DNA of 64,000 nucleotides, taken from assembly GCF_051535215.1 (NCBI RefSeq), contig NZ_JBPPLY010000009.1:67417-131416 (forward strand), read 5' to 3'. The position numbers and the translations under genes were made by a program. Source of the stretch: Nitrobacter sp. (GTDB lineage: Bacteria > Pseudomonadota > Alphaproteobacteria > Rhizobiales > Xanthobacteraceae). The notes beneath the pieces are model-generated. The model ran no database searches. It was given only the letters and a program-made list of their open reading frames with translations, and was not told the origin of the DNA. How positions within the stretch are numbered: position 1 is the first letter of the stretch; the number at the start of each line of letters is the position of its first letter. Below are positions 1 through 64,000 of this stretch, one piece after another.

Positions 1-1
1 C

Positions 2-205
2 GCGGTGGCGGACTTCACGGCGTCTTATGATCTTGGCACGCACCTCGGCATCGAATCGGTGAAGGCGAGCATCTCGGTGCTCAACATCTTCGACCGCCGC
101 TATATCTCGGAAATCTCGCCGAACGACACGGACCTCAGTGCGGGCGCCAACTACTACGCCGGCGCGCCACGGACGGTGGTGGGGTCGCTCTCGATGAAAT
201 TCTGA
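2..205 (+). CDS. TonB-dependent receptor, C-terminal fragment (runs off left edge)
   Basis: Frame is open from the window edge; 'SVLNIFDRRY...YAGAPRTVVGSLSMKF' matches the TBDT C-terminal pattern (NLFD..Y, G.PR, terminal Phe beta-signal). Confidence 0.8.
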   Translation, partial: AVADFTASYDLGTHLGIESVKASISVLNIFDRRYISEISPNDTDLSAGANYYAGAPRTVVGSLSMKF

Positions 206-263
206 TGAAACGGCGCGCCGCGCGGGTAATGCGGGGCGCGCTGTTCCGATCCCCTGTGCCGGA

Positions 264-1346
264 TCAGGCGGCCGCCAGTGCCTTTTCAAGACGGGGCCGC
301 AGCACTGTCCCCATCAGGTTCAGCGAACGCTCGAGCAGCGGCAGCGGCAGGAAGCCGAAGAATGCGGAGAGCGCGTTGAGATAGGTCACGCCGAGTTCAT
401 CATGCAACGCCATGAACTTCTCGGCGCAGGTCTCCGGCGAGCCGGCGATCACCATGTCACGGTAGAAGTTCTCGGGTTCGAGACGCGCTTCATCGATCAC
501 GCCCTCGCGCCTGAACAGGCCGAAGCCCCTTAGCCGTGTGGTCAGCTTCTCGACGGTCGGCCACAATTCCTTGCGCGCCGACGCATCGGTCTCGCTGACA
601 TAGACGAAGCGTCCGAACGGAACGCCGGCCGGATCGCCGCCGGCGTCGACATAAGCGCGCATCAGCCGGCGCTGGTTCGGCATGCTGATGATGCCGTGGC
701 AGATGATCTTGTGCCCGTTCTGCGTCGCCCATGCGGCGGTCTCGTTGGTGTTGGTGCCGACATAGATCGGCGGGTGCGGTGTCTGGACCGGCTTCGGCTC
801 GATCGAGTGAACGGCATCGCCGAATGGAAGCGTGCCGGTCGCCCAGGCGCGAGGCAGGAATGTCAGCATATCCTTGAAATGGTCGGCGGTGCCTTCCGGC
901 TTGACGCCGTAGGCGTTGAGATAACGAGGGTTGTTGCCGCGGGAAATGCCGAGGTCGACGCGTCCGTCCGAGATCACATCGAGGGTCGCGATTTCCTCGG
1001 CAAGACGGACCGGATTGTGCAGCGCCGCCAGCAGCACGGAAAAGCCGACGCGCAGCCGTTTGGTGCGCGCCAGGATCGCGGACGCCAGGATCAGCGGGGA
1101 GTGGCAGCGTCGCCCCTCGACCTCCACAATGCTGCCCTGGAAGTGCTCCTCGTTGAGCCAGACCCCGGTGAAACCCAGCGCCTCGACCTTCTCGGCCAGA
1201 TCGAGAATCTCGGAGGTCGAAATCGATTCAAGGCCACCTCCGCAGCCGGACAGGCCGAGCTTGAAGGATCGTTCTGCATCGCCCGTATTGGATACCGGAC
1301 GAGCGATTTCCGGACCCACTGTTGACACGTCTACGCTGTCAGTCAT
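264..1346 (-). CDS. Luciferase-like (LLM class) flavin-dependent oxidoreductase
   Basis: Motifs 'GFTGVWLNEEHF', 'ILARTKRLRVG', 'HNPVRLAEEIATLDVISDGRVDLGISRG', 'IEPKPVQTPHPPIYVG'. Start moved to ATG 1346; the track extension to 1658 overlaps truA and reads as non-coding. Confidence 0.85.
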   Translation of the reverse strand: MTDSVDVSTVGPEIARPVSNTGDAERSFKLGLSGCGGGLESISTSEILDLAEKVEALGFTGVWLNEEHFQGSIVEVEGRRCHSPLILASAILARTKRLRVGFSVLLAALHNPVRLAEEIATLDVISDGRVDLGISRGNNPRYLNAYGVKPEGTADHFKDMLTFLPRAWATGTLPFGDAVHSIEPKPVQTPHPPIYVGTNTNETAAWATQNGHKIICHGIISMPNQRRLMRAYVDAGGDPAGVPFGRFVYVSETDASARKELWPTVEKLTTRLRGFGLFRREGVIDEARLEPENFYRDMVIAGSPETCAEKFMALHDELGVTYLNALSAFFGFLPLPLLERSLNLMGTVLRPRLEKALAAA

Positions 1347-1399
1347 CAGGATTGTCTCGCACGCGATTATTACGCGGCGAATGAGCGCCGTCGTATTCA

Positions 1400-1417
1400 A
1401 TATATACGCGTATATAT
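1400..1417. promoter_or_regulatory. Perfect 18-bp AT-rich palindrome ATATATACGCGTATATAT upstream of the LLM gene (candidate operator)
   Basis: Perfect inverted repeat 54 bp upstream of the LLM start, in a GC-rich genome. Confidence 0.55.
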
Positions 1418-1534
1418 AACAGGAGTCGCCCGGTAAGACAAAGCGATTAGGTGCGCAATAACGCCGCTTTTGCGGCGAAGCTGATGAAGACCCGCGCGAC
1501 CGGTACCTTGCGCGCGGCTGCCGGTTCGGGCGCC

Positions 1535-2272
1535 TTAATAGTCCACACGCGCCAGATACAATCCGTCGGGCGGCGCGACGGGACCGCAGGCCTCGCGGCG
1601 GCGCGCGGCCAGCGCGCTGGCGAGGTCGTCGGCGCTCCAGCGGCCATGTCCGACCCACACCAGTGATCCCACCATCGAGCGCACCTGACTGTGCAGGAAC
1701 GAGCGCGCCGAGGTAATGATGTTGACGTTGTCGCCGTTCCTGACGACGTCGAGCTGATCGAGCGTCTTCTCCGGCGATTTAGCCTGGCATTCGGTGTCGC
1801 GAAACGTCGTGAAGTCGTGCTTGCCGATCAGCCGCTGCGCCGCAGTATGCATCGCCTCGGCATCGAGAGGGCGCGGCACGCGCCAGACGCGGCCGACCTC
1901 GATGGCGAGGTTCGCGCGCCGATTGGCGATGCGATAGACGTAATGCCGCCTGAGCGCCGAGAAGCGCGCCTCGAAGCTGTCGGGCACGATCTCGGCTTCG
2001 AGCACCCCGATCGGATGCGGGCGAAGGTGCGCATTGAGTCCGTCGCGAAGCCGGTTCGGCGCGAAGTGCTTGGCGATATCGCAATGCGCCACCTGTACCA
2101 GCGCATGGACGCCGGCATCGGTACGGCCGGCGCCGTGCACGCGCACGTCGTTGCCGCAGATCGCCTTCACCGCCACCTCCAGCGCGCCCTGCACCGAGGG
2201 ACCGTTATCCTGGTATTGCCAGCCGCAGAACGGACCGCCGTCATATTCGATGGTGAGCTTGTAGCGGGGCAT
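1535..2272 (-). CDS. truA: tRNA pseudouridine(38-40) synthase
   Basis: '[13 protein letters not shown]', catalytic '[11 protein letters not shown]', '[12 protein letters not shown]', 'APPDGLYL'. Confidence 0.97.
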
Positions 2273-3204
2273 CAGATGAGCCGCGTGGGCGGCTGAAGCG
2301 GCGTACCGTTCAGAAAGGCGTCGGCCTTCATTGGCGGCTTTCCCGCGCGCTGCAATTCAAGAACGCGGATCGCACCAATCCTGCATGCGATGGTCAACCG
2401 GCTGTCAAGCAATTCGCCGGGTTCGCCAGCACCCTTTGCCAGTTCGCAGCGCAGGATCTTCACGCGTACCTGGTCGCCGTCGAGCGGCATCTCGCACCAG
2501 GCGCCCGGAAACGGCGACAGACCATGAATGTGGCGCAGCACGTCGCGCGCAGCTCTGTTCCAGTCGATCCGCGCCTCAGCCTTGTCGATCTTGGCGGCGT
2601 AGGTGACGCCGTCGTCGCTCTGCTTTTTCAATTGCAATTCGCCGTGCGCCAGCGCGGTCATCGCGCGCACCATGAGATCGGCCCCGAGCGGCGCCAGCGC
2701 GTCATGGAGGTCCGACGCCGTCATCGCATCGGTCACCGCGATCCGCTCGGTCATGGCCACGCCGCCGGTGTCGAGGCCGGCGTCCATCTTCATGACCATG
2801 ACGCCGCTTTCAATGTCGCCGGCCATGATGGCGCGGTTGATCGGGGCGGCGCCGCGCCAGCGCGGCAGCAGCGAGGCATGCAGATTGTAGCAGCCGTATC
2901 GCGGCGCATCGAGGACCGCCTGCGGCAGGATCATGCCATAGGCGACGACCACGGCGGCGTCCGCTCCGTGAGAGCGGAATTCGGCCAGCGCATCCGGCGT
3001 TTTCAGCGTCTTCGGCGTCAGCACCGGAATGCCGAGGCGATGCGCTTCCCGCTCAACCGGGCTCGGTTGCAGCTTCATGCCGCGGCCTGCAGGTCTTGCC
3101 TCGCGGGTGTATACGGCGGCGATCTCATGGCCATCGGCAACGAGATGCAGCAGGGTTGGCACCGCGAAATCCGGCGTGCCCATGAAGATCAGGCGAAGCG
3201 GCAT
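2272..3204 (-). CDS. fmt: Methionyl-tRNA formyltransferase
   Basis: '[14 protein letters not shown]', '[21 protein letters not shown]', 'MDAGLDTG'; lies between def and truA. Confidence 0.97.
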
Positions 3205-3235
3205 TTTCTGAATTCGTACGCGGTGATAGCCCGCC

Positions 3236-3763
3236 CTATTTCGTAGCGAGCTTGGCAGCCTTGGTGAACTTCTTCAGCACGCGGTCACGTTTCAGCTTCG
3301 AGAGGTGATCGACAAACAGCACGCCGTTGAGGTGGTCGATCTCGTGCTGGATGCAGGTGGCGAAAAGACCCTCGGCATCCTCCTCGTGCACCTTGCCGTC
3401 GAGATCGGTAAAGCGGATCCGCACACGCGCCGGCCGTTCGACCTCCTCGTAATATTCGGGGATCGACAGGCAGCCCTCTTCATAGACCGAGAGTTCCTCG
3501 GATGCCGACAGGATTTCCGGGTTGATGAAGACGCGCGGCCGCGGGGTGAGTTCGCCCTCCTCGTCGCGCCGGGCGAGGTCCATGGTGATGATGCGGACGG
3601 GCTGCGCGATCTGGATGCCGGCGAGCCCGATGCCCGGCGCGTCATACATGGTCTCGAACATGTCGTCGGCGAGTTTGCGGACTTCCGGCGTGACTTTTTC
3701 GATCGGCCTGGAAACGAGGCGCAACTGCTTGTCCGGCAGGATGATTATTTCGCGAAGGGCCAT
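3236..3763 (-). CDS. def: Peptide deformylase
   Basis: Motifs GIGLAG(I)[15 protein letters not shown]; start placed at MALREII. Confidence 0.97.
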
Positions 3764-3914
3764 AGCGGGCGATGTAATCCCACGGTCTGTCGGGGTCAAT
3801 CCGTGCGTTGGCGGCCGTCAAACCGTTGATTGGCGAAAAAAAACGCAGCTTTTCGCTCTCTTATAACGTTCCCTTTTCGTTCGCGCTAGCCGCCGAATCG
3901 GGTAAAAAGACCGG

Positions 3915-5129
3915 ATGAACGACATCCTTTTCATGCTGGGCGACGTGCCGGTGCGGACCGGAGCGGTGCTGATCGGCTTCGGCGCACTGGCGCTTTTGCT
4001 GCTGCTGGTCATCGCGATTGTGATCGCACGGTCGGGCCGCCGGGGGACCGATATGGCGATGGCGCAGGCGAGCCGCGCCGACGAGCTGGAGGAACGTCTT
4101 ATCGACATGATGCGCACGCAGGCCGAGATGACCGGTCGCGTCGACGCCATGGGCAAGGCGCTCGCCGGCCGGCAGGCGGAGATGGCGCGGGCGGTCAGCG
4201 ACCGGCTCGACGCGGTCACCCACCGGGTCGGGCAGTCGATGGAGCAGACCACGCGCAACACCATGGACAGCCTGCGGGTGCTGCACGAACGGCTCGGCAT
4301 TATCGACAACGCGCACCAGAACCTGACCGAACTGACGACGCAGGTGACGACGCTGCGCGATGTGCTCGCCAACAAGCAGTCGCGCGGCGCATTCGGTCAG
4401 GCGCGGATGGAAGCGATCGTGCAGGACGGCATGCCGAAAGACTCGTTTGCCTTCCAGTACACGCTGTCGAACGGCAAGCGGCCGGACTGTGTGATCTTCC
4501 TTCCCGACCAGCGGCCGCTCTGCATCGACGCGAAATTCCCACTGGAGGCGATGACGGCGCTGCACGACGCCCGCAACGACGACGAAAGGAAATTCGCAAG
4601 CCAGCGGTTGCGCGCCGACGTCATGAAACACGTCGCCGACATCGCCGGCAAATACCTGATCCCCGGCGAGACCCAGGACAACGCGCTGATGTTCGTGCCG
4701 TCCGAGTCGGTCTATGCCGAGATCTACGACGCCTTCGATGACGTGATCCAGAAGGCGTATCGCGCCCGGGTCGTGCTGGTGTCGCCGTCGCTCCTGATGC
4801 TGGCGATCCAGGTGATGCAGCAGCTTCTCAAGGACGCGCGGATGCGCGATGCCGCGGACAAGGTCCGGATCGAAGTCATGAACATGATGGGCGACGTCGA
4901 GCGGCTGCGCGATCGCGTCAGCAAGCTTGGCAGCCATTTCGATCAGGTCAGCGAGGACGTCAGGCAGGTGCTGATCTCGGTCGGCAAGATCGGCAAGCGC
5001 GCGACAAAGATCGAAGAGCTCGATTTCAGCAAGGACGAGGTGGCCGCGGAGACTCAGCGGGTCACCAAGGCCGGCGAACCGGAAATGTTTCCGCCGCGAC
5101 TCGCCCCGAAAATCCAGGCGGGGGAGTAA
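3915..5129 (+). CDS. rmuC: DNA recombination protein RmuC family
   Basis: N-terminal TM and coiled coil, 'NKQSRGAFG', 'RPDCVIFLP', 'IDAKFP', 'MFVPSESVYAE', 'VSPSLL'. Confidence 0.93.
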   Translation: MNDILFMLGDVPVRTGAVLIGFGALALLLLLVIAIVIARSGRRGTDMAMAQASRADELEERLIDMMRTQAEMTGRVDAMGKALAGRQAEMARAVSDRLDAVTHRVGQSMEQTTRNTMDSLRVLHERLGIIDNAHQNLTELTTQVTTLRDVLANKQSRGAFGQARMEAIVQDGMPKDSFAFQYTLSNGKRPDCVIFLPDQRPLCIDAKFPLEAMTALHDARNDDERKFASQRLRADVMKHVADIAGKYLIPGETQDNALMFVPSESVYAEIYDAFDDVIQKAYRARVVLVSPSLLMLAIQVMQQLLKDARMRDAADKVRIEVMNMMGDVERLRDRVSKLGSHFDQVSEDVRQVLISVGKIGKRATKIEELDFSKDEVAAETQRVTKAGEPEMFPPRLAPKIQAGE

Positions 5130-5182
5130 GCTTTCGTGGATTTTCCCATAAGGGGAGAAGCAGAATCTGCTAGCACAGCGGC

Positions 5183-6544
5183 ATGACCGCTCCGGACGCC
5201 GCCGCCACGACGAAGCCATCCGACACCGCGCCGCGTGCCTCATGGCGCGAGAGCATCGCGGTCTATCTGCAACCGCGCGTCCTCATCGTGATGCTGCTGG
5301 GCTTCTCGTCCGGCCTGCCGCTGGCGCTGTCGGGCTCGACGCTGCAGATATGGATGAAGGAATCCGGCATCGACCTGCGCGCCATCGGACTTTTCGTTCT
5401 GGTCGGCACGCCCTATACGCTGAAGTTCCTCTGGGCGCCGCTGGTCGATGCCTTGCACATTCCGCTTTTGACGCGGCGTTTCGGTCGCCGCCGCGGCTGG
5501 CTCGTGTTCTCGCAAATGCTCCTGATTGCAACGATCCTGCTCCTGGGATCGACCGATCCGGTGCGGGCGCCATGGCTGGTCGCGCTCGGCGCGGTGCTGG
5601 TGGCGGCGACATCGGCGACGCAGGACATCGTGGTCGACGCCTTTCGCGTCGAGAGCCTGCCGGAAAGCGAACAGGCCGCCGGCATGGCGGGTTATGTCGC
5701 CGCCTATCGCATCGGCATGCTGGTCTCGACCGCCGGCGCTCTCTTTCTCGTCAGCGCGTTCGAAGGGACAGGGCTGGTCCGCGCCTCGGCGTGGACGTGG
5801 GGCTATGTCAGCATGGCGGCGATGGTCCTGATCGGAACTGTCACCGCACTGGCGGCTACCGAGCCCGAGCAATCCGCGCAGGCCGAAGCTTCGACGGCGG
5901 CGCAAACCGCAGTCACGCGCGTGATGCAGGCCGCGGTCGGCGCATTTTCGGAATTCCTGAGCCGCAAGGATGCGATCGCCGCACTCGCCTTTATCGTGCT
6001 GTTCAAGTTCACCGACGCGTTCTCCGGCAGCATGACCGCGCCGTTCGTCATCGATCTCGGCTTCACCCGCAATGACTATGCCGCCATCGTCAAGGGTGTC
6101 GGCTTGGCCGCGACGCTGATCGGCGGTTTCGCAGGTGGCTTCGTAGCGCGGCGCTATTCGCTGTCGGCCAGCCTGTGGATCGGCGGCGTCTTGCAGGCGG
6201 TCGCCAACCTGTCGTTCTCCTGGCTGGCGCTGGTCGGCGTCAATCAATGGGCGCTGGCGGTCGCGATTACCGCGGAAAATTTCACCAGCGCCATCGGCAC
6301 GGTGATCTTCGTCGCCTATCTCTCGGCGCTGTGCCGCAATCCGCTGCACACCGCCACCCAATATGCCCTGCTCACGGCGTTGGCCGCGGTCGGCCGGACC
6401 TATCTGTCCGCAAGCGCCGGCTTCGTCGCCGAGGCGACCGGATGGCCGCTGTTCTTCGCGATCTGCGTCGTTGCGGCGGTGCCGAGCCTGATCCTGCTTG
6501 GCTGGCTGCAGCGGCGCGGGCACTTTGCCGCGCTGCAGACCTGA
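5183..6544 (+). CDS. ampG: AmpG-family muropeptide MFS transporter
   Basis: 'LGFSSGLP', 'KFLWAPLVD', 'SATQDIVVDAFRVE', 'ATQYALL' are typical of AmpG; about 12 hydrophobic segments. Confidence 0.85.
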   Translation: MTAPDAAATTKPSDTAPRASWRESIAVYLQPRVLIVMLLGFSSGLPLALSGSTLQIWMKESGIDLRAIGLFVLVGTPYTLKFLWAPLVDALHIPLLTRRFGRRRGWLVFSQMLLIATILLLGSTDPVRAPWLVALGAVLVAATSATQDIVVDAFRVESLPESEQAAGMAGYVAAYRIGMLVSTAGALFLVSAFEGTGLVRASAWTWGYVSMAAMVLIGTVTALAATEPEQSAQAEASTAAQTAVTRVMQAAVGAFSEFLSRKDAIAALAFIVLFKFTDAFSGSMTAPFVIDLGFTRNDYAAIVKGVGLAATLIGGFAGGFVARRYSLSASLWIGGVLQAVANLSFSWLALVGVNQWALAVAITAENFTSAIGTVIFVAYLSALCRNPLHTATQYALLTALAAVGRTYLSASAGFVAEATGWPLFFAICVVAAVPSLILLGWLQRRGHFAALQT

Positions 6545-6577
6545 GCGGCGGGAGGCGGGCAGGGCGGGATTGAAGAT

Positions 6578-7444
6578 CTATCTGCGGAGCATATCCTTCG
6601 CCGCGATCAATCCGCCGCCCGCGATCAGGACCGCCGCGCCGGCGAGCGTTGCTGTCGGTTTGGCAAACCCCGCCAGTATCAGGAACGTGGTCGACAGCAG
6701 CGGCGTCGCATAGGCGGCCGCGCCGAGCACGCGAATGTCGCCGCGCTTCATGCCGATGTCCCAGACATAGAAGGCGAGGCCGACCGGGCCGACGCCGAGC
6801 GCGGCGATCGCAAGCCATTGCGTGCCGCTGTCCGGCCACACCGTCGGTTCCGCAAACTCATGCGTGATCGCCGCCAATGCCGCCGTCGCGAGGCAGAAGC
6901 CGGCGACCGCATCCGTCGGAACCGTGGCCAGCCGCCGCGACAGTACGGAATATGCCGCCCAGACGAACGCCGCGACGAACGCGGCCGCAAGCCCCCGGAT
7001 CTGGGTTGGTTCGAACGTGATTGAGGTGTTGCCGGCGACCAGAAGGACCGTTCCGGCGAGCCCGAGAAGTGCACCGATCAGATGATGCGGCGCCAGTCGC
7101 TCGCCCGGCAGCAACGACGAAAACAGCACGATCAACAGCGGCCAGAGATAGTTCAAAAGGCCCGCCTCGGCGGGCGGCGCCAGGCGCAGCGCGATGAAAT
7201 ACAGCGCGTGATAGCCGAACAGTCCGCCGACCCCGACGAGCCACGCGACCGGCGGCTGCCGCAATGCGCGGATGCCCTGGGGTCGAAACAGCCAGCTCGC
7301 GCAGCCGGAAAGGCCGCCGATCGCAAACGTCATCGCCGCCAGTTGGAATGCGGGAATGCGCCCGGTCGCGACCGCCATGACCGCGAGCAGCGACCACATC
7401 AGGATGGCGGTGAGGCCAATGAGCGTGGCGGTGCGGGAGGTCAT
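6578..7444 (-). CDS. DMT/EamA-family transporter (YddG-like)
   Basis: About 10 TM segments; 'APPAEAGLLNYLWPLLIVLFS', 'WDIGMKRGDIRVLG'. Start placed at MTSRTAT because the upstream track extension lies inside a repeat. Confidence 0.85.
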   Translation of the reverse strand: MTSRTATLIGLTAILMWSLLAVMAVATGRIPAFQLAAMTFAIGGLSGCASWLFRPQGIRALRQPPVAWLVGVGGLFGYHALYFIALRLAPPAEAGLLNYLWPLLIVLFSSLLPGERLAPHHLIGALLGLAGTVLLVAGNTSITFEPTQIRGLAAAFVAAFVWAAYSVLSRRLATVPTDAVAGFCLATAALAAITHEFAEPTVWPDSGTQWLAIAALGVGPVGLAFYVWDIGMKRGDIRVLGAAAYATPLLSTTFLILAGFAKPTATLAGAAVLIAGGGLIAAKDMLRR

Positions 7445-7457
7445 GGAAAACTTCTCT

Positions 7458-7609
7458 GTCGTGGCCGGGCTAAAGCGCGAAGCGCGTCTTCGCGCAGATA
7501 TTCCGGCCATCCACGTCTTTTCCGTCGGAATGTTTGAAAGACATGGATGCCCGGCACATAGGCTAGCGAAGCGACGACGTTCTTCGAACGGCTATCGCCG
7601 GGCATGACG
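7458..7609. repeat. CGTC-type REP doublet with a different hairpin insert in each arm
   Basis: GTCGTGGCCGGGC...CCGGCCATCCACGTC...ATGGATGCCCGG...GCCGGGCATGACG; homologous to 24128-24238 and 56546-56636. Confidence 0.8.
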
Positions 7610-7685
7610 GCTTGCTGTCAACAGTTTCAACGATCTGCGGGAATCACGCGCTTTACGCGCGCGTTTTTTTTCACGGTAGGCGCGC

Positions 7686-8411
7686 TCATGCCAGATATTG
7701 CCCGCCATTGATGCTCAGCGTCGATCCGGTGATGAAACCGGCGTCGTCGGAGGCAAGGAACACCACCGCGCGCGCGATCTCCTCGGGCTCGCCGAGGCGA
7801 CTCGCCGGGATCTGCGGCAGGATGCTTTTCTCGATGACGTCTTTCGGCACCGCCTGCACCATTTCGGTGTTGATGTAGCCCGGGCAGATCGCGTTCACAG
7901 TGATTCCGGTCTTGGCGTTTTCCAGCGCCAAGGCCTTGGTGAAGCCGATGTCGCCGGCCTTCGCCGCCGAATAGTTCACCTGGCCGAACTGACCCTTCTG
8001 GCCGTTGACCGACGAAATGTTAATGATGCGGCCAAACTTGCGCGCGCGCATGCCCTCGATCACCGGCCGCGTCATGTTGAACAGCGAACCGAGGTTGGTG
8101 TTGATGACGGCGCTCCACTGCTCGAGCGTCATCTTGTGGAAGGCGCCATCTTTGGTGATGCCGGCATTGTTGACGAGCACCTCGACGGGACCGAGTTCAG
8201 CCTCGACCTTCCTGACGCCGTCCGCGCAGGCCTCGAAGGAGGCGACGTCCCACTTGTAGACGGGGATGCCGGTCTCCGCCTTGAATTTCTCCGCCGCAGC
8301 ATCGTTGCCCGCGTAACTCGCGCCGACCATATATCCAGCCGCTTTCAGCGCCTTGCTGATCGCGCCGCCGATGCCCCGCGTTCCTCCCGTCACCAGTGCC
8401 ACTCGTGCCAT
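7686..8411 (-). CDS. phbB: Acetoacetyl-CoA reductase (PHB synthesis)
   Basis: SDR motifs 'TGGTRGIG', 'NNAGIT', 'GQKGQFGQVNYSAAKAG'; directly downstream of the thiolase. Confidence 0.95.
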   Translation of the reverse strand: MARVALVTGGTRGIGGAISKALKAAGYMVGASYAGNDAAAEKFKAETGIPVYKWDVASFEACADGVRKVEAELGPVEVLVNNAGITKDGAFHKMTLEQWSAVINTNLGSLFNMTRPVIEGMRARKFGRIINISSVNGQKGQFGQVNYSAAKAGDIGFTKALALENAKTGITVNAICPGYINTEMVQAVPKDVIEKSILPQIPASRLGEPEEIARAVVFLASDDAGFITGSTLSINGGQYLA

Positions 8412-8472
8412 TGCGTCGTTCTCCCTGAGAGCAAACCGGAATCGTCACGGCCGTTGGAAAGAGCTTGCAGAT

Positions 8473-8500
8473 TAAAAATGCCCGGCTTGTGACCGGGCAT
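8473..8500 (-). terminator. Intrinsic terminator between phbA and phbB
   Basis: On the minus strand an 8-bp stem ATGCCCGG/CCGGGCAT with a 7-nt loop is followed by a T tract. Confidence 0.6.
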
Positions 8501-8554
8501 TCCGTCGTCAATCAACTGCGGTGAGCTAACGTCATTTGGAGCGTCCGCCGCCGC

Positions 8555-9733
<1,179 letters not shown>

Positions 9734-10031
9734 GGATATCTCCTGGAGCTTGAGCGACTGGCTGGTTGAATATTTGACGATGGTTGCCGCGCCGGCAACC
9801 CGTGGCACACGTTTACCCTGTTAACCTCACGAGAGTGTGTCAATTGCACCAATGACCGGAATGCGTGCCCAAGCATATTCCTGAGCAGTCTCTATGCGTT
9901 GGAATTAACTGGTTCTTCATAAAACGGTAGCCGAAGGCCGCCGAAAGTGCTTACTTTGCTGCAATGCGCTTGTTAACCCCATCGTGGACGCCGGCGGGGT
10001 TTCTTGTCCTCTGTATGGACGTGTGGGACCT

Positions 10032-10628
10032 ATGGCGAAATCAGAGACACCGACGACCATCAAGAAATATGCGAACCGGAGGCTCTATAATACCGGAACC
10101 AGCACCTATGTGACGCTCGAAGATCTCGCGGCGATGGTCAAGCAGGGCGAAGACTTCCTTGTCTTCGACGCCAAGACCGGCGACGACATCACCCGCTCGG
10201 TGCTGGCGCAGATCATTTTCGAACAGGAAAACAAGGCCGGACAAAATCTGCTCCCGACCACGTTCCTGCGGCAACTGATCCGGTTCTATGGCGACAGCAT
10301 GCAGATGGTGGTGCCGAAATATCTCGAACGATCGATCGACATGCTCACCCAGGAGCAGGAGAAGTTTCGCAAGCAGATGACAAGCACTTTCAGCGGCACC
10401 CCTTTCGCGCCGCTCGAGGAGCACGTCCGCCGCAACATGGAATTGTTCGAGCGGACCTTCGCGATGTTCAAGCCGTTCGTGCCGCCGCGCGGTGGCAGTG
10501 CCGCTCCCGAGCCGGAAAAAACACCCGATGCACCGGGCGACGGCGACAATATCGATGACCTTCGCCGTCAGATGAAAGAAATGCAGGAACGGCTCGAACG
10601 GATGTCGAAAGAGCCGAAGAAGGAGTAG
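10032..10628 (+). CDS. phaR: Polyhydroxyalkanoate synthesis repressor
   Basis: 'IKKYANRRLYNTGTSTYVTLEDL', 'TGDDITRSVLAQIIFEQE', 'FLRQLIRFYGDSMQ'; divergent from phbA. Confidence 0.95.
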   Translation: MAKSETPTTIKKYANRRLYNTGTSTYVTLEDLAAMVKQGEDFLVFDAKTGDDITRSVLAQIIFEQENKAGQNLLPTTFLRQLIRFYGDSMQMVVPKYLERSIDMLTQEQEKFRKQMTSTFSGTPFAPLEEHVRRNMELFERTFAMFKPFVPPRGGSAAPEPEKTPDAPGDGDNIDDLRRQMKEMQERLERMSKEPKKE

Positions 10629-10692
10629 GCCTCGCGGCGCTTTCGCCCGTTTTCTCGTCTGGCGCCATCGGTGCGAGAGTTTTCCCGACGGG

Positions 10693-10774
10693 CTCCGGAT
10701 TCTTGACGCGTTGTCTTTGCGCGAACCGGTATCCGTCCTCGGTCAGTCCCGAGGATGGACTTGCTCAAAACGCT
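10693..10774 (+). repeat. RIME-like intergenic element, family 1 (with internal hairpin insert)
   Basis: TGACGCGTT..CGCGAACCGGTATCC[gtcctcggtcagtcccgaggatggac]TTGCTCAAAACGCT; homologues at 12390, 28861, 45418, 54673 and 57846. Confidence 0.75.
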
Positions 10775-10783
10775 GTTGCCCGC

Positions 10784-12109
10784 TCACGGATTGGTGCGCT
10801 CGAACTGGCGCAACAGCTCGTTGCCGCGCTGAACCGCCTCATCCATGGCGGCCTGCGCGCTTTTTTTGCCGCTGAAAGCCTGTTCGAGTTCATCTTCGAT
10901 GACAGCGCGGATCAAAACGAATGAGCCGAGCCGCAATCCTCTCGAATTCTCGGTCGGCGGCTTCAGTGTCATCTGTTCGATCGCGATCGCGGATCCTGGA
11001 TTGCGATCGTAAAAGCCCTGCGCGCGGGTGAGATCGAACGCTGCGCGGGTGATCGGCAGGTAGCCGGTGTTCTGATGCCAGGCCGCCTGAACCTCAGGCT
11101 TCGACAGGTAGGCGAAGAATTTCGCGACGCCCTTGTATTCCTCGCGCGGGCGATCGCGCAGCACCCATAGCGTGGCGCCGCCGATGATGGTGTTTTGCGG
11201 CGCGCCTTTGACATCCGGCCAATAAGGCAGCATGCCGTAGCCGACCGCGAATTTGCTGTTGGCGATGATGTCCGCGCGCGTCGCCGAGGAGCCCATGAAG
11301 ATGCCGCATTCGCCATGCTGGAAACGAGGCTCGGCGGTCGTCCCCCGCCCGCTGTAGTCGAAGATCTTGGTTTTCTGCCATTCGGCAAGCTGGGCGACGT
11401 GGCGGACCATCAGCGGATTGTTGAAAACGAGGACGGCGTCGAGCCCGTCGAACCCGTTGCTGCGGGTGGCGATCGGCAGGTTGTGCAAGGCGAGGAAGCT
11501 TTCGACATTGACCCATGACGGCCACGACGTGGTGAAGCCGCAGGGGACGCCGGCTGCGCGCAGCTTTTTCGCGGCCTCGCCGAGCTCCGGCCACGTCTTC
11601 GGCGGCTTCTCGGGATCAAGGCCGGCGGTGCGGAACAGATCCTTGTTGTAATAGAGGATAGGCGTCGAGACATTGAACGGGAACGACAGCAGGTTGCCGG
11701 CGACATCGGCGTAGTATCCGGTGATGGCCGGAAGATAGTCCGCCGGGGAAAACGCTTCTTTCTCGTCGTGCATCAGTTCGAAGACCGGATAGGTCGCGCC
11801 CTGGGCCGCCATCATGGTGGCGGTGGCGATTTCGTTGACCTGAACGATCGCGGGTTGGCTTCGCGACCGGAACGCGAAGATCGCAGCGTTCACCGTCTCG
11901 GTGTAGTTGCCCTTGTAGGTGGGCACGATCCGGTATTCGGATTGCGATTCATTGAATTTGGTTGCGAGCCGTCCGAGTTGCTGGCCAAGTTCGCCAGACA
12001 TCGCGTGCCACCACGCGATCTCGGTGACGGCGTGTGCCGGAGCCGGCATCGTCGCCGTGAACTGCAGCGCGCAGAACAGCAGCGCCAGTTTCCATGCCGG
12101 TGTCCGCAT
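10784..12109 (-). CDS. ugpB: sn-glycerol-3-phosphate ABC transporter substrate-binding protein (orphan, no permease adjacent)
   Basis: Signal peptide, 'WWHAMSGEL', 'YKGNYTET', 'PFNVSTPILYYNKD', 'IIGGATLWV', 'WHQNTGYLP'. Confidence 0.88.
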   Translation of the reverse strand: MRTPAWKLALLFCALQFTATMPAPAHAVTEIAWWHAMSGELGQQLGRLATKFNESQSEYRIVPTYKGNYTETVNAAIFAFRSRSQPAIVQVNEIATATMMAAQGATYPVFELMHDEKEAFSPADYLPAITGYYADVAGNLLSFPFNVSTPILYYNKDLFRTAGLDPEKPPKTWPELGEAAKKLRAAGVPCGFTTSWPSWVNVESFLALHNLPIATRSNGFDGLDAVLVFNNPLMVRHVAQLAEWQKTKIFDYSGRGTTAEPRFQHGECGIFMGSSATRADIIANSKFAVGYGMLPYWPDVKGAPQNTIIGGATLWVLRDRPREEYKGVAKFFAYLSKPEVQAAWHQNTGYLPITRAAFDLTRAQGFYDRNPGSAIAIEQMTLKPPTENSRGLRLGSFVLIRAVIEDELEQAFSGKKSAQAAMDEAVQRGNELLRQFERTNP

Positions 12110-12389
12110 CGTGTCTGTCCTCCGCCTGCGGCAGGGCGAACGGCGCCGCTGCCATGACGTCCTGATTAAGACCAACTTGCGGACGCTGCAATTCATGACC
12201 GCGTGTCACACGACCGCATCGAGGCTCCATCGCATTGAACCTTTTTCTCGCCGGGATGACTCCATCATAGGGAGCGAGCGCCCGGTGTCCCGTCGCGCCG
12301 CCCCGTCTTGGATTTCCCTTGGGTCCCGCTCGCATCGACAGGTGAGACGTCCGGGTCCAGGAGCCTTTTCGTTTATGATAGAAGCGGGG

Positions 12390-12455
12390 CTCCATGATTT
12401 TGTTTTGATTCGCTTTCTTCACGCGAACCGTTATCCACTTCGCTTGAAAACGCTA
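12390..12455 (+). repeat. RIME-like element, family 1 (no insert)
   Basis: CTCCATGATTTTGTTTTGATTCGCTTTCTTCACGCGAACCGTTATCCACTTCGCTTGAAAACGCT. Confidence 0.8.
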
Positions 12456-12564
12456 TAAATCCTTGTCCGGCAGTCCTTTTAAGCCGCTGTTGCCGGAGCT
12501 ATGAAGGCGTGGCGCGGATTGCAGACTGCAAGCCGCACCGCATGGATCCGCAAGGTAGGATAAC

Positions 12565-14658
12565 TTGGTCCCAGCCGACTCCCAAAACGGCACAGGTGCT
12601 GAGCTGCCGGAGCAGGAAGGCTTCGCGGAGAGCCGTTCCGGCATCGTGGGCCTGGTTCGCGCGATACCGATCCGCTGGCGCATTCTCTCGATCGCGGCGT
12701 TGAATTCGGCGGTGGTGCTGGTGCTGGCGCTTTTGATCTGGAGCGGCGCCAAGACCCTGGGATCTGCCTGGGACGACGTCCGTCAGGTCCGGAAGTCCGA
12801 CAAGATCCTCGCGGTTCTCGAGAGCGAGACCGGCCGGCTGCAAAATCTGATCCATCGCTACATCAACCAGCCCAGTCCCGATCTGTTCGCGGAAATCCTG
12901 CTGTTGCGCGAGGCCGTGCTCGGGACCTTGAGCACGCGTGCCTCGACCGACCCGATGTTGTCGGGCTCGGTCGACGAACTGGAGCGATCCACCGAACATT
13001 TCCTCAGCGGGTTCGGCGAACTGCGCGCATTACAGACGAACATCACCAGGACCTATGAGGACCAGATCCTGGCGCCAGCCAAGGATATGGCAGGACTCTA
13101 CTCGATCATCGAGGGTGCGACCGGCCACCGGGAGGCCCCGATCTGGCCGACGCTCAAGAAGTCCCGCGAGACATTCACCGCGATGCTGGTGACCGCGAAT
13201 GCCTACTATCTGGCGCCGGCATCGACCAGCGCGGACGAGGTCCGCCGCAATACCGATGCGATCGAACGCACCATTCCGGCGATGATCGAGTTTTCGGACA
13301 ACGATCTGCAGCGCGAGGCGCTGAAGAAACTCAAGAGCCGGACAGCGGCGCTGCATGACGGCATCGGAAACCTCTCCGAATTGCTGACCAAGCGGACGGA
13401 CCTGCTGCGCAACTCCATCGATGCCAGCCAGGCGCAGACCATCGCTGCGATCGACGGTCTCTCGGTCAAGATGCGCGAGCGCGAGCAGGGCGCGCAGATG
13501 ACGTTCGACAACACGCTTTCGGATATTTCCCGCAAGATGCTGTCGATCGCCGCTGTCTTCCTCGCGATCATTATTGTCGCCGGTGTCGTCATCGCGCTCA
13601 GCATCCGCCTGCCTTTGCGGCAGATCATGTCGTCGATGCGCGCGATCATGTCCGGCGATTACGATCGCAAGGTGGCGGGCACCGACGCGCGGGACGAGAT
13701 CGGCGCCATGGCGCGCGCTGTCGAGGTGTTCCGTAAGAACGCCATCGCCAAGCGTGATGCCGAGGACGAATTGCGGGCATCGAAGGAAAGGGCCGAGAGC
13801 GCCCTGCTGGAACTGAATGCGGCGCAGCGGAACCTGATCGACGCGGAGCGGCTCGCCGCGCTGGGCGGGCTGGTCGCAGGCGTCGCGCACGAAGTGAACA
13901 ATCCGATCGGAATCAGCCTGACGGTGGCGTCAAGTTTCGCGCGTCGCGCCGACATGTTTGATGCCCAACTGCACTCGGCAGCCCCGCTGAAGCGGTCGCA
14001 GCTCGAGGAATTCGTGCGGACCTGCCGCGATGCCGCCCAGCAACTGGTGGCAAACCTGCACCGTGCGGGGGAACTGATCCAGTCCTTCAAACAGGTCGCC
14101 GTGGACCGGTCTCATGCCGAACGCCGCCAGTTCAATTTGAGCGAATCCACCGATCAGATCGTCGCGAGCCTGCGCCCGGTGCTCAAGCGGTCGCCGATCA
14201 GCATCGTGGTCGACGTTCCGGAAGGTCTGATGATCGATGGTTTTCCCGGCTCGTACGGGCAGATTTTAACCAATCTCTTTCTTAACGCCGTCAATCATGC
14301 GTTTCCGGACGGACGGTCCGGCGCGATTTCCATCGCGGCGAAAGCGCGCGCCAATGATGACATCGAGATCATTTTTGCCGACAATGGCGTCGGTATGACG
14401 CCGGACGTCCAGCGGCAGGCGTTCGATCCCTTCTTCACCACGCGCCGCAACGAGGGTGGCACCGGCCTTGGATTGCATATCGTCTACAATCTCGTCACCC
14501 AGCAGCTCGGCGGCCGAATGACGGTGAAATCAGGGCCGGGACAAGGTACGACTTTTCACATTATCATGCCGAGGGCCGCCGTGGGCGGTGGTGCGGACAC
14601 GGATGAAACCGATAGTGAGACCAAGCAATGGCCGACCAGGATGACGTCCTCCACCTGA
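12565..14658 (+). CDS. Membrane sensor histidine kinase (2 TM, periplasmic helical domain, HAMP, HisKA, HATPase)
   Basis: Two TM segments, HAMP 'RDEIGAMARAVEVF', H-box 'VAHEVNNPIG', 'NLFLNAVNH', 'DNGVGM', 'GGTGLGLHIV'. TTG start is uncertain. Confidence 0.9.
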   Translation: MVPADSQNGTGAELPEQEGFAESRSGIVGLVRAIPIRWRILSIAALNSAVVLVLALLIWSGAKTLGSAWDDVRQVRKSDKILAVLESETGRLQNLIHRYINQPSPDLFAEILLLREAVLGTLSTRASTDPMLSGSVDELERSTEHFLSGFGELRALQTNITRTYEDQILAPAKDMAGLYSIIEGATGHREAPIWPTLKKSRETFTAMLVTANAYYLAPASTSADEVRRNTDAIERTIPAMIEFSDNDLQREALKKLKSRTAALHDGIGNLSELLTKRTDLLRNSIDASQAQTIAAIDGLSVKMREREQGAQMTFDNTLSDISRKMLSIAAVFLAIIIVAGVVIALSIRLPLRQIMSSMRAIMSGDYDRKVAGTDARDEIGAMARAVEVFRKNAIAKRDAEDELRASKERAESALLELNAAQRNLIDAERLAALGGLVAGVAHEVNNPIGISLTVASSFARRADMFDAQLHSAAPLKRSQLEEFVRTCRDAAQQLVANLHRAGELIQSFKQVAVDRSHAERRQFNLSESTDQIVASLRPVLKRSPISIVVDVPEGLMIDGFPGSYGQILTNLFLNAVNHAFPDGRSGAISIAAKARANDDIEIIFADNGVGMTPDVQRQAFDPFFTTRRNEGGTGLGLHIVYNLVTQQLGGRMTVKSGPGQGTTFHIIMPRAAVGGGADTDETDSETKQWPTRMTSST

Positions 14659-16370
14659 TCGACGATACCGAGGCTGACCGCCCGGAAGCCTCGACGGTGC
14701 GCAAATGGAAGGTCGCCGTGATCGACGACGACCGGGCCGTGCACGAGGGCACCCGCTTTGCGCTGAGCGACTACAGCCTCAACGGTCAGACCCTGGAGAT
14801 CCTGTCGGCCTATTCCGCCGCCGAGGGGCGCGAGCTGATGCGCGCGCATCCCGATATCGCCGCGGTGCTGCTCGACGTCATCATGGAGACCGATGCCGCC
14901 GGCCTTGACCTCGTCGAGTTCATTCGCAACGAACTCAAGAACGAAACCGTGCGTATCATCCTGCGCACCGGGCAGCCGGGGCAGGCGCCGGAGCGCCGGG
15001 TGATCGTCGATTACGACATCAACGATTACAAGGCGAAAACCGAACTCACCGCGGACAAGCTGTTCACCTCGCTGACCGCGGCGCTGCGCAGCTATCAGCA
15101 GCTCGAGCGCATGGTGCAGACCCGCCGCGGTCTCGAGATCATCATCGACGCCGCTTCGACGCTCTATGACTTCAAGTCGATGCAGCGCCTCGCGGAAGGC
15201 GTCCTGACGCAGATCGCGTCACTGTTGAACGTCGATTGCGCAGGGATTCTGGTGCTGCGCGACGGCGGTGCGGTCAATAATGATTTTTCAGTGCTGGCGG
15301 GATCTGGCTGCTACAGCGGCCTCATCGGATCCGCAGGGCAGGCACCGCTCGATTCCGATCTCAAACAGACCGTCGAAGCCGCCTTCAGGCGGCGCAAGCA
15401 CGAATTCGTCGATCACCGTTCCGTGCTTTATATCCGGACCGGCAGCGGACGAGAGGTCGTGATTTTGCTGCAGGCCGAGCGCGATCTGTCGGATACCGAC
15501 CGCTCGCTGGTCGAAATCTTCGGCAGCCGGCTGTCGATCGCATTCGACAACGTGATCCTCTATCAGCAATTGCAGGACGCCAACGCCCAGCTCGAAGACC
15601 GCGTCGCGCAGCGCACCCGTGCGTTGATGCAGGCCAACCGGAGGCTTTCCGCGCAATGGCTGCGGCTGCAACGGGCCAACGGATTCAAGAACGAGATTCT
15701 CGGTACCGTCGCCCACGATCTGAAAAATCCGCTTGGCGTTATCCTGGGCCGTACCGAAATGCTTGTCGAACTGATCGGCGCGGCTTCGTCCAGGGACACC
15801 GTCACCTCGCAGGTGGACCATATCCGGGATGCGACCAGGCGTCTGATTACGATGGTCGACCATTTGATTTCCGACGCCATGGCCGACGCCTTCGATATCA
15901 CCATCCGTCGCGAGCCGGTCGATGTCGCGGCGCTGGTCGCAGAAGTCTCCGAAGCCAACCGGCCGTCCGCGATCAACAAGCAGCAGACCATCGCGGTCTC
16001 GGCGCCCACCGGCCGCTTTACGATGTGCGACCAGGACCGGATGCGCGAGGCGATCGACAATCTCCTCAGCAACGCCATCAAATACAGCCCGGTCGGCGGC
16101 AAAATCACGCTGCTGGTCGACTACGACGCGGAGCACACTATCATCCGTGTCACCGACGAGGGCGCCGGGCTTTCGCCGGAGGATCTGGGGCGGCTGTTCG
16201 GCCGCTTCCAGCGGCTGTCCGCAAAACCCACCGCCGGCGAGAGCTCGACCGGCCTCGGCCTCTCAATCGTGAAACGGATCGTCGACATGCATGACGGCCA
16301 GATCAATGCCGACAGCGGCGGCCCCGGACAGGGCTCGAGCTTCACCATCATCCTGCCCGCGACAGCCTGA
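14628..16370 (+). CDS. Hybrid REC-DUF3369-like-histidine kinase
   Basis: REC 'AVIDDD...LLDVIMETD...IILRTGQPGQAPE...YKAK', then H-box 'VAHDLKNPL', 'NLLSNAIKYS', 'DEGAG', 'STGLGLSIV'. Confidence 0.88.
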   Translation: MADQDDVLHLIDDTEADRPEASTVRKWKVAVIDDDRAVHEGTRFALSDYSLNGQTLEILSAYSAAEGRELMRAHPDIAAVLLDVIMETDAAGLDLVEFIRNELKNETVRIILRTGQPGQAPERRVIVDYDINDYKAKTELTADKLFTSLTAALRSYQQLERMVQTRRGLEIIIDAASTLYDFKSMQRLAEGVLTQIASLLNVDCAGILVLRDGGAVNNDFSVLAGSGCYSGLIGSAGQAPLDSDLKQTVEAAFRRRKHEFVDHRSVLYIRTGSGREVVILLQAERDLSDTDRSLVEIFGSRLSIAFDNVILYQQLQDANAQLEDRVAQRTRALMQANRRLSAQWLRLQRANGFKNEILGTVAHDLKNPLGVILGRTEMLVELIGAASSRDTVTSQVDHIRDATRRLITMVDHLISDAMADAFDITIRREPVDVAALVAEVSEANRPSAINKQQTIAVSAPTGRFTMCDQDRMREAIDNLLSNAIKYSPVGGKITLLVDYDAEHTIIRVTDEGAGLSPEDLGRLFGRFQRLSAKPTAGESSTGLGLSIVKRIVDMHDGQINADSGGPGQGSSFTIILPATA

Positions 16371-16371
16371 T

Positions 16372-17112
16372 ATGAACCGGAATCCGCATATCATTGTCGT
16401 CGACGACGAGGCGCCCGCCCGCGAAATGGTCGGGGACTACCTCAAGATGCACGGCTTCGCCGTCACGTTGTGCGACGGCGGCAAGAGCCTGCGCGAGGCC
16501 ATCGGCATCGCGACGCCAGATCTCGTCGTGCTCGATCTCAACATGCCGGAAGAAGACGGGCTTTCGATCATTCGTGACCTCAAGGGCCATACCAACGTGC
16601 CGGTGATCATGCTGACGGCGACGGCCAGCCCGATCGATCGCGTGGTCGGCCTCGAACTCGGCGCCGACGACTATGTGGCGAAACCCTGTGAACTGCGCGA
16701 ACTGATGGCGCGCATCCGCTCGGTGCTGCGGCGGAGTGCGCCGAAGATGGAACCGTCGCAGCCGGTCACCGCCGCCACCAGGCCTGCGGCCAGGCAGCTC
16801 GTCCGCTTCGGCATCAAATGGCTCGATCTCGACGCCCAGGTTCTGCGTGACGACGAAGGCAATGAACATCCGCTTACCGCATCGGAATTCAGCCTGCTGA
16901 AAGTTTTCGCCGCCAACCCCAAGCGGGTTCTGTCGCGGGAGCGGCTGTTGGAACTCGCCAATGCCCGCGACAGCGAAGCCTTCGATCGCGCCATCGATCT
17001 GCGTATCATGCGGATACGGCGCAAGATCGAGCCTGATCCCGCGAAACCCGCGGTGATCCGCACCATCCGCGGAGGAGGCTATCTGTTCTCGCCCGCCGGC
17101 GACAAAACATAA
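16372..17112 (+). CDS. OmpR-family response regulator
   Basis: 'IIVVDDE', 'VLDLNMP', 'LELGADDYVAKP', wHTH 'RAIDLRIMRIRRKIE', 'IRTIRGGGY'. Confidence 0.93.
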   Translation: MNRNPHIIVVDDEAPAREMVGDYLKMHGFAVTLCDGGKSLREAIGIATPDLVVLDLNMPEEDGLSIIRDLKGHTNVPVIMLTATASPIDRVVGLELGADDYVAKPCELRELMARIRSVLRRSAPKMEPSQPVTAATRPAARQLVRFGIKWLDLDAQVLRDDEGNEHPLTASEFSLLKVFAANPKRVLSRERLLELANARDSEAFDRAIDLRIMRIRRKIEPDPAKPAVIRTIRGGGYLFSPAGDKT

Positions 17113-17356
17113 GCGGGCGGCGGTGGGCGTTCGGGCCCTGATGGTCTGGCGAGACCTGGTGGAAGGCTGCAAAGCCGGTCTCTACGGCTAAAGTATAATG
17201 ACATTAAAATGATTGGGATTTTACCGCCGATTGTTTCGTCGCCGGCGAGGGGACGAAACAATTTCATCTCGCGCGAAACCATTTTCCGCTTGTCGTGCAG
17301 ACGTCCTGAAACCGTGACCGGCTAAAAATCTGCCCAACAAATAAAGGGGAGCCGTC

Positions 17357-17968
17357 ATGCAAAACGTCATTGCGATAAATGCTGCCGCCCGCCAAGGCAT
17401 TATCGCTGCCCAGGCGACCACAGACGAGATGCTGCTTGAGCAGATCGCCGACGGCGACCGCACGGCGATGCACACCCTTTATCTTCGCCATAACGTGCGG
17501 GTCTATCGTTTCGTGCTGCGCAGCCTCCGGGACGCAACCGCGGCGGAAGATATCGTCAGTCAGGTCTTTCTCGACGTATGGCGCACCGCCGACCAGTTCG
17601 AAGGCCGTTCACGGGTCTCGACCTGGCTGCTCTCGATCGCCCGTTTCAAGACGCTGACCGCGATGCGCCAGCGTCGCCACGAAGATATCGATCAGGAGAA
17701 TGTCCGCGAAATCGCCGACGGCGCCGATACGCCCGAGACCACCCTCGATCGCAGCAACGTCAGCGCCATTCTGCGCGCCTGCATCGCCAAGCTGTCGCCG
17801 GCCCATCGCGAGATCATCAACCTCGTCTACTATCATGAGAAAACGGTCGAGGAGGCCGGTGAGATCATCGGTATCCCGCAAAGCACCGTCAAAACGCGCA
17901 TGTTCTATGCCCGCAAGCAGCTTGCTGAGCTTCTGAAAGGCGCTGGCATCGCGACGATCGCAGCCTGA
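17357..17968 (+). CDS. ECF-type sigma-70 factor
   Basis: Region 2 'AAEDIVSQVFLDVWR...FEGRSRVSTWLLSIAR', region 4 'GIPQSTVKTRMFYARKQL'. Confidence 0.92.
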   Translation: MQNVIAINAAARQGIIAAQATTDEMLLEQIADGDRTAMHTLYLRHNVRVYRFVLRSLRDATAAEDIVSQVFLDVWRTADQFEGRSRVSTWLLSIARFKTLTAMRQRRHEDIDQENVREIADGADTPETTLDRSNVSAILRACIAKLSPAHREIINLVYYHEKTVEEAGEIIGIPQSTVKTRMFYARKQLAELLKGAGIATIAA

Positions 17969-18281
17969 CCGGCAATCGCATTCCGATCGCCGGCTCATCC
18001 CTCTGCGGGTGGCACGGAATACCTCTGTGCTCCGGCGTTCCGCCAACCGCGGCGGGCTGTCCATTGGATACGACGGATTGGTTTTGCCGCGCGGTGCGAT
18101 CCGATGGCGCTCGCCCGTACCGCGGCGATGTTTCGTGAAAATTTTAGAATTTCAGTCCGGTGGTGCGATCGCTTGCCATCGCACCGCCGCTGATATTCTA
18201 TGCGGCATGTGATTTTGACGGGGACACTGGCGGCGGAGCATTCGCTGCCTTTCCGGCGACATTCAGCGAGGAGAGCAAGCG

Positions 18282-18881
18282 ATGATCGGGTTTCGGGACC
18301 TGACCCTGGCGGTTTCTGCCGTGGCCTGTCTGCTGCTTTCGGCGACGCATGGCTTTGCGCAGCAGCCGCGGCCCGATGTCGGCGATGAGCCTGGCCTCGT
18401 CGCCGATGATTCGTTTCAGCTCGACCCCGAATACCGCAAGCAGGTGGTGCTCTACCGGACCACGGAGCCGCCCGGCACCATCATCATCCAGACCGCGGAA
18501 CGCCATCTCTATCTCATTCAGGGCAACGGTCGCGCAATCCGTTACGGCATCGGCGTCGGGCGCGAAGGTTTCCAGTGGCAGGGCATTCTCAACATCACGC
18601 GCAAGGCGGAATGGCCGGACTGGACCCCGCCCCCGGAAATGATCGCACGGCAGCCCTACCTGCCGCGCTTCATGGCAGGCGGTCCCGGCAATCCGCTGGG
18701 CGCGCGTGCGATGTATCTCGGCACGACGGTGTACCGCATCCATGGCACCAACCGCCCCGATACGATCGGCACCGCGATCTCCTCGGGCTGTTTCCGCCTG
18801 GTCAATGCCGATGTCGCCGATCTCTATGACCGTGTTCCGGTCGGCACGCGCGTGATCGTGCGGCAAAAACCCCAGCTTTGA
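18282..18881 (+). CDS. L,D-transpeptidase (YkuD family)
   Basis: Signal peptide, 'RYGIGVGREG', 'NPLGARAMYL', catalytic 'YRIHGTN...SSGCFRL'. Confidence 0.93.
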   Translation: MIGFRDLTLAVSAVACLLLSATHGFAQQPRPDVGDEPGLVADDSFQLDPEYRKQVVLYRTTEPPGTIIIQTAERHLYLIQGNGRAIRYGIGVGREGFQWQGILNITRKAEWPDWTPPPEMIARQPYLPRFMAGGPGNPLGARAMYLGTTVYRIHGTNRPDTIGTAISSGCFRLVNADVADLYDRVPVGTRVIVRQKPQL

Positions 18882-18931
18882 TTTATCACCACGTCGGCGC
18901 CGAAATTTTCTGATCTTGCGAGGGGGCATTC

Positions 18932-19969
18932 ATGCGGACATTCCGAAGCGGCCTTTTGATAGGGCTCGCCATCGCCACCGCCGTTGCGGTCATCGCGATC
19001 GCCTACGAGCGCTACGACACCAAGACCCTGAAACGGACACTCCGGCGCGACGCCGTGTGGTGCGGGGTCAACACCGGTCTTCCCGGCTTTTCGAATTCGG
19101 ATGAAAAAGGCAACTGGTCCGGCTTCGACGTGGATTTCTGCCGTGCCGTCGCCGCCGCCATCTTCGACGATCCGACGAAGGTGAAGTTCGTCCCGCTCGA
19201 CGCCAGCGAACGCTTCAAGGAATTGCAAAGCCGCAAGATCGATATTCTCGCCCGCAACTCGACATGGAGCATGTCACGCGAGACCAATTACGACCTCTAT
19301 TTCCCGGCAGTCGCTTATTATGACGGCGAGGGCTTCATGGTTCGCACCTCGCGAAAGGCCGACTCCGCGCTCGACCTCGGCGATACGAAAATCTGCGTGC
19401 AGGATGGCACGACCACGAAACTCAACCTCGCGGATTACTTCAAGGCCAACAACCTGAAATATGAGGAGGTCAAATTCGGGAAGCTGGAAGACATGCTGAA
19501 GGCCTATGACGAGGCCAAATGCGATGTGGTGACCGCCGACGTGTCCCAGCTTTATGCGTTGCGCCTGCGGCTGACCAAGCCCGGCGAAAGCTTCATCCTG
19601 CCCGACGTGATCTCGAAGGAGCCGCTGGCGCCGGTTGTCCGTCAGCGCGACGACGACTGGATGATGATCGTCAAATGGACCCTCTACGCGATGATCAACG
19701 CCGAGGAACTCGGCATCACATCGAAAAACATCGATGAGGCGATGAAGTCGACAAAGCCCGACGTGATGCGTCTGGTCGGTACCGAAGGGGAATACGGAGA
19801 GGATCTCGGTCTGACCAAGGACTGGGCGGCCCGCATCATCCGCCATGTCGGCAATTACGGCGAGGTCTATGACCGCAATATCGGCGCTGACTCGAAGCTG
19901 AAGATTCCCCGTGGCCTTAACCAGCTCTGGAATGCCGGCGGCATTATGTACGCTCCGCCGCTGCGGTAG
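18932..19969 (+). CDS. General L-amino acid ABC transporter substrate-binding protein (AapJ/BztA-like, orphan)
   Basis: 'CGVNTGLPGFS', 'GFDVDFCRAVAAAIF', 'ISKEPLAPVVRQ', 'VGNYGEVYDRN', 'RGLNQLWNAGGIMYAPP'. Confidence 0.88.
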   Translation: MRTFRSGLLIGLAIATAVAVIAIAYERYDTKTLKRTLRRDAVWCGVNTGLPGFSNSDEKGNWSGFDVDFCRAVAAAIFDDPTKVKFVPLDASERFKELQSRKIDILARNSTWSMSRETNYDLYFPAVAYYDGEGFMVRTSRKADSALDLGDTKICVQDGTTTKLNLADYFKANNLKYEEVKFGKLEDMLKAYDEAKCDVVTADVSQLYALRLRLTKPGESFILPDVISKEPLAPVVRQRDDDWMMIVKWTLYAMINAEELGITSKNIDEAMKSTKPDVMRLVGTEGEYGEDLGLTKDWAARIIRHVGNYGEVYDRNIGADSKLKIPRGLNQLWNAGGIMYAPPLR

Positions 19970-20089
19970 GCCACGCGCAAGGAACTGATTGCAGCGAGGT
20001 CATGGGCGGTCTTGATCCGCTCTGATGCCTCCACAAATAAGAAGGCGCCGGGCCGGGCCCGGTGAAGGCTTGAGCTACGGAGGTGCGCC

Positions 20090-20587
20090 ATGCCCGATGC
20101 GTCGATTCCTGTCGTCGCTGCTACCCGGATCGGGCACGTTCATCTCAAGGTCGCCGACCTCGAACGTGCGCTCGGCTTCTATTGCGGCGTGCTGGGCTTC
20201 GAATTGATGCAACGCGACGGTGATCAGGTCGCGTTCATTTCCGCCGGCGGCTATCATCATCACATCGGACTGAACACGTGGGAAAGCAAGGGCGGTTCGC
20301 CGCCCGCTCCCGGCACGACCGGGCTATTTCACACGGCGATCCTGTATCCGACGCGCGCCGCGCTGGCTGATGCGCTGCATCGGGTTCGCAGCGCCGGCAT
20401 TCCGCTCGATGGCGCCAGCGACCACGGCGTCAGCGAGGCGCTGTACCTGCGCGATCCCGACCAGAACGGCGTCGAGCTTTATTGGGACCGCCCGCAAGCG
20501 CAATGGCCGCGCGACGCAAACGGCGGCTTTGCGATGTTCACGCGCCGGCTCGATCTCGATGATCTTCTTCGCCAGCGCGAGGCCTAG
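20090..20587 (+). CDS. VOC/glyoxalase-family protein (CatE-like domain)
   Basis: 'IGHVHLKVADL', 'GGYHHHIGLNTWES', 'GLFHTAILYP', 'DHGVSEALYLRDPDQNGVELY'. Confidence 0.85.
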   Translation: MPDASIPVVAATRIGHVHLKVADLERALGFYCGVLGFELMQRDGDQVAFISAGGYHHHIGLNTWESKGGSPPAPGTTGLFHTAILYPTRAALADALHRVRSAGIPLDGASDHGVSEALYLRDPDQNGVELYWDRPQAQWPRDANGGFAMFTRRLDLDDLLRQREA

Positions 20588-20635
20588 ATCGTCCGCTCAC
20601 AATGTACGGACTCGTCGGCCGGCGCGGGCGCAATG

Positions 20636-21316
20636 TCATCCTGCATCTCGTTCGAACACGAGGATCAGATTGTTGGCGGGCATCTCGACGACGTCCAATA
20701 GTTTCAGGCCGTTGCGCTGCGCCAGCGCCGTTACCTCGTCGACATCGCGCACGCCCCATTCGGGATCGGTGTCGCGCAGGCTGATATCGAAGGCCGCGTT
20801 GCTCGGCGCGGTGTGCCGGCCGCCGCGCTTGAACGGCCCGTAGAGAAACAGCCGTCCGTCCGGGCGCAGATAGCGCGCCGCGCCTGTGATCAGACCCTCG
20901 GCGACGCGCCACGGCGCGATATGGATCACATTGGCGCAGAGCACTGCGAGCAGGGCGCCGGGTCCGGGGCCGTCGCCCGCCTCAGTGGACCACTCCGGAC
21001 TCGACAGGTCGATCCGCAGCGGTGGGCGGACATTGGCGAGTTGTTCATGAGCGATCCACGCCGCGATGCTGCGAAGATGGTTGTCGTTGAGATCGCTCGG
21101 CCACCAGGTGATGCCGGGCGTTTGCCGCGCGAAGAAAACCACATGCTGGCCAGTGCCGCTGCCGGCCTCGACCACGTCTCCAGTTTTGCCGCGCAGAAAT
21201 TTTTCCAGCACCGCCCAGATCGCTTCATGGTTGCGATGAAACGCTGCGGCGTCGAGACGGTCGTCGGAGTTCGCCTGCCGGCCACGCTTGCCGAATTCGA
21301 CGGTGTAGTCGGGCAT
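20636..21316 (-). CDS. DUF938-type SAM-dependent methyltransferase
   Basis: 'VVEAGSGTGQH', 'WWPSD', 'ANVIHIAPW', 'YGPF...SNAAFD..L....PEWGVRD', 'MPANN'. Confidence 0.85.
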   Translation of the reverse strand: MPDYTVEFGKRGRQANSDDRLDAAAFHRNHEAIWAVLEKFLRGKTGDVVEAGSGTGQHVVFFARQTPGITWWPSDLNDNHLRSIAAWIAHEQLANVRPPLRIDLSSPEWSTEAGDGPGPGALLAVLCANVIHIAPWRVAEGLITGAARYLRPDGRLFLYGPFKRGGRHTAPSNAAFDISLRDTDPEWGVRDVDEVTALAQRNGLKLLDVVEMPANNLILVFERDAG

Positions 21317-21549
21317 AGGCCGGCCTCCTTCATTCAAGGGGTGGCTGACGATGCGACAGGCGCTGCCGGATGGCAATGCCCCCGCGGCGATAGCTTCACC
21401 TGGACCGAACCGGGGTCTAGCATGGCGGGCGAAGCTATCCATGAGCCTTGTACAAAGGCCGAGGATATGAAAATGAGTGCATGGCAGCTCCGCGCGAGAC
21501 GCGGCGGCCGGATAACGAAGCCATCAACAGAGCATCGCAGGAACCGCCT

Positions 21550-21924
21550 TTGACGAAAATTCCTTTGACGCAGTCCATCGCCTTGTCGGCGCTGGCGGCC
21601 TCGCTGCTGCTCGCCGCTGTCACCGTCGCGTCTTTTCCCGCGGGTGCGCAGACTGCCGCCGCCGAAGGGCAAAAGCTCGCCTTCGATCGCAACAAGGGCA
21701 ACTGCCTGACCTGTCATGAGATCAAGGGCGGCAGCCAAGCCGGCAACATCGGGCCGGCTCTTGCCGACATGAAGAGCAAATATCCGAACCGCACCGACCT
21801 CGTCGCGATCGTTTCCGACGAGACCAAGCGAAATCCGCTCACGGTGATGCCGCCGTTCGGCCGGAACCACATCCTGACCGACAAGGAAATCGACGCGGTC
21901 GTCGACTTCCTGCAAACGCTGTGA
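21550..21924 (+). CDS. soxX: SoxX monoheme cytochrome c
   Basis: Signal peptide, 'KGNCLTCH', 'GNIGPAL', 'TVMPPFG'; first gene of the sox run. TTG start inferred. Confidence 0.9.
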   Translation: MTKIPLTQSIALSALAASLLLAAVTVASFPAGAQTAAAEGQKLAFDRNKGNCLTCHEIKGGSQAGNIGPALADMKSKYPNRTDLVAIVSDETKRNPLTVMPPFGRNHILTDKEIDAVVDFLQTL

Positions 21925-21949
21925 CAGCCGCGCGCAAAGGAGACCACAC

Positions 21950-22447
21950 ATGATCTATTCATCGCCCGGCAGCGTTGATGAGACGCGGCGGTTGATCCTG
22001 AAAGGTGCAGCGGTCGTTGCGCTGGCAGGCGTCGCCGGCATTCGCTTCGGATTTGCGCCCGCGCTCGCCGCCGCCAACGACGCCTATCCGGACGCCGCCT
22101 TCAAGGTCAAGGGAGCCGACGGCGCGATCCAGGCGCTCTACGGCAAGACCGCGGAGAAGTCCGACAAGGTCAAGATGGACGCGCCAGAGATCGCCGAGAA
22201 CGGCGCGGTCGTTCCGGTTTCCGTCATCACGAGCCTGCCCGACGTGACGTCGATCTCAATTTTCGTTGCGGAAAATCCGAACGCGCTGGCGGCGTCATAT
22301 CGCATTCCGGCCGGGACCATGCCGAGCGTCGCCAACCGCCTGAAGATGGCGAAGACCAGCAACGTCATCGCGGTCGTGGAAGCCGGCGGCAAGCTCTATA
22401 GCGCCAGCAAGGAAATCAAGGTCACCATCGGCGGCTGCGGCGGCTAG
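21950..22447 (+). CDS. soxY: Sulfur carrier SoxY
   Basis: Tat-like 'TRRLILKG', 'APEIAENGAVVPV', C-terminal swinging arm 'VTIGGCGG'. Confidence 0.97.
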   Translation: MIYSSPGSVDETRRLILKGAAVVALAGVAGIRFGFAPALAAANDAYPDAAFKVKGADGAIQALYGKTAEKSDKVKMDAPEIAENGAVVPVSVITSLPDVTSISIFVAENPNALAASYRIPAGTMPSVANRLKMAKTSNVIAVVEAGGKLYSASKEIKVTIGGCGG

Positions 22448-22546
22448 AGCACGATCCCGAAAGGCGGGAATCGGTTTTCGGATAAGATCAGGCTCAATCA
22501 AAGGATAAGGCTGGGGTCTGATTCAACGAAACTGGATCAGACTCCA
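22444..22546 (+). repeat. RIME-like element, family 2, between soxY and soxZ
   Basis: CTAGAGCACGATCCCGAAAGGCGGGAATCGGTTTTCGGATAAGATCAGGCTC plus a downstream hairpin; homologue at 44606. Its CTAG end supplies the soxY TAG stop. Confidence 0.75.
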
Positions 22547-22576
22547 ATGGAAGCGAAACGTTAAGGGAAGACAGTC

Positions 22577-22888
22577 ATGGCATCGACAATCCGCATTCGC
22601 GCAACGTCGAGCGGCGACACGACCGAGGTTCAGGCGCTGATCCAGCATCCGATGGATTCGGGCTTCGTCAAGAATTCCGCCGGCGAATTGATCCCGCCGC
22701 ACTTCATTCAGCAACTGACCTTCGAACACGGCGGAAAGCCGGTCTTCATCGCCGACTGGGGACCTGCCGTTTCCAAGGATCCCTACGTGAAGTTCAGCTT
22801 CAAGGGCGGCAAGAAAGGCGACGACCTCAAGATCAGCTGGGTCGACAACAAGGGAGCTTCCGACTCCTCCACGGCTAAGATTCAGTAA
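22577..22888 (+). CDS. soxZ: SoxZ
   Basis: 'ALIQHPMDSG', 'IPPHFIQ', 'AVSKDPYVKF', 'WVDNKG'. Confidence 0.96.
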   Translation: MASTIRIRATSSGDTTEVQALIQHPMDSGFVKNSAGELIPPHFIQQLTFEHGGKPVFIADWGPAVSKDPYVKFSFKGGKKGDDLKISWVDNKGASDSSTAKIQ

Positions 22889-22917
22889 TGGCGGCGCGCG
22901 GCAGGCGGAGAACAGAC

Positions 22918-23778
22918 ATGCGATTGACCTTCCGCTCGGCGGCAACCGGACTGGCGCTCGCGGCACTGACATTTGCCGCGGTGCAGACATCTCACGCCAC
23001 TGAGAAGACCAATCCGCCGGCCGACCTCAAGGCGTTTCAGAAATACTTCACCGACAAATTCCCCAAGCTGAAGCTGAAGGATTTCGTCAACGGACCGTAT
23101 TCGATGGACGCTGGCTTGTACAAGCAGTGGAAGGAGAAGGAGGAGTTTCCTCCTTACGAATTCGCGCTCGCCGCCGGCAAGGAGATGTTCGAGAAGCCGT
23201 TCAAGAACGGCAAGACCTTCGCGGACTGTTTCCCTCATAAAGGCATCGGCATCCGGCAAAACTATCCTTATTTCGACGAGAAGCAGGGCAAGGTCGTCAC
23301 GCTCGAACTCGCCGTCAATCAATGCCTGGAAAGCAATGGCGAAAAGCCCTTGTCCTATACCAAGGATGAGATGGCGTCGGTGACGGCCTATATGGCGTTC
23401 ACCTCGCGCGGTAAGCCGTTCAACATCAAGATTCCGAAAGACCCGCGGGCGTTCGCCGCCTATGAAAACGGCAAGCGCTATTTCTATACGCGGCGCGGCC
23501 AGCTCAATTTCTCCTGCGCCACCTGCCACGTGCAGACGCCGGGCGACCACATCCGGGCCGAGGTCCTCGCGCCTGCGCTCGGCATTCTCAATGCGATGCC
23601 GATCTACCGCTCGGCATGGGGCGGCATGGGCACGACCAGCCGCCGTTTCACCACCTGCAACAGCCAGGTACGCGCGGTGCCGCTGACTCCGCAGGACGAC
23701 GAATACCGCGATCTCGAATATTACCTGTCTTACGTCAGCAACGGGCTGCCGATTTCGGGGCCGGGAGCACGGCCATGA
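22918..23778 (+). CDS. soxA: SoxA, monoheme type
   Basis: Single CxxCH ('CATCH'), active-site 'RFTTCNSQVRA', 'YFYTRRGQLNFSC'; lone N-terminal Cys residues ('FADCF', 'VNQCL') where diheme SoxA has heme 1. Confidence 0.93.
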   Translation: MRLTFRSAATGLALAALTFAAVQTSHATEKTNPPADLKAFQKYFTDKFPKLKLKDFVNGPYSMDAGLYKQWKEKEEFPPYEFALAAGKEMFEKPFKNGKTFADCFPHKGIGIRQNYPYFDEKQGKVVTLELAVNQCLESNGEKPLSYTKDEMASVTAYMAFTSRGKPFNIKIPKDPRAFAAYENGKRYFYTRRGQLNFSCATCHVQTPGDHIRAEVLAPALGILNAMPIYRSAWGGMGTTSRRFTTCNSQVRAVPLTPQDDEYRDLEYYLSYVSNGLPISGPGARP

Positions 23779-24098
23779 AAAGCATGACGCGTCCTTTCGC
23801 TCTCGTGGCGCTTTCGATGCTCATGGTCGCGAGTGCGACATCGGTCCGCGCCGCGAGCAGCGAAGACGATTACAAGGCGGCCTATGCCACCGCCGAAGCA
23901 GCCAACAACGAGGCCGGCAAGCTGCGCAACCAGTGGACCACGGCAGTCGATGCGCTGAAAGCCGCCAAGGCCGCCGCTGCAGCCGGCGATTTTGATAAAG
24001 CGGTCGCGGAATCGAAGAAGGCCGAAACGCTGTCGAAGGCCGCGATCTTCCAGTCCAACGAGCAGAAGGACGCCTGGAGGAAAATGGAGATCCGCTGA
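23775..24098 (+). CDS. soxK: SoxK-like (SoxAX-binding) small exported helical protein
   Basis: ATGA overlap with soxA, signal peptide, Ala-rich helix with 'NQWTT' and 'GDFDKA..'; sits between soxA and soxB as in soxXYZAKB clusters. Confidence 0.65.
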   Translation: MKSMTRPFALVALSMLMVASATSVRAASSEDDYKAAYATAEAANNEAGKLRNQWTTAVDALKAAKAAAAAGDFDKAVAESKKAETLSKAAIFQSNEQKDAWRKMEIR

Positions 24099-24127
24099 CC
24101 GTGGACTCTCGTTTGCCGACTGCATCT

Positions 24128-24238
24128 GTCATGACCGGGCACGGTCGTTCGAAGAACGGCGTCGCGTCGCTCGTTTACGTCCGGCCATACACGCCTTTCT
24201 CTTCAAGCCAGGACGTGGACCATGATCTCGACGTCCAT
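24128..24238. repeat. CGTC-type REP element between soxK and soxB
   Basis: GTCATGACCGGGCACGGTCGTTCGAAGAACGGCGTCGCG...CCGGCCATACACG; reverse-complement homologue of the 7545-7609 arm. Confidence 0.75.
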
Positions 24239-24318
24239 GTGAAAATGCGCTTCGCGCTTTTGCGCAGACATGACATTCTGTCCAAAATGAACACACGTCA
24301 TATGGTTGAAGGCATCAT

Positions 24319-26061
24319 ATGACTCTTCGCCGCCGGGATCTTCTCAAAGTCGCCGGCGCAACCTGTCTGTCCAGCGCGCTGCCACGCGTGTCTCGTGCGG
24401 CCGACGATCACGCCGTGTACCAGCTCGCAGGCTTCGGGAATGCCCGCATCCTGCACATGACGGACACCCACGCGCAGTTGCTGCCGGTGTACTTTCGCGA
24501 GCCCGGCGTCAACCTAGGCATCGGCGCGATGCGCGGGCAGCCGCCGCATTTGGTCGGCCGCGCCTTCCTCGATCGTTTTGGGATCAGCGCCGGCAGCGCC
24601 GACGCCTATGCCTTCACTTGTCTGGATTTCGAGAAATCGGCCGCGCGCTTCGGCAGGCTCGGCGGCTTTGCTCATCTCAAGACTCTGATCGACCGGCTGC
24701 GTGGCGAGGTCGGTCCGAACAATTCGCTGCTGCTTGACGGCGGCGATCTGTGGCAGGGCTCCGGCCTCGCCAACGTCATGCACGGCACCGACATGGTGGA
24801 CGCCGCCAACCTGCTCGGCATCGACGCGATGACCGGGCACTGGGAATTCACCTACGGCGAGAAAACGCTGCGCGACAATCTCGCCCGCTTCAAGGGCGAA
24901 TTCCTGGCGCAAAATGTTTTCCTCACCGAGGAGGCCGCGTTCAACGACGCGCCGGCCTTCGATGCCACCTCGGGGCGCGTGTTCAAGCCGGCGACGATCA
25001 GGGAGATCGGCGGCCACCGCATAGCGGTGATCGGCCAGGCCTTCCCCTATGTGCCGGTCGCCCATCCGAGGCGGTTCACGCCTGACTGGACCTTCGGCAT
25101 TCGTGAGGAGGAACTGCAGAAACTGGTGCGGTCGCTGCGCGACGCCGACAGGGTCGATGCGGTCGTCCTGCTGTCGCACAACGGCATGGACGTCGATCTC
25201 AAGCTCGCAAGCCGCGTCAGCGGCATCGACGTCATCCTCGGCGGCCATACCCACGATGCCGTGCCGCAGCCCGTTCCTGTCGGCAATGCCGGCGGCACGA
25301 CGCTTGTCACCAATGCCGGCTCGAACGGAAAATTCCTCGGCGTGCTCGACCTCGATCTTGCCAAGGGCAAGGTCCGCGACATACGCTATCGACTGTTGCC
25401 GGTGTTCTCCGAACTGCTCAGGGCCGATCCTGCGATGGAAGCTCTGATCGAGAAGGTACGCGCGCCTCATGCTGCGGCCTATGCCGAGAAGATCGCGACC
25501 ACGGATCGCCTGCTTTATCGCCGCGGCAATTTCAACGGCACCATGGACAGCTTGATCTGCGACGCGCTGTGTGCGGCGTTCGATGCCGAGATCGCATTGT
25601 CGCCGGGCTTCCGCTGGGGCACCAGCGTGCTGCCTGGACAAAGCGTGACGATGGACGACGTGCTCGCGGAAACCGCCTGCACCTATCCCGAGACCTACGT
25701 GCAGACCATGACCGGCCGCCAGATCAAGGATATTCTGGAAGACGTCTGCGACAATCTCTTCAATCCGGATCCCTATTACCAGCAGGGCGGCGACATGGTT
25801 CGCGTCGGCGGCCTCTCCTATGCCTGCGCGCCCGCGGAGAGCGCCGGTCATCGCATCTCCGACCTGAAACGGTGGGATGGGCGCTCGCTCGAGGCCGGCA
25901 AGACATATAAGGTCGCCGGCTGGGCCTCGGTCAACAAGCAGGACGGCGCGCCGGTCTGGGACGTTTTCGCCAAGCATCTGCGTAACGGCATGACAAGCGG
26001 CGTCCGCCGCGATAGCGTGACGCTGAAAGGCGTCGACGGCAATCCAGGCTGGGCAGGATGA
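24319..26061 (+). CDS. soxB: Thiosulfohydrolase SoxB
   Basis: Tat signal 'RRRDLLK', 'HMTDTHAQL', 'GGFAHLKTL', 'DGGDLWQG', 'GHWEF', 'GGHTHD', 'PYYQQGGDMVR'. Confidence 0.95.
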   Translation: MTLRRRDLLKVAGATCLSSALPRVSRAADDHAVYQLAGFGNARILHMTDTHAQLLPVYFREPGVNLGIGAMRGQPPHLVGRAFLDRFGISAGSADAYAFTCLDFEKSAARFGRLGGFAHLKTLIDRLRGEVGPNNSLLLDGGDLWQGSGLANVMHGTDMVDAANLLGIDAMTGHWEFTYGEKTLRDNLARFKGEFLAQNVFLTEEAAFNDAPAFDATSGRVFKPATIREIGGHRIAVIGQAFPYVPVAHPRRFTPDWTFGIREEELQKLVRSLRDADRVDAVVLLSHNGMDVDLKLASRVSGIDVILGGHTHDAVPQPVPVGNAGGTTLVTNAGSNGKFLGVLDLDLAKGKVRDIRYRLLPVFSELLRADPAMEALIEKVRAPHAAAYAEKIATTDRLLYRRGNFNGTMDSLICDALCAAFDAEIALSPGFRWGTSVLPGQSVTMDDVLAETACTYPETYVQTMTGRQIKDILEDVCDNLFNPDPYYQQGGDMVRVGGLSYACAPAESAGHRISDLKRWDGRSLEAGKTYKVAGWASVNKQDGAPVWDVFAKHLRNGMTSGVRRDSVTLKGVDGNPGWAG

Positions 26062-26522
26062 CCGACATGCTGACACGAAGAGGTGCGGTTGCAGCCGCAG
26101 CGGTCACGCTGGCGCTGGCGCCGCTCACGCTTCGGGCTCAGCCCGCTCCGCTACCCGACAAACCCTTCGCCGAGCATCGCATCGTCCTGCAATTGTCCGA
26201 TGGCGATGCGAAGAAGCAGAGCCTCGTGCTCAGCGTCGCCAACAACCTGATCAAGGCCTACGATCCCGACAGGATCGCTATCGAAGTGGTCGCGTTCGGT
26301 CCGGGTATCGATCTGCTGCGGACGGAAAACGCCAGCCGGCCCCGCGTCGAGAGCCTGATCGCCCAGGGCGTCAGGTTCGACGTCTGCGTGAATACGCTCG
26401 ACACCATCGAACGCGAGACCGGCAAACGGCCGGCCATCATCCAGTCCGCAACGCCGGTTCAGGTCGGCGTCGGACACATCCTGTCGCTTACGGAAAACGG
26501 TTATACGCTGGTCAGACCATAG
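26058..26522 (+). CDS. Exported DsrE/DsrF-like protein (Tat-like signal)
   Basis: 'LTRRGAVAAAA' signal; 'IEVVAFGPGIDLL', 'FDVCVNTL', 'NGYTLVRP'. Confidence 0.8.
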   Translation: MTDMLTRRGAVAAAAVTLALAPLTLRAQPAPLPDKPFAEHRIVLQLSDGDAKKQSLVLSVANNLIKAYDPDRIAIEVVAFGPGIDLLRTENASRPRVESLIAQGVRFDVCVNTLDTIERETGKRPAIIQSATPVQVGVGHILSLTENGYTLVRP

Positions 26523-26531
26523 GGAGTTGTC

Positions 26532-26984
26532 ATGCGCCGATTTCTTTGCCTTTTCGTCGCCGCCGCTGGCCTGTTGCTCGCGCTCATCGGACGCGGTGTC
26601 GCCGATGAAGCGAAGCACCACCTCGTGATCCAGGTCGACACCAACGATCGACATACCATGGACTTCGCGTTGACCAATGCCACCGACGTGATCCGCTACT
26701 ATCAGGGCGTGAACGAGGCGGCAGTTGTCGAGATCATGGCATGCGGACCGGGCCTGCACATGCTGCGCGAAGATACCTCGCCGGTGAAGGAGCGCATCAA
26801 ACACCTCACCAAGATTCCGCCCCCCAGCAAGATCCAGTTCTCGGCGTGCAACAACACCAAGGAGGCCATGGAGAAGAAGGAAGGCCGTCCGCTTGAGTTG
26901 CTGCCGGGAACGACGGTCGTGCCCCTGGGCATGGTGCGGCTGATGGAACTGCAGGAGCAGGGCTGGAGCTATGTGCGGCCGTAA
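26532..26984 (+). CDS. Exported DsrE/DsrF-like protein (Sec signal)
   Basis: 'HHLVIQVD', 'VEIMACGPGLHML', 'FSACNNT', 'ELQEQGWSYVRP'. Confidence 0.82.
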   Translation: MRRFLCLFVAAAGLLLALIGRGVADEAKHHLVIQVDTNDRHTMDFALTNATDVIRYYQGVNEAAVVEIMACGPGLHMLREDTSPVKERIKHLTKIPPPSKIQFSACNNTKEAMEKKEGRPLELLPGTTVVPLGMVRLMELQEQGWSYVRP

Positions 26985-27138
26985 GGAGCAAGCTCCTTGG
27001 CGTACATATTCTGATGTCGTCTCCGCGAACGCGGGAAAACCCATATGTCGAGGAGACTCCTTTGGCATCCCGGCTGAGTCATTCATCCTCAAAATCTTTG
27101 GGAAGCATGGGTCCCTGCGTGCGCAGGGACGACTTGAC

Positions 27139-27639
27139 ATGAGAGCCACCGCTACCGGGGTGATCGCGCTCGCCATGCTCCTTCCTGTTTCGGCCCATGC
27201 CGGCGACGACGCGCTTGTCACCTACAAGTCGCTGACGCCGGACGTCGCGCTGGAGGCCGCGCAGAGCGCCATGAAGAAGTGCCGCGACGACGGATATCAG
27301 GTTGCCGTGGCCGTGGTCGATCGCTTCGGCCAGCCTCAGGTGCTGCTGCGCGACCGTTATGCAGGCCTGCCCGCGGCCGACATCGCCACCGCCAAGGCCT
27401 ATACGGCGCTGAGTTTTCGCCGCGACACGTCTGAACTGGCCAAGATGGTGCGCGATGGCCAAATGGATGCCAATCTGGCGCGATTGCCGCATATTGCGAT
27501 GCTCGCGGGTGGGCTGGTGATTGAGACCGGCGGAACTCTTGTGGGCGGCATCGGCATCTCGGGCGCGCCCGGCGGCGACAAGGACGAGGCCTGCGCGCGA
27601 GCCGGGCTCGACGCCATCCGAGACAAGCTGGATTTCTGA
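27139..27639 (+). CDS. GlcG/HbpS-family heme-binding protein, exported
   Basis: Signal peptide, 'VAVAVVDRFG', 'ATAKAYTA', 'GGIGISGAPGGDKDEACARAG'. Confidence 0.85.
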   Translation: MRATATGVIALAMLLPVSAHAGDDALVTYKSLTPDVALEAAQSAMKKCRDDGYQVAVAVVDRFGQPQVLLRDRYAGLPAADIATAKAYTALSFRRDTSELAKMVRDGQMDANLARLPHIAMLAGGLVIETGGTLVGGIGISGAPGGDKDEACARAGLDAIRDKLDF

Positions 27640-27729
27640 GCCGGTTGTAATCGCGCGCCGGCAGCATAAATTTGCTACGATACCATCCAGGCAAGAAAAA
27701 ATTGCACCGGCATTCAGGGTCGTACGATC

Positions 27730-28770
27730 ATGATTTTCCGTCAGCTCTTCGACAGTGTTTCCGGAACCTACAGCTATCTGATGGCAAGCCGCGCCGGCGG
27801 CGAGGCGCTGATCATTGATCCGGTGCTGGAGAAGGTCGACCGTTACTGCCAGTTGCTGCGCGAACTGGACCTCAAGCTTGTAAAGGCTGTCGATACTCAT
27901 CTTCACGCCGATCACGTCACCGGTCTCGGCGAATTGCGCGACCGCACCCATTGCGTCACCGTGATGGGCGAGCAGACCAAGGCCGACGTGGTCTCGATGC
28001 GCGTCAGCGACGGCGACAAGATCGGAATCGAGGGCATCGGCCTCGACGTGATGTACACGCCGGGGCACACCGACGATTCCTACAGCTACATGATGGGCGA
28101 CCGGGTCTTCACCGGCGACACGCTGCTGATCCGCGGCACCGGCCGCACCGACTTCCAGAACGGCAGCGCGCGTGCGCAGTACGATTCGATCTTCAACCGG
28201 CTTTTGAAACTGCCCGAGGAGACCATGGTGTTTCCTGCGCACGACTACAAGGGAGACACGGTCTCCACCATCGGCGAGGAGAAACGCCACAATCCGCGGC
28301 TTCAAGTGCGCTCCATCGACGAATACGTCGAACTGATGAACAACCTGAAACTGCCGAATCCCAAGCTGATGGACGTGGTGATCCCCGCCAACATGCATGT
28401 CGGCCTCAGGCAGGACGATCTGACGAAACAGGGGCTCGCGCTGACGCCGCGCGAGGCGATTTCCCGGATCGGCCAGCCCGACATCCTGCTGGTCGATCTC
28501 CGCGAGACTCATGAGCGCGCCAAGAGCGGCACGCTGGCCGGCGCGCTGCATGCGCCTTATCCGGATATCGCAGACAGCCTGAAGCCTGGAGGCATGCTGC
28601 GGGAAGTCGCCGCCGCAACCGGGCGCCGCATCGTGTTCTTTTGCGCGTTCGGAGAGCGCTCGGCCATGGCCGTCACTGCGGCCAAGGACGCCGGCCTGAC
28701 CAACGCAGCTCATATCGAGGGCGGGATCGATGCCTGGAAGAAAGCCGGCGGACCGGTGGTCGCAGGCTGA
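27730..28770 (+). CDS. Persulfide dioxygenase (ETHE1/Sdo-type MBL fold) fused to a C-terminal rhodanese
   Basis: 'FRQLFD..SGTYSYL', 'DTHLHADHVTG', 'TPGHT', 'GTGRTDFQ', 'PAHDYKG', 'EEKRHNPRL'; rhodanese loop 'FFCAFGERSA'. Confidence 0.9.
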   Translation: MIFRQLFDSVSGTYSYLMASRAGGEALIIDPVLEKVDRYCQLLRELDLKLVKAVDTHLHADHVTGLGELRDRTHCVTVMGEQTKADVVSMRVSDGDKIGIEGIGLDVMYTPGHTDDSYSYMMGDRVFTGDTLLIRGTGRTDFQNGSARAQYDSIFNRLLKLPEETMVFPAHDYKGDTVSTIGEEKRHNPRLQVRSIDEYVELMNNLKLPNPKLMDVVIPANMHVGLRQDDLTKQGLALTPREAISRIGQPDILLVDLRETHERAKSGTLAGALHAPYPDIADSLKPGGMLREVAAATGRRIVFFCAFGERSAMAVTAAKDAGLTNAAHIEGGIDAWKKAGGPVVAG

Positions 28771-28860
28771 TCGGGCGGACATGCCCGGAGTGCGCCGGTA
28801 ATAGCGATGCAGGTCTCAGGTGCGTTCGGATCAGGGAGGCCTCGCAGGTTCAGAGCCTTT

Positions 28861-28954
28861 CCGCTTCTGATGGAATCAGAAGCGGAGCCCTATGTTTTGA
28901 TTTGGCGCGTTTTCTTTACGCGAACCGGTAGCCACTTCGCTTGAAAACGCTTTA
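28861..28954 (+). repeat. RIME-like element, family 1, with left CTTCTGAT/ATCAGAAG hairpin
   Basis: CCGCTTCTGATGGAATCAGAAGCGG followed by ...TTTTCTTTACGCGAACCGGTAGCCACTTCGCTTGAAAACGCT. Confidence 0.8.
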
Positions 28955-28984
28955 GGCGAGGGGCGCGCTCAGTCGTTTCCGGCA

Positions 28985-29443
28985 TTACTTGGCAACACCG
29001 TTTCGGTTGCCGGATTTCGAGAGGATATCGAGTTCGGCGCGCAGACCGTCCGGGTCTGACAGCTCTCTTTCGATCTCCGCATGAAGATGCCGCCAGATCG
29101 GCACGGCCTCGGCCAGAACTGCCCGACCGGCCGGTGTCAGCCGCAGCAAGCGTGCGCGTGCGTCGGTTGAATCCGCCGCCGTCTTGATGAGGCGGCGGCG
29201 TTCCAGCGGCTTGAGATTGGCGGTCAGCGTGGTCCTGTCCATCGCCAGCAGCGCCGCCACGCTGCTGAGCTTCGGCGGTTCCGGCCGGTTGAGCGACATC
29301 AGCAGTGAGAACTGCCCGCTGGTGATGCCGGCCGGCTTCAACGCAATATCGAAGCGGCGTGCGATCGCCCGCGCTGCTCTCTGCGCATGCAGACAGAGGC
29401 AGCTGTCGCGGACCAGAAGGGTGGTTTCGAAAGGAACTTGCAT
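28985..29443 (-). CDS. MarR-family regulator
   Basis: 'CLCLHAQRAARAIARRFD', 'MDRTTLTANLKPLERR', 'DARARLLRLTPAG'. Confidence 0.92.
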   Translation of the reverse strand: MQVPFETTLLVRDSCLCLHAQRAARAIARRFDIALKPAGITSGQFSLLMSLNRPEPPKLSSVAALLAMDRTTLTANLKPLERRRLIKTAADSTDARARLLRLTPAGRAVLAEAVPIWRHLHAEIERELSDPDGLRAELDILSKSGNRNGVAK

Positions 29444-29478
29444 CGGTCAGGTTGACATTCATTCTCTGGCCACATTAC

Positions 29479-29490
29479 GTTGATATCAAC
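29479..29490. promoter_or_regulatory. Perfect palindrome GTTGATATCAAC in the divergent MarR/VOC promoter (candidate MarR operator)
   Basis: 12-bp perfect inverted repeat between the divergent starts at 29443 and 29553. Confidence 0.55.
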
Positions 29491-29552
29491 TTATATGGGT
29501 GGCCGTCAATCAACGTCGATGTCAGTCAGGGCCTATAGGCAAGGAGACAATC

Positions 29553-29996
29553 GTGAAGATCGTGACAAGCCTCAGCTTCCGTGGGCAGTGCCGCGAGGCA
29601 TTTGAATTCTACGCCAAGGTTCTCGGCGGGAAAATCAAGGCGGCCATACCCTATAGCGATGCGCCGCCGGGCATGCCGATTGCGGACGAATACAAGACCT
29701 GGCTGATGCACTGCTGGCTTGATGTCGGCGATCAGTCGCTGATGGGCGCCGATATGGACGTCAAATGGGCATCCAACATCGATAAGCCCAAGAACGGTTT
29801 CGACGTTACCCTGCATACCAAGGACATGACCGAGGCCCGGCGCTGGTTCGATCAACTATCCGAAGGCGGCAAGGCCGTCATGCCGTTCAGCGAGACTTTC
29901 TGGTCGCCCGGCTTCGGCACTTTGATAGACAAATTCGGCGTCCCCTGGATGATCAATGTCATTCCGTCCGCGGATTGGAAACCCAAGCAGGGCTGA
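29553..29996 (+). CDS. PhnB-like VOC-family protein
   Basis: GTG start after AAGGAG; 'LSFRGQCREAFEFY..VLGG', 'MPFSETFWSPGFG.L.DKFGVPWMIN'. Confidence 0.88.
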   Translation: MKIVTSLSFRGQCREAFEFYAKVLGGKIKAAIPYSDAPPGMPIADEYKTWLMHCWLDVGDQSLMGADMDVKWASNIDKPKNGFDVTLHTKDMTEARRWFDQLSEGGKAVMPFSETFWSPGFGTLIDKFGVPWMINVIPSADWKPKQG

Positions 29997-30000
29997 GCGC

Positions 30001-31230
30001 ATGCCGCGTCGGGCCAATCGCGTGGACAGTCACTATCGCTGGGTGATCGTCGCGGCTGGCGGCCTTCTGGGTTGCGTCGCGATCGGCGCCATGTTCTCGC
30101 TGCCTGTGTTCCTGCGGCCGATGTCGCAGGAAACAGGGTGGTCCGTCACCGGCATATCCACGACCATGACCATCGGTTTCCTCGCGATGGCGGTCGCCAG
30201 CATGGTGTGGGGCACTCTCTCCGACCGGTTCGGCCCGCGCCCGGTGGTGCTCGCGGGCTCGGTCGTGCTGGCGGCGAGCCTGGCGCTCGCCAGCCGGGCG
30301 GAATCGCTGATCGCGTTTCAGTTTCAGTTCGGCCTGTTGGTCGGTGCATCGACCGCCGCTATCCTCGCGCCCATGATGGCCTGCGTGACCGGCTGGTTCG
30401 ATACGCAGCGCGGTCTTGCCGTTTCGCTGGTCTCTGCTGGCATGGGCATGGCGCCGATGACCATGGCGCCGCTCGCGGCCTGGCTGATCTCGATCCACGA
30501 CTGGCGGAGTTCGATGTTGATCATCGCCGCTCTTGTCGCAGGGCTGATGATCCCGGCGGCGCTGCTGGTGCGCCGGCCGCCGGCGCTGGAGGGCGGAGGG
30601 GCGGCGATGACTACGGACGAGCCGCAATCAGACATGACGGTCAGGCAGGCGGTTCGTTCGCCGCAGTTCATCATCCTGATGCTGGCGAACTTCTTCTGCT
30701 GTGCCACCCATTCCGGTCCGATCTTCCACACCGTGAGCTATGCGGTGACCTGCGGAATACCGATGATCGCCGCGGTGTCGATCTACAGCGTCGAGGGTTT
30801 CTCCGGCATGCTCGGCCGCATCGGGTTCGGCGTCGCCGGAGACCGGTTCGGCGCCCAGCGCGTTCTGGTGATCGGACTGCTGGCGCAGGCGTTTGGCGTG
30901 CTCGCCTATGCTTTCGTCAGCGATCTCGATGGCTTCTATGCGGTGGCGCTTGTGGTCGGCTTCCTCTATGCCGGTACGATGCCGCTTTACGCCGTGATTA
31001 TCCGCGAGAATTTCCCGCTGCGGATGATGGGTACGATCATCGGCGGCACGGCGATGGCAGGCAGCCTCGGAATGTCGATCGGCCCGCTGCTGGGCGGGCT
31101 GGTCTATGACCATTTCGGCAGCTACGCACCGCTGTATGTCTGTTCGTGGGGCATGGGGCTCGTGGCCATGCTGATCCTGATGGCGTTCAGGCCGTTTCCG
31201 GGAAGGCAGCCGGAAATCGCTGTGGCGTAA
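30001..31230 (+). CDS. MFS transporter (OFA/MCT-like)
   Basis: About 12 TM segments; MFS loop motifs 'GTLSDRFGPR' and 'GVAGDRFGAQR'; 'WFDTQRGLAVSL'. Confidence 0.9.
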   Translation: MPRRANRVDSHYRWVIVAAGGLLGCVAIGAMFSLPVFLRPMSQETGWSVTGISTTMTIGFLAMAVASMVWGTLSDRFGPRPVVLAGSVVLAASLALASRAESLIAFQFQFGLLVGASTAAILAPMMACVTGWFDTQRGLAVSLVSAGMGMAPMTMAPLAAWLISIHDWRSSMLIIAALVAGLMIPAALLVRRPPALEGGGAAMTTDEPQSDMTVRQAVRSPQFIILMLANFFCCATHSGPIFHTVSYAVTCGIPMIAAVSIYSVEGFSGMLGRIGFGVAGDRFGAQRVLVIGLLAQAFGVLAYAFVSDLDGFYAVALVVGFLYAGTMPLYAVIIRENFPLRMMGTIIGGTAMAGSLGMSIGPLLGGLVYDHFGSYAPLYVCSWGMGLVAMLILMAFRPFPGRQPEIAVA

Positions 31231-31318
31231 GTCCGGTACGCACGCCGATGTCAGCCCGAGGGTGCTCGCGCGAAAACGCGATAGCGTTCGGACCAGCGCG
31301 GAAACCCTCTCATTGAAA

Positions 31319-32506
31319 TCAATCGGCCGGTGGCGTCACCAGCGGCTGCACGGTTTTCAGCATCGCCACCAACTGACTTTGCTTGCGGGCGCCGGTCTTG
31401 CGGAAGATGCGTTCGAGATATGTGCGCGCGGTTTTGGTCGTCACGCCGTTCTTGCTGGCGCACTCCGTAAGCGTCAGTCCGCTGGCGAGGTCCGCCGCCA
31501 CCCGCGTCTCCGTCGGGGTCAGATCGAACAGGGCATTGAGAAGACTGGCGGAGGGCACCAGCGCGGTAGGGGTGATCGGAGTGGCGATAATAAGCGTATC
31601 GGCACCGCCGAAGATGTCGTGCGCGGCCCGCCGCAGCGGCAGCAGGTGAACGACGAACGCGGCCTTGCCGCCGATAGCCGGCACTGGAATCGAGCCGACC
31701 GCCGTTTCGTTCTGCATCCGCGTCACCGCCTCCTGAAACAGCCGGTTGGCGTCGCGGTCGGCGATCGCCAGTCCGCCATGGGCAACCGGCAGAAGCGCCG
31801 CGTCCATCCGTTCGAGGTAGGAATTCGCCGCTATCACCCGTCCGTTGGTTGAAAGCACCGCGGCCGGAAGTCCCATCAGTTCAAGCGCGGATGTGGTCGC
31901 CTCGGCCCGCTCGAGATGCAGCCGCCCGGCGACCAGACTGGCGCGGGCCAGATGCGGCCGCAATGCATCGAGTTGCGCGATCTCCTTCTGGCGGTACGTC
32001 CCGTCCTTCATCCATTTCTGAAACACGAAGGTGGCAAGCTCGCCGGTCGGCATGGCGATGGCCGAGCAGAGATGGGCGCCGATCCCGAACTCGCGCAACA
32101 TGACGCGTGCCGGATCGCGGGCGATTTCCTCCGCGCTCATGTAGTCGTCGACCGGAATGAAGCTCGCAGGCTGGAGAGCGCAGGTCTTCTGCACACTGTC
32201 GGAGAATTTCCACATGTCGCCCGTGATGAACTTGTCGAACAAGGCTTTCATGTTCTCCAGCGTCACGCCGCGCGGCGGAGTGGTTTCGTTGAAGAAAAAC
32301 AGTTGTGCGCTGGCGGAGGCGGACAGGTCGCAGGCCTCCTGAAGCACGGAATACCAGCGAATCGGCACGAATGCTGCCTCGTAGATCAGGTCGACAAGGT
32401 CGATCATGGCTGGCGGCGGCTCAATGGGTGCGGAGAGGGCGGAGCAACCTCCGCCGCGGACAGAGGCCACTATCCGATGGCTGCCGATAATCTCAAGTTG
32501 GCTCAT
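31319..32506 (-). CDS. LuxR-type HTH regulator with N-terminal GAF/PAS-like sensing region
   Basis: C-terminal 'FDLTPTETRVAADLASGLTLTECA...TARTYLERIFRKTGARKQSQLV'; N-terminal 'LVDLIYEAAF.P..W'. Start could be 32407. Confidence 0.85.
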   Translation of the reverse strand: MSQLEIIGSHRIVASVRGGGCSALSAPIEPPPAMIDLVDLIYEAAFVPIRWYSVLQEACDLSASASAQLFFFNETTPPRGVTLENMKALFDKFITGDMWKFSDSVQKTCALQPASFIPVDDYMSAEEIARDPARVMLREFGIGAHLCSAIAMPTGELATFVFQKWMKDGTYRQKEIAQLDALRPHLARASLVAGRLHLERAEATTSALELMGLPAAVLSTNGRVIAANSYLERMDAALLPVAHGGLAIADRDANRLFQEAVTRMQNETAVGSIPVPAIGGKAAFVVHLLPLRRAAHDIFGGADTLIIATPITPTALVPSASLLNALFDLTPTETRVAADLASGLTLTECASKNGVTTKTARTYLERIFRKTGARKQSQLVAMLKTVQPLVTPPAD

Positions 32507-32775
32507 TGCCGCACGTCCTTGTCTCGCGGACTCGATATCTTTCGGGGTCACCGATGATCACAAGCTTCTCTGTATGGCGCTCATACGGGCGACGCGGCAG
32601 AGGGTCGTCAGCGCGCGCGGCAGCGATGCGGAGCCTGTTGTGCTCCAGTCACAGCAGCGAAAAACCGGATTCGAACCATTGGGATATTTGCCGATCAGTC
32701 GTCATTTGACGACTGGCCGCAGCCGGCCGTACGGCGGCAATCTGCTGCACGGGAGCAGAAAAGTGAGGAATAATC

Positions 32776-33318
32776 ATGTCCATTTTATTGAAAGCATTTC
32801 GGCTGGCGGCAATTTCAGGATTTCTGGCGGGATCGATCATTGCGACAGCCCCGTCGGCTTCAGCCTTCAGCCTCAACCCCGTTAAGGCCGCAAAAAGCAT
32901 CGGGAAGGTGGCCGGGGGTGCCGTAAAGGGCGTCGGGAAGGTGGCCGGGGATGCCGCAAAGGGCGTCGGGAAGGCTGCAGGCGGAGTAGCCAAGGGCGTC
33001 GGCAAAGTAGCAGGCGGCGCGGTGAAAGTTGTCGGGAACGTCGCCGCCCACACAAGCGGAAAGATTGCGATGGGTGCAATCCGCGCCGGCCAGAAGACCG
33101 TCAAGGTCACCGGCAGAGCCGTCGTTTCCGGGGGCAAGACTTTGGGGAAAGGTGTCAAGACGGCAGCGAACAGCGCCAAGAAGCCACTCGGGGTGATTGG
33201 GCGGAACGCATTGCTGGCGACGCCCGCTGCTCCGGCGATCATGGCCAAACGGGCGGCCGATACTGCCAGACATGGTCCGCGTGCCAGCAGTTTCATGCCG
33301 ACGCTGATCAGGAGATAG
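32776..33318 (+). CDS. Exported, highly cationic Gly/Ala/Val/Lys protein with 11-residue tandem repeats (unknown function)
   Basis: RBS GAGGAA, Sec signal ending ASA, repeats of K(G/S)VGKVAGGA(V/A); about 27 K/R against 2 D and no E in the mature part. Confidence 0.75.
   Translation: MSILLKAFRLAAISGFLAGSIIATAPSASAFSLNPVKAAKSIGKVAGGAVKGVGKVAGDAAKGVGKAAGGVAKGVGKVAGGAVKVVGNVAAHTSGKIAMGAIRAGQKTVKVTGRAVVSGGKTLGKGVKTAANSAKKPLGVIGRNALLATPAAPAIMAKRAADTARHGPRASSFMPTLIRR
32893..33057 (+). repeat. Five degenerate 33-bp coding tandem repeats
   Basis: Units start at 32893, 32926, 32959, 32992 and 33025 (aagggcgtcgggaaggtggccggg...). Confidence 0.85.
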
Positions 33319-33373
33319 AGACATAAATCGACGTCTCATTATTTCATTTCTGGATCGAATCCGGAGAAGTCCC

Positions 33374-33967
33374 ATGAAGAGAAACGTCAAACGGACCGTT
33401 GCGGTCATGGTGATGGGCTTGTTCGGAGCCTCCCTTGCCGCCACGACGGATTTCGCTGCAGCGCAGAACCGCATCAATGCGGGGCCTGTCGCGCAAATGC
33501 ACGGCGGCAAGGCGTTTCTGAAGCCGGCGACCAGGTTGCAAGGCATGCGGTCGCAGCTCCAGCGTAATGAGGCTGCCAAAATGCAGCCTCTGACGCCGGG
33601 GCTAGACAAAACGCGCGCAAGCGCGGCTACGCAGAACAGGCAGGCGGTGAATCCGCAACTCAACAAACTTCAATCGATGCAGCAGCAGCTTAACAGCAAT
33701 GCCAACAAGGCGCTGAACCCGCAGCCTCTGCCGCCGGGGCCAGACAAAACGCGCGCAAGCGCGGCTGCGCAGAACAGGCAGGCGGTGAATTCGCAACTCA
33801 ACAAACTTCAATCGACGCAGCAGCAGCTCAACGGCAATGCATTCAACAGCAACGAAAAGAGGCTTCAACAGGCGCAGAGTCGCGCCGATAAAACAAGATC
33901 AATGATCGGCAAGCTTCAATCATCGCAGCAGCAGATCAACAGAAATATCATCGGTAACATGCGCTGA
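33374..33967 (+). CDS. Exported Gln/Asn-rich repeat protein (unknown function)
   Basis: RBS GGAGAA, Sec signal ending AAA; about 29% Q+N in the mature part; repeats 'DKTR...KLQSxQQQ(L/I)NxN' x3; contains 'LNPQPLPPG'. Confidence 0.78.
   Translation: MKRNVKRTVAVMVMGLFGASLAATTDFAAAQNRINAGPVAQMHGGKAFLKPATRLQGMRSQLQRNEAAKMQPLTPGLDKTRASAATQNRQAVNPQLNKLQSMQQQLNSNANKALNPQPLPPGPDKTRASAAAQNRQAVNSQLNKLQSTQQQLNGNAFNSNEKRLQQAQSRADKTRSMIGKLQSSQQQINRNIIGNMR
33583..33843 (+). repeat. 138-bp near-identical tandem duplication (46 aa) in the Q/N-rich gene
   Basis: 'gcagcctctg(a/c)cgccggggc(t/c)agacaaaacgcgcgcaagcgcggct' starts at 33583 and again at 33721. Confidence 0.9.
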
Positions 33968-34010
33968 ACTGAGAGTTAGCGCGCGACTGATTGATCAGAT
34001 GGGGTGGGGA

Positions 34011-36092
34011 ATGGATCGTCGGGAAGCATGCGCCGGCCGCGGGTTGGCGCGGTCGGCTTGGTGTGCGTCGGTTGCTGTTTGGGGCGTGTTTTGGCTGGCG
34101 CAGTTGGATTCAGTGGCGCAGTCGGCCGATATGGCGCTGAAGGCACCTCCGGCTGAAGAGGCCCAGAGCTATCCAGCCTATGGCTGGGCGGGGTGTTATG
34201 TCGGCGCCGGGATGGGGGTCGCGTCTTCGCGTTCCGATTGGGTTTATCGCAACAGCAATCCCTATACCTCCACCGGCAATCTTGATCCGCAGTTGATTGA
34301 CGGTGCCGATTTCAAGGATCGCCGCGGCATCGTCGGCGCACAGGTCGGCTGCAATACGATGGTCTCGGGACCATGGCTTGTCGGCGCCGAACTGTCCTGG
34401 ATGAGCAATCCGCTTCGCCAGGAGAAGAACAACAACTTCGATCCGGCGCAGGGCCAGGCCTTTGTCCCGCTGGAAACCTTCGTCACGACCGACATTCAAT
34501 CCGTCTTCAACCTGACGGCGCGGCTCGGCTATGCCGTCAACGACAACTGGCTGCTGTATATGAAGGGCGGTTACGCCCTTGGCCAGATCCAGACTTCGGG
34601 ATACCTCACGCCGAATTTCGGGATTTTCGACTGGAGCGACACGCGCTGGCACAACGGCTGGACGGTCGGGGCGGGTCTCGAATACCGGCTCTTTCGCAAT
34701 ATCACGGTCGGCGCCGAATACGCCTACACGCGGTTCGAGGGGAAGGATCATGTCGGCCGGCACGAGGTTATCGACACCACCCTCAATGTGCCGGCCAACC
34801 CGGTCGTTCACGGCGTGAGCGCCGACATGCACACGGTGATGGCGCGGGTCAATTTCGGCCTGAGCGATCCTGTCGGCACGCTGGAAAGCCCGCAGCAGGA
34901 TCCGGGCCTTCCGGGTACGTGGTCGGCCTTCATGAGTACCGGTCCGCACTATTCGGCCTGGACCGGCACGCGCGGCGTGAACGTGTTCGCGCCCGATCGC
35001 GGCAAGGGCTATCAGGTTTACACGCCGACGCTGATCGGCATCGACTACGATGATTCCTCCTCAATGAAACTCGAAACTCGTTTCAAGGGCGGTCATGTCT
35101 ACGCGCGGCACGAAACGGCGGGACAGCAGGCGACCTACAACGGTCCGATCGATTCCGAGGCCTCGGTTACTGCGACGCTCCAGAACTTCGAAACGTTTCA
35201 GCCGACGTTTGGCGTCGCCCTCAATATCCCGACCGGCACGTCGTATCTCCCGAACAACCAGCGTTTCGCGCGCATGGATCCCGACCTCGTCGACATCGGA
35301 AGTTATGGCGCCGGCTTCAACGTCAATCCGACGGCGGGGCTGGTTTTCGGCCTGAATGAAAATACCGCACTGTCGGTTTCGGGCGGCTATGCCTGGCAGG
35401 GCAGTTTCATGAGGGAGGGAATAGATCCGTCCGCCGCGACGGGGTTCGGCGTTTTCAACCTCAAGAACCAGATCGATCCGGGCAGCGTCTTTACAGCCAA
35501 CGCCAATCTGAAGACGCAGATCGACAACCTCGCACTTGAGGGATCGTTTGCGTATATGTCGGAAACGGTCGTGAAGGTCGATGGCGTCGCCAACGGCAAG
35601 GCCGGCGATCGTTATGTGAGCAACCTCGTCGCGCAATATCAGTTCGATCCGCAATGGGCGCTGGTGATGAGCGTGTCGCATACATTCCAGGAAAAGAACC
35701 AGATCCCCGGGATCTTCGCTCCTCTTGTGGTGGAGCGGCGCAATTCCAACAGCCATCTCGTGATCGGCTCGGTCGAGCCGTCCTTTCTGATCACCGAACA
35801 GCTGAAGCTCGCGGCGAATTACAGCTTCCTCTACCGTTCGGATAATTTCTACGATCAGATCAATGCTGAATTCATTCCGGCAAAAACCAAGCACTCGGTT
35901 GGTGGGAGCGCGACCTATACGGTCTCGCCGCACGCCTCGATCGAGTTGAAGGGAGGTTATTCCTGGGTGCGTCAGGACACCGGCGCGTTCCTCGAAACCT
36001 CGACCGTTCCGGCGGAAGTACGAGAATATCTTCCGCCGCAGCTAAGTTACCGCGCCTGGACGACCGCGCTGACAGCGAACCTGCAATTCTGA
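34011..36092 (+). CDS. Two-domain outer-membrane protein: Omp25/RopB-like barrel fused to a second beta-barrel
   Basis: Signal then 'ADMALKAPP', 'WAGCYVGAG', 'GAQVGCN', 'ARLGYA...LLYMKGG', 'GWTVGAGLEY', 'TVMARVNF'; Pro-rich linker; about 390 aa of amphipathic strands ending 'ALTANLQF'. Start could be 33999. Confidence 0.8.
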   Translation: MDRREACAGRGLARSAWCASVAVWGVFWLAQLDSVAQSADMALKAPPAEEAQSYPAYGWAGCYVGAGMGVASSRSDWVYRNSNPYTSTGNLDPQLIDGADFKDRRGIVGAQVGCNTMVSGPWLVGAELSWMSNPLRQEKNNNFDPAQGQAFVPLETFVTTDIQSVFNLTARLGYAVNDNWLLYMKGGYALGQIQTSGYLTPNFGIFDWSDTRWHNGWTVGAGLEYRLFRNITVGAEYAYTRFEGKDHVGRHEVIDTTLNVPANPVVHGVSADMHTVMARVNFGLSDPVGTLESPQQDPGLPGTWSAFMSTGPHYSAWTGTRGVNVFAPDRGKGYQVYTPTLIGIDYDDSSSMKLETRFKGGHVYARHETAGQQATYNGPIDSEASVTATLQNFETFQPTFGVALNIPTGTSYLPNNQRFARMDPDLVDIGSYGAGFNVNPTAGLVFGLNENTALSVSGGYAWQGSFMREGIDPSAATGFGVFNLKNQIDPGSVFTANANLKTQIDNLALEGSFAYMSETVVKVDGVANGKAGDRYVSNLVAQYQFDPQWALVMSVSHTFQEKNQIPGIFAPLVVERRNSNSHLVIGSVEPSFLITEQLKLAANYSFLYRSDNFYDQINAEFIPAKTKHSVGGSATYTVSPHASIELKGGYSWVRQDTGAFLETSTVPAEVREYLPPQLSYRAWTTALTANLQF

Positions 36093-36103
36093 GAGGATAG
36101 AAA

Positions 36104-36472
36104 ATGCGCTACGCGATCGCTATCACCTCGGCGGCATGCGGGGGACTGATGTGGGCGTTCACTGCAGGCGCCTTTGCGAAACCCGCACAACCTGCGCCCG
36201 CCTCGCCCCAAAGGGCCGTCCAGGCGCCAAAACCGCCTCAGCGCTGCCTGCGCGCACTCGATGGCAGCTGTACCAAACTGGCGGTCGTCGAATCCGTGCG
36301 GCGGCGTGCGATAATTTTCTCGACGTTGCGCGTGTCCTATTACGGCACCCCGGCGGGAACGATACCGGGAGGCATCGGGATCGAGCGTTTCTTCCGCGAT
36401 GATCCCATCCTGTTCGGGCTGCCGACGGTCGTTTACGGTCCGGGACCCTGCTGTATCCTGCGAACCAGATGA
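36104..36472 (+). CDS. Small exported protein with Pro-rich linker and four Cys in the mature part (unknown function)
   Basis: RBS GAGGA 11 nt after the OMP stop; Sec signal ending AFA; 'CLRALDGSC' and 'PCCIL'. Confidence 0.65.
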   Translation: MRYAIAITSAACGGLMWAFTAGAFAKPAQPAPASPQRAVQAPKPPQRCLRALDGSCTKLAVVESVRRRAIIFSTLRVSYYGTPAGTIPGGIGIERFFRDDPILFGLPTVVYGPGPCCILRTR

Positions 36473-36514
36473 TCACGCGGAGAAAAGCCCTCTGCTTTCA
36501 TCCTGTCCGACGGT

Positions 36515-37525
36515 TCAGTGCGACCGCGCAAGGCAGAACGCTACGACCTGCTCCAGCGCGCTCTTCATCGGCGACGGCGGAAACAGCGCCAGCGCATCGA
36601 CCGCCATCGCGCCGTAGTGCTGGGCGCGGTTGAGGGTATCCTCGAGCGCGCGATGCTTGGTCATCAATCCGATGGCGTGATTGAGATCGTTGTCGCCGAT
36701 CTCGCCTTCCTCGAGCGCTCGCACCCAGAATTCGCGCTCGGTATCGTTGCCGCGGCGGAACGCCAGCACCACCGGCAGCGTGATCTTGCCCTCGCGGAAA
36801 TCGTCGCCGACGTTCTTGCCGAGCTTTGCCGACTTGCCTCCGTAATCGAGCACGTCGTCGACGAGCTGGAAGGCGATCCCGAGGTTCATGCCGAAGGAGG
36901 CCGCCGCCGTCTCTTCGGCTTTCGGACGTCCGCCAAGTACCGGGCCCACTTCGCAGGCGGCGGCGAACAGCTCGGCGGTCTTGCCACGAATGACCGCGAG
37001 GTATTCATCTTCGGTGGTGGCGGTGTTCTTCGCCGCCGCGAGCTGCATGACCTCGCCTTCGGCAATGGTGGCGGCAGCCGATGACAGGATGTCGAGCGCG
37101 CGCAGCGAGCCGACTTCGACCATCATGCGAAACGCCTGCCCGAGCAGGAAGTCGCCGACCAGAACGCTGGCTTCGTTGCCCCACACCATGCGCGCCGACA
37201 GCTTGCCGCGGCGCAGTTCGCTCTCGTCGACCACGTCGTCGTGGAGCAGGGTCGCGGTGTGCATGAATTCCACGGAGGCTGCGAGCTTGACGTGACCCTC
37301 GCCGGAATAGCCGGCGAGGTGGGCCATCGCCAGCGTCAGCATCGGGCGCAGCCGTTTGCCGCCGGACGAGATCAGGTGGTTCGCGACCTCCGGGATCATC
37401 GTGACGTCCGATCCGGTCCGCGACAGGATGGTGGCGTTGACGCGTTCCATGTCGGCGGCGACGAGCTCGACGAGCTGGTCAACGGAGCCTGTCGAGTGGC
37501 TTTCGAATGGGACAATGACCGCCAA
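36515..37525 (-). CDS. ispB: Polyprenyl (octaprenyl/decaprenyl) diphosphate synthase
   Basis: 'SSGGKRLRPML', FARM 'LLHDDVVDES.LRRG', SARM 'FQLVDDVLDY', 'GDDFREGKITLP'. TTG start inferred. Confidence 0.93.
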   Translation of the reverse strand: MAVIVPFESHSTGSVDQLVELVAADMERVNATILSRTGSDVTMIPEVANHLISSGGKRLRPMLTLAMAHLAGYSGEGHVKLAASVEFMHTATLLHDDVVDESELRRGKLSARMVWGNEASVLVGDFLLGQAFRMMVEVGSLRALDILSSAAATIAEGEVMQLAAAKNTATTEDEYLAVIRGKTAELFAAACEVGPVLGGRPKAEETAAASFGMNLGIAFQLVDDVLDYGGKSAKLGKNVGDDFREGKITLPVVLAFRRGNDTEREFWVRALEEGEIGDNDLNHAIGLMTKHRALEDTLNRAQHYGAMAVDALALFPPSPMKSALEQVVAFCLARSH

Positions 37526-37679
37526 GCTGGGGATCTCCGAATTACTCTGTCCGCGCCATTTGCGGCTGTTACAATAGAAAGTGGCGGTTGGCGCGGCAAG
37601 CGCAGGTAGTTGTTGACATGTAGCGGTTGACATGGGCCACAGGGCCGTGAAGCTGCGCGAGGCGCGGGAGAATGCGGGA

Positions 37680-37916
37680 TTGCGCGAACTGGTCCGAACC
37701 AACGACGTGGTGCTGGTGTCGGCGGTCAGCGCGCTGCTGGATGGCGCCGACCTCCATTACCTGGTGCTGGACCAGAACATGAGCGTGATCGAGGGGTCGC
37801 TCGGCATCCTGCCGCGCCGCATTCTGGTGCATGACGAGGACAACGCCGAGGCACGCCGGCTTCTCGTCGAAGCGGGGCTGGGCCACGAATTGCGGCCCGA
37901 CGATGCCGGACGATGA
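37680..37916 (+). CDS. DUF2007-type small protein
   Basis: 'RELVRTNDVVLVSAV.ALL', 'DQNMSVIEGSLGILPRRILV'; the usual neighbour of ispB and the methyltransferase in Rhizobiales. Confidence 0.8.
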   Translation: MRELVRTNDVVLVSAVSALLDGADLHYLVLDQNMSVIEGSLGILPRRILVHDEDNAEARRLLVEAGLGHELRPDDAGR

Positions 37917-38662
37917 CCGGCGCACGATCTGAGGATGCATTTCTTGGCGGTCGGTTGCGGCTGTACCAGCCCTTGTCCGGCCATCGCGCCGGCCACGACG
38001 CGATGCTTCTGGCCGCTGCGACGCCGGGCAAAAGCGGCGATCATGTCGTTGATTTCGGAGCGGGCGTCGGCGCGGCCGGGCTCGCGGTGGCGACGCGCCT
38101 TGCCGGCATCGATCTGACGCTGGTCGAACGCGACGAAATCCTCGCCGATCTGGCGCGCCGCAACGCGGTTCACAACGCGATCGCGGCGCGGGTCTGCACC
38201 CTCGATATCGCAGCCGGAGCGGAGGCTTTCGCAGGCGCCGGTCTCGGTCCCGACAGCGCCGACGTGGTGCTGATGAATCCTCCGTTCAACGATTCGGAGC
38301 GGCATCGGCCATCGCCAGATGAGAACCGTCGCGCGGCCCATGTCGCGGAGCCCGTCACGCTCGACAGTTGGGTCCATGCGGCTCGTCGGGTGCTGAAATC
38401 CGGCGGTGTGCTCAGTCTGATCTGGCGCAGCGACGGTCTGGCCGAGGTGTTGGCCGTGCTCGGTCGCGGCTTCGGCGGTGTCGCGATTCGGCCTGTTCAT
38501 CCGGATGCCGGCAAGCCTGCGATCCGCATCCTGGTTCGTGCTGTCAAAGGGAGCCGCGCGCCGCTCAGGCTTTGTCCGGGTTTGATGCTCGCCGACGAGA
38601 CGGGCCTGCCGAGCAAGGAGAGCCGCGAGATTTTGGCCGGCGCGCAGGTCTTGGCGATGTGA
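37913..38662 (+). CDS. SAM-dependent methyltransferase (TrmN6/YfiC-like)
   Basis: 'FLGGRLRLYQP..GHRAGHDAMLLAA', 'VDFGAGVGAAG', 'VLMNPPF'. Confidence 0.88.
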   Translation: MTGARSEDAFLGGRLRLYQPLSGHRAGHDAMLLAAATPGKSGDHVVDFGAGVGAAGLAVATRLAGIDLTLVERDEILADLARRNAVHNAIAARVCTLDIAAGAEAFAGAGLGPDSADVVLMNPPFNDSERHRPSPDENRRAAHVAEPVTLDSWVHAARRVLKSGGVLSLIWRSDGLAEVLAVLGRGFGGVAIRPVHPDAGKPAIRILVRAVKGSRAPLRLCPGLMLADETGLPSKESREILAGAQVLAM

Positions 38663-38832
38663 CGGCAGATGAGCCGTTGTGCACGGCGCTCGCGCATCCT
38701 TTGCGGCCGTTTGAAGCAGATGTGAGGTAAAAGGCTTTGAGAAGACTACCGATAATCATCTCAGCTGCATACATCCTTGTGTAACTTCCGGCGGTTGCAT
38801 GGTGCAGAACCGCCGGAGCGCAAGGAGCCGGC

Positions 38833-39702
38833 ATGAGAGCAGCGCTGATGAAACTGATTCCCACGCGATGGCGTCCCGGCACCACGGTTGTGCCGGTGGT
38901 GCGATTGTCCGGCGTGATCGGCGCCGTCACGCCGCTCCGGCCAGGCATGACGCTTGGGGGCGTCGCCAAGACGCTTGAGCGGGCGTTCGCTGTGAACGAC
39001 GCCAAAGCGGTGGCGGTGGTGATCAATTCGCCGGGCGGCTCGCCAGTGCAGTCGCGCCAGATTTACCTGCGCATCCGGCAGCTCGCAGAGGAGAAAAAGC
39101 TTCCTGTGCTGATGTTTGTCGAGGATGTCGCAGCCTCGGGCGGCTACATGATCGCCTGCGCGGGCGACGAAATCTTCTGCGATCCGTCCTCGATCCTCGG
39201 TTCGATCGGCGTGGTCGGCAGCAGCTTTGGCTTTACCGAGCTGATCAAGAAGATCGGCGTCGAACGCAGGCTCTATACGTCGGGTGAACACAAGGCGACG
39301 CTCGATCCGTTCCTCCCCGAAAATCCCGACGACGTGGCTCGCCTGAAGGCGATACAGCGCGAGATTCACGGCACCTTCATCGAACTGGTCAAGGCAAGCC
39401 GCGGGGCGCGGCTGAAAGGCACGGACGATCTTCTGTTCACGGGCGAATACTGGGCGGGAGAGCGCGCGGTCGCGCTCGGCCTGGCGGACGCGATCGGCGA
39501 TCTGCGTTCGACGTTGCGGGCGCGGTTTGGCGACAAGGTCGTGACTCCGCTGATCGCGCCATCGAGCGGTTTCCTGGCGGGGCTGCTCGGCCGCAAGCCG
39601 GGAGCCGGAACCCTGGCCGCGCTCGATGGAATCGCGGGGATGCCTGACGACCTGATTTCCGCGCTGGAAACCCGGGCGATTTGGGCCAAATTCGGCTTTT
39701 AG
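38833..39702 (+). CDS. S49-family peptidase (SppA/SohB-like)
   Basis: 'INSPGGSPVQS', 'EDVAASGGYMIACAGD', 'GSIGVV', 'HKATLDPF'. Confidence 0.92.
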   Translation: MRAALMKLIPTRWRPGTTVVPVVRLSGVIGAVTPLRPGMTLGGVAKTLERAFAVNDAKAVAVVINSPGGSPVQSRQIYLRIRQLAEEKKLPVLMFVEDVAASGGYMIACAGDEIFCDPSSILGSIGVVGSSFGFTELIKKIGVERRLYTSGEHKATLDPFLPENPDDVARLKAIQREIHGTFIELVKASRGARLKGTDDLLFTGEYWAGERAVALGLADAIGDLRSTLRARFGDKVVTPLIAPSSGFLAGLLGRKPGAGTLAALDGIAGMPDDLISALETRAIWAKFGF

Positions 39703-39820
39703 AGGCTGCCGCGCCGAAATTCGGCGCTATTTGGTGATGAAACAGCGATTGCGGGAACGATCAGGTTGGGCGAGAATATAGCCGAATGGGGGTCCGACAA
39801 CGAAGGAAGAGGATCGACCG

Positions 39821-40009
39821 ATGCCGCCGCTGATTGCACTTGCAGCTACCCTCGGTGGACTAGTCGCGTTCCGCTGGCTCTACAACACCGCCAAGCGGAT
39901 CAATCAGGAGCTTGACGAGGCGCGGATGGCCCGTGTTGCAGAGCCGGCGCGCCGCGATATTCCGACCCTGCGGCGCGATTCCCGCACCGGTGCCTACCGG
40001 CCCGACTGA
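39821..40009 (+). CDS. Small membrane-anchored hypothetical protein
   Basis: RBS GAGGA; hydrophobic N-terminus; C-terminal 'PTLRRDSRTGAYRP' resembles small Rhizobiales proteins found upstream of glyQ. Confidence 0.65.
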   Translation: MPPLIALAATLGGLVAFRWLYNTAKRINQELDEARMARVAEPARRDIPTLRRDSRTGAYRPD

Positions 40010-40245
40010 CACGACTGAGACGGGCGCGCGAACGGCCTTGCCGTTCGCCTGACCCCGTTAAGAATAGCAGGCGCCCATGCCTCTCTGGTCCCGGCGGCAA
40101 GTCCGGCGGCCCGGGCTGCACGGGTCGTGCCGCCATTAGCTGGAATGTCGGCCGTTTTCGTTAACCGTTGTCCCGCCATCGCTTGATTTGGGTTTCCGCG
40201 GCCGATACGGTCGCCGCGCTTTCACCCGAATCTCCGACAAGTCCG

Positions 40246-41190
40246 ATGGATACCCTGCCTCCGCACATGCGCCCGGAACGCTCGTTCCAGGGCTTGATCC
40301 TGACCCTGCAACGCTACTGGGCGGACTATGGCTGCGTGATTTTGCAGCCCTATGACATGGAGGTGGGGGCGGGCACCTTCCATCCCGCGACCACGCTTCG
40401 CGCGCTGGGGCCGAAACGCTGGAATGCGGCCTATGTGCAGCCCTCGCGCCGTCCCAAGGACGGCCGCTACGGCGAGAATCCCAACCGCCTGCAGCACTAT
40501 TATCAGTTTCAGGTGATCCTCAAGCCGTCGCCGCCGGACATCCAGGACCTCTATCTGAAATCGCTGGCCGCGATCGGCGTCGACAGCGCGCTACACGACA
40601 TCCGCTTTGTCGAGGACGATTGGGAAAGCCCGACGCTGGGGGCGTGGGGTTTGGGGTGGGAGTGCTGGTGCGACGGCATGGAAGTCAGCCAGTTCACCTA
40701 TTTCCAGCAGGTGGCGGGCGTCGAATGCGCTCCGGTGGCGGGCGAACTCACCTACGGGCTGGAGCGGCTGGCGATGTTCGTGCAGGGCGTCGACCGCGTC
40801 TACGATCTCAATTTCAACGGCCGCGAGGGCGCCGACAAGGTGAGCTACGGCGATGTGTTCCTGCAGGCCGAGCAGGAATATTCGCGGCATAACTTCGAGC
40901 ACTCCGATACCGCGATGCTGTTCGAGCAGTTTAGGATGGCCGAAAGCGCGTGCAAAACATATCTCGATGCCGGCTGGCAGGACGATCCGAAGCAGCCCGG
41001 CAAGCATGAGGCGCACCTGATGGCGCTGCCGGCCTACGACCAGTGCATCAAGGCGAGCCACGTCTTCAATCTGCTCGACGCGCGCGGCGTAATCTCGGTG
41101 ACCGAGCGGCAAAGCTACATCCTGCGCGTGCGCGACTTGGCGAAGGCCTGCGGCGAGGCGTGGCTCCATACCGACGCGGGCGGCGTCTAA
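40246..41190 (+). CDS. glyQ: Glycine-tRNA ligase alpha subunit
   Basis: '[16 protein letters not shown]', '[19 protein letters not shown]', '[22 protein letters not shown]'. Confidence 0.98.
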
Positions 41191-41194
41191 GCGA

Positions 41195-43447
41195 ATGCCC
41201 GATCTTCTGTTCGAACTTTTCTCCGAGGAAATTCCCGCGCGCATGCAGGCGAAGGCGGCGGACGACCTGCGCAGGATGGTCACCGACAAGCTCGTCGCCG
41301 AGGGTCTTGTTTATGAGGGCGCGAAAGCCTTCGTCACGCCGCGTCGCCTCGCGCTCACCGTGCATGGCATTCCCGCGCGTCAGCCCGATCTCAAGGATGA
41401 GCGCAAGGGACCGAAGGTCGGCGCGCCCGACGCCGCCGTGCAGGGCTTTTTGAAAGCCGCGGGGCTGAAGTCGCTGGACGAAGCCAAAATCCAGCGCGAT
41501 CCGAAGAAAGGCGATTTCTACGTCGCGCTGATCGAGAAGCAGGGACGGCCCGCGATCGAGGTGCTGGCGGAACTCCTTCCGGTGATCGTGCGCACTTTCC
41601 CATGGCCGAAGCAGATGCGCTGGGGCGAGCGTTCGGCCAGGCCCGGCGCGCTGACATGGGTGCGGCCGCTGCATTCGATCGTTGCTACCTTCGGCATGGA
41701 GACTGAGGAGCCGGACGTGGTGCCGTTCGACGTCGCCGGCATCACAGCGGGGCAGGTGACGCGCGGTCACAGGTTCATGGCGCCGGACGAATTCAGCGTG
41801 CGGCGCTTTGAGGATTACGAAGCGAAATTGCAGGCGGCGAAGGTCGTGCTCGATCCGCAGCGACGCAAGGACATCATCCTCGCCGACGCGAAAGAACTGG
41901 CGTTCGCGCAAGGCTATGAGCTGATCGAGGATCAGGCGCTGCTTGACGAGGTCGCGGGCCTCGTCGAATGGCCGGTGGTGCTGATGGGTTCGTTCGACAA
42001 GGAATTTTTGTCGATACCGGGCGAGGTGATCCGCGCCACCATCCGCAACAACCAGAAGTGTTTTGTCGTCAACGATCCAAAGACCAGTAAGCTCGCCAAC
42101 AAATTCATTCTCGTCGCCAACATCGAGGCGAGTGACGGCGGCAAGGCGATCGTCGCCGGCAACGAGCGCGTCATCCGCGCGCGGCTGTCGGATGCGAAGT
42201 TCTTCTACGAGACCGACCTGAAGACGAAGCTGGAAGACCGGCTGCCGAAGTTCGAGCAAATCGTGTTTCATGAAAAGCTCGGCACCCAGGCCGAGCGGAT
42301 CGCGCGCATCGAACGTCTGGCCGCCGAGATCGCGCCGCTGGTCGGTGCTGATGTCGAGAAAGCGAAGCGTGCGGCGCGTTTGTGCAAGGCCGATTTGTTG
42401 ACCGAAGTCGTCGGCGAATTTCCCGAACTGCAGGGCCTGATGGGAAAATACTACGCGCTTGCACAGGGCGAGGATGCGTCCGTCGCCGCGGCGTGCGAGG
42501 AGCACTACAAGCCGCAGGGACCGAACGACCGCGTGCCAAGCGATCCTGTTTCCATTGCAGTCGCGCTCGCCGACAAGATCGACACGCTGGTCGGTTTTTG
42601 GGCGATTGATGAAAAGCCCACGGGCAGCAAGGATCCCTATGCGCTGCGACGCGCGGCGCTGGGGGTGATCAGGCTAATACTGGAAAATAATCTTCGAATA
42701 AATTGGTTAAGAAAATTGCCTGCCGTTGCAACTGCGAAGCTTCTTGTCGATTTGAGGTTTATGCAGTTGACCGAACAGCATCATCAGCTCAAAAAACTTG
42801 AAGCAATAGGATTTGACAGTCAGACTATTCAGCAACTCGAGCAATTTTTAGTACAAGAAGCTGGGCGTGATGCTGCGATCAAATTCGCCGATGCGACGGC
42901 TAATTTTGCGTGGGAACTATTTAATAATCTTCTCGCCTTCTTCGCCGATCGTCTGAAAGTCCAGCTCCGCGAGCAGGGCGCGCGGCACGATCTTGTCGAT
43001 GCGGTGTTTGCCTTAGAAAGACAAGACGATTTGCTGATGATCGTCCGCCGCGTCGAGGCACTCGGAAAATTCCTCGACACCGATGACGGCAAGAACCTGC
43101 TCGCCGGGACGAAGCGCGCGTCGAACATCCTTGCCATCGAGGAGAAGAAGGACAAGCGCACGTTCGATGGTGCACCGGATGCATCGCTTTACAGGCTCGA
43201 CGAAGAGAAGGCGCTGGCCAAGGCCATCGATCAGGCAAAGGTTGAAGCAAGCGCTGCTGTCGCCAAGGAAGATTTCGCAGCCGCCATGGCTGCGATGGCG
43301 AAACTGCGGCCGGCGGTCGATGCCTTCTTCGACAGGGTAAAGGTCAACGACGACGACCCTGATATCCGTGAGAATCGCCTGAAGCTGCTCAACGAAATTC
43401 GCGCCGCGACACGCACGGTCGCCGATTTCTCCAGGATTCAGGATTGA
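41195..43447 (+). CDS. glyS: Glycine-tRNA ligase beta subunit
   Basis: '[13 protein letters not shown]', 'TPRRLAL', 'WVRPLHSIV', '[11 protein letters not shown]', '[14 protein letters not shown]', 'NRLKLL'; contains an AT-rich internal block. Confidence 0.97.
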
Positions 43448-43487
43448 CGTTGCAACCGTGCCCGCGCCCCTCGCGGTAAACCGGAAA

Positions 43488-43515
43488 CCCCGTCCCTGGA
43501 GGTGACGGGACGGGG
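43488..43515. terminator. GC hairpin between convergent glyS and the DUF1236 gene
   Basis: Perfect 9-bp stem CCCCGTCCC/GGGACGGGG with no clear U tract. Confidence 0.4.
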
Positions 43516-43622
43516 CCCCGGCTGCCCGCGTGGCGGCGGCTCCGATCGTGCCGCTGTTGTCACGCGAACTGACCTTGAAAACCGACCGCGCCTTCGCCCG
43601 CGACGGGAGCGGTCCCGGAAGC

Positions 43623-44027
43623 TCAGTCGACCACCTGCATGATGCGGCGCGTGCGCGGCTCGATCAGAACGGTTTCGCCATTCACGACGGTGTAGCGATA
43701 GGGCGTCGCGCCGAAACGCTGTGGCACGTCGTAGAGGGTTATGCCTTCGTCAGCCAGGACCGCGCCGATGACGATGTTTTGCGGAACGGTGTAAGAGGGG
43801 ATGCGCTCGGTCACGACGTATTCGCGAAACGCCGGAAGTTGCTCCTCGACAATCCTGCCATTGGCATCGACTTCGACCGGCTGGGTAACGACCATCTCAG
43901 TCGACGGCGCAGCGCCGACCGTGACGCCTTGCGCGTGAGCAGCGAGCGTCGTGCCAAGTAGCGTCGCACCAAGTGTCGTGCCGAGTACAGTCGCAAGTGC
44001 GGCAACAGCCGCAGCGGTATGTCTCAT
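43623..44027 (-). CDS. DUF1236-type exported protein
   Basis: Signal peptide; 'IVIGAVLADEGITLYDVP....YRYTVVNGETVLIEPRTRRIMQVVD'. Confidence 0.75.
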   Translation of the reverse strand: MRHTAAAVAALATVLGTTLGATLLGTTLAAHAQGVTVGAAPSTEMVVTQPVEVDANGRIVEEQLPAFREYVVTERIPSYTVPQNIVIGAVLADEGITLYDVPQRFGATPYRYTVVNGETVLIEPRTRRIMQVVD

Positions 44028-44261
44028 GATCGACCTCCTTTGCAGAGCCGAATGCGCGCAGCCGAGGCGCACAGTCGGGTTGTCATGCCAATTCATCCTG
44101 CCTGCTAACGTTCCCCTCTTCAGCTTGGCATTTCTGCGGCGATTTTCGGCAATGTCACAAATGAGGCGGAACCCCAGATCGACCGCAGCCGCTATCATGA
44201 AGCTAGCGCGGCAGATAAGGTTTTCCGCGATTCGCAAATCGCATCAGTGGAGATTCTCTCA

Positions 44262-44417
44262 ATGGTCATCACGGCAGCGCATATCCAGCCCATCGTGGCA
44301 TTGATCGCAGGCATCCTGATCCTGTTGATGCCGCGCTTCCTCAATTTCGTCATTGCCATCTATCTCATCTTCGTCGGCCTCCAGGGCCTCGGCGTGTTGA
44401 AGATGCTTCACCTCTGA
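44262..44417 (+). CDS. DUF3096-type 51-aa membrane protein (absent from the ORF track)
   Basis: Translated by hand: MVITAAHIQPIVALIAGILILLMPRFLNFVIAIYLIFVGLQGLGVLKMLHL, with an upstream GGAG. Confidence 0.8.
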   Translation: MVITAAHIQPIVALIAGILILLMPRFLNFVIAIYLIFVGLQGLGVLKMLHL

Positions 44418-44605
44418 TGCTTGGGATGGCCACTCGCACGCTTTAGCGGAGCGCGTCGCATTCGAGGGATACGCAGGCGGGTTGCGCGTCCGATCAGGTT
44501 CGACCGCTGCTCGTGATAACGATCGCGAAAAGCGATCCGAATGTCCTTGCCTTCCGACATGAACAGGTATTCAGTCCTTCAGTCGTCAAGAACGGCTGTG
44601 TCCGC

Positions 44606-44702
44606 CAGAGCATGATCCCGAAAAGCGGGAACTGGTTTTTATCATGCTCAACCGGAGGGATAGATTAGCGTCCCATTCAACGCGGTTGAACCGGACGCTA
44701 AG
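44606..44702 (+). repeat. RIME-like element, family 2
   Basis: CAGAGCATGATCCCGAAAAGCGGGAACTGGTTTTTATCATGCTC plus hairpin TTAGCGTCC...GGACGCTAA; homologous to 22444. Confidence 0.75.
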
Positions 44703-44716
44703 GACATGAAACGCGC

Positions 44717-45400
44717 ATGGTGTACCGGCGGACCCAGCAGGTCGTGAAGCGCCTCGCCGCGCGTCGCCGCGCCATTTTGACGGCGGCGCGGGATACGGCC
44801 AGCAGCGGCGGCATGGCAGCGGTGCAGATCGCACCGGTCGCGGTTCGCGCCAACGTCGCCGCCGGCACGGTCTATCGTTATTTTCCCTCGAAGGCGGATC
44901 TGATTTCAGAACTGATAAAGGAAGTTTCGCGCGACGAACTGGCGGCGATAAGCACCGCCGCCGAGGCAGCGCCGGGGCCGTCCTCGGCGCTCGCTGCCGC
45001 GCTCGCGACCGTTGCGGTGCACATGGTGTCGCACCGTAAACTGGCGTGGGGCATTCTGGCGGAGCCGATCGATGTCGATGTGGCGGTGACGCGTCTGGCA
45101 AGCCGCCGCGAGATCGCCGGCGAGATCGAGAAGCGCATCATCGCCGCCGTGCGGGCCGGACATCTGCCGGCGCAGGATACGTCGCTGGCTGCGACCGCTC
45201 TGCTTGGCGCACTGCAGGAATCGCTTGTCGGTCCGCTGACACCCGACAACCTCGATGATCCGGCAAAGCTGCGCGACGTGGTGCAGACCGCCACCTTGCT
45301 GGCGTTGCGCGCGGTCGGCGTGACCGATGCACGCGCCCGTGGGCTTGTGGTGCAGGCTGCCCTGCCGACGATGATGCCGGCAGGGGAGCGCGCGGGCTAA
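44717..45400 (+). CDS. TetR/AcrR-family regulator
   Basis: 'MVYRRT....RL..RR.AIL.AA', HTH 'ANVAAGTVYRYFPSKADL'. Confidence 0.9.
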   Translation: MVYRRTQQVVKRLAARRRAILTAARDTASSGGMAAVQIAPVAVRANVAAGTVYRYFPSKADLISELIKEVSRDELAAISTAAEAAPGPSSALAAALATVAVHMVSHRKLAWGILAEPIDVDVAVTRLASRREIAGEIEKRIIAAVRAGHLPAQDTSLAATALLGALQESLVGPLTPDNLDDPAKLRDVVQTATLLALRAVGVTDARARGLVVQAALPTMMPAGERAG

Positions 45401-45417
45401 AATTCATGGAAGACTTT

Positions 45418-45530
45418 CCGCTTCTGACGGACTCAGAAGCAAGGCTCCATGATTTTATTTTGACGCATTCCTAGACGCGAACCGTATCCATCCTCGGGTC
45501 AAGCCAGAGGACATGCTTCGCTCGAAACGC
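45418..45530 (+). repeat. RIME-like element, family 1 (left hairpin and internal insert)
   Basis: GCTTCTGACGGACTCAGAAGC..CTCCATGATTTTATTTTGACGC..GACGCGAACCGTATCCA[tcctcgggtcaagccagaggacatg]CTTCGCTCGAAACGC. Confidence 0.8.
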
Positions 45531-45540
45531 GACAGGGGCG

Positions 45541-45936
45541 TTACTTGATCTTGCCGTCCTTGTCGAACTGCGAGACGTAGGCCCAGAGATTGTCGAGTTC
45601 GCTCTGCTTGGTGATGCCGGCGAACACCATTTTGACGCCCGGAACCTTGGCCTTGGGATTCTTGATGTATTCCTCGAACTCCGTCTGATTCCAGGTAATA
45701 CCGGAATTCTTCATGGCGTCCGAATAAGAATAACCTGCTTCGGTACCGGCCTTGCGTCCATCCAGGCCATTGAGGTCAGGTCCGACCTTGTTTGCAGCGC
45801 CCGGGCCGATGGCATGACAGGCCATGCACTTGTTGAAGGCGGTCTTTCCGGCTTCTACGTCCGCCGCGGACGAACTGCCTACGCTAGCAAGCGCGAAACC
45901 GAGGACGGTCAATGCGGAGATGGCGAACGTTTTCAT
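45541..45936 (-). CDS. Soluble class I cytochrome c (c2/c550 type)
   Basis: Signal peptide, 'CMACH', 'KVGPDLNGL.GRKAG', 'YIKNPKAKVPGVKMVFAG'. Confidence 0.92.
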   Translation of the reverse strand: MKTFAISALTVLGFALASVGSSSAADVEAGKTAFNKCMACHAIGPGAANKVGPDLNGLDGRKAGTEAGYSYSDAMKNSGITWNQTEFEEYIKNPKAKVPGVKMVFAGITKQSELDNLWAYVSQFDKDGKIK

Positions 45937-46345
45937 GGAGACCTCTGAGTTCCTAGTGATGGCTTCAGGCTGAAGCAGGTTGGGATTTACCTTTCCGGAG
46001 AGGAAAGGTCGGTGGCTGTATTCTGTAGCACGCAGGTCGTGCGACAACCTTGGATGCGAACCGCAGAATCGAAGGATACCACCGATCTTAGAATGATTCG
46101 AGTGTGATTTAGGCGCAAAAAAGGCCATCTGGCGGGCCCGCCGGGTGCGCGGCAGCCGATTCAATATTTTAGCCAGTCGCGCTCCGGGCGCGACCTTATC
46201 GCGCAACCATAGCATTCGGCCGAAACCCGAACAATCCTGTTTAACGAGGGGCCGACGATGCTTACACAAGACATAGGAAATGTGGTTGATCCAACGGGTT
46301 TGTTGCGACCCGCGATCAGATTCGCAACGCCGGAGCGCCTGCCAT

Positions 46346-47839
46346 ATGACCATCATGATGCCCGCATCGGATCAAGCGGTGCTCGATCGCCGAGATGCCA
46401 TCGTCGCGGACTTGCGCGCGATCGTGCCCGGAGAAGGCGTGATCTCCAGCGCCGCGGAAATGCTGCCGTATGAATCGGACGCCCTGACCGCCTATCGTCA
46501 GCCGCCGATGGTGGTGGTTTTGCCGGAAACCACGGAGCAGGTGTCGCGCGTTCTGAAATATTGCTTCGACAACGGCATCAAGGTGGTTCCGCGCGGCTCC
46601 GGCACCTCGCTGTCGGGCGGCGCGTTGCCGCTGCAGGATGCGGTGCTGCTGGGACTCGGCAAATTCAAGCGCATCCGCGAGATCGATTTCGACAACCGCG
46701 TCGTCGTCACCGCACCCGGCGTCACCAATCTCGCCATCAGCCAGGCGGTGGCCCATGCGGGTTTCTATTACGCGCCCGATCCGTCATCGCAGATCGCCTG
46801 CTCGATCGGCGGCAACATCGCGGAGAATTCCGGCGGCGTTCACTGCCTGAAATACGGCATGACCACCAACAACGTGCTCGGCTGCGAACTGGTGCTGATG
46901 TCGGGAGAAATCCTGCGGGTCGGCGGCAAGGCGCCGGAGAACGCGGGTTACGACCTGATGGGCATTATCACCGGCTCCGAAGGGCTGCTCGGCGTCGTTA
47001 CCGAAGTCACGGTTCGTATCCTGAGAAAGCCGGAAACCGCGCGGGCGTTGATGGTCGGCTTCGCGCAGGTCGAAGCAGCCGGCGAGTGTGTCGCGAAGAT
47101 CATCGGCGCCGGCATCATTCCCGGCGGCATGGAGATGATGGACAAGCCCGCGATCCATGCCGCGGAAGCCTTCGTTCATGCCGGCTATCCGCTCGACGTC
47201 GAGGCGCTGCTGATCATCGAGCTCGACGGTTCTTCGATCGAGGTCGATGAACTCATCAGGCGGGTCGAGGCCATCGCGCTGGGTTGCGGATCGACCACCT
47301 GCCGGATCTCCGGTTCGGAAGCCGAGCGCGACCTGTTCTGGGCCGGCCGCAAGGCGGCGTTTCCGGCGGTCGGCCGCATCTCGCCGGACTACCTGTGCAT
47401 GGACGGCACCATTCCGCGCGGCGCGCTGCCGCGGGCGCTCGCCCGCATCCGCGAGCTCAGCGAGAAATACGGCCTCGGCGTCGCCAACGTGTTTCATGCG
47501 GGCGACGGCAATCTTCATCCGCTTATTCTTTACGACGCCAACAAGCCGGGAGAGATGGACAAGGCGGAGGCGTTCGGCGCGGAGATCCTACGCTGCTGCG
47601 TCGAGCTTGGCGGCGTTCTGACCGGCGAACACGGCGTCGGCATCGAAAAGCGAGACTTGATGCCGCATATGTTCAGCGAGGTCGATCTCGACCAGCAGCA
47701 GCGGCTGAAATGCGCGTTCGACCCGCAGGGGCTGCTCAATCCGGGTAAGGTGTTTCCCACGCTGCACCGCTGCGCCGAACTCGGGCGCGTCCACGTCCAC
47801 CGCGGCAAGCTGGCGTTTCCGGATCTGCCGAGGTTTTGA
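46346..47839 (+). CDS. glcD: Glycolate oxidase FAD subunit
   Basis: 'PRGSGTSLSGG', 'YAPDPSSQIACSIGGNIAENSGG', 'GSEGLLG', 'FHAGDGNLHP', 'TGEHGVGIEK'. Confidence 0.93.
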   Translation: MTIMMPASDQAVLDRRDAIVADLRAIVPGEGVISSAAEMLPYESDALTAYRQPPMVVVLPETTEQVSRVLKYCFDNGIKVVPRGSGTSLSGGALPLQDAVLLGLGKFKRIREIDFDNRVVVTAPGVTNLAISQAVAHAGFYYAPDPSSQIACSIGGNIAENSGGVHCLKYGMTTNNVLGCELVLMSGEILRVGGKAPENAGYDLMGIITGSEGLLGVVTEVTVRILRKPETARALMVGFAQVEAAGECVAKIIGAGIIPGGMEMMDKPAIHAAEAFVHAGYPLDVEALLIIELDGSSIEVDELIRRVEAIALGCGSTTCRISGSEAERDLFWAGRKAAFPAVGRISPDYLCMDGTIPRGALPRALARIRELSEKYGLGVANVFHAGDGNLHPLILYDANKPGEMDKAEAFGAEILRCCVELGGVLTGEHGVGIEKRDLMPHMFSEVDLDQQQRLKCAFDPQGLLNPGKVFPTLHRCAELGRVHVHRGKLAFPDLPRF

Positions 47840-47900
47840 GGGTGGTAGTTGAGATAGAAGATTGATGAGAAAACTCGGCATTGCATTCGGGCACGAATTG

Positions 47901-48064
47901 CTCTCTTTCCCCAACAGATCGCGCTTGCGCGATCTGAATCATGGATGGCGCATATCGGGCCGGCCCGACATGCGCCGGGGGAGAGGTGGAGAGGGGGGTA
48001 ATCCCAGCTCCAGATTTCGTTGCTTACCCCCCTCCCTGACCCTCCCCCACAAGGGGGGAGGGAA
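47901..48064. repeat. Composite palindromic REP-like cluster between glcD and glcE
   Basis: Hairpins CAGATCGCGC-TT-GCGCGATCTG, GCGCAT..CGGGC-CG-GCCCGA..ATGCGC, GAGGGGGGTAA...TTACCCCCCTC and CCTCCCCC-ACAA-GGGGGGAGG. Confidence 0.7.
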
Positions 48065-48085
48065 CACAGCAGTCTGCGGGCAGCC

Positions 48086-49327
48086 GTGACCGTGCTGCGC
48101 ATCCGCGACGCCGCCGATGTCGAAGCCGCCGTGCGCGCCGCGATCGCCGACGAACAACCGCTCGAGATCATCGGTCACGGTTCGAAGCGGCCGATCGGCC
48201 ACGCGATGGCGACCAATGCGGTGCTCGACGTCTCGGCGCTGAATGCGGTGACGTCCTATGAGCCCAACGAACTCATCATCACGGTGCAGGCCGGTGCCGC
48301 GCTGGATGAGGTACTGTCGCTGCTCGATTCAAGCAATCAGCAGTTCGCGTTCGAGCCGATGGACACCGCCGCGCTGCTCGATGCTCGCTCCGGCCGCGGC
48401 ACCATCGGCGGCATGATCGGGGCGGGGCTCGCCGGCCCGCGCCGCATCAAGGCCGGCGGCGCGCGCGATCATCTGCTTGGCGTTCACGCGGTCTCCGGCT
48501 TCGGTGACAGTTTCAAGGCTGGCGGCCGGGTGGTGAAGAACGTCACCGGATACGATCTCTGCAAGCTGCTGGCGGGATCGTGGGGCACGCTCGCGGTCAT
48601 GACAGAGGTGACGCTCAAGGTGATGCCGAAAGCCGAGACGGAACGCACGCTGGTGATGCGCGGTCTCGACGACGTCGCCGCCAACCGGGCGATGACGGCG
48701 GCGCTGGGTTCGCCGTACGACGTCTCGGGGGCGGCGCATGTGCCGGGCACGGCTCTCGGGGCCGCGCAGGACGCGCTGGCTAGCCTCACAACCGTGGGAA
48801 AGGCAGTAACGCTGTTGCGGCTGGAAGGCATCGCCGCCTCGGTCGCTCACCGCGCCTCGGCGCTCGCAGCCGACCTTGCTTCGTTTGGAACTGCCGAACT
48901 CGTCGAAGGCGCGCAGTCGGCGGCTCTGTGGCGCGATATCCGCGACGTCATGCCGTTCGCGGCCGGCGGCGCGTTAGGCGCGTATCCGGTGTGGCGGATC
49001 GTCTGTCCGCCGGCGCGAGGCGGTGCGTTCGGTCAGGCGCTGGCGCGCGAGACCGGCGGCGAGGTGATCTACGACTGGGGCGGCGGCTTGATCTGGGCGG
49101 CGCTGCCGCCCTCGGTCGATGCTCACGCCTTGGCTCTGCGCCGGGGACTCGCCGCGATCGGCGGCCATGCGACCCTGCTGCGGGCCGACGAGGGAACGCG
49201 GCGCGCGGTCGACGTGTTTCATCCGCAGGCGAAAGGCGTCGCTGCATTGTCCGAGCGGGTGCGGCAGAGCTTCGATCCGAAAAGCATTCTCAATCGCGGC
49301 AGGCTGACCCGGACCCTGATCTCATGA
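48086..49327 (+). CDS. glcE: Glycolate oxidase subunit GlcE
   Basis: 'YEPNELIITVQAG', 'GTIGGMIGAGLAGPRR', 'GGRVVKNVTGYDLCKL.AGSWGTL'. GTG start chosen because the track start lies inside the repeat. Confidence 0.92.
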   Translation: MTVLRIRDAADVEAAVRAAIADEQPLEIIGHGSKRPIGHAMATNAVLDVSALNAVTSYEPNELIITVQAGAALDEVLSLLDSSNQQFAFEPMDTAALLDARSGRGTIGGMIGAGLAGPRRIKAGGARDHLLGVHAVSGFGDSFKAGGRVVKNVTGYDLCKLLAGSWGTLAVMTEVTLKVMPKAETERTLVMRGLDDVAANRAMTAALGSPYDVSGAAHVPGTALGAAQDALASLTTVGKAVTLLRLEGIAASVAHRASALAADLASFGTAELVEGAQSAALWRDIRDVMPFAAGGALGAYPVWRIVCPPARGGAFGQALARETGGEVIYDWGGGLIWAALPPSVDAHALALRRGLAAIGGHATLLRADEGTRRAVDVFHPQAKGVAALSERVRQSFDPKSILNRGRLTRTLIS

Positions 49328-50640
49328 AAACCGAATTCACGCCCGCGCAACTGGCCGATCCGGATATCGCCGAGGCCGACAAGATCCTGCGCAAATGCGT
49401 GCATTGCGGGTTCTGCACGGCGACGTGTCCGACTTATGTGCTGCTTGGCGACGAGCTCGACAGTCCGCGCGGCCGGATTTACCTGATCAAGCAGATGCTC
49501 GAAAAGAACGAGCCGCCGACCGCGGAGGTCGTGAAGCACATCGACCGCTGCCTGTCATGCCTCGCCTGCATGACGACCTGTCCCTCAGGCGTCAACTACA
49601 TGCATCTGGTCGATCAGGCGCGGGTCAAGATCGCGAAGGAGTACGAACGACCGCTTCCCGAACGGCTGCTTCGAATGGTTCTGGCCTATGTGCTGCCGCG
49701 GCCGCAACTGTTTCGGGCCAGCATGATCCTGGCGCGCTTCGGCCGGCCCTTCGCGGCGCTGCTGCCGGGCTCGAAAGCCGGTGCGACGACGCCGACGTTC
49801 CTGCGCAGAATCAAGGCGATGCTGGCGCTTGCGCCGGCGTCACTGCCGTCTTCCGGAGCGGCCGCCGGCAGTGTGTTCCCGGCGAAGGGTTCGAGGCGCG
49901 GCCGCGTCGCGCTGCTGCAAGGCTGCGCCCAGCAGGTGCTGGCGCCGCGTATCAACGAGGCGGCGATCAGCCTGTTGACCCGTCACGGCGTCGAGGTGGT
50001 GCTGGTTGCGGACGAGCAGTGTTGCGGCGCGCTGACGCATCACATGGGCGACGACCGGGATGCGCTGGCGCGGGCGCGGGCCAACATCACGGCCTGGCTC
50101 CGTGAGGCGGAACGCGGCGGCCTCGATGCCATCGTGGTGACGGCGTCCGGCTGCGGCACAGTCATCAAGGACTACGGTTACCTGTTGCGGCAGGACTGCG
50201 ATTACGCCGCTCCGGCCGCGAGGGTCTCAGGCCTTGCCAAGGACATCACCGAGTACATCGCGAGCCTCGATTTGCCTGCGCCGCAGAGGCGCAGCGATCT
50301 CGTCATCGCCTATCATTCCGCCTGTTCGCTTCAGCACGGGCAGAAAATCACGCAGCTTCCGAAAGATTTGCTTTCCAAGAATGGATTCGTGGTGAAAGAT
50401 ATACCCGAGAGTCATTTGTGTTGCGGTTCGGCGGGGACGTACAACATTCTCCAGCCTGACATTGCGAACAGCTTGCGCAACCGGAAGGTCGCCAATATCG
50501 CGAGCGTCAAGCCGGACATGATCGCTACGGGCAATATCGGGTGCATGGTCCAGATTGCCGGTGGAACGTCGGTCCCTGTTGTTCACACGATTGAACTTCT
50601 CGATTGGGCGACAGGCGGCCCCCGGCCAGGATTGAATTGA
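49324..50640 (+). CDS. glcF: Glycolate oxidase iron-sulfur subunit
   Basis: 'CVHCGFCTATCP', 'DELDSPRGRIYL', 'CLSCLACMTTCPSGV', 'CCGSAGTYNILQP'. Confidence 0.95.
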   Translation: MKTEFTPAQLADPDIAEADKILRKCVHCGFCTATCPTYVLLGDELDSPRGRIYLIKQMLEKNEPPTAEVVKHIDRCLSCLACMTTCPSGVNYMHLVDQARVKIAKEYERPLPERLLRMVLAYVLPRPQLFRASMILARFGRPFAALLPGSKAGATTPTFLRRIKAMLALAPASLPSSGAAAGSVFPAKGSRRGRVALLQGCAQQVLAPRINEAAISLLTRHGVEVVLVADEQCCGALTHHMGDDRDALARARANITAWLREAERGGLDAIVVTASGCGTVIKDYGYLLRQDCDYAAPAARVSGLAKDITEYIASLDLPAPQRRSDLVIAYHSACSLQHGQKITQLPKDLLSKNGFVVKDIPESHLCCGSAGTYNILQPDIANSLRNRKVANIASVKPDMIATGNIGCMVQIAGGTSVPVVHTIELLDWATGGPRPGLN

Positions 50641-50663
50641 TTGCCGGCAACAGGAGGACCACG

Positions 50664-51119
50664 ATGGCTAAGAAATCCAGGAAGGCGAAGAGCGTTAAGG
50701 CCAAGAAGAGCAAGAAGAAGGCCGTAGCGACGAAGAGGAAATCGGCGAAGAAAACTGCGAAGAAGTCGGTGAAGACGGCTTCGAAAAAGAAGACGGCGAA
50801 GAAGAAATCAGCGAAGAAATCGGCCAAGAAATCGGCCAAGAAATCAGCAAAGAAATCGGCTAGGAAATCCGCGAAGAAGTCTCCGAAGAAAGCCGCCAGG
50901 ACATCTTCCGGGACATCCGCAAGCAAGCCGGCGGCCAAACGACGGGCTTCGGCGAAAAAGGCCGCAGCCAAGCGAGCCGCGCCACGGCCTGCGTCGACCG
51001 CTTCCACGCTGGCCTCGAGTTGGGCGATGCCCGAGCCCGCTGCTCCTTCCTCGTCCCATGGTCACATGGATCATTCGACGGACCATACTCACGGGTCGGG
51101 TTCAGGCGAGAGCAACTAG
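50664..51119 (+). CDS. Histone H1-like Lys/Ala/Ser-rich protein with His-rich C-terminal tail
   Basis: RBS AGGAGG; (KKSA)n repeats, no acidic residue in about the first 120 aa; ends 'HGHMDHSTDHTHGSGSGESN'. Confidence 0.8.
   Translation: MAKKSRKAKSVKAKKSKKKAVATKRKSAKKTAKKSVKTASKKKTAKKKSAKKSAKKSAKKSAKKSARKSAKKSPKKAARTSSGTSASKPAAKRRASAKKAAAKRAAPRPASTASTLASSWAMPEPAAPSSSHGHMDHSTDHTHGSGSGESN
50802..50885 (+). repeat. Seven 12-bp coding tandem repeats (KKSA)
   Basis: Consensus aagaaatc(a/g)gc(c/g/a/t) units, in frame. Confidence 0.85.
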
Positions 51120-51288
51120 AGGGAGCCGCTTCCGGACTCCATGAGGGGGCGGGAGACGTTACCCTCGGACCAGGCCGAGGGCCTGCTCGAAAGCTGGAGC
51201 GTCCCGATTCCGATGTTCGCATGTCGTGCGATGACCCTTGGTGCGAACTTCGGAATCTAAGGGAACACTGGCAAACCTGACTTGAGCC

Positions 51289-51318
51289 GGGTCGCAGCGT
51301 CGCCGCTGCGGCCCTTTT
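51289..51318 (+). terminator. Intrinsic terminator about 170 nt after the H1-like gene
   Basis: Stem GGGTCGCAGCG/CGCTGCGGCCC followed by TTTT. Confidence 0.6.
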
Positions 51319-51655
51319 CATTTGCAAGAAAGTCCGGCTCGGAAATCTCGTCCGCCGGTTGCTGGTTCCGTCCGGTGCGATGTGCCCGCGGAAGCGTGGG
51401 AGTTGGTTCGCGCCGCTTCGCTCTTGTGAGCGAGACGCCGTGATGCCGACGAACAAAAGTGTTGCAAACAGGCTTCGGCGCACAGATAGGCGGCAAATGC
51501 CCGCTATTTCGGCTTCCCGGTTTTCAGCGGGGACCTCATTCTTGGTTAACGAAAAGGAAATCGGTTTCGGTCAAATTTCCCCTTCTTCGCGGCCTCTGTG
51601 ATTTTGTCGCGGCCTTCAAGATTGGGGTGGCTTTTCGGGTGGACGGGGGTTCGTC

Positions 51656-52669
51656 ATGAAGAGAGTGATTCTGGCGGCAGCGGCGCTGGCGCTGACGGCA
51701 AGCTCGGCGCTAGGGGCGGACATGGCGGTGAAGGCCTACAAGGCGCCGCCTCCCGTCGCATTTGATCCGTGGGACATCGCCTTCGGCGCCGGCGTGGTGA
51801 GCGACTACGTGTTCCGTGGCGTGACGCAGTCGAACCACAAGCCGTCGGTGACCGCTTACTTCGAGCCTCGCTATAACCTCACCAAGGACCTGCAGCTCTA
51901 CGTCGGCTCTGCGGTCGAGAGCATCTCTTTCGCCAACCGCGCGGCGGCAGAGGTCGATGTCTACGGCGGCATCCGACCGACTTTCGGCGCCTTCGCCTTC
52001 GACTTCGGCGTCTGGGGTTACCTGTATCCCGGCGGCGCCTGCTACTACGGCGCACCGACCGACACCGCAGGCCGCCTGCTGAGCGCTGAATGCGCGAACA
52101 ACGTCCTCCTCAACGGCAACGTCATGAAGAAGGACGTGAGCTTCTTCGAAGGCTTCGCCAAGGTGAACTACACCGTCAGCGACAATTGGGCTGTCGGCCT
52201 GAACGAATACTACTCCCCGAACTTCCTGAACACCGGCGCGTGGGGTAACTACGCGTCGATCACCGCCAAGTACACCGCGCCCGCTGCCGCGTTCGGAGCT
52301 AGCGGCATCGGCATGTACGTGTCGGGTGAGTTCGGCCGCCAGTGGCTCGGAACATCGGACTCGTTCTATGGCACGGGTGTCGCTGCGGCGGGCTTCGCGG
52401 GTCCGTTTCCGAACGGCATCAAGTATGCCGATTACAACACCTGGAACATCGGCGTCGGTCTCACCTACAAGGTGTTTACGCTGGATCTGCGCTACTCCGA
52501 CAGCGACCTGTCGAAGGGCAACTGCAACGCATTCACGTCCGATTTCACCGCGCCGCTCAATGGCAGCTTTACGAACAACAATCCGGGCGGCGCCGGTTCC
52601 AACTGGTGCGGCGCAACTTTCATCGCCAAGCTGTCGGCTGACCTGACTGCGATGACCAGCCTGAAATAA
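51656..52669 (+). CDS. TorF-family putative porin
   Basis: Signal then 'ADMAVKA', 'SDYVFRGVTQS', 'EVDVYGGIRP', 'DFGVWGYLYPG', 'DYNTWNIG', 'LDLRYSDSD'. Confidence 0.85.
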   Translation: MKRVILAAAALALTASSALGADMAVKAYKAPPPVAFDPWDIAFGAGVVSDYVFRGVTQSNHKPSVTAYFEPRYNLTKDLQLYVGSAVESISFANRAAAEVDVYGGIRPTFGAFAFDFGVWGYLYPGGACYYGAPTDTAGRLLSAECANNVLLNGNVMKKDVSFFEGFAKVNYTVSDNWAVGLNEYYSPNFLNTGAWGNYASITAKYTAPAAAFGASGIGMYVSGEFGRQWLGTSDSFYGTGVAAAGFAGPFPNGIKYADYNTWNIGVGLTYKVFTLDLRYSDSDLSKGNCNAFTSDFTAPLNGSFTNNNPGGAGSNWCGATFIAKLSADLTAMTSLK

Positions 52670-52823
52670 AACGCACCTTTAGTCGGAAGAGACGGTGCCG
52701 GTGCTGCGGCAGCGATGGTGGCGCGGCGCGGACTGCAAGCCGGGTGCAGGCTTCACGTCGGCTGATCCGCGCTGTAAAACGGCGGGTGCGATCGGCGTCG
52801 CGATCATCATTCAACGAGGGCAG

Positions 52824-53237
52824 ATGGCAGCAAGGTTCGGCTTCCGGTTCGGTGTCGTCGCGGCTGCGGCCGCGATTGCAAGCATCGGTGCATTTCCGGC
52901 TTCGGCGCAGGATGGGTTTCCGTTCGGCCTCGAGATGACACTCGATGCGCCGCCCCAACCCGGCTCCAAGCGGGTGCCGTCGCTGGACATCGGCGATAGC
53001 GGCGAGGTCAGGCTCGAACTGTGGTGCAAGGGCGGCAAGGGGCAGTTCTCGGTTGCCGGCAACACGGTCATCTTCGCGGCCGGCCCGCTGGAGGACCGCG
53101 CCTGTCCGCCGGAGACAGCCAAGGTCGATGACGATCTGATCACGGCGCTTTCTGCCGCGAGCACCTGGGCGCGACAGGGCGATGAAATCTCGTTCGACGG
53201 ACCGACCCCGCTACGTTTCCATCTCAATACGAATTAG
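52824..53237 (+). CDS. META-domain (HslJ-like) exported protein
   Basis: Signal peptide, 'LWCKGGKGQFSV.G..V.F', 'RACPP', 'L.AL..A.TW.RQGD'. Confidence 0.7.
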   Translation: MAARFGFRFGVVAAAAAIASIGAFPASAQDGFPFGLEMTLDAPPQPGSKRVPSLDIGDSGEVRLELWCKGGKGQFSVAGNTVIFAAGPLEDRACPPETAKVDDDLITALSAASTWARQGDEISFDGPTPLRFHLNTN

Positions 53238-53276
53238 CTGCGGTTTGCATTTGACGTCTCATCGAAGCGCGGCGCT

Positions 53277-53392
53277 TCCCCGGATGCGGCGCAGCGCGAA
53301 GCGGTACGATGCCAATCCGGGGTCGCAACAGTACGCACCGCAACGATCCGGGCCTGCGCGGCGTCACGTCGTGCCGCAGCGCGCCCGGGAGA
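53277..53392. repeat. REP-like doublet between convergent genes
   Basis: Arm CCCCGGAT...GCAGCGCGAAGCG...ATCCGGGG and second arm CCGGGC..GCGGC..GCCGCAGCGCGCCCGG. Confidence 0.55.
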
Positions 53393-53443
53393 TCCCGGAA
53401 ACGAGTTCTCAAACGGACGCTGAGAGGGTCGGGGAGGAAGCTA

Positions 53444-54640
53444 TCATTTCCAGACCGATTTATCGGCGTTCCAGCGCTGCGCCTTGAAATGCTTGGCCAG
53501 CGCCTCCACGGCGCCGCTGTCGTCGGTCTCGGCGTCCTCGTCCTCTCCTGAGGACTGGTCGTCGGCCAGATTGAGCTTCGGCCCATCGCTTTCATCCGCG
53601 GTGGTCGTCGAGGGGACGCCGATCCAGAGCATCATGTGATCCGACCCGCCGGGCTTGTCGGGAGCGGGCAGCGCGGTCACCTCGATGGTATCGGTCAGTC
53701 CAAGCGCCGGAACCATTTCGCTTGGGCGCTTGAAGGTGAGAGTGAGCTTGCCGGTGTCATCACTCCATTTTGTCGATACCGGCTTTGCGTCCAGGGCTTT
53801 TTCCAGCACACCCGAGATGGCGGTCGCGAGCTTGTCGCGATTGAGCTTGCCATTGTCGCGCCATTCGGCCGCGGGGAAGCGGATGGTGCGGTCCATGTCG
53901 AACAGGCCGGCGCTCCAGCCGGCGGCGATCACGCCCGGCAACGATTTCAACCGGGCGATGAGGGAGGGCGCGCGCTCCGGATCGACATTGATGTCGATGA
54001 CCTGAGCGCCGGCCCGCAGCGCCTCGCAGGTCACCTCGAGGCTGTTCAGCGCGACTTCGACGTTTTGTCCGCGCAGCCCTTTGAGCAGGTCTGCGGCCGC
54101 GTCGAGTTTGACTTTCACGGCGATCGCCTCGGGAGACACCTCGGTGAAATCCTTCGGCGTTGCGGTGATGCCGTCGTCGGTTGTCCGGCTCTCGTTGAAC
54201 TCGGCCTCGCTGAGATCGGAATTGTCCGTCGATGTCACCTTGGTGACGGTCTGGCCGACGCTGACCCGGCCGTCGAACTCGAACGTATCGCCGGTAGGCT
54301 TGCGGGTGAGCGTCACCGTGACCGGCAGCTTGTCGCCGATGCTTTGGGTCGTGCCTGTCAGGGTCGAGCCGTTCACCGTGAGGTTGACGACGAAGCGATC
54401 CTTGCGATCGGAGCCTTTTTCCGCGGGGTAACACGCATCAAGGACGGCGCCCGTGACAGTCTTGCCCTGGCGGGTTTCCTTGAGGATGACGTCGGCGTTG
54501 CCCTCCATCAGCCCGTCGATGGAGGTGAAATATCGCACCTCGGCACCGCCGGGCGGTTTGGGAAGCGGCCTGTCCTGCGCGAACAGCAGGCTCGGTGAGA
54601 TCGCCACCAGGCCGCCCAGACACCACAGCAGCGTGCGCAT
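53444..54640 (-). CDS. Exported hypothetical protein (398 aa)
   Basis: Long ORF with host-like codon use, Sec signal ending LFA, beta-rich N-terminal half, acidic C-terminal linker; no family recognised. Confidence 0.75.
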   Translation of the reverse strand: MRTLLWCLGGLVAISPSLLFAQDRPLPKPPGGAEVRYFTSIDGLMEGNADVILKETRQGKTVTGAVLDACYPAEKGSDRKDRFVVNLTVNGSTLTGTTQSIGDKLPVTVTLTRKPTGDTFEFDGRVSVGQTVTKVTSTDNSDLSEAEFNESRTTDDGITATPKDFTEVSPEAIAVKVKLDAAADLLKGLRGQNVEVALNSLEVTCEALRAGAQVIDINVDPERAPSLIARLKSLPGVIAAGWSAGLFDMDRTIRFPAAEWRDNGKLNRDKLATAISGVLEKALDAKPVSTKWSDDTGKLTLTFKRPSEMVPALGLTDTIEVTALPAPDKPGGSDHMMLWIGVPSTTTADESDGPKLNLADDQSSGEDEDAETDDSGAVEALAKHFKAQRWNADKSVWK

Positions 54641-54672
54641 AGAGAATCCCCGTTTGTCGAATCGGCTGCACC

Positions 54673-54794
54673 CTAGAGTTTTTCACCGTTTCACGGAAAC
54701 CGTCAAAAACTCCAGATTCTTGATCTGACGCGTTTTCTCACGCGAACCGGATTCCACGCCGGGTCAGGCCGAGGGCATGCTCCGCTCGAAAACG
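54673..54794 (+). repeat. RIME-like element, family 1 (different left hairpin, internal insert)
   Basis: CTAGAGTTTTT...AAAAACTCCAG then TGACGCGTTTTCTCACGCGAACCGGATTCCAC[gccgggtcaggccgagggcatg]CTCCGCTCGAAAACG. Confidence 0.78.
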
Positions 54795-54813
54795 ACACGA
54801 AACCCGCTTCGCC

Positions 54814-54844
54814 AAAAAAGAAGGCCGCCTGGAGGCGGCCTTCT
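54814..54844 (-). terminator. groEL intrinsic terminator
   Basis: Perfect 11-bp stem AGAAGGCCGCC/GGCGGCCTTCT with a T tract on the minus strand. Confidence 0.85.
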
Positions 54845-54871
54845 GGCGAAGTCGTGCAAGTCGGCAGCGGC

Positions 54872-56509
<1,638 letters not shown>

Positions 56510-56545
56510 TGAATGTTACTCCTTTAAGGAAATGCTCCTGTTTGT

Positions 56546-56636
56546 CGTCATGACCGGACTTGTTCCGGCCATCCGCCTTCTTTCCCGGTTGAAGGGGAAG
56601 AAGCCGTGGATCACCGGGACAAGCCCGGTGAAGACG
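56546..56636. repeat. CGTC-type REP doublet between groES and groEL
   Basis: CGTCATGACCGGACTTGTTCCGGCCATCC...GTGGATCACCGGGACAAGCCCGGTGAAGACG. Confidence 0.82.
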
Positions 56637-56661
56637 CTTGGTGCAGGAAGCCGGATCGTGC

Positions 56662-56958
56662 TTAGCTCAAAACGCCCATGATATCGGACTCCTTCATGAT
56701 GAGGAGGTCCTGGCCGTCGAGCTTGATCTCGGTGCCCGACCACTTGCCGAACAGCACTTTGTCCCCGACCTTGATGTCGATGGGAACCAGCTTGCCGGCC
56801 TCGTCGCGGCCGCCCGGACCGACAGCCACGACTTCGCCTTGCGAGGGCTTCTCCCGGGCGGTGTCGGGAATGATGATGCCGCCCTTGGTTTTTTCATCGG
56901 CATCGATGCGTTTGACCACAACACGGTCATGCAGCGGACGAAATTTGGTTTTAGCCAT
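56662..56958 (-). CDS. groES: Co-chaperonin GroES
   Basis: '[12 protein letters not shown]', '[15 protein letters not shown]', '[14 protein letters not shown]', 'IMKESDIMG'. Confidence 0.98.
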
Positions 56959-57047
56959 GGCGGCTCCTCCGGGGGTTCGCAGGACTCTGAATTGCCATCG
57001 TCGGATTGCATGCGCCGAGATCCGCAGCGCGCGAGCGAGTCGTATCT

Positions 57048-57074
57048 TTGGCAATCATGTTCCGAGAGTGCTAA
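57048..57074 (-). promoter_or_regulatory. CIRCE element (HrcA operator), one arm degenerate
   Basis: TTGGCAATC-N9-GAGTGCTAA against consensus TTAGCACTC-N9-GAGTGCTAA (2 mismatches), upstream of groES. Confidence 0.85.
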
Positions 57075-57087
57075 TCGTTGGCGGGGA

Positions 57088-57114
57088 ATATGGCTTGGCA
57101 GCCATGCTGTCAAG
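57088..57114 (-). promoter_or_regulatory. RpoH (sigma32)-like promoter of groESL
   Basis: Minus strand CTTGAC-N15-CCATAT, just upstream of the CIRCE box; fits the alphaproteobacterial RpoH consensus. Confidence 0.6.
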
Positions 57115-57267
57115 CAAGCGCCCTTAAGCCGTTGGTGAGGGGCGTGTAGGATAGTGCAAACCAAGTCGTGGCGTCTCTGCGATCGCGGGGTACGGATCGC
57201 CGCGGCAACATTTTTCAGGGTCTGGCTGCTTTGGGTGGCGGTCGGGAATTCGGTCGGGGAATAGACG

Positions 57268-57783
57268 ATGGTCAGATCAGACGGCGGACGCGCGGCTTTG
57301 AACCTTGGGGCGGCTGCGGCCCTTGCGATGTTTGTCGGCGGATGCGGATCGATCGGATCGATCGGACTGTCGACCCAGCCGGCGCAGCCACCGCAACCGG
57401 CCGTCGAGCCCGAAATTCCGGCAACGATCCGCGCCGACGAACTCGTGGGGCGCTGGGGTCTTGCGTCCTACCAGAATCCGAACGACCGGGCGCGGACCGA
57501 AGCCGCAGCCAAGGCGCAATGCCGGAATCCCTACGTGATCGGCGCAGGCGGCAACGGTGGCGTGATCATGCATCTCGCCGACGAGGCGAAGCCGCAGGAA
57601 TTGCGGTTGAAAGGCAGCCAGAGCGGCAAGAACTATATCGGTCCGGAGGGACCGGCGGGCGGCGCGAAAGATCGCGAGATCGTTTCTTTCGACGGCCGCG
57701 TCCTCATCACCCGCTTCATCGACCCCGATGCGGCGACCCGCTACGGCAACATGGTGTATGTCCGCTGCGCGCCGCAGCGTTGA
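57268..57783 (+). CDS. Hypothetical lipoprotein
   Basis: Lipobox-like 'FVGGC', Pro/Gln linker, 'GRWGLASY', 'RYGNMVYVRC'. Confidence 0.75.
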   Translation: MVRSDGGRAALNLGAAAALAMFVGGCGSIGSIGLSTQPAQPPQPAVEPEIPATIRADELVGRWGLASYQNPNDRARTEAAAKAQCRNPYVIGAGGNGGVIMHLADEAKPQELRLKGSQSGKNYIGPEGPAGGAKDREIVSFDGRVLITRFIDPDAATRYGNMVYVRCAPQR

Positions 57784-57845
57784 TCGCCGGTTGCGATTTC
57801 ACGGACACGGCCTGAACCTGCCAATCGCCGATCCGGTATCGGCCA

Positions 57846-57924
57846 TGGCGTTTTCGTGGTTCGCTGCAAGACAACGCAACAAAATAAATCATGGAGTCTC
57901 GCTTCTGATTCCATCAGAAGCGAG
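57846..57924 (-). repeat. RIME-like element, family 1, inverted and internally deleted
   Basis: Reverse complement reads CTCGCTTCTGATGGAATCAGAAGCGAG-ACTCCATGATTTATTTTGTTGCGTTGTCTTGCAGCGAACCACGAAAACGCC. Confidence 0.7.
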
Positions 57925-57930
57925 AAAGCG

Positions 57931-58713
57931 CTAGCCGAACAACGCGTCGATATCGTCCTGAGAGGCGTGTCCCTCGTCGCCGTCGAGCTTCGGACCGTTC
58001 AGAAGCTTGGCATCGCCGACGCGATCATCGATGATCGGCGGAGCATGAGCGCGGATGGCGTCGACGCCGCCCCAGATGTCCATCATGACGTTGATGTGAT
58101 GTTCGATGAACTTCATGGTGCTCATCACCTTGGCGATGCGTTGCCCGGTGAGATCCTGGAAGTTGCAGGCCTCGAAAATCGCGATCACGCGCTCCTGGAT
58201 TTCCTCGCTCTGCAACTGTGTCTGTTCCGGCGACGCAGACTTCGTCAGGGCGCTGGCCGACTGGTCGATCGCCTCGGCGGCCTCCAGAATCCGTTGCGTC
58301 GCCTGCTCGGTGCCGCCCACCACGGCGCCAAGTTCGTCGGTCACCTTCGACATCTCGTCGCCGCTGAAGCTCTTGCCGTGAAGAACGGCGATTTCCTGCT
58401 TGGTGCGGGTGATGGCGTCGTAGATCAGATCGAGCTCGGTCTTCAGCTTTTCGCACTGTTCGATCTGCGCGCGATAGGTCTGCAGCACAGCCTGAGCATC
58501 GGCGACCTCGCGGCTGACCTCGGTGTCGGCCGCAGCCGCTTCGCCCGCGCCATTGCGGCGTGAAGCCCCCATCTGTTGGCGGATCGCCTGCAACTCCGCC
58601 ATGATCTCGCGATGTACCGGCATTGACGTCTCCACATGTTCGGTGGCTGCGATTACGGGCGCGCCGGCATTCAAAATCTCCTCGACGCGGAAGCGCTTGC
58701 GTTGAACAGCCAT
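57931..58713 (-). CDS. cheZ: CheZ-family chemotaxis phosphatase (alphaproteobacterial type)
   Basis: 'ELGAVVGGTEQATQRILEAAE', 'IFEACNFQDLTGQRIAKV', C-terminal 'LLNGP....ASQDDIDALFG'. Confidence 0.85.
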   Translation of the reverse strand: MAVQRKRFRVEEILNAGAPVIAATEHVETSMPVHREIMAELQAIRQQMGASRRNGAGEAAAADTEVSREVADAQAVLQTYRAQIEQCEKLKTELDLIYDAITRTKQEIAVLHGKSFSGDEMSKVTDELGAVVGGTEQATQRILEAAEAIDQSASALTKSASPEQTQLQSEEIQERVIAIFEACNFQDLTGQRIAKVMSTMKFIEHHINVMMDIWGGVDAIRAHAPPIIDDRVGDAKLLNGPKLDGDEGHASQDDIDALFG

Positions 58714-58774
58714 CAGATTCCCCAGCTCTAAATCAATCCGTCACGCTATATCATCCGTTGTATACCGACGTGGT

Positions 58775-58790
58775 TTAACGACGGGTTCAC
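58775..58790. promoter_or_regulatory. Possible CtrA site upstream of cheZ
   Basis: TTAA-N7-TTCAC (one mismatch to TTAA-N7-TTAAC), about 60 bp from the cheZ start. Confidence 0.35.
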
Positions 58791-59027
58791 GCGGGGAACC
58801 GTGGTCCATCCGTTGTCTCCGGCCGGCGATTAACACGTCGAAAGCCCGTTCATCGAAAATAAACGCTACCGCACAAAACCTCGTGGCATTGAGGACGTGG
58901 TGAATCGAAACGCCGGTTCTGTTTACCAAACCGATGCGGTTTTGATTTTAATTTGCTCGCGTGCAAGACGCGTTATCGGGCGCTCACATGGCGACCCGCC
59001 CACGGCGAAACAGTACAGAGTACGTCG

Positions 59028-59819
59028 ATGTTCAAAAAACTATTCTTCGCGCTCCTCGCGGGCGTGTCGCTTGCTGGCCTTGGCGTTCAGCAAACCTTTG
59101 CGAGAGAACCGCAAGCCAGGTTCTTTACCGAGCCTGTGGTGGTTTATGCCGATCAGTCCGCGCCGCAGCCGGCCGAGCAGCACGTGGCCTATGCCGAGCG
59201 GTCCAACATGGGCAGCAACAACATGGGCGGCGGGTTCATCGAGTTTCTGTTCGGCGACGGACAGCAGCAAGGATCGCATTACCAGCAGCAGCCGTATGAT
59301 ACGCGCCCGCTCTATGCGCCGCAGCCGCAGCTTATGCCGGAGCAGGACGCAAGCGAGGCCGCGCATCCCGCGTTCGATCCGAAATTCGAGAAGCAGCTCG
59401 TCGATTATCACGGCAAGGAAGCCGCCGGCACCATCGTTATCGACACGTCGAGCAAGTTTCTCTATCTCGTGCAGGGCGACGGCAGGGCGCTACGCTACGG
59501 GGTCGGCGTCGGCAAGCCGGGCTTCCTCTGGGCCGGCGTCAAGACGGTCACGGCCAAGAAGGAATGGCCGGACTGGACGCCGCCGGCGGAAATGCTCAAG
59601 CGTCGTCCGGATTTGCCGCGCCACATGGAAGGCGGGCCGCAGAATCCGCTGGGCGCCCGCGCCATGTATCTCGGCTCCTCGCTCTACCGCATCCACGGCT
59701 CCAACGAACCCTGGACGATCGGCACCAACGTGTCGTCCGGATGCATCCGGATGCGCAATGAGGACGTGATTGATCTTTACGGTCGCGTTCACGTCGGCGC
59801 CAAGGTGGTCGTGATCTGA
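59028..59819 (+). CDS. L,D-transpeptidase (YkuD family)
   Basis: Signal peptide, 'GGGFIEFLFG', 'RYGVGVGKPG', 'NPLGARAMYL', 'YRIHGSNEPWTIG..VSSGCIRM'. Confidence 0.93.
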   Translation: MFKKLFFALLAGVSLAGLGVQQTFAREPQARFFTEPVVVYADQSAPQPAEQHVAYAERSNMGSNNMGGGFIEFLFGDGQQQGSHYQQQPYDTRPLYAPQPQLMPEQDASEAAHPAFDPKFEKQLVDYHGKEAAGTIVIDTSSKFLYLVQGDGRALRYGVGVGKPGFLWAGVKTVTAKKEWPDWTPPAEMLKRRPDLPRHMEGGPQNPLGARAMYLGSSLYRIHGSNEPWTIGTNVSSGCIRMRNEDVIDLYGRVHVGAKVVVI

Positions 59820-59842
59820 CGCAGGGACGTTGCCCAAAACAG

Positions 59843-59869
59843 AAACGGCCGCCCGTGGGCGGCCGTTTT
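59843..59869. terminator. Bidirectional terminator between the LDT and DUF2076 genes
   Basis: AAACGGCCGCCC-GT-GGGCGGCCGTTTT perfect stem with A/T flanks. Confidence 0.8.
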
Positions 59870-59892
59870 GTCGTCGCGGGACTTCGGAGACC

Positions 59893-60702
59893 TCAGGCGT
59901 AATCGTCGCCGTCGTCGAAGTCGGCGAACTCGTCCGAATCCATATCCATCTCGTCGGCGTCGTCCTGGTCCTGATCCTGGTCCTGATCGGCATCCGCCTG
60001 GGCCTGGTCGAACGAACTGGTTTGCGACGTGGCGTCGTGTTGTGACCCGATATCACCGACGCCGGCGTCGCGCGCCAGATTGCTTCCCGACTGATCGCCG
60101 CCGCCCCATGGGCTGCGCGAGCCAAGTCCGCCCGCGTCTCCGAAGCTGCTGGCATGGGCGGGGCCGCCCATCATGGAGCGGATGCTGTTCAGAAGCAGAC
60201 CGCCGCCCACCGCACCCGCAGCCGCCGCCGCCGCCGTTCCGAGAAACGAACCGCCGCCCGGCTGCGGCGGGGGCGTGCCATAGGGTTGACCGGCAGGGGG
60301 CTGACCGGCAGGTCCCTGATTGTAGCGCCCAGGCTGTTCGGCCTGCTGCAGCACCTGTCCGGTGTTCCAGGCCGGCTGGCTCGACGGCGTGGGCGGAGGT
60401 TGTACGTTCGGAACCGAACCGCGCGATTTGCCAAAAACGGTATCGCGCATCTGATCCAGGAACCCGCCTGCAGGGGCCTGATCGGCAGCGCCGCCGCTCT
60501 CCAGTTGCTGGATGCGGTCGTTGGCGCGCTTGAGGGCTTCATCCTGAACCAGAACCGTCTGGACCAGCGTGTACAGAGCATTGGGCGCCCGCCGCAGGCC
60601 CTCGGCGATGGCGGCGGCGGCGGTCTGATCGCGTGGCGCGTTCTCGACGCCGGCGAGGCGGGTGAAGAGGTCGTCAACCAACTGGCGTTCTTGCGGCGTC
60701 AT
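59893..60702 (-). CDS. DUF2076-type protein
   Basis: 'MTPQERQLVDDLF.RL', 'PNALYTLVQTVLVQDEALKRA..RI..LE', 'SFLGTAAAAAAGAVGG.LL', acidic tail. Confidence 0.85.
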   Translation of the reverse strand: MTPQERQLVDDLFTRLAGVENAPRDQTAAAAIAEGLRRAPNALYTLVQTVLVQDEALKRANDRIQQLESGGAADQAPAGGFLDQMRDTVFGKSRGSVPNVQPPPTPSSQPAWNTGQVLQQAEQPGRYNQGPAGQPPAGQPYGTPPPQPGGGSFLGTAAAAAAGAVGGGLLLNSIRSMMGGPAHASSFGDAGGLGSRSPWGGGDQSGSNLARDAGVGDIGSQHDATSQTSSFDQAQADADQDQDQDQDDADEMDMDSDEFADFDDGDDYA

Positions 60703-60820
60703 GGCGCTCTCCCGATAAGGTGGCGGATGGGGATGTAGGAGCGCTTTGTGTCGCAAACAGTATCGCGGCCGATTAAATTTCAGTGTGCGACAATTGAGGC
60801 GGGGCTTGCGGTCGGGTGAA

Positions 60821-61663
60821 TCAGCCCAGTGTCACCCGATTCGCCGCCAGCATGTCGCGAAAGCCGTCCCCGGACAGGAACGCATATTCCCGCTCCCGCT
60901 GGTCGGTTACGGGATCGAGCGCGATCAGCGTGTCGTCGACAAAGCCGGGATGGCACATGATCAGGCCGTCGTCCGGCGAGCCGCCGAGAAAGTCCTGCAT
61001 CAGCGCGCCGAAGTCGGGCGTGGTGAAATCGTAGGCGCCGGCGAATGCCGGATTGAAGCGGACGCCGGCGCGCACGGCCTGGCGGCGAAAGCCGGCGCTC
61101 AAGACATCGAGAAGCAGCGCCTTCGGCATACCGAACCGCCGCGCCAGCGGTCGGCGGCGGCCGCACTGGCGCACCCACGCGCCGGGGGCGGCGTTTTTGA
61201 CCGCCGACAGGAAGGCGCCGCGCACCTGCGGGAAAATCTGCACGTGCTGATGCCCGTCGACGTAGTCGGGCGCGCGGCCGAACCGCTCGGCAAACGCCGC
61301 GATCTGCGCCTTGACCTCGTCGAAAATCATCTCGGGCTCGAGCCGGCGCGACAGGCTTGCGCGCAGCATCTTCGAAAGTGGCGGAAACAGTCCGCCCTGA
61401 AGCGGCCGGTAATGCAGGGTGAGCGGATGAAACGGCGCGGTCAGGGTGACATGCAGGCCGATGAGGCAATGCGGATTATGGGCGACGGCCGCCTCCAGTA
61501 TCCCGACCTCTTCGCGTCCGGCGGCGGGACCGACCACCATCACCGATGTCGCATTGACGCGCTCGCGCTCGATCAGATCGCGGATCGCCCGGTTGACGCC
61601 GGGACTGATGCCGTAATCGTCAGCGCAGAGCCGGATTCGCCGCTGCGGTTGGTTGCCGTTCAT
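60821..61663 (-). CDS. ChbG/HpnK (YdjC)-family deacetylase
   Basis: 'LCADDYGISPGV', 'IGLHVTLT', 'PDYVDGHQHVQ', 'IMCHPGF'; ATGA overlap with the GT2 gene. Confidence 0.88.
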   Translation of the reverse strand: MNGNQPQRRIRLCADDYGISPGVNRAIRDLIERERVNATSVMVVGPAAGREEVGILEAAVAHNPHCLIGLHVTLTAPFHPLTLHYRPLQGGLFPPLSKMLRASLSRRLEPEMIFDEVKAQIAAFAERFGRAPDYVDGHQHVQIFPQVRGAFLSAVKNAAPGAWVRQCGRRRPLARRFGMPKALLLDVLSAGFRRQAVRAGVRFNPAFAGAYDFTTPDFGALMQDFLGGSPDDGLIMCHPGFVDDTLIALDPVTDQREREYAFLSGDGFRDMLAANRVTLG

Positions 61664-62706
61664 TCGGCGGCGGTCCGGTGCGGCTCGCCGGCGGATGGTT
61701 CGCTGTCGGCCTGCTTCACGCTGTGTTCGGCGACGAAGTAAATCGGCCGCGCCTTCAGTTCGGAAAGGATCTTGCCGATGTATTCGCCCATGATGCCGAT
61801 CATCAGGAGTTGCACGCCGCCGAGGGTCATGAGGCCGACCACCAGGGATGGATAGCCGGGGACCGTTTCGCCATCGACCCAAGTTTCCCACAGGATCGAC
61901 AGGCCGAACAGGAAGGCCGCGAATGCGAGCAGCAGGCCGAGCAGGCTGGCCAGCCGCAGCGGCGCCACCGAGAACGAGGTCAGTCCCTCGATCGACAGGC
62001 CGAGCAGCCGCGCCGCATTGAACGTGGACATGCCGTGGGTGCGGACGTCGGGCTCGTAGTCGACGCGGAACTGGCGGAAGCCGATCCAGCTTGCCAGCCC
62101 CTTGAAGAAGCGGTTGCGCTCGGGCATCTGGCGCAGCGCGGCGGCGGCGCGGGGCGACAGCAGGCGGAAGTCGCCGGCGTCCTCGGGGATCCGCTGGCGC
62201 GCGCCCCAGTTGATGATCGCGTAGAAGCTGTGCACGCCGATCCGGCGCAGCAGCGACTCGTTCGTCCGGTGCGCCTTCGCCGTGTAGATGACGTCATAGC
62301 CGCCGTTGATCCAGTGATCCACCAACCGCTCCACGAGGTCGGGGGAATGCTGGCCGTCGCCATCCATGAACAGCAGCGCGCCGCGCCGGGCGTGGTCCAG
62401 TCCTGCCAGCAACGCGGCTTCCTTGCCGAAGTTGCGCGACAGCGACAGCACCTGCACGTCCAGCGCGTCGGCCGGCAGCGCGCGGGCGACGTTCAGCGTG
62501 CCGTCGGTCGAGCCGTCGTCGATGTAGACCACCTCGCAGGCGAGACCGAAACGCTGCCTCAGCTTTGCCGCCAGCGCGCCGAGGCGTTCGTGAAGCTGCT
62601 GCAGCCCGGCGGCCTCGTTGTAAATGGGAATCACGATCGACAGACCCTGCGCGACCGCGGCGGCCGCGTCCGAAGGCAGACCGGGAAGGCTCGGCGTTGG
62701 CGTCAT
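61660..62706 (-). CDS. Family 2 glycosyltransferase (GtrB/ArnC-like, two C-terminal TM)
   Basis: 'LSIVIPIYNEA', 'IDDGSTDGT', 'LSRNFGKEAALLAG', 'MDGDGQH', 'GDFRLL', 'IGIMGEYIG'. Confidence 0.92.
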   Translation of the reverse strand: MTPTPSLPGLPSDAAAAVAQGLSIVIPIYNEAAGLQQLHERLGALAAKLRQRFGLACEVVYIDDGSTDGTLNVARALPADALDVQVLSLSRNFGKEAALLAGLDHARRGALLFMDGDGQHSPDLVERLVDHWINGGYDVIYTAKAHRTNESLLRRIGVHSFYAIINWGARQRIPEDAGDFRLLSPRAAAALRQMPERNRFFKGLASWIGFRQFRVDYEPDVRTHGMSTFNAARLLGLSIEGLTSFSVAPLRLASLLGLLLAFAAFLFGLSILWETWVDGETVPGYPSLVVGLMTLGGVQLLMIGIMGEYIGKILSELKARPIYFVAEHSVKQADSEPSAGEPHRTAAE

Positions 62707-62780
62707 CGCTTGGGTCCGGCGTGGTCAATCTTCCTATGGTAGTGAGCGCGGCCGCGCGCTTCAACGGGCGGCCGCACGGT

Positions 62781-63758
62781 CTACTTCCGCAGGAATGCGT
62801 CCAGTTTTGCGAATAGCGGGTTCTCGCGATCGAAGACATAGTCCAGCGATGCAATCGACACCGTTTCGGCGCCGTGCTGACGCAAAAAGCTGCCGAGCGC
62901 ATAGAGCCGGTCCGGCGGGCAGTGCAGCGTGATCATGCCGGAAGACGTCGGTCCGCCGAACGGCGAGACCGCGCCGAAGCGATCCTGCGCCTCGGTGAGC
63001 AGCGCTGCATCGCAACCTTTGAATCGCGTCCGCACCTCGCGATACTGGCTGGCGCGGGCGCGCGCCGCGATGTGGTCGAAAATGATCCGCGCCGTTTCGC
63101 GCGCGCCGTTCGACCAGTCGGCATCGCGCGAGGCGACCAGGTTGGCCTGGCTGCGCAGGATGACGCCGTCGTCCAGCACCTTGAGGCCGTTGGCGGCAAG
63201 CGTCGCCCCAGTCGTCGTGATATCGACGATCATCTCGGCGGTGCCCACCGCGGGGGCGCCTTCCGTGGCGCCTGCGCTCTCGACGATGCGGTAGTCGACC
63301 ACGCCGTGCGAGGCGAAGAAGGCGCGGGTCAGGTTGATGTATTTGGTCGCGACGCGCATCCGCCGGTTGTGTTGCGCACGAAAGCCGGTCGCCACGTCGT
63401 CGAGGTCGGCGATGGTGCGCACGTCGATCCAGGATTGCGGCACCGCGACGACCACGTTGGCGCTGCCGAAGCCGAGACCGTTGATCAGCGCCACGCGCCT
63501 GTCGGCATCGACGATGCTTTCGCGGATCAGGTCTTCGCCGGTGACGCCGAGATGCACCGAGCCACGCGCGAGTTGCGCGGCGATCTCGCTCGCGGAGAGA
63601 TAGGCGATCTCGACGTTGTCGAGCTGGACGATAGTGCCGCGATAGTCGCGCACGCCGCCCGGTTTCGCCAGCGTCAGTCCGGCGCGAGCGAAAAAGGCTT
63701 CGGCGTTTTCCTGCAGGCGGCCCTTCGAAGGCACGGCCAGAACGAGAGGTGCGGTCAT
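62781..63758 (-). CDS. hisG: ATP phosphoribosyltransferase
   Basis: 'LAVPSKGRL', 'HLGVTGEDL', 'RVATKY', '[10 protein letters not shown]', '[15 protein letters not shown]'. Confidence 0.95.
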
Positions 63759-64000
63759 GACGCGTTCCCGCCGGTGCGGCTCGTGGAGGATACGTTCGCG
63801 CACTTCGTCACCGCCTCGATCCAGATCGAGAAGCCGACTGCAGGGATCGGCGTCGTTGCGCCCAGTTGCGTCATCAGACCGTCGTAACGGCCACCGGCAA
63901 TCAGCGGCCCGTCGCCGCCGCCCTTGCGCTGCAGTTCGAATTCGAAACCCGTGTAGTAATCCACGCCGCGGCCGAACGCGGTGGCGAAACTGATTCTTCG
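63755..64000 (-). CDS. hisZ: ATP phosphoribosyltransferase regulatory subunit, C-terminal fragment (runs off right edge)
   Basis: '[15 protein letters not shown]', 'AGGRYDGL', 'IPAVGFSIW'; overlaps the hisG start. Confidence 0.88.

Follow-up and report, generated by a model that had tools for sequence, protein, structure and literature searches.

In a 64,000-nt stretch of DNA from Nitrobacter sp. (the window), four adjacent genes encode two very basic repeat proteins, a predicted double-barrel outer-membrane protein and a small Cys protein. The genes for the barrel and for the Cys protein (ORF4) recur as a pair in other alphaproteobacteria beside other secreted proteins, and this recurrence suggests, as far as sequence comparison can tell, an undescribed export or surface-assembly module. 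We put the probability that the genes form a dedicated Sec-dependent outer-membrane export or surface-display module at about 0.45. The features concerned are these:

31319..32506, minus strand: LuxR-family (GerE HTH) regulator, divergent from the operon; extendable to a GTG at 32551
32696..32715, no strand: perfect 20-bp palindrome CAGTCGTCA-TT-TGACGACTG, 60-80 nt 5' of ORF1
32776..33318, plus strand: ORF1, 180 aa; predicted exported protein, mature length 150 aa, pI 12, with K/G/A/V 11-mer repeats
33374..33967, plus strand: ORF2, 197 aa; predicted exported protein, Q/N-rich, pI 12, with 46-aa repeats joined by ALNPQPLPPGPDK
34011..36092, plus strand: ORF3, 693 aa; predicted two-barrel outer-membrane protein; alternative ATG at 33999; C-terminal end ...ANLQF
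34191..34859, plus strand: N-terminal barrel of ORF3, residues 61-283; 8 strands, OmpA/Omp25-like (Pfam and AF2)
34917..36089, plus strand: C-terminal barrel of ORF3, residues 303-693; ~16-18 strands (AF2)
36104..36472, plus strand: ORF4, 122 aa with 4 Cys; predicted exported protein of ~97 aa, pI 10.3

The layout reported in the initial annotation agrees with the coordinates and family searches. The four ORFs between 32776 and 36472 are co-oriented on the plus strand with intergenic gaps of 55, 43 and 11 nt, and Shine-Dalgarno-like GAGGA or GGAGA motifs lie 7-8 nt 5' of ORF1, ORF2 and ORF4, while ORF3 is preceded by a G-rich stretch with neither motif. Every product begins with a Sec-like signal peptide, as judged by eye, and three of the four belong to no Pfam or NCBIfam family. 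As claimed, no usher, secretin, ATPase, CsgG or C39 peptidase is found within the block, either in the ORF list or with Pfam and NCBIfam. The block also lies where it was placed, with a MarR/MFS module on its left flank and ispB on its right; its entire left side, however, varies among Nitrobacter genomes, and the variable region stops exactly at ispB. The regulator is divergent and carries a GerE domain at residues 344-397 (Pfam, 26 bits against a cutoff of 23.5), but the GAF and PAS domains that had been ascribed to it give no Pfam or NCBIfam match at E<=1, and its N-terminal ~330 aa contain no domain recognised in either database. At locus L028 a homologue of 45% identity diverges from the barrel gene, and a weaker LuxR match adjoins the ORF1-like gene at L016/L041. 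The palindrome is unchanged in the G021 and G015 copies, within a conserved leader of ~165 nt, and is a candidate operator.

ORF3 is, on modelling, two outer-membrane barrels fused in one chain, as had been proposed. We favour this reading since residues 51-243 match Pfam OMP_b-brl (PF13505; 62.3 bits against a cutoff of 28.7, E=8.4e-17), since the AF2 model (pLDDT 87, pTM 0.79) has 8 strands at 61-283 and ~16-18 at 303-692 separated by a 19-residue linker of lower confidence, and since the C-terminal barrel occurs alone in natural homologues of ~390-500 aa (P0101-P0110); from these strands we infer barrel closure. More than 140 homologues were found, with 45-76% identity outside Nitrobacter, and their alignment reveals a near-invariant Cys pair (C62, C114) in the N-terminal barrel. 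Conservation in the C-terminal barrel peaks in a long loop that links strands 5 and 6 and contains a short helix (residues 405-443, NxPTG..YLP..QRFxRxDPDL..G..G.G.N.NPT.G), which in the model appears to resemble the constriction loop of diffusion porins. This barrel also has weak Pfam similarity to BBP2 (PF07642; 28.1 bits against a cutoff of 26.2) and to Porin_2. A relation to COG4313, which the initial annotation connects with FapF, holds only weakly, in that 3 of 11 homologues with the C-terminal barrel alone match Phenol_MetA_deg (PF13557; best E=7.9e-7) but ORF3 itself does not. Foldseek with the whole model returned generic barrel matches only (TM 0.25-0.3), and ORF3 contains no POTRA, TPR or other periplasmic docking domain.

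ORF4 lies directly 3' of the barrel gene in every related locus recovered (~25), and still does so in L031, the sole examined locus whose barrel has no N-terminal domain. Its family is tiny, with 43 clusters among 1.84 billion proteins. In an alignment of 34 sequences the N-terminus is rich in Pro, a hairpin has the sequence CLRALDGSC, the core reads YGTPxG...F.RxF.D...GLP, and the C-terminus carries CC or CxxC and then R-T/S-K; no homologue in it has a lipobox Cys. The AF2 model of ORF4 is of low confidence (pLDDT 57.6).

The two upstream proteins proved to be of the kinds first described. In ORF1, a cationic 11-mer-repeat protein with a pI of 12.0, the repeat unit is 33 nt (11 aa) in 3.6 copies, and since the hydrophobic moment of the repeats peaks at 98.2 degrees, the sequence indicates an amphipathic 11/3 helix rather than beta structure. 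A moment near 98 degrees in 11-mer repeats is typical of lipid-binding amphipathic helices. Homologues occupy the equivalent position in L013, L014 and L039, and one lies near the barrel gene in L041. ORF2 contains 28 Q and 20 N in 167 mature residues, and its three imperfect repeats comprise 1.9 copies of a 138-nt (46-aa) unit with 94% match plus a degenerate third unit. Only seven homologues of ORF2 were found, of 116-218 aa; repeat number differs between strains, and RNA contigs contain a 129-nt skip and a 38-nt insert. With identities of 56-81%, compared with 94-98% for the barrel, ORF2 evolves much faster than its neighbours. Fast divergence and variable repeat number are frequent in surface-exposed proteins, and since ORF2 has both, an exposed location is favoured for it.

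Across 41 genomes ORF1, ORF2, the barrel and ORF4 co-occur exactly, and in Nitrobacter all four are present together or not at all (present in 3-4 of 23 genomes). The module is rare, accessory and patchy, being found in 5 of 401 genomes of the family. The analysis of barrel neighbourhoods supported a conserved system, with ORF4 always 3' and exported partners adjacent: secreted partner genes adjoin the barrel-ORF4 pair in 18/18 loci with enough flank, often two of them, upstream and co-oriented with it, and a regulator of the LuxR or AraC type lies close by. One class of partner consists of very basic repeat proteins (pI 10.5-12) that are ORF1-like or carry LNPQPLPPG repeats; it occurs in the window and in L013, L014, L039, L016/L041 and L031, and the LNPQPLPPG-repeat proteins lie 5' of the barrel in L016 and L031. 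The other class is a Cys-repeat protein of 800-1085 aa, found at 12 loci. Not every locus has a repeat-rich partner; in about half of them the unrelated Cys-repeat protein of ~1000 aa takes its place. Genome G156, which is complete, has the order AraC, AraC / big1, big2, barrel, ORF4, an arrangement that mirrors LuxR / ORF1, ORF2, barrel, ORF4 in the window. In the neighbourhoods of related loci, none of the genes conserved alongside the pair encodes an inner-membrane protein, an ATPase or a cytoplasmic protein. Co-transcription was substantiated in part: contigs from four sludge metatranscriptomes bridge ORF1 and ORF2 (32959-33576) and the end of ORF2 and the barrel gene (33914-35807), but none was recovered over ORF4. 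The LuxR gene was nearly uncovered by the sludge contigs.

We propose that Sec would carry all four proteins across the inner membrane and that ORF3 would then insert into the outer membrane with its 8-stranded OmpA-like barrel and its porin-sized barrel of ~16-18 strands. ORF4, presumably disulfide-bonded, would be its obligatory partner, most likely docking from the periplasmic side on the large barrel or inside it. The two may bring strongly cationic, largely unfolded or helical partners to the surface or the medium, or anchor them there, these partners being ORF1 and ORF2 here and the ~1000-aa Cys-repeat proteins in other lineages. Once exposed, such proteins could bind anionic material such as LPS, exopolymers or the membranes of other cells. 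The divergent regulator, possibly acting via the palindrome, may switch the operon on. This export reading is favoured since ORF4 is invariably 3' of the barrel gene and its family is almost non-existent otherwise, since secreted partners of two unrelated classes adjoin the pair wherever flank suffices, since the gene order in G156 mirrors that of the window, since nothing from the inner membrane or cytoplasm is conserved with the pair, since the four genes co-occur exactly with RNA bridging two junctions, since ORF2 diverges fast and varies in repeat number as exposed proteins often do, and since curli, Fap and GfcD provide precedents. Against export, the porin-like constriction loop would suit small solutes better than proteins, ORF3 has no periplasmic docking domain, the ORF4 model is poor, the RNA contigs stop short of ORF4 and the structural matches are generic. 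The two partner classes are mutually unrelated, so it is adjacency alone that suggests a role as cargo.

Another explanation is a substrate-specific uptake channel in which the large barrel would let a small solute diffuse through, the 8-stranded barrel would anchor it, ORF4 would bind or gate it and the neighbours would have separate envelope roles. The porin-sized barrel with its conserved L3-like loop and short helix in the AF2 model, the weak Pfam similarity to BBP2 porins, Porin_2 and Phenol_MetA_deg, and the ABC transporters and similar substrate-uptake genes often found near barrel loci are all compatible with it. Those transporter genes are not conserved, however, nor is any catabolic gene, the conserved neighbours being secreted proteins and regulators only; the uptake reading would also leave unexplained why ORF1 and ORF2 strictly co-occur and are co-transcribed with the barrel gene, and we consider such a channel unlikely. 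The pI of ~12 and the 98-degree moment of the ORF1 repeats, together with the OmpA/Omp25-like N-terminal barrel and the envelope nature of every component, would fit a stabilising or tethering role, with ORF1 and ORF2 as amphipathic or coiled-coil proteins in the periplasm or on the inner leaflet of the outer membrane, binding anionic lipids, LPS precursors or peptidoglycan, and with the double barrel and ORF4 as anchor in the manner of OmpA, Lpp or Pal. Yet Pfam detects no peptidoglycan-binding domain (OmpA_C, LysM) in any component, the rare and patchy distribution would be unusual for envelope architecture, and the fast-evolving, repeat-variable ORF2 better suits an exposed location, which makes tethering improbable in our view.

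The initial annotation had drawn a comparison with self-assembling fibres, in which ORF2, with or without ORF1, would form a Fap- or curli-like functional amyloid on the surface after export via the barrel. The layout is indeed similar: a LuxR-family regulator diverges from two subunit-like genes, which are followed by genes for a barrel and a small accessory protein. ORF2 is also Q/N-rich with three imperfect repeats. The analogy is not sustained, however, by two extremely basic proteins (pI 12) with helical periodicity, the replacement of the repeat proteins in about half of the loci by Cys-rich proteins of 1000 aa that are unrelated to them, the missing C39 peptidase and the missing homology to Curlin_rpt, CsgA, FapB/C, FapF, CsgG, CsgE or CsgF, and we judge an amyloid to have little probability. 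Least probable of all, and by now very improbable, is that unrelated small ORFs merely lie by chance beside an outer-membrane protein gene and form no system. ORF1 and ORF2 are of low complexity and an antisense frame shares the third codon positions of ORF1, but the plus-strand frame of ORF1 is supported because L039 encodes a 260-aa homologue in which this frame is open and the antisense frames are interrupted. This frame, the gene order and co-occurrence kept across diverged genomes and the junction-spanning RNA largely refute the chance reading.

Curli (CsgD / CsgBAC, CsgEFG) and Pseudomonas Fap (FapA-F) both combine a dedicated barrel with small accessory proteins and Sec-exported cargo. 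The operon in the window resembles them in its Sec-exported subunit-like proteins, its own outer-membrane protein, its small accessory protein and its lack of an ATPase, and curli also in its divergent LuxR-family (GerE) regulator. It differs in that ORF3 is a monomer-sized double barrel and not a lipoprotein, whereas the curli channel is a lipoprotein nonamer of CsgG and FapF is a trimer, and in that its partners are strongly cationic, predicted to be helical and replaced elsewhere by Cys-rich giants. None of the four proteins matches the Fap families (FapF barrel, FapB/FapC subunits) at E<=1, or Curlin_rpt, CsgA, CsgG, CsgE or CsgF, in Pfam and NCBIfam, and the block contains no gene for a FapD-type C39 peptidase. 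The gfc/yjb operon (gfcABCDE, yjbEFGH) also begins with a small low-complexity exported protein (GfcA/YjbE), and GfcD/YjbH likewise has two barrels per chain with a short linker. The multi-barrel GfcD binds the small periplasmic partners GfcB and GfcC (PMC8592465, PMC11494523). GfcD/YjbH, however, has barrels of 12-13 strands with a middle domain, compared with the 8 and ~16-18 of ORF3, and the operon in the window has neither polysaccharide genes nor homologues of GfcB/GfcC; searches of ORF1-4 for YjbH/GfcD, GfcB/YjbF and GfcC/YjbG gave no match at E<=1 (Pfam, NCBIfam). The Pfam scores of the C-terminal barrel to BBP2, and of its stand-alone homologues to COG4313/Phenol_MetA_deg, are marginal; with ~390 aa the barrel exceeds the 12-stranded COG4313 barrels in size, and it has a conserved loop peculiar to its family as well as ORF4 as obligatory partner. 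One barrel also serves adjacent Sec-exported cargo in two-partner secretion (T5bSS) and in Slam/T11SS, as proposed here; unlike them, the module has no POTRA or TPR domain, no TPS cargo domain and no family match, and Pfam detects no POTRA or TPS domain in ORF1-4 or the large partner proteins.

Multi-barrel outer-membrane proteins have been published as a class (Solan, Pereira, Lupas, Kolodny, Ben-Tal 2021, PMC8346858), and in that survey of 186 families the theme met most often is the fusion of an 8-stranded barrel with one of different size. ORF3, with two predicted barrels in one chain and a short linker, fits this class. The earlier statement that the locus matches no nameable system stands with respect to Fap, curli, Gfc, Yjb and two-partner secretion, but two-barrel proteins as such had already been described. 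It is possible, although we would sooner doubt it, that the double barrel with an ORF4-type Cys protein constitutes an unrecognised Sec-dependent secretion or surface-assembly pathway of Alphaproteobacteria which shares no components with types I-XI, curli or Fap and whose cargo is exchangeable: Nitrobacter would use hyper-cationic repeat proteins, and Bradyrhizobium-like lineages Cys-repeat proteins of ~1000 aa.

Should export or display of the neighbouring proteins be its function, the module would represent a minimal two-component route across the outer membrane, consisting of a double barrel and a small Cys protein. Export would also offer a testable role for multi-barrel outer-membrane proteins, which to our knowledge have so far almost no assigned functions, and would provide a context for four unannotated families: the ORF1-like proteins, the LNPQPLPPG-repeat proteins, ORF4 and the Cys-repeat giants. 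If the barrel is instead a porin with accessory proteins, its family would still be new among outer-membrane proteins, well delimited and tied to an obligatory partner. For the biology of nitrifiers it is relevant that the operon varies from strain to strain and that activated sludge contains its transcripts; hyper-cationic proteins at the surface could influence flocculation, the cohesion of biofilms or competition within wastewater communities.

A comparison of gene neighbourhoods establishes that a conserved two-gene core, a two-barrel outer-membrane protein (ORF3, the barrel) and a small four-cysteine protein (ORF4), travels with interchangeable genes for Sec-exported partners and with a local regulator. 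The initial annotation had described four co-oriented ORFs and a divergent LuxR regulator, and both were found, at 32776-36472 and 31319-32506 respectively, on contig C9 of the source genome G000, whose nearest related loci are in Nitrobacter MAGs:

32776-33318, + strand: ORF1, basic repeat protein, start of the four-gene block
33374-33967, + strand: ORF2, basic repeat protein, 55 nt from ORF1
34011-36092, + strand: ORF3, the double barrel, 43 nt from ORF2
36104-36472, + strand: ORF4, 122-aa protein with four Cys, 11 nt from ORF3
31319-32506/32551, divergent from ORF1-ORF4: GerE/LuxR regulator

A Sec signal peptide is predicted, from reading the sequences by eye, at the N-terminus of all four products, and a GAGGA or GGAGA motif lies ahead of ORF1, ORF2 and ORF4. 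The leader, kept in 3/3 Nitrobacter copies, contains a perfect 20-bp palindrome (32696-32715). Between 31000 and 38000 there were no matches to Rfam families, and a scan for consensus promoters and terminators gave no useful excess over the shuffled expectation. Four sludge metatranscriptomes yielded contigs with 95-99% identity to the window that cover ORF1, bridge ORF1-ORF2 (33156-33576) and ORF2-barrel (33709-34082 and 33914-34390) and reach 35807. Word depths over these contigs resemble those over ispB; coverage of the LuxR gene is close to nil, and ORF4 has none. Since these contigs are unstranded and some DNA may be included, they support, but do not prove, that ORF1, ORF2 and ORF3 are co-transcribed.

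In all of the approximately 25 loci compared, from genomes and metagenomes, ORF4 lies directly 3' of the barrel, including locus L031 in which the barrel is without its N-terminal domain. When the neighbourhoods of the barrel homologues were checked, as the initial annotation had proposed, secreted partner genes were found in every locus with sufficient flank. The idea that such partners would consistently be repeat-rich proteins encoded upstream held only in part, since some loci do carry basic repeat proteins but 12 carry a family of 800-1085-aa secreted Cys-repeat proteins instead. The first kind of partner comprises small, hyper-cationic repeat proteins of pI 10.5-12. Proteins of the second kind have about 30 Cys in paired C-x6-9-C repeats, a hydrophobic centre, a P/G/S-rich tail and a YGGCxxCG motif with a basic C-terminus, and had no match in Pfam or the PDB.

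Partner genes at the barrel loci
Window, L013, L014, L039: ORF1-like and Q-rich proteins
L016/L041: LNPQPLPPG-repeat proteins and another repeat protein
L031: LNPQPLPPG protein
L040 (3478-6663 and 7102-10359), L017 (2810-5869), L028 (9529-12492) and others: 800-1085-aa family

At L016/L041 an ORF1-like gene is also present 4 kb away, adjoining a regulator. A complete 8.2-Mb genome carries two tandem copies of the large protein, and the order in the complete genome G156 (AraC, AraC / big1, big2, barrel, ORF4, where big1 and big2 are members of the large family) repeats the arrangement of the window, LuxR / ORF1, ORF2, barrel, ORF4. At L028 the barrel has a divergent LuxR gene whose product is 45% identical to that of the window. 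Among the loci examined, the barrel and ORF4 have no conserved inner-membrane or cytoplasmic neighbour. On the barrel tree, the backbone of which is unresolved, at least two changes of partner class are needed, and each class may have a single origin. Small exported paralogues of 88-104 aa also occur in tandem triplets near some barrel loci (L016/L041, 10945-11631; L031, 4070-5002), the L016/L041 triplet being strongly basic with the C-terminus ...AKP[VLA]RR.

The partners in the window are highly charged. Mature ORF1 has a pI of 12.0, with 27 K+R against 2 D+E, and is built on a 33-nt repeat of 3.6 copies. Over the repeats the hydrophobic moment peaks sharply at 98.2 degrees and shows no maximum at 160-180 degrees, a pattern that predicts an 11/3 amphipathic helix and not beta structure. 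In a codon-position test, substitution counts alone were ambiguous on the frame, third codon positions being common to ORF1 and the antisense frame. In the 260-aa homologue at L039 the + frame is open and the antisense frames are broken, which resolves the ORF1 frame as +. ORF2 consists of a 138-nt unit (1.9 copies, 94% match) and a degenerate third unit; its mature form of 167 residues contains 28 Q and 20 N with a pI of 12.0, and only seven homologues, of 116-218 aa, were found. The number of ORF2 repeats is polymorphic in environmental transcripts (window 33576-33706 and 33854), one form being without a 129-nt repeat unit and another having a 38-nt insert that encodes ...KALNPQPLPP.... A literature search for the LNPQPLPP motif found nothing.

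ORF3 matches the 8-stranded Pfam OMP_b-brl family at residues 51-243 (62 bits) and, marginally, BBP2 at 499-662. It has more than 140 homologues, with 45-76% identity outside Nitrobacter, some of which consist of the C-terminal part alone; Phenol_MetA_deg was matched by 3/11 of the latter in a Pfam scan of that set. The AF2 model built from a 110-sequence alignment is confident (pLDDT 87, pTM 0.79) and has 8 strands in 61-283, a lower-confidence linker and approximately 16-18 strands in 303-692, and the protein ends in ...ANLQF. Within the family, conservation is highest in the large barrel at 405-443, where a 30-residue loop containing a short helix connects strand 5 to strand 6; in the model this loop would resemble the porin constriction loop L3 by position. 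Foldseek of the whole model against the PDB was uninformative, the query having two domains, and returned only generic large barrels (MtrB, TonB-dependent receptors, FadL) at TM 0.25-0.45, and sequence and profile searches of the PDB gave weak OmpA matches for the N-terminal barrel and none for the C-terminal barrel or the large partner protein. The 8-strand barrel also has a near-invariant Cys pair, C62 and C114 (34194-34196 and 34350-34352), an uncommon feature in barrels of the outer membrane. Taken with the Cys motifs present in ORF4 and in the large partner, this pair suggests that disulfide chemistry matters in the system. Other open frames of approximately 650-730 aa in several Nitrobacter genomes (for example G005:C33:11769, G009:C3:2180086 and G014:C1:467357) have only the N-terminal 8-strand barrel in common with ORF3, and may be other multi-barrel families of the genus.

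ORF4 had no match in Pfam or NCBIfam. An alignment of 34 sequences has an invariant CLRALDGSC hairpin, a YGTPxG...F.R.F.D...GLP core and a C-terminal CC or CxxC followed by R-T/S-K, and the profile found only 43 clusters among 1.84 billion representative proteins, nearly all of 100-150 aa. Two long matches (P0190, P0191) were rejected as unrelated repeat proteins having only a short FF.D..GLPT-like motif in common with it. The AF2 model is of low confidence (pLDDT 57.6). In the metagenomic protein P0155 a FecR domain (PF04773, E=3e-8) is N-terminal of the ORF4 domain, a fusion which hints at a periplasmic role for the domain alongside a barrel of the outer membrane, or which could be a gene-calling artefact.

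Few genomes carry the module. Of 23 Nitrobacter genomes, four have the barrel and ORF4, and three of these also have ORF1 and ORF2, while in the fourth the contig ends inside the barrel gene; ORF4 was found in 5/401 genomes of the family and the large partner in 0/41 relatives searched. Six Nitrobacter genomes have no copy of the operon, and their homology with the window begins precisely at the ispB 3' terminus; in G015 (L014 8724-12585; compare window 36473-36517) ORF4 is followed not by ispB but by an integrase (Phage_integrase and Arm-DNA-bind_3), HTH_17 and Prim-Pol/DUF5906. Therefore the block is accessory DNA in a plasticity zone, and the ORF4/ispB junction acts as a hotspot of integration or plasticity. 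Elsewhere in the window, a ~55-nt element (28900-28960) resembles an intergenic repeat of the REP or MITE type; all the Nitrobacter genomes searched have dozens of copies of it, with 91-98% identity.

The likeliest reading, with a probability of about 45%, is that the block is a module dedicated to outer-membrane export or surface display. The core could instead form a channel for the uptake of a specific substrate, with a partner in the periplasm, which we regard as unlikely, and we are similarly doubtful of a role in tethering the envelope, with the cationic proteins kept inside. The initial annotation proposed a minimal surface-fibre or effector-export system and compared its layout with Fap and curli. 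The block resembles Fap, curli, Gfc/Yjb and TPS only in its layout, family searches having placed it in none of them, and a true amyloid or fibre system is improbable given the charge of the partner proteins, their helical periodicity and the absence of homology to any such system. Chance adjacency of unrelated genes is largely excluded.

Parts of the block have precedents. Solan et al. 2021 (PMC8346858) describe outer-membrane proteins with several barrels as a class of 34 architectures, 27 of them containing a barrel of 8 strands; GfcD is its best-known member (PMC11494523, PMC8592465), and the design of a barrel with a small accessory protein and Sec cargo is likewise known. A literature search on Nitrobacter outer membranes and biofilms found nothing relevant. 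That the module represents a genuinely new secretion route is possible, if on the unlikely side; the module itself appears to be undescribed, as do three or four of the protein families in it.

What the first reader, a model, noticed from the sequence alone, without database searches (positions are those of the whole stretch)
33374..33967. Q/N-rich exported protein with a recent 138-bp duplication and a C-terminus recalling T3SS needle subunits
Seen: about 48 Q+N in about 167 mature residues, only 5 acidic residues, two near-identical 46-aa units (DNA period 138 bp from 33583) and a third shortened copy ('DKTRSMIGKLQSSQQQINRN'). The units are joined by 'ALNPQPLPPG', and the protein ends 'RLQQAQSRADKTRSMIGKLQSSQQQINRNIIGNMR'. 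Established: functional amyloid subunits are Q/N-rich repeats, and PrgI/MxiH needle subunits end in '...AAIIQNFR'. Inference: a polymerising subunit, either cross-beta or (given the L..LQS.QQQL heptad-like spacing) a helical filament. A needle-like C-terminal helix on a Sec-exported protein would be unusual. The needle resemblance rests on 6 terminal residues and is weak.
Basis: partly seen in the sequence, partly recalled or inferred. Interest (0 to 1): 0.62.

Follow-up and report, generated by a model that had tools for sequence, protein, structure and literature searches.

The report
Exported basic repeat protein, NPQPLPP family
This Nitrobacter gene encodes a real, secreted, very basic, mostly helical repeat protein that is not a needle or curli-type subunit but a fast-evolving member of a large, unannotated class of proteins built around an almost invariant 'ALNPQPLPP' motif, here encoded in an operon with an unusual outer-membrane barrel; its function is still unknown.

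Summary
The ORF 33374-33967 (+) encodes 197 aa with a Sec signal peptide. The mature part has 48 Q+N, 24 K+R and 5 D+E. A 138-bp tandem repeat covers 33583-33840 (1.9 copies, 94%), followed by a third, diverged unit.

The needle and amyloid reading is not supported. Pfam, NCBIfam and PDB sequence and profile searches gave no hit. The genome has no needle-family gene and no T3SS secretin above cut-off. AlphaFold predicts helices, with a heptad-like A/V/L/L/Q/L stripe.

What it is: the Nitrobacter branch of an unannotated class of hundreds of proteins carrying repeats of 'ALNPQPLPP'. About half have signal peptides, and those are strongly cationic and often end in a Q-rich basic tail. The Nitrobacter Q/N-rich units are duplicates of motif plus tail.

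The gene sits in a probable operon: 180-aa cationic K/G-repeat protein, this gene, a 697-aa two-domain outer-membrane protein (OMP) and a 122-aa Cys protein. A LuxR-type gene is usually divergent. The set occurs in 3 of 23 Nitrobacter genomes and in more distant Hyphomicrobiales-like contigs. Unit number varies from 0 to 3. dN/dS is 0.54-0.73 against 0.08-0.19 for the neighbours in the same pairs (K/G gene 0.57 in the closest pair).

Most likely it is a variable envelope or surface accessory (cargo or partner) of the barrel. The mechanism is inferred, not shown.

The parts
31319..32551 (-). Divergently oriented LuxR-type regulator (410 aa, C-terminal GerE HTH)
   Evidence: Pfam GerE E=7.3e-6. 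The same gene in the same position occurs in G021 at 93.6% aa identity. In the distant locus L022 it carries PAS_4 and GerE. It is absent from the G015 lineage.
32776..33318 (+). 180-aa Sec-exported, strongly cationic K/G/A/V 11-mer repeat protein; first gene of the probable operon
   Evidence: ORF and sequence. It co-occurs with the target gene in exactly G000, G015 and G021. A 132-aa homologue lies upstream of P0013 in L022, and a 131-aa gene lies upstream of P0018.
33374..33967 (+). Target gene: 197-aa exported Q/N-rich, polycationic NPQPLPP-motif repeat protein (P0001)
   Evidence: Orthologues. No family, PDB or literature match.
33374..33463 (+). Sec signal peptide (aa 1-30, predicted cleavage after AAA)
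   Evidence: Read directly from the sequence: n-region with 4 K/R, hydrophobic core, AxA site. Conserved in all orthologues.
33464..33580 (+). Conserved mature N-terminal region (aa 31-69, QNRINAGPVAQMHGGKAFLKPATRLQGMRSQLQRNEAAK)
   Evidence: Most invariant columns of alignment A1 lie here. AF2 confidence is low in this region.
33578..33607 (+). Degenerate first motif (aa 69-78, KMQPLTPGLD; other orthologues have KALNPQPLPPGPD)
   Evidence: Alignment A1.
33583..33840 (+). 138-bp tandem repeat, 1.9 copies, 94% identical (units of 46 aa: motif + about 33-aa amphipathic Q/N-rich helix)
   Evidence: TRF, the repeat finder D1, heptad analysis.
33710..33742 (+). Canonical family motif ALNPQPLPPGP (aa 113-123), non-helical linker in the model
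   Evidence: AF2 shows no secondary structure at 115-124. The motif is near-invariant in 499 instances from 127 other proteins.
33854..33964 (+). C-terminal unit (aa 161-197, EKRLQQAQSRADKTRSMIGKLQSSQQQINRNIIGNMR): diverged copy of the repeat helix, equivalent to the family's C-terminal tail
   Evidence: the repeat finder D2, third copy at 84%. Best-predicted part of the AF2 model, pLDDT 72-84. Comparable tails in relatives.
33999..36092 (+). 697-aa two-domain outer-membrane protein (N-terminal small OMP_b-brl barrel + C-terminal BBP2/OmpL-like barrel), starting 31 nt after the target's stop
   Evidence: Pfam OMP_b-brl 8.7e-17 and BBP2 1.9e-6. Same distribution as the target. Follows NPQPLPP proteins in L020 (62% identity) and in L025. 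The AF2 model failed, pLDDT 33.
36104..36472 (+). 122-aa exported Cys-containing protein, starting 11 nt after the OMP stop; conserved partner of the OMP
   Evidence: Homologues directly after the OMP in G015 and G021, L025/L031 and Bradyrhizobium sp. REEB70 L030, and L048 and L052.

Best explanation
The gene encodes a Sec-exported, Cys-free, polycationic (net about +19), mostly alpha-helical modular protein.

Architecture:
- a signal peptide;
- a conserved basic N-terminal segment;
- one or more copies of a proline motif, (K)ALNPQPLPPGPD;
- after each motif, an amphipathic Q/N-rich helix of about 33 residues with a heptad-like A/V/L/L/Q/L stripe;
- a last unit that serves as the C-terminal tail and ends in Arg.

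It is the Nitrobacter branch of a large, unannotated class of 'NPQPLPP-repeat' proteins. In Nitrobacter the short spacers typical of the class have been replaced by duplicates of motif plus C-terminal tail. This is what makes the protein Q/N-rich.

It is probably co-transcribed with a second cationic repeat protein, a 697-aa two-domain outer-membrane barrel and a 122-aa disulfide-type protein. A LuxR-type regulator is usually divergent.

My best mechanistic reading is inferred, not shown. The barrel and the 122-aa protein are the conserved machinery. The two cationic repeat proteins are its variable accessory partners or cargo. After Sec export the protein stays in the envelope or is displayed at the surface. 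It would be held by its conserved ends (N-segment, motif, C-terminal helix), while the repeated helices act as an expandable spacer or valency module that binds anionic envelope or matrix polymers.

Unit number changes by unequal recombination, and the protein evolves much faster than the barrel and the 122-aa gene beside it.
For: Shown:
- ORF, signal peptide, composition and repeat.
- Predicted helices 79-114 and 125-196 with a non-helical motif linker, and a heptad stripe.
- The only relatives found are motif proteins: 19 in an exhaustive HMM search of 1.8 billion representatives, 166 with P0015 and 671 with profile A3.
- None has a name. Pfam annotation is absent except for occasional fused Peptidase_C2 and a few other precomputed domains such as PEP-CTERM.
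- About half have signal peptides. Those have a median net charge of +14, and 33 of 109 end in R.
- Synteny of the K/G protein, the motif protein, the OMP and the 122-aa protein holds in G000, G015 and G021, in L048-L052 and, in variant form, in L020, L022 and L025.
- The OMP and the 122-aa protein occur without a motif protein in a Bradyrhizobium MAG. That fits a split into machinery and accessory.
- Gaps between the genes are 55, 31 and 11 nt, with no + strand terminator between them.
- dN/dS is 0.54-0.73 for this gene against 0.08-0.15 for the OMP, 0.10-0.15 for the 122-aa gene and 0.07 for ispB. dN is 5-9 times higher than for the OMP and the 122-aa gene in the two distant pairs. The K/G gene is 0.16-0.19 in those pairs and 0.57 in the closest pair.
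- Unit number is 0, 1, 2 or 3 in orthologues whose N- and C-terminal ends stay alignable (N-region 74-88% identical between Nitrobacter lineages; two C-terminal variants).
Against: - There are no localisation, expression or interaction data.
- The AF2 model of the protein has only mean pLDDT 57 from an 8-sequence alignment. The OMP model failed with pLDDT 33, so nothing shows that the barrel has a channel able to pass or hold this protein.
- Distant motif proteins stand alone, without an OMP neighbour. The motif's function therefore cannot depend on this barrel.
- High dN/dS could simply be relaxed constraint on a low-complexity protein.
- Some copy-number differences could be assembly collapse of the repeat. 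G015 has 2 units and L048/L049/L051 have 1, yet they are 100% identical across the three flanking genes (one mismatch in L049's OMP).
Confidence: 0.4

Rival explanations
1. Dedicated periplasmic holdase or chaperone (working like Skp or Spy/CpxP) for the unusual two-barrel OMP. On this reading it is a small, basic, helical, exported protein that keeps the 697-aa barrel precursor soluble on its way to BAM.
For: It is small, strongly basic, helical and Sec-exported, and it is encoded 31 nt upstream of an OMP. skp also lies next to bamA in many bacteria (own knowledge).
Against: There is no hit to OmpH/Skp, LTXXQ/CpxP or Metal_resist profiles. Unit number is variable and dN/dS is 0.54-0.73, which is unusual for a chaperone. 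The OMP occurs without it in Bradyrhizobium sp. REEB70. Related motif proteins occur without any OMP.
Confidence: 0.12
2. Envelope stress-protective hydrophilin. Together with the upstream 11-mer K/G repeat protein (LEA-like periodicity), it would be a highly hydrophilic protein that protects the periplasm or outer membrane during osmotic or desiccation stress, under LuxR-type control.
For: Extreme hydrophilicity, no Cys or Trp, and few aromatic residues. The repeat number is tolerant to change.
Against: There is no LEA or hydrophilin family hit and no expression data. This reading does not explain the invariant proline motif or the tight linkage to the barrel.
Confidence: 0.12
3. Functional-amyloid or other fibre subunit exported through the adjacent barrel, with curli- or Fap-like logic. 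A Q/N-rich repeat subunit and a second small subunit would polymerise outside the cell.
For: It is a Q/N-rich imperfect repeat. The operon has a second small exported repeat protein, an OM barrel and a small accessory protein, with a divergent LuxR-family regulator as in csgD-csgBA (the comparison is from own knowledge). Repeat or linker length varies between strains, as reported for FapC (own knowledge).
Against: There is no Curlin_rpt or other amyloid family hit, and the barrel is OMP_b-brl + BBP2, not CsgG or FapF. The units are predicted helical, rich in A/L/Q/K/R and interrupted by Pro-rich linkers. A net charge of +19 disfavors self-stacking. Orthologue P0008 has no internal unit at all.
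Confidence: 0.1
4. T3SS needle-like helical filament subunit.
For: Only a terminal '...IIGNMR', which loosely recalls needle C-termini. One non-significant PDB hit to a T3SS stalk protein, EscO, at E=8.8.
Against: There is no PF09392 hit in the protein or anywhere in the genome. TIGR02516 gives only a sub-cut-off generic secretin. The protein has a Sec signal peptide and is 2-3 times needle length. The terminal motif is not conserved among relatives.
Confidence: 0.02

Closest known systems
Unnamed 'NPQPLPP-repeat' proteins (e.g. hypothetical proteins of Candidatus Obscuribacterales K2W95_28590, Solirubrobacteraceae VGJ32_10120, Candidatus Angelobacter VF532_14965; metagenomic P0012, P0013, P0017, P0018)
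   Same: They share the near-invariant (V/A)(A/S)LNPQPLPP motif repeated with variable spacers. The signal-peptide subclass also shares polycationic, Cys-free composition and a Q-rich C-terminal tail ending in R/K. P0012, P0013 and P0017 share the OMP, K/G-protein or LuxR neighbourhood.
   Different: Typical members have 17-30-aa spacers of unrelated sequence. Nitrobacter has 43-51-aa spacers that are Q/N-rich helices derived from the tail. The window's copy has only one canonical motif and one degenerate one. Many members lack a signal peptide or an OMP neighbour.
Curli (CsgA/CsgB with CsgD, CsgG) and Fap (FapB/FapC with FapF) functional-amyloid operons
   Same: The operon logic is similar: small Sec-exported Q/N-rich repeat proteins, an outer-membrane protein and a LuxR-family regulator nearby. 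The repeat content is variable.
   Different: There is no sequence or profile relationship. The units are predicted alpha-helical, have proline linkers and are strongly basic. The barrel is of a different family (OMP_b-brl + BBP2).
Braun's lipoprotein Lpp and periplasmic helical chaperones (Skp/OmpH, Spy/CpxP)
   Same: These are small, exported, helical, heptad-patterned envelope proteins rich in A, Q, N and basic residues. They have a basic C-terminal residue (Lpp) or are encoded next to an OMP gene (Skp).
   Different: This protein has no lipobox Cys and ends in Arg, not Lys. There are no profile hits. The modules are Pro-linked, the copy number varies and evolution is fast.
T3SS needle subunits (SctF family: PrgI, MxiH)
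   Same: Only a short helical C-terminus ending in a basic residue.
   Different: The protein has a Sec signal and is 197 aa. There is no PF09392 match, no T3SS in the genome, and the terminal residues are not conserved in relatives.

Membership tests
T3SS needle subunit SctF (Pfam PF09392 T3SS_needle_F) | Profile match to the needle family | tested here: not met
   hmmscan against Pfam with max E=1 lists no PF09392 hit. PDB phmmer and profile searches list no needle protein.
T3SS needle subunit SctF (Pfam PF09392 T3SS_needle_F) | About 70-90-aa helical hairpin secreted by the T3SS itself, without a Sec signal peptide | tested here: not met
   The protein is 197 aa with a classical N-terminal Sec signal peptide conserved in all orthologues.
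T3SS needle subunit SctF (Pfam PF09392 T3SS_needle_F) | A T3SS injectisome encoded in the same genome | tested here: not met
   PF09392 gives 0 matches in G000. TIGR02516 (SctC secretin) gives only a 66.7-bit match against a cut-off of 238. The genome is 93% complete, so absence is not absolute.
T3SS needle subunit SctF (Pfam PF09392 T3SS_needle_F) | Conserved C-terminal residues needed for polymerisation | tested here: inconclusive
   The endings are NIIGNMR, SNM(M/I)GR, NRNFAR, QRMMMGR and SRQKLR. Only the terminal Arg and a nearby hydrophobic residue recur.
Curli subunits CsgA/CsgB (Pfam PF07012 Curlin_rpt) | Curlin repeat profile match, and CsgG/E/F-type secretion partners nearby | tested here: not met
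   There is no Curlin_rpt hit. The neighbours are OMP_b-brl/BBP2 and family-less small proteins.
Fap functional amyloid (FapC with FapF) | FapC-type repeats, a FapF barrel and a FapD C39 peptidase in the operon | tested here: not met
   No such families were reported for the protein or its four neighbours in Pfam or NCBIfam. No peptidase gene lies in the cluster. Fold-level similarity of the barrel could not be tested because the model failed.
Periplasmic chaperones Skp/OmpH (PF03938) and Spy/CpxP (LTXXQ, PF07813) | Profile match | tested here: not met
   Neither is listed at E<=1. HMMER filters drop most matches above about 0.1.
Braun lipoprotein Lpp (PF04728) | Lipobox Cys at the mature N-terminus and a C-terminal Lys for peptidoglycan linkage | tested here: not met
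   The protein has no Cys and ends in Arg. There is no profile hit.
NPQPLPP-repeat proteins (unnamed class defined here) | At least one canonical (A/S)LNPQPLPP motif | tested here: met
   ALNPQPLPPGP lies at aa 113-123, with a degenerate KMQPLTPGLD at 69-78. The motif is invariant in alignment A3. Logo.
NPQPLPP-repeat proteins (unnamed class defined here) | Signal-peptide subclass: Sec signal, polycationic Cys-free body, C-terminal Q-rich tail ending in R/K | tested here: met
NPQPLPP-repeat proteins (unnamed class defined here) | Hyphomicrobiales-type neighbourhood: second cationic repeat protein, about 670-700-aa OMP, about 115-122-aa Cys protein, LuxR-type regulator | tested here: met

The most novel reading that the evidence does not exclude
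The near-invariant ALNPQPLPP motif would be a docking or processing signal of a widespread, unrecognised class of secreted polycationic proteins. In Nitrobacter and related Hyphomicrobiales, these proteins and the K/G-repeat protein would be cargo of a dedicated, previously undescribed outer-membrane export or display route. That route would be formed by the two-barrel 697-aa OMP and its 122-aa partner. The resulting cationic surface layer or fibre would vary in repeat number because it is exposed to phages, predators or the biofilm matrix.
Probability: 0.15. Interest if true: 0.8.

Novelty: categorically new. Interest (0 to 1): 0.5.

Why it matters
The motif class comprised 671 proteins at E<=0.1 in one capped search. 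They come from Proteobacteria, Acidobacteria, Actinobacteria, Planctomycetes, Verrucomicrobia and Melainabacteria-like MAGs. None has a Pfam or NCBIfam model, a solved relative or a paper in the searched library.

A 9-10-residue proline motif that stays invariant across such distances while the spacers are free to change is a strong sign of a specific partner or enzyme that nobody has identified.

The Nitrobacter locus offers a compact test bed of four genes and a regulator. It links the motif proteins to an unusual two-barrel OMP. Nitrobacter is a key nitrite oxidiser in wastewater biofilms, where cationic surface or matrix proteins could affect aggregation.

If the protein is only a fast-drifting periplasmic filler, the finding is of modest interest. 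Even so, the motif family deserves a name and a model.

'Categorically new' here means that the protein fits no described family or system. It does not mean that a new mechanism has been shown.

Tried and rejected
- **Needle link:** rejected, see the membership test.
- **AlphaFold of the 697-aa OMP:** run with a 3-sequence alignment, it gave pLDDT 33. Only the N-terminal 8-strand barrel is hinted at. No fold search was run on it, nor on the pLDDT-57 model of the target, because long single helices give meaningless matches.
- **Literature:** 'NPQPLPP' and five variants, searched inside words, gave 0 relevant papers.
- **Earlier scan notes:** nothing on this family.
- **Expression and read-level checks:** This left unresolved whether the gene is expressed and whether the repeat has collapsed in some assemblies.
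- **Context of distant motif proteins:** P0015, P0071, P0045 and P0027 share no recurrent neighbour, so the OMP link is specific to the alphaproteobacterial subclass.
- **Simple-insertion test:** in three Nitrobacter genomes lacking the module, ispB has entirely different neighbours. No clean empty site could be shown.
- **Shared C-terminal Arg as a signal:** all three small module proteins here, and most in L025, end in R. About 11-13% of likely genes in this genome do too. This is suggestive only.
Full report
**1.

The + strand ORF 33374-33967 encodes 197 aa. A GGAG lies 7-13 nt before the ATG. The first 30 residues form a classical Sec signal peptide (MKRNVKRT / VAVMVMGLFGASLAA / TTDFAAA|Q).

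The mature part has 48 Q+N, 24 K+R, 5 D+E, 10 P, 2 aromatic residues and no Cys. It is therefore also very basic, with a net charge of about +19.

Tandem Repeats Finder reports a 138-bp period at 33583-33840 with 1.9 copies, 94% matches and no indels. A third copy of the 'KLQS.QQQ.N' core, 84% identical, lies at 33910-33946.

The gene is coding rather than an accident of composition:
- orthologues keep the frame through indels that are multiples of whole units;
- dN/dS is below 1.

One database gene call (P0004, 156 aa) starts at Met42 and misses the signal peptide.

**2. It matches nothing known, and the needle idea fails**

Pfam and NCBIfam list only noise at E of 0.06 or above. PDB searches with the sequence and with a family profile give only antibody light chains and similar hits at E>0.1. 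One hit is to the T3SS stalk protein EscO at E=8.8, which is not significant.

The genome has no match to the needle family PF09392. For the T3SS secretin model TIGR02516 it has only a generic secretin at 66.7 bits, against a cut-off of 238.

The protein has a Sec signal peptide, which needle subunits lack. No curli, Fap, Skp, Spy/CpxP or Lpp profile is hit either.

**3. Predicted structure**

AlphaFold2 with the 8-sequence family alignment gives mean pLDDT 57:
- helices at 79-114 and 125-196, with the C-terminal 30 residues at pLDDT 72-84;
- a non-helical linker at the proline motif (115-124);
- a poorly defined N-terminal 31-78.

Each unit has a continuous heptad register with A-A-R-V-L-L-Q-L-A-A at the a/d positions. 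Two of the three units (79-114 and the C-terminal 161-197) have their strongest hydrophobic moment at about 100 degrees; the middle unit does not. These are weakly amphipathic, coiled-coil-capable helices, not strand-turn-strand amyloid units.

**4. Its true relatives are 'NPQPLPP-repeat' proteins**

Only seven close homologues exist among 5.8 billion clusters.

An exhaustive HMM search of 1.8 billion representatives found 19 proteins. Apart from the Nitrobacter-type homologues among them, what they share with the query is 'LNPQPLPPGP', repeated 1-8 times with unrelated spacers, and usually a short Q-rich basic C-terminal tail.

Word-seeded searches then retrieved 166 proteins and 671 proteins. 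All are 'hypothetical', and only a few carry a precomputed Pfam domain. They come from MAGs labelled Obscuribacterales, Solirubrobacteraceae, Phycisphaeraceae, Didemnitutus and Angelobacter, among others. About nine clusters fuse the repeats to a calpain-type Peptidase_C2 domain.

Features of the class:
- In 499 motif instances from 127 non-Nitrobacter proteins, the core is (V/A)(A/S)-L-N-P-Q-P-L-P-P, with L, L, P and P at 97-99%. The word index favours exact motifs, so this is partly biased.
- The median period is 23 aa.
- About half of the proteins have a signal peptide by a crude test.
- The signal-peptide proteins have a median net charge of +14, and 33 of 109 end in Arg.
- No paper in the library contains the motif.

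In the signal-peptide subclass the architecture is: signal peptide, a basic N-region ending '..LQL(R/K)xNxxAK', then [ALNPQPLPPGPD + spacer] repeated, then the tail 'DK..KLN....Q..Q...R'.

In Nitrobacter the spacers are themselves copies of the tail. Compare the internal 'DKTRTSAAAQNRQAVSSQVNKLQSMQRQINSNASKAL' with the terminal '...QINSNVLKSNMIGR' in P0010.

The Q/N richness is a lineage-specific by-product of duplicating motif plus tail.

**5. Genomic setting**

The genus is Nitrobacter, from the record titles of the orthologous loci.

The gene, the upstream 180-aa K/G-repeat protein and the downstream 697-aa OMP occur together in exactly 3 of 23 Nitrobacter genomes. A fourth genome has an OMP fragment.

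The order is: K/G protein, this gene, OMP, 122-aa Cys protein. The gaps are 55, 31 and 11 nt, with no + strand terminator between genes. A LuxR-type gene is divergent in G000 and G021.

The G015 lineage lacks the regulator and has an integrase gene after the module. G015 corresponds to Nitrobacter sp. 62-23.

More distant versions keep the logic:
- L022 has the LuxR gene, a 132-aa K/G homologue, P0013 and a paralogue.
- In L020, P0017 is followed by an OMP that is 62% identical.
- L025/L031 ('Proteobacteria bacterium OH_HDB_37') has P0012, a different 167-aa cationic 20-mer repeat protein, a 673-aa OMP, a 114-aa Cys protein, three small exported paralogues of about 104 aa and a GerE/AraC regulator.
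- A Bradyrhizobium MAG has the OMP and the Cys protein without any motif protein nearby.

The barrel and the Cys protein therefore look like the conserved core. The cationic repeat proteins look like exchangeable accessories.

Motif proteins from other phyla stand alone.

**6. Evolutionary behaviour**

Orthologues have 0 (P0008), 1 (P0003, P0005), 2 (window, G015) or 3 (G021) helix units. The ends remain alignable (N-region 74-88% identical between Nitrobacter lineages) and the C-terminal unit comes in two variants.

P0003 is a hybrid of the window's unit 1 and unit 2, as expected from unequal recombination.

| Gene | dN/dS | Pairs |
|---|---|---|
| This gene | 0.54-0.73 | all three |
| OMP | 0.08-0.15 | all three |
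| 122-aa gene | 0.10-0.15 | all three |
| ispB | 0.07 | G000 vs G021 only |
| K/G gene | 0.16-0.19 | the two distant pairs |
| K/G gene | 0.57 | closest pair |

In the two distant pairs dN for this gene is 5-9 times that of the OMP and the 122-aa gene.

A caveat applies to the copy-number differences. G015 (2 units) and the contigs L048, L049 and L051 (1 unit) are 100% identical over the three flanking genes, apart from one mismatch in L049's OMP. This is either very recent copy-number change or assembly collapse of a 153-bp repeat.

**7. Interpretation**

Shown:
- It is an exported, polycationic, helix-rich modular protein of a new motif class.
- It lies in a conserved envelope gene set with an OMP.
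- It has a variable unit number and evolves fast.

Inferred (confidence about 0.4): it is an accessory partner or cargo of the barrel and Cys-protein pair. It would stay in the envelope or reach the surface. Its conserved ends and motif would mediate binding, and the repeated cationic helices would provide length or valency towards anionic polymers.

Rivals:
- a Skp/Spy-like dedicated chaperone (0.12);
- a periplasmic hydrophilin acting with the LEA-like neighbour (0.12);
- a curli/Fap-like fibre subunit (0.10);
- a needle-like filament (0.02).

The remaining probability is 'something else', including a processed precursor whose motif is a cleavage or modification site.

**8. Verdict**

The finding is real and unexplained, but for reasons other than those proposed. 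The 'joint' ALNPQPLPPG is the important feature. The needle resemblance is chance.

Interest is moderate (0.5). It would be higher if the OMP-coupled export or display reading, or a specific motif partner, is confirmed.

Noticed in passing
window 33999-36092: The 697-aa OMP combines an N-terminal OMP_b-brl (Omp25/RopB-like) barrel and a C-terminal BBP2/OmpL-like barrel in one polypeptide. Its predicted mature N-terminus is 'AD' (..VAQS|ADMALK). From memory, this is the alanyl-aspartyl motif through which Rhizobiales OMPs are cross-linked to peptidoglycan. The L020 homologue also starts 'AD'. The AF2 model failed (pLDDT 33).
   Followed up: partly
window 32776-33318: This is a 180-aa exported protein with five 11-residue K/G/A/V repeats and a conserved C-terminal part (..GVKTAANSAKKPLGVIGRNALLATPAAPAIMAKR..HGPRAS..IRR). 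It has the same narrow distribution as the target. A shorter homologue (132 aa, fewer repeats) occurs in L022. In L025 the equivalent position is held by an unrelated cationic 20-mer repeat protein (KTLPRDEKAGFPSGQAKSKP, five copies).
   Followed up: partly
window 33318, 33967, 36472 (C-termini); L025 8001-12799: Nearly all small exported proteins of these modules end in Arg or Arg-Arg..LIRR..GNMR..LRTR here, and ..QKLR..KTKR..PVRR..PLRR..PARR in L025. About 11-13% of likely genes in this genome end in R. This could be a sorting or protease-protection feature. It remains unexplained.
   Followed up: partly
L048 6307-6504; L009 (G015) about 2619-3782: In the Nitrobacter sp. 62-23 lineage the module is followed by a phage-type integrase gene. 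The LuxR-type regulator is replaced there by a SnoaL-like gene and an 85-aa gene. In three Nitrobacter genomes without the module, ispB has entirely different neighbours. The module may lie in a variable or island-like region.
   Followed up: partly
proteins P0042, P0053, P0058, P0068, P0072, P0077, P0085, P0087 (not in window): In some bacteria, for example a Didemnitutus MAG, three to six NPQPLPP repeats are fused to the N-terminus of a calpain-type C2 cysteine protease domain (PF00648). One member carries a PEP-CTERM domain. These fusions might give a handle on the motif's function.
   Followed up: no
L025 11743-12799: Three tandem paralogues of about 104 aa encode small exported proteins downstream of the OMP and Cys-protein pair. 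Their C-terminal 'SYKLNASAL.PRQVAKP.RR' resembles the 'DKAKLNASALKQQ..R' tails of NPQPLPP proteins P0018 and P0012. The tail may therefore be a module shared between otherwise different proteins.
   Followed up: no
window 33374-33499: A public gene call for this locus (P0004, 156 aa) starts at Met42 and so omits the signal peptide. The 697-aa OMP is called as 668 aa in related contigs, which truncates its signal peptide.
   Followed up: yes

Follow-up and report, generated by a model that had tools for sequence, protein, structure and literature searches.

Why would an essential aminoacyl-tRNA synthetase gene, one of a class that textbooks present as slowly evolving and vertically informative, carry an AT-rich block in its open frame that looks foreign to the rest of the gene? 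The question was raised by a first-pass annotation of a 64-kb stretch of Nitrobacter sp. DNA (the window), in which such a block was noted in glyS. We examined its position in the protein, its composition, its counterparts in relatives, the selection acting on it and its possible sources.

The glyS gene and the position of the cassette

The protein of 750 aa encoded at 41195-43447 (all features described here lie on the + strand) matched PF02092 (tRNA_synt_2f) at residues 4-605 (637.7 bits, E of 2.4e-191) and DALR_1 at residues 640-736 (36.6 bits). It aligned with the E. coli GlyRS beta subunit (7yse_C; E of 2e-116) over residues 4-503 and again over 574-749. In the list of open reading frames, glyQ, encoding the glycyl-tRNA synthetase alpha subunit, lies directly 5' of glyS at 40168-41190 and ends 4 nt upstream of it. 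The true start of glyQ may be downstream of the listed TTG. With PF02092, a C-terminal DALR-type anticodon-binding domain and the adjacent glyQ, the gene encodes the beta subunit of a bacterial (alpha-beta)2 GlyRS. At the R. palustris loci, the gene neighbouring glyS carries PF02091 (tRNA-synt_2e).

The conserved left flank of the cassette (42620-42700) corresponds to loop H18-19 and helix H19 of the E. coli enzyme in the alignment to 7yse_C. In E. coli, this loop and helix contact acceptor-stem pairs 1-4 and U73, the contacting residues being G473, D474, D476, R481 and R482 (PMC9908026). The cassette proper (42701-42928) comprises GlyS residues 503-578 (NWLRKLP...AWELFNN), in agreement with the earlier estimate of about 76 aa between conserved motifs; these 76 residues are orphan, predicted to be helical and unalignable to the 12 other Nitrobacter species. 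The conserved right flank (42929-42994) is the helix returning to the tRNA, as assigned from (nearly) invariant columns in 44 sequences, the 7yse_C alignment and PMC9908026. E. coli R531 would be the Arg of ADRLK in this flank, as placed by the printed alignment rather than by structure.

On one side of the cassette is the helix that recognises the acceptor stem and U73, and on the other the next conserved helix; the anticodon-binding domain follows ~40 residues later. The first-pass annotation had located the cassette right after a conserved motif, which holds, and at the entrance to the anticodon-binding region, which needs revision: positions ~500-518 in E. coli numbering are the tip of the acceptor-stem/U73 hairpin and not the anticodon-binding domain proper. 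This site falls in the HD domain (341-540) of Ju et al. and in the ATL domain of a 2023 preprint (PMC8464048, PMC9908026, 10.1101/2023.05.29.542759). An AF2 model showed predicted helices at residues 509-537, 542-555 and 558-593, the last of which runs into the conserved helix (pLDDT 61-81). The model was based on a shallow 44-sequence alignment and was poor overall (mean pLDDT 63.7); only the secondary structure of the insert was used, and the "distal tip" geometry is therefore taken from published structures of the E. coli enzyme and from the sequence alignment.

Composition of the low-GC block

The block at 42671-42930 is the lowest-GC 260-bp stretch in the window, and only 0.03% of the 260-bp sliding windows across the 64 kb had a GC of 0.42 or less. 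G and C make up 106 of its 260 bases (40.8%), compared to 62.8% in the whole window, 62.6% in the 5' part of glyS and 58.8% in the 3' part. The in-frame GC3 fell from ~0.8 in the flanks to 0.3-0.4 in the block, and a CAI-like index along glyS changed from 0.68 to 0.32 in the block and 0.61 after it. The composition was well under that of the genome at all three codon positions, and the glyS frame was open throughout. The recount thus confirmed the in-frame block of ~41% GC noted at first, and all five codons then named as rare were present among its 76 codons (CTA 1, ATA 1, TTA 2, AGA 1 and AAA 4). The AT-rich codons start already within the conserved left flank (AGG CTA ATA ... AAT AAT CTT CGA ATA).

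We also compared the block with the intergenic pieces of at least 150 bp in the whole genome (n = 659, median GC 0.568), only 0.15% of which were as low as the block. A GC of 41% is under that of nearly all intergenic DNA of this genome, which simple relaxed constraint does not predict.

The 3' part of glyS had a slightly lower GC3, and the relatives have the same. The codons TTAGAAAGA at 43013, previously considered odd, are homologous to TTG GAA GGA of the relatives; we therefore rejected the idea that they mark the place of another insert, and nothing supported a second foreign block downstream. These codons belong to the loop L-E-R-Q (43010-43021; TTA GAA AGA CAA), homologous to TTG GAA GGA CAG of the relatives. 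The loop is empty here, but it is the second place in glyS where in-frame inserts occur, with 11-65 added residues in relatives G021, G012, G006, G009, G015 and G018, some of these inserts being translations of GC-rich palindromic repeats.

A repeat search revealed a perfect 10-nt direct repeat, AATAATCTTC, at the cassette edges. The left copy, which codes for N-N-L, is at 42686-42695 and the right copy at 42923-42932, 237 nt (79 codons) apart. At first sight the pair resembled a target-site duplication, but the residues that it encodes are (semi-)conserved among relatives on both sides (E-N-x-L and N/D-D/N-L-L). It may be a coincidence or a usable microhomology, and it was given low weight.

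Comparison of the cassette and its flanks among relatives

We aligned glyS of close relatives, as the first-pass annotation had proposed, and found the interval to be non-homologous and length-variable between conserved flanks. In the 12 other Nitrobacter species, the flanks shared 92-95% protein identity with those of the window, and the fraction of identical four-fold sites in the left flank was 0.69-0.78. Our own correction gave a flank divergence of ~0.3 substitutions per site, indicating that the flanks are unsaturated. The cassette site in these species was occupied by unrelated sequences of 20-112 aa, whose comparison with the window insert showed no homology (alignment z of 1.8 or less for DNA and 2.7 or less for protein).

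The hypervariable cassette was present in Nitrobacter, Rhodopseudomonas, Afipia and Bradyrhizobium, and the segment was length-variable across the whole order. Every relative, complete genomes included, had an insert at this site, and its length ranged from 14 to 166 aa across all GlyS examined, with dozens of unrelated alleles among ~120 sequences. Short forms of 20-29 aa with normal GC were fixed in large clades. The B. japonicum group, for example, had a conserved 28-29-aa segment with a GC of 0.61-0.69 and a GC3 of 0.76-0.90, in line with the GC-rich segment of ~35 aa that the first-pass annotation gave for Bradyrhizobium. As short, GC-normal forms of 20-29 aa serve related genera, sequence comparison suggests that aminoacylation does not require the cassette.

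Unrelated inserts occurred even in pairs of GlyS proteins whose N-flanks were up to 99.2% identical. Between R. palustris BisB5 and a second strain, the DNA was 99-100% identical for 2.9 kb, the identity collapsed at the cassette, and it then returned to ~96%. The search for recombination breakpoints thus found a sharp break at the cassette in a sister genus, for alleles other than that of the window. The nearest N-flank to that of the window organism was 96% identical, and the best-matching congener switched repeatedly along the flanks.

The window allele belongs to a type, T79, with distant homologues at the same site and of the same length in an Afipia MAG and another MAG (L035 and L038). 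The alignment of the window insert (L001) with these two gave a z of ~8. A profile HMM built from the L035 and L038 inserts without L001 scored L001 at 22.0 bits (E of 1.9e-5), compared to 8.7 for the best of 2000 shuffles. The T79 relatives are only ~21% identical, so the transfer, if it occurred, was old. A second type, T112, occurred in two Nitrobacter species and in Bradyrhizobium betae, with a gap-free identity of 36%. The flank tree followed genera and the insert types were scattered across genera; in AU tests, the flank tree rejected the grouping of type carriers (p-AU of 1e-164 and 2e-101). The non-homology of the inserts, their conflict with the flank tree and the sister-genus breakpoint support the original proposal of a hypervariable cassette swapped by recombination between conserved flanks. 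The T79 allele probably entered the window Nitrobacter lineage by homologous recombination via these flanks rather than arising by divergence in place.

Selection on the cassette

Within shared insert types, dN/dS was 0.12-0.58 (five same-type pairs), as opposed to 0.07-0.11 in the flanks, and dN was 0.03-0.55 in the inserts versus 0.03-0.09 in the flanks. Each allele evolves several times faster than the flanks, yet under purifying selection, indicating that the cassette is translated and constrained. The diversifying selection invoked by the first-pass annotation was not recovered, as these values lie in the purifying range and not above 1. The insert dS compared to the flank dS was 0.14 versus 0.47, 0.30 versus 0.74, 0.82 versus 0.37, and saturated versus 0.53. 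The ages of cassette and flank are uncoupled, and the allele lineages are older than the species. Because members of the same type are divergence-saturated and all still AT-rich, the AT-richness of the cassette is probably a long-standing property rather than a sign that it was imported very recently.

Searches for the origin of the insert

We searched residues 497-580 against 5.8 billion proteins with a word-indexed method, and the only hit was the window's own protein. An exhaustive HMMER search of 1.84 billion representatives gave no credible match for the insert; its two hits, both long proteins built of tandem repeats, owed their scores to the summing of many weak matches across the repeats (~20-28 bits each by BLASTP) and were judged spurious. 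Pfam with the insert alone returned only a sub-threshold DUF3829 (E of 0.17), and the insert had no match in phage and plasmid collections at the DNA or protein level. Searches of its own genome with blastn and tblastn gave no second copy. A DGR target was rejected because neither the DNA nor the protein search of the genome turned up a template repeat. The inverted repeats in the insert were short (17 nt or less), imperfect and never terminal, and being single-copy in its own genome and not palindromic, the insert was also rejected as a repeat or MITE.

Rfam gave nothing for the block at E of 1 or less, and with the frame continuous, a self-splicing intron or structured RNA was rejected. Inteins have Cys, Ser or Thr at the N-junction, His-Asn followed by Cys, Ser or Thr at the C-junction, and a Hint domain of at least ~130 aa. 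The insert of 76 aa starts with N-W, ends with N-N followed by Leu and has no Pfam Hint domain, and an intein was rejected as well. A hidden intragenic promoter had been suggested earlier; the scan for sigma-70-like promoters found none on either strand, and terminator-like sites occurred at the background rate.

The cassette of one relative (L083) is a copy of a ~90-nt palindromic repeat with ~40 copies in that genome, and two further glyS loops in relatives contained inserts derived from GC-rich repeat units. Furthermore, hisS showed the same pattern as the glyS cassette in the same genome and genus. In a limited literature search, we came across no report of such a cassette in a housekeeping enzyme, nor of hypervariable cassettes in any synthetase gene of these bacteria, glyS included.

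Possible explanations for the cassette

We consider it probable that this block represents one allele of a cassette that is hypervariable in sequence and of varying length, located at an insertion-tolerant helical tip, where many old, fast-evolving alleles are reassorted by homologous recombination. The cassette would occupy the distal tip of the hairpin formed by H19 and the next helix in the HD/ATL region. The hairpin base would grip the tRNA acceptor stem, so that the tip would lie far from the tRNA and may accept almost any in-frame helical or loop sequence. Some alleles arose when a dispersed palindromic repeat inserted in frame, and near-identical R. palustris strains differ by an exchange of alleles whose breakpoint falls at the edge of the cassette.

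Divergence in place, that is, an unconstrained loop inherited vertically and altered by substitutions and indels without exchange between lineages, would account for the higher dN of the inserts and the length variation across the order. With ~25% of the flank four-fold sites different, however, a neutral insert should retain ~70-75% DNA identity, and the observed inserts are unalignable. The unrelated inserts next to 99-100% identical upstream DNA and the sharing of types across genera rather than within them also speak against it, and a dN/dS below 1 means that the insert is not unconstrained; we regard this explanation as very unlikely. It is also unlikely that foreign or mobile DNA (from a phage, a plasmid or a Rickettsia-like palindromic MITE) inserted recently and in this lineage only, in frame by chance. 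Such an event would fit an orphan block with a composition far below that of the genome at all codon positions and a perfect direct repeat at both edges, and other glyS alleles and loops in relatives are indeed in-frame palindromic repeats. However, the window insert has no second genomic copy, no long terminal inverted repeats and no phage or plasmid match, and both repeat copies encode residues conserved in relatives. T79 homologues of the same site and length exist in two other genera, indicating that the insert was not born in the window lineage. That homology to inserts at the same site elsewhere also speaks against a chimeric join in a metagenome-assembled genome, which the 40 contigs, the 93% completeness and the possible MAG status of this genome would allow. 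Such an artefact is scarcely conceivable for an insert that keeps the reading frame exactly, without a stop in its 76 AT-rich codons, and has both junctions inside conserved helices, at a site filled in every relative, complete genomes included.

A role at the DNA or RNA level, with the protein sequence secondary, might involve an intragenic promoter, a MucR-type silencer site or a pause in translation ahead of the anticodon-binding domain. The AT-richness persists in saturated cassettes as if maintained, and the CAI-like index drops to 0.32 right before the domain boundary. This role is nevertheless highly improbable: no sigma-70-like promoter was found on either strand, Rfam gave no match, the dN/dS below 1 shows that the protein sequence matters, and short GC-normal alleles do without any such element. 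Negative frequency-dependent selection, with the exposed tip as the place where a phage protein, a contact-dependent or plasmid toxin or another GlyRS-exploiting factor docks, is a speculative proposal about the driver that can coexist with the recombination mechanism. No test favoured a driver such as the phage or toxin evasion suggested by the first-pass annotation, and we regard it as rather unlikely. Dozens of unrelated alleles in ~120 sequences, replacement between near-identical strains, allele lineages older than species and the same pattern in hisS of the same genus are what it would produce. On the other hand, the within-type dN/dS never exceeded 1, no partner is known, cassette-less short forms are fixed in large clades, and many species with one fixed allele each could hold such diversity without balancing selection.

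Relation to known systems and implications

In mosaic genes such as the flagellin gene fliC and the hsdS specificity subunits, a hypervariable middle is exchanged by recombination through conserved ends. Like these, glyS has conserved ends, a non-homologous, length-variable middle of lower GC, many alleles, conflict with the species tree and, in R. palustris, a breakpoint at the edge. The products of the mosaic genes act at the surface or in specificity and are known to be under diversifying selection, whereas GlyS is essential and cytoplasmic, with a within-type dN/dS below 1 and no known selective agent. The palindromic elements (RPE) of Rickettsia and Wolbachia are reportedly repeats inserted in frame in housekeeping genes. 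They resemble the cassette in adding a peptide to surface loops of essential proteins that is read through without splicing, and some glyS alleles of relatives are of just this kind; the window cassette differs in being single-copy, non-palindromic, AT-rich and orphan. Lineage-specific insertions in synthetases and core enzymes, which are normally stable clade markers, are comparable as dispensable inserts at a permissive surface position, with the 20-29-aa short form working in related genera. Unlike such markers, the glyS insert is different and unrelated in nearly every species, and even in strains 99-100% identical nearby. Bacterial ORFans are said to be AT-rich and fast-evolving; the cassette shares their low GC, fast evolution and homologues in a narrow group only, but it is a segment in an essential gene and stays AT-rich over saturating divergence. 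Inteins and DGR targets also place extra or variable sequence in frame in a conserved gene, unlike which the cassette lacks intein junction residues, length and domains and has no template repeat in the genome.

A 20-166-residue piece adjoins the helix responsible for reading the discriminator base and acceptor stem, and it stays AT-rich in genomes of 62-65% GC. In this family, neither glyS nor hisS can be trusted as a phylogenetic or typing marker without masking of the cassette. The cassette site is also a natural, well-tolerated insertion point of GlyRS beta that is usable for tagging. More speculatively, the GlyRS beta tip and the HisRS insertion domain might form an intracellular "variable surface", on which ancient alleles are kept and shuffled as a docking phage takeover protein or delivered toxin favours rare ones; we doubt this at present. 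Independently of such a surface, the cassettes would escape GC-biased gene conversion, because unlike alleles cannot form a heteroduplex, and would decay to the mutational AT equilibrium. Both allele-diversifying selection on cytoplasmic housekeeping proteins and what keeps bacterial GC high are testable in cultivable relatives. If the escape from GC-biased conversion is true, the cassettes offer a natural experiment for learning what makes some genomes rich in GC.

Position and composition of the AT-rich block in glyS

The glyS gene (41195-43447, + strand) starts 4 nt past the end of glyQ and encodes a protein of 750 aa, in which Pfam places GlyRS-beta (PF02092) at residues 4-605 and the DALR anticodon-binding domain at residues 640-736. 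The AT-rich block reported by the first-pass annotation is real. Its interval, 42671-42930, contains 106 G+C in 260 bases (40.8%, vs 62.8% for the whole window) and is the lowest-GC 260-bp stretch anywhere in the 64 kb. GC3 dropped from about 0.8 to 0.3-0.4 at the block, and a CAI-like index, derived from 1084 long ORFs of the same genome, dropped from 0.68 to 0.32. Across the genome, intergenic DNA had a median GC of 0.568, and among pieces of at least 150 bp just 0.15% reached 0.42 or lower; the block thus exceeds even the non-coding DNA of its own genome in AT content. The downstream glyS codons, also described as less adapted, were ordinary.

A phmmer search against the PDB aligned GlyS residues 4-503 and 574-749 to residues 6-499 and 519-689 of Escherichia coli GlyRS beta (7yse_C), with ~19 residues at the block site in the E. 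coli protein vs ~70 in the window GlyS. The E. coli residues ahead of this gap that contact acceptor-stem pairs 1-4 and U73, among them G473, D474, D476, R481 and R482 (PMC9908026), match the GlyS segment immediately before the block. R531 is also among the stem-touching residues (PMC9908026), and the printed alignment suggests that its equivalent is the arginine of FFADRLK, immediately after the block. In the scheme of Ju et al. (PMC8464048), the HD domain spans residues 341-540 and the anticodon-binding domain runs from 541 to the C-terminus; a preprint from 2023 sets the acceptor-stem latch apart as an "ATL" domain (10.1101/2023.05.29.542759). Together with these domain borders, the stem contacts on either side place the block at the distal tip of a helical hairpin, the base of which holds the tRNA. 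This refines the proposed location at the entrance to the anticodon-binding region: the block is outside the anticodon-binding domain itself. An AlphaFold2 model of GlyS from a shallow alignment was poor overall (mean pLDDT of 63.7), and in it the insert was predicted to form helices at residues 509-537, 542-555 and 558-593 (pLDDT of 61-81).

Replacement of the segment among relatives

GlyS was present in 39 of 41 related genomes. Matches within the genus stopped at about residue 505 and restarted at about 577, and the alignment of relatives showed a segment of 14-112 aa that bore no likeness from one species to the next, set between invariant flanks, in agreement with the predicted non-homologous, length-variable interval between conserved flanks. 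The left flank of the window's GlyS shared 92-95% protein identity with those of 12 further Nitrobacter species, and the identity at four-fold degenerate sites was 0.69-0.78; by our own correction, four-fold sites in the flanks carry ~0.3 substitutions per site and are unsaturated. Neutral drift in place would leave ~70-75% DNA identity in the inserts, whereas those of the 12 species could not be aligned with the window's (z against shuffles of at most 1.8 for DNA and 2.7 for protein), indicating that the inserts were replaced and not merely diverged.

Insert GC was low in every Nitrobacter (0.42-0.55), and GC3 was 0.36-0.52 vs about 0.8 in the flanks, except in the 20-aa short form of one genome (G022, 0.75). 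In the Bradyrhizobium japonicum group, this segment is conserved, GC-normal and 28-29 aa long, in line with the short, GC-rich Bradyrhizobium segment described in the first-pass annotation. Long, lower-GC inserts occur in sporadic Bradyrhizobium species and in most Rhodopseudomonas and Afipia relatives.

Clustering of all inserts of at least 40 aa gave several types, each common to more than one genus; Bradyrhizobium betae, for example, shares a 112-aa type with two Nitrobacter species. The flank tree follows the genera, and placing the carriers of one type together in it is rejected (p-AU of 1e-164 and 2e-101). Insert and flank ages are uncoupled, with dS differing in both directions (insert vs flank: 0.14 vs 0.47, 0.30 vs 0.74, 0.82 vs 0.37, and saturated vs 0.53). 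The inserts of 120 GlyS proteins from databases were 20-166 aa long and fell into dozens of types. Unrelated inserts occurred even between proteins whose N-flanks reach 99.2% identity. The DNA of Rhodopseudomonas palustris BisB5 and a second strain is 99-100% identical over glyQ, the gene after it and 1.4 kb of glyS. At the cassette, which is 151 aa in one strain and 57 aa in the other, this identity is lost, and it returns at ~96% beyond; the cassette is a recombination breakpoint between these strains. The types conflicting with the tree, this breakpoint and the unrelated inserts uphold the core proposal of a hypervariable cassette swapped by recombination. A limited literature search found no description of such a glyS feature.

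The gene between glyQ and glyS in the two R. palustris loci (L137 and L138, 1067-1501) encodes a 144-aa DUF559 protein (Vsr-like endonuclease), abuts the glyS start and is 100% identical in both strains. The window has no such gene between its glyQ and glyS.

Within types, insert dN/dS was 0.12-0.58, above the 0.07-0.11 of the flanks; the inserts are therefore translated and constrained but faster-evolving. These values gave no sign of positive selection in the inserts of shared types, and the suggested diversifying selection was not borne out. Nor did any result favour evasion of a toxin or phage factor as the driver.

The window's allele and the persistence of AT-richness

The window's flanks are themselves mosaic, the best-matching Nitrobacter congener switching every ~150-500 nt (41195-42680 and 42940-43447); one congener (G015), for instance, reaches 95-97% identity solely between residues 126 and 300. 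No second copy of the insert was found in its own genome, its only match in a region-restricted search of 5.8 billion proteins was itself, and the phage and plasmid collections gave no match. Among 1.84 billion representative proteins there was no credible match; two were rejected as tandem-repeat proteins in which weak matches were summed. The analysis found no source for the AT-rich orphan alleles, the window's included. The window's allele has kin (type T79) in two MAGs, one from Afipia (L035) and one from an uncultured alphaproteobacterium (L038); their 78-aa inserts are the same length with at most one gap and show ~21% identity (z of about 8). A profile from these two alone scored 22.0 bits on the window insert (E of 1.9e-5), compared to 8.7 bits for the best of 2000 composition-matched shuffles.

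Members of one type share 38-49% nucleotide identity, with four-fold identity near chance (saturated), yet all are AT-rich. This composition thus looks like a maintained state rather than a recent import that has yet to ameliorate. Possible causes are relaxed codon selection, selection at the DNA level or, since dissimilar alleles are unable to pair, avoidance of GC-biased gene conversion. The block contained no sigma-70-like promoter, leaving the suggested intragenic promoter unsupported, and no Rfam family.

A parallel block in hisS

When the whole genome was scanned for high-GC3 ORFs with a long in-frame block of low GC, four matches emerged: glyS, hisS, a TonB-type receptor and an assembly gap. 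The receptor was rejected because its own composition accounts for its low GC, and the gap (contig C7, ~17800-18080) because a run of N in an apparent long ORF gave a false low-GC match. The hisS gene (histidyl-tRNA synthetase; contig C2:25326-26993, outside the window) has an in-frame low-GC3 block at about residues 200-345 (GC3 of 0.35-0.55). Between Nitrobacter species (loci L111-L136), its core, about residues 245-312, lacks homology and varies in length; long forms have GC3 of 0.52-0.64 vs about 0.8, and the shortest forms are GC-normal. The feature in hisS is of the same kind as that in glyS.

Repeat-derived inserts

In three relatives (L037, L048 and L083), the whole cassette is an in-frame copy of a ~90-nt palindromic repeat, translated as ...AVMAGLVPAIHAL...DARDKRGHD in R. 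palustris 2.1.18 (L083). This repeat has 80 matches over both strands, or about 40 loci, in the R. palustris genome G041; the window's genome has 27 matches of lower strength, including one of 71% identity at 56544-56636 (C9:123960-124052). Two other glyS loops, at about residues 296 and 606-610, hold GC-rich (68-77%) repeat-derived in-frame peptides, e.g., PLRGEVAARSAAGGGG...PPPQGEGG, in some Nitrobacter species (L030 in G012, L010 in G021 and L012 in G006); the equivalent sites in the window, ~42080 and 43010-43021, are empty. These peptides are made up of short palindromic repeat units, which recur at other sites of the same genomes and are found in the window's genome as well. Since one cassette class and the peptides at two further loops are repeat-derived, the glyS loops tolerate mobile DNA that is translated in frame within the gene, as is the case for the Rickettsia palindromic elements.
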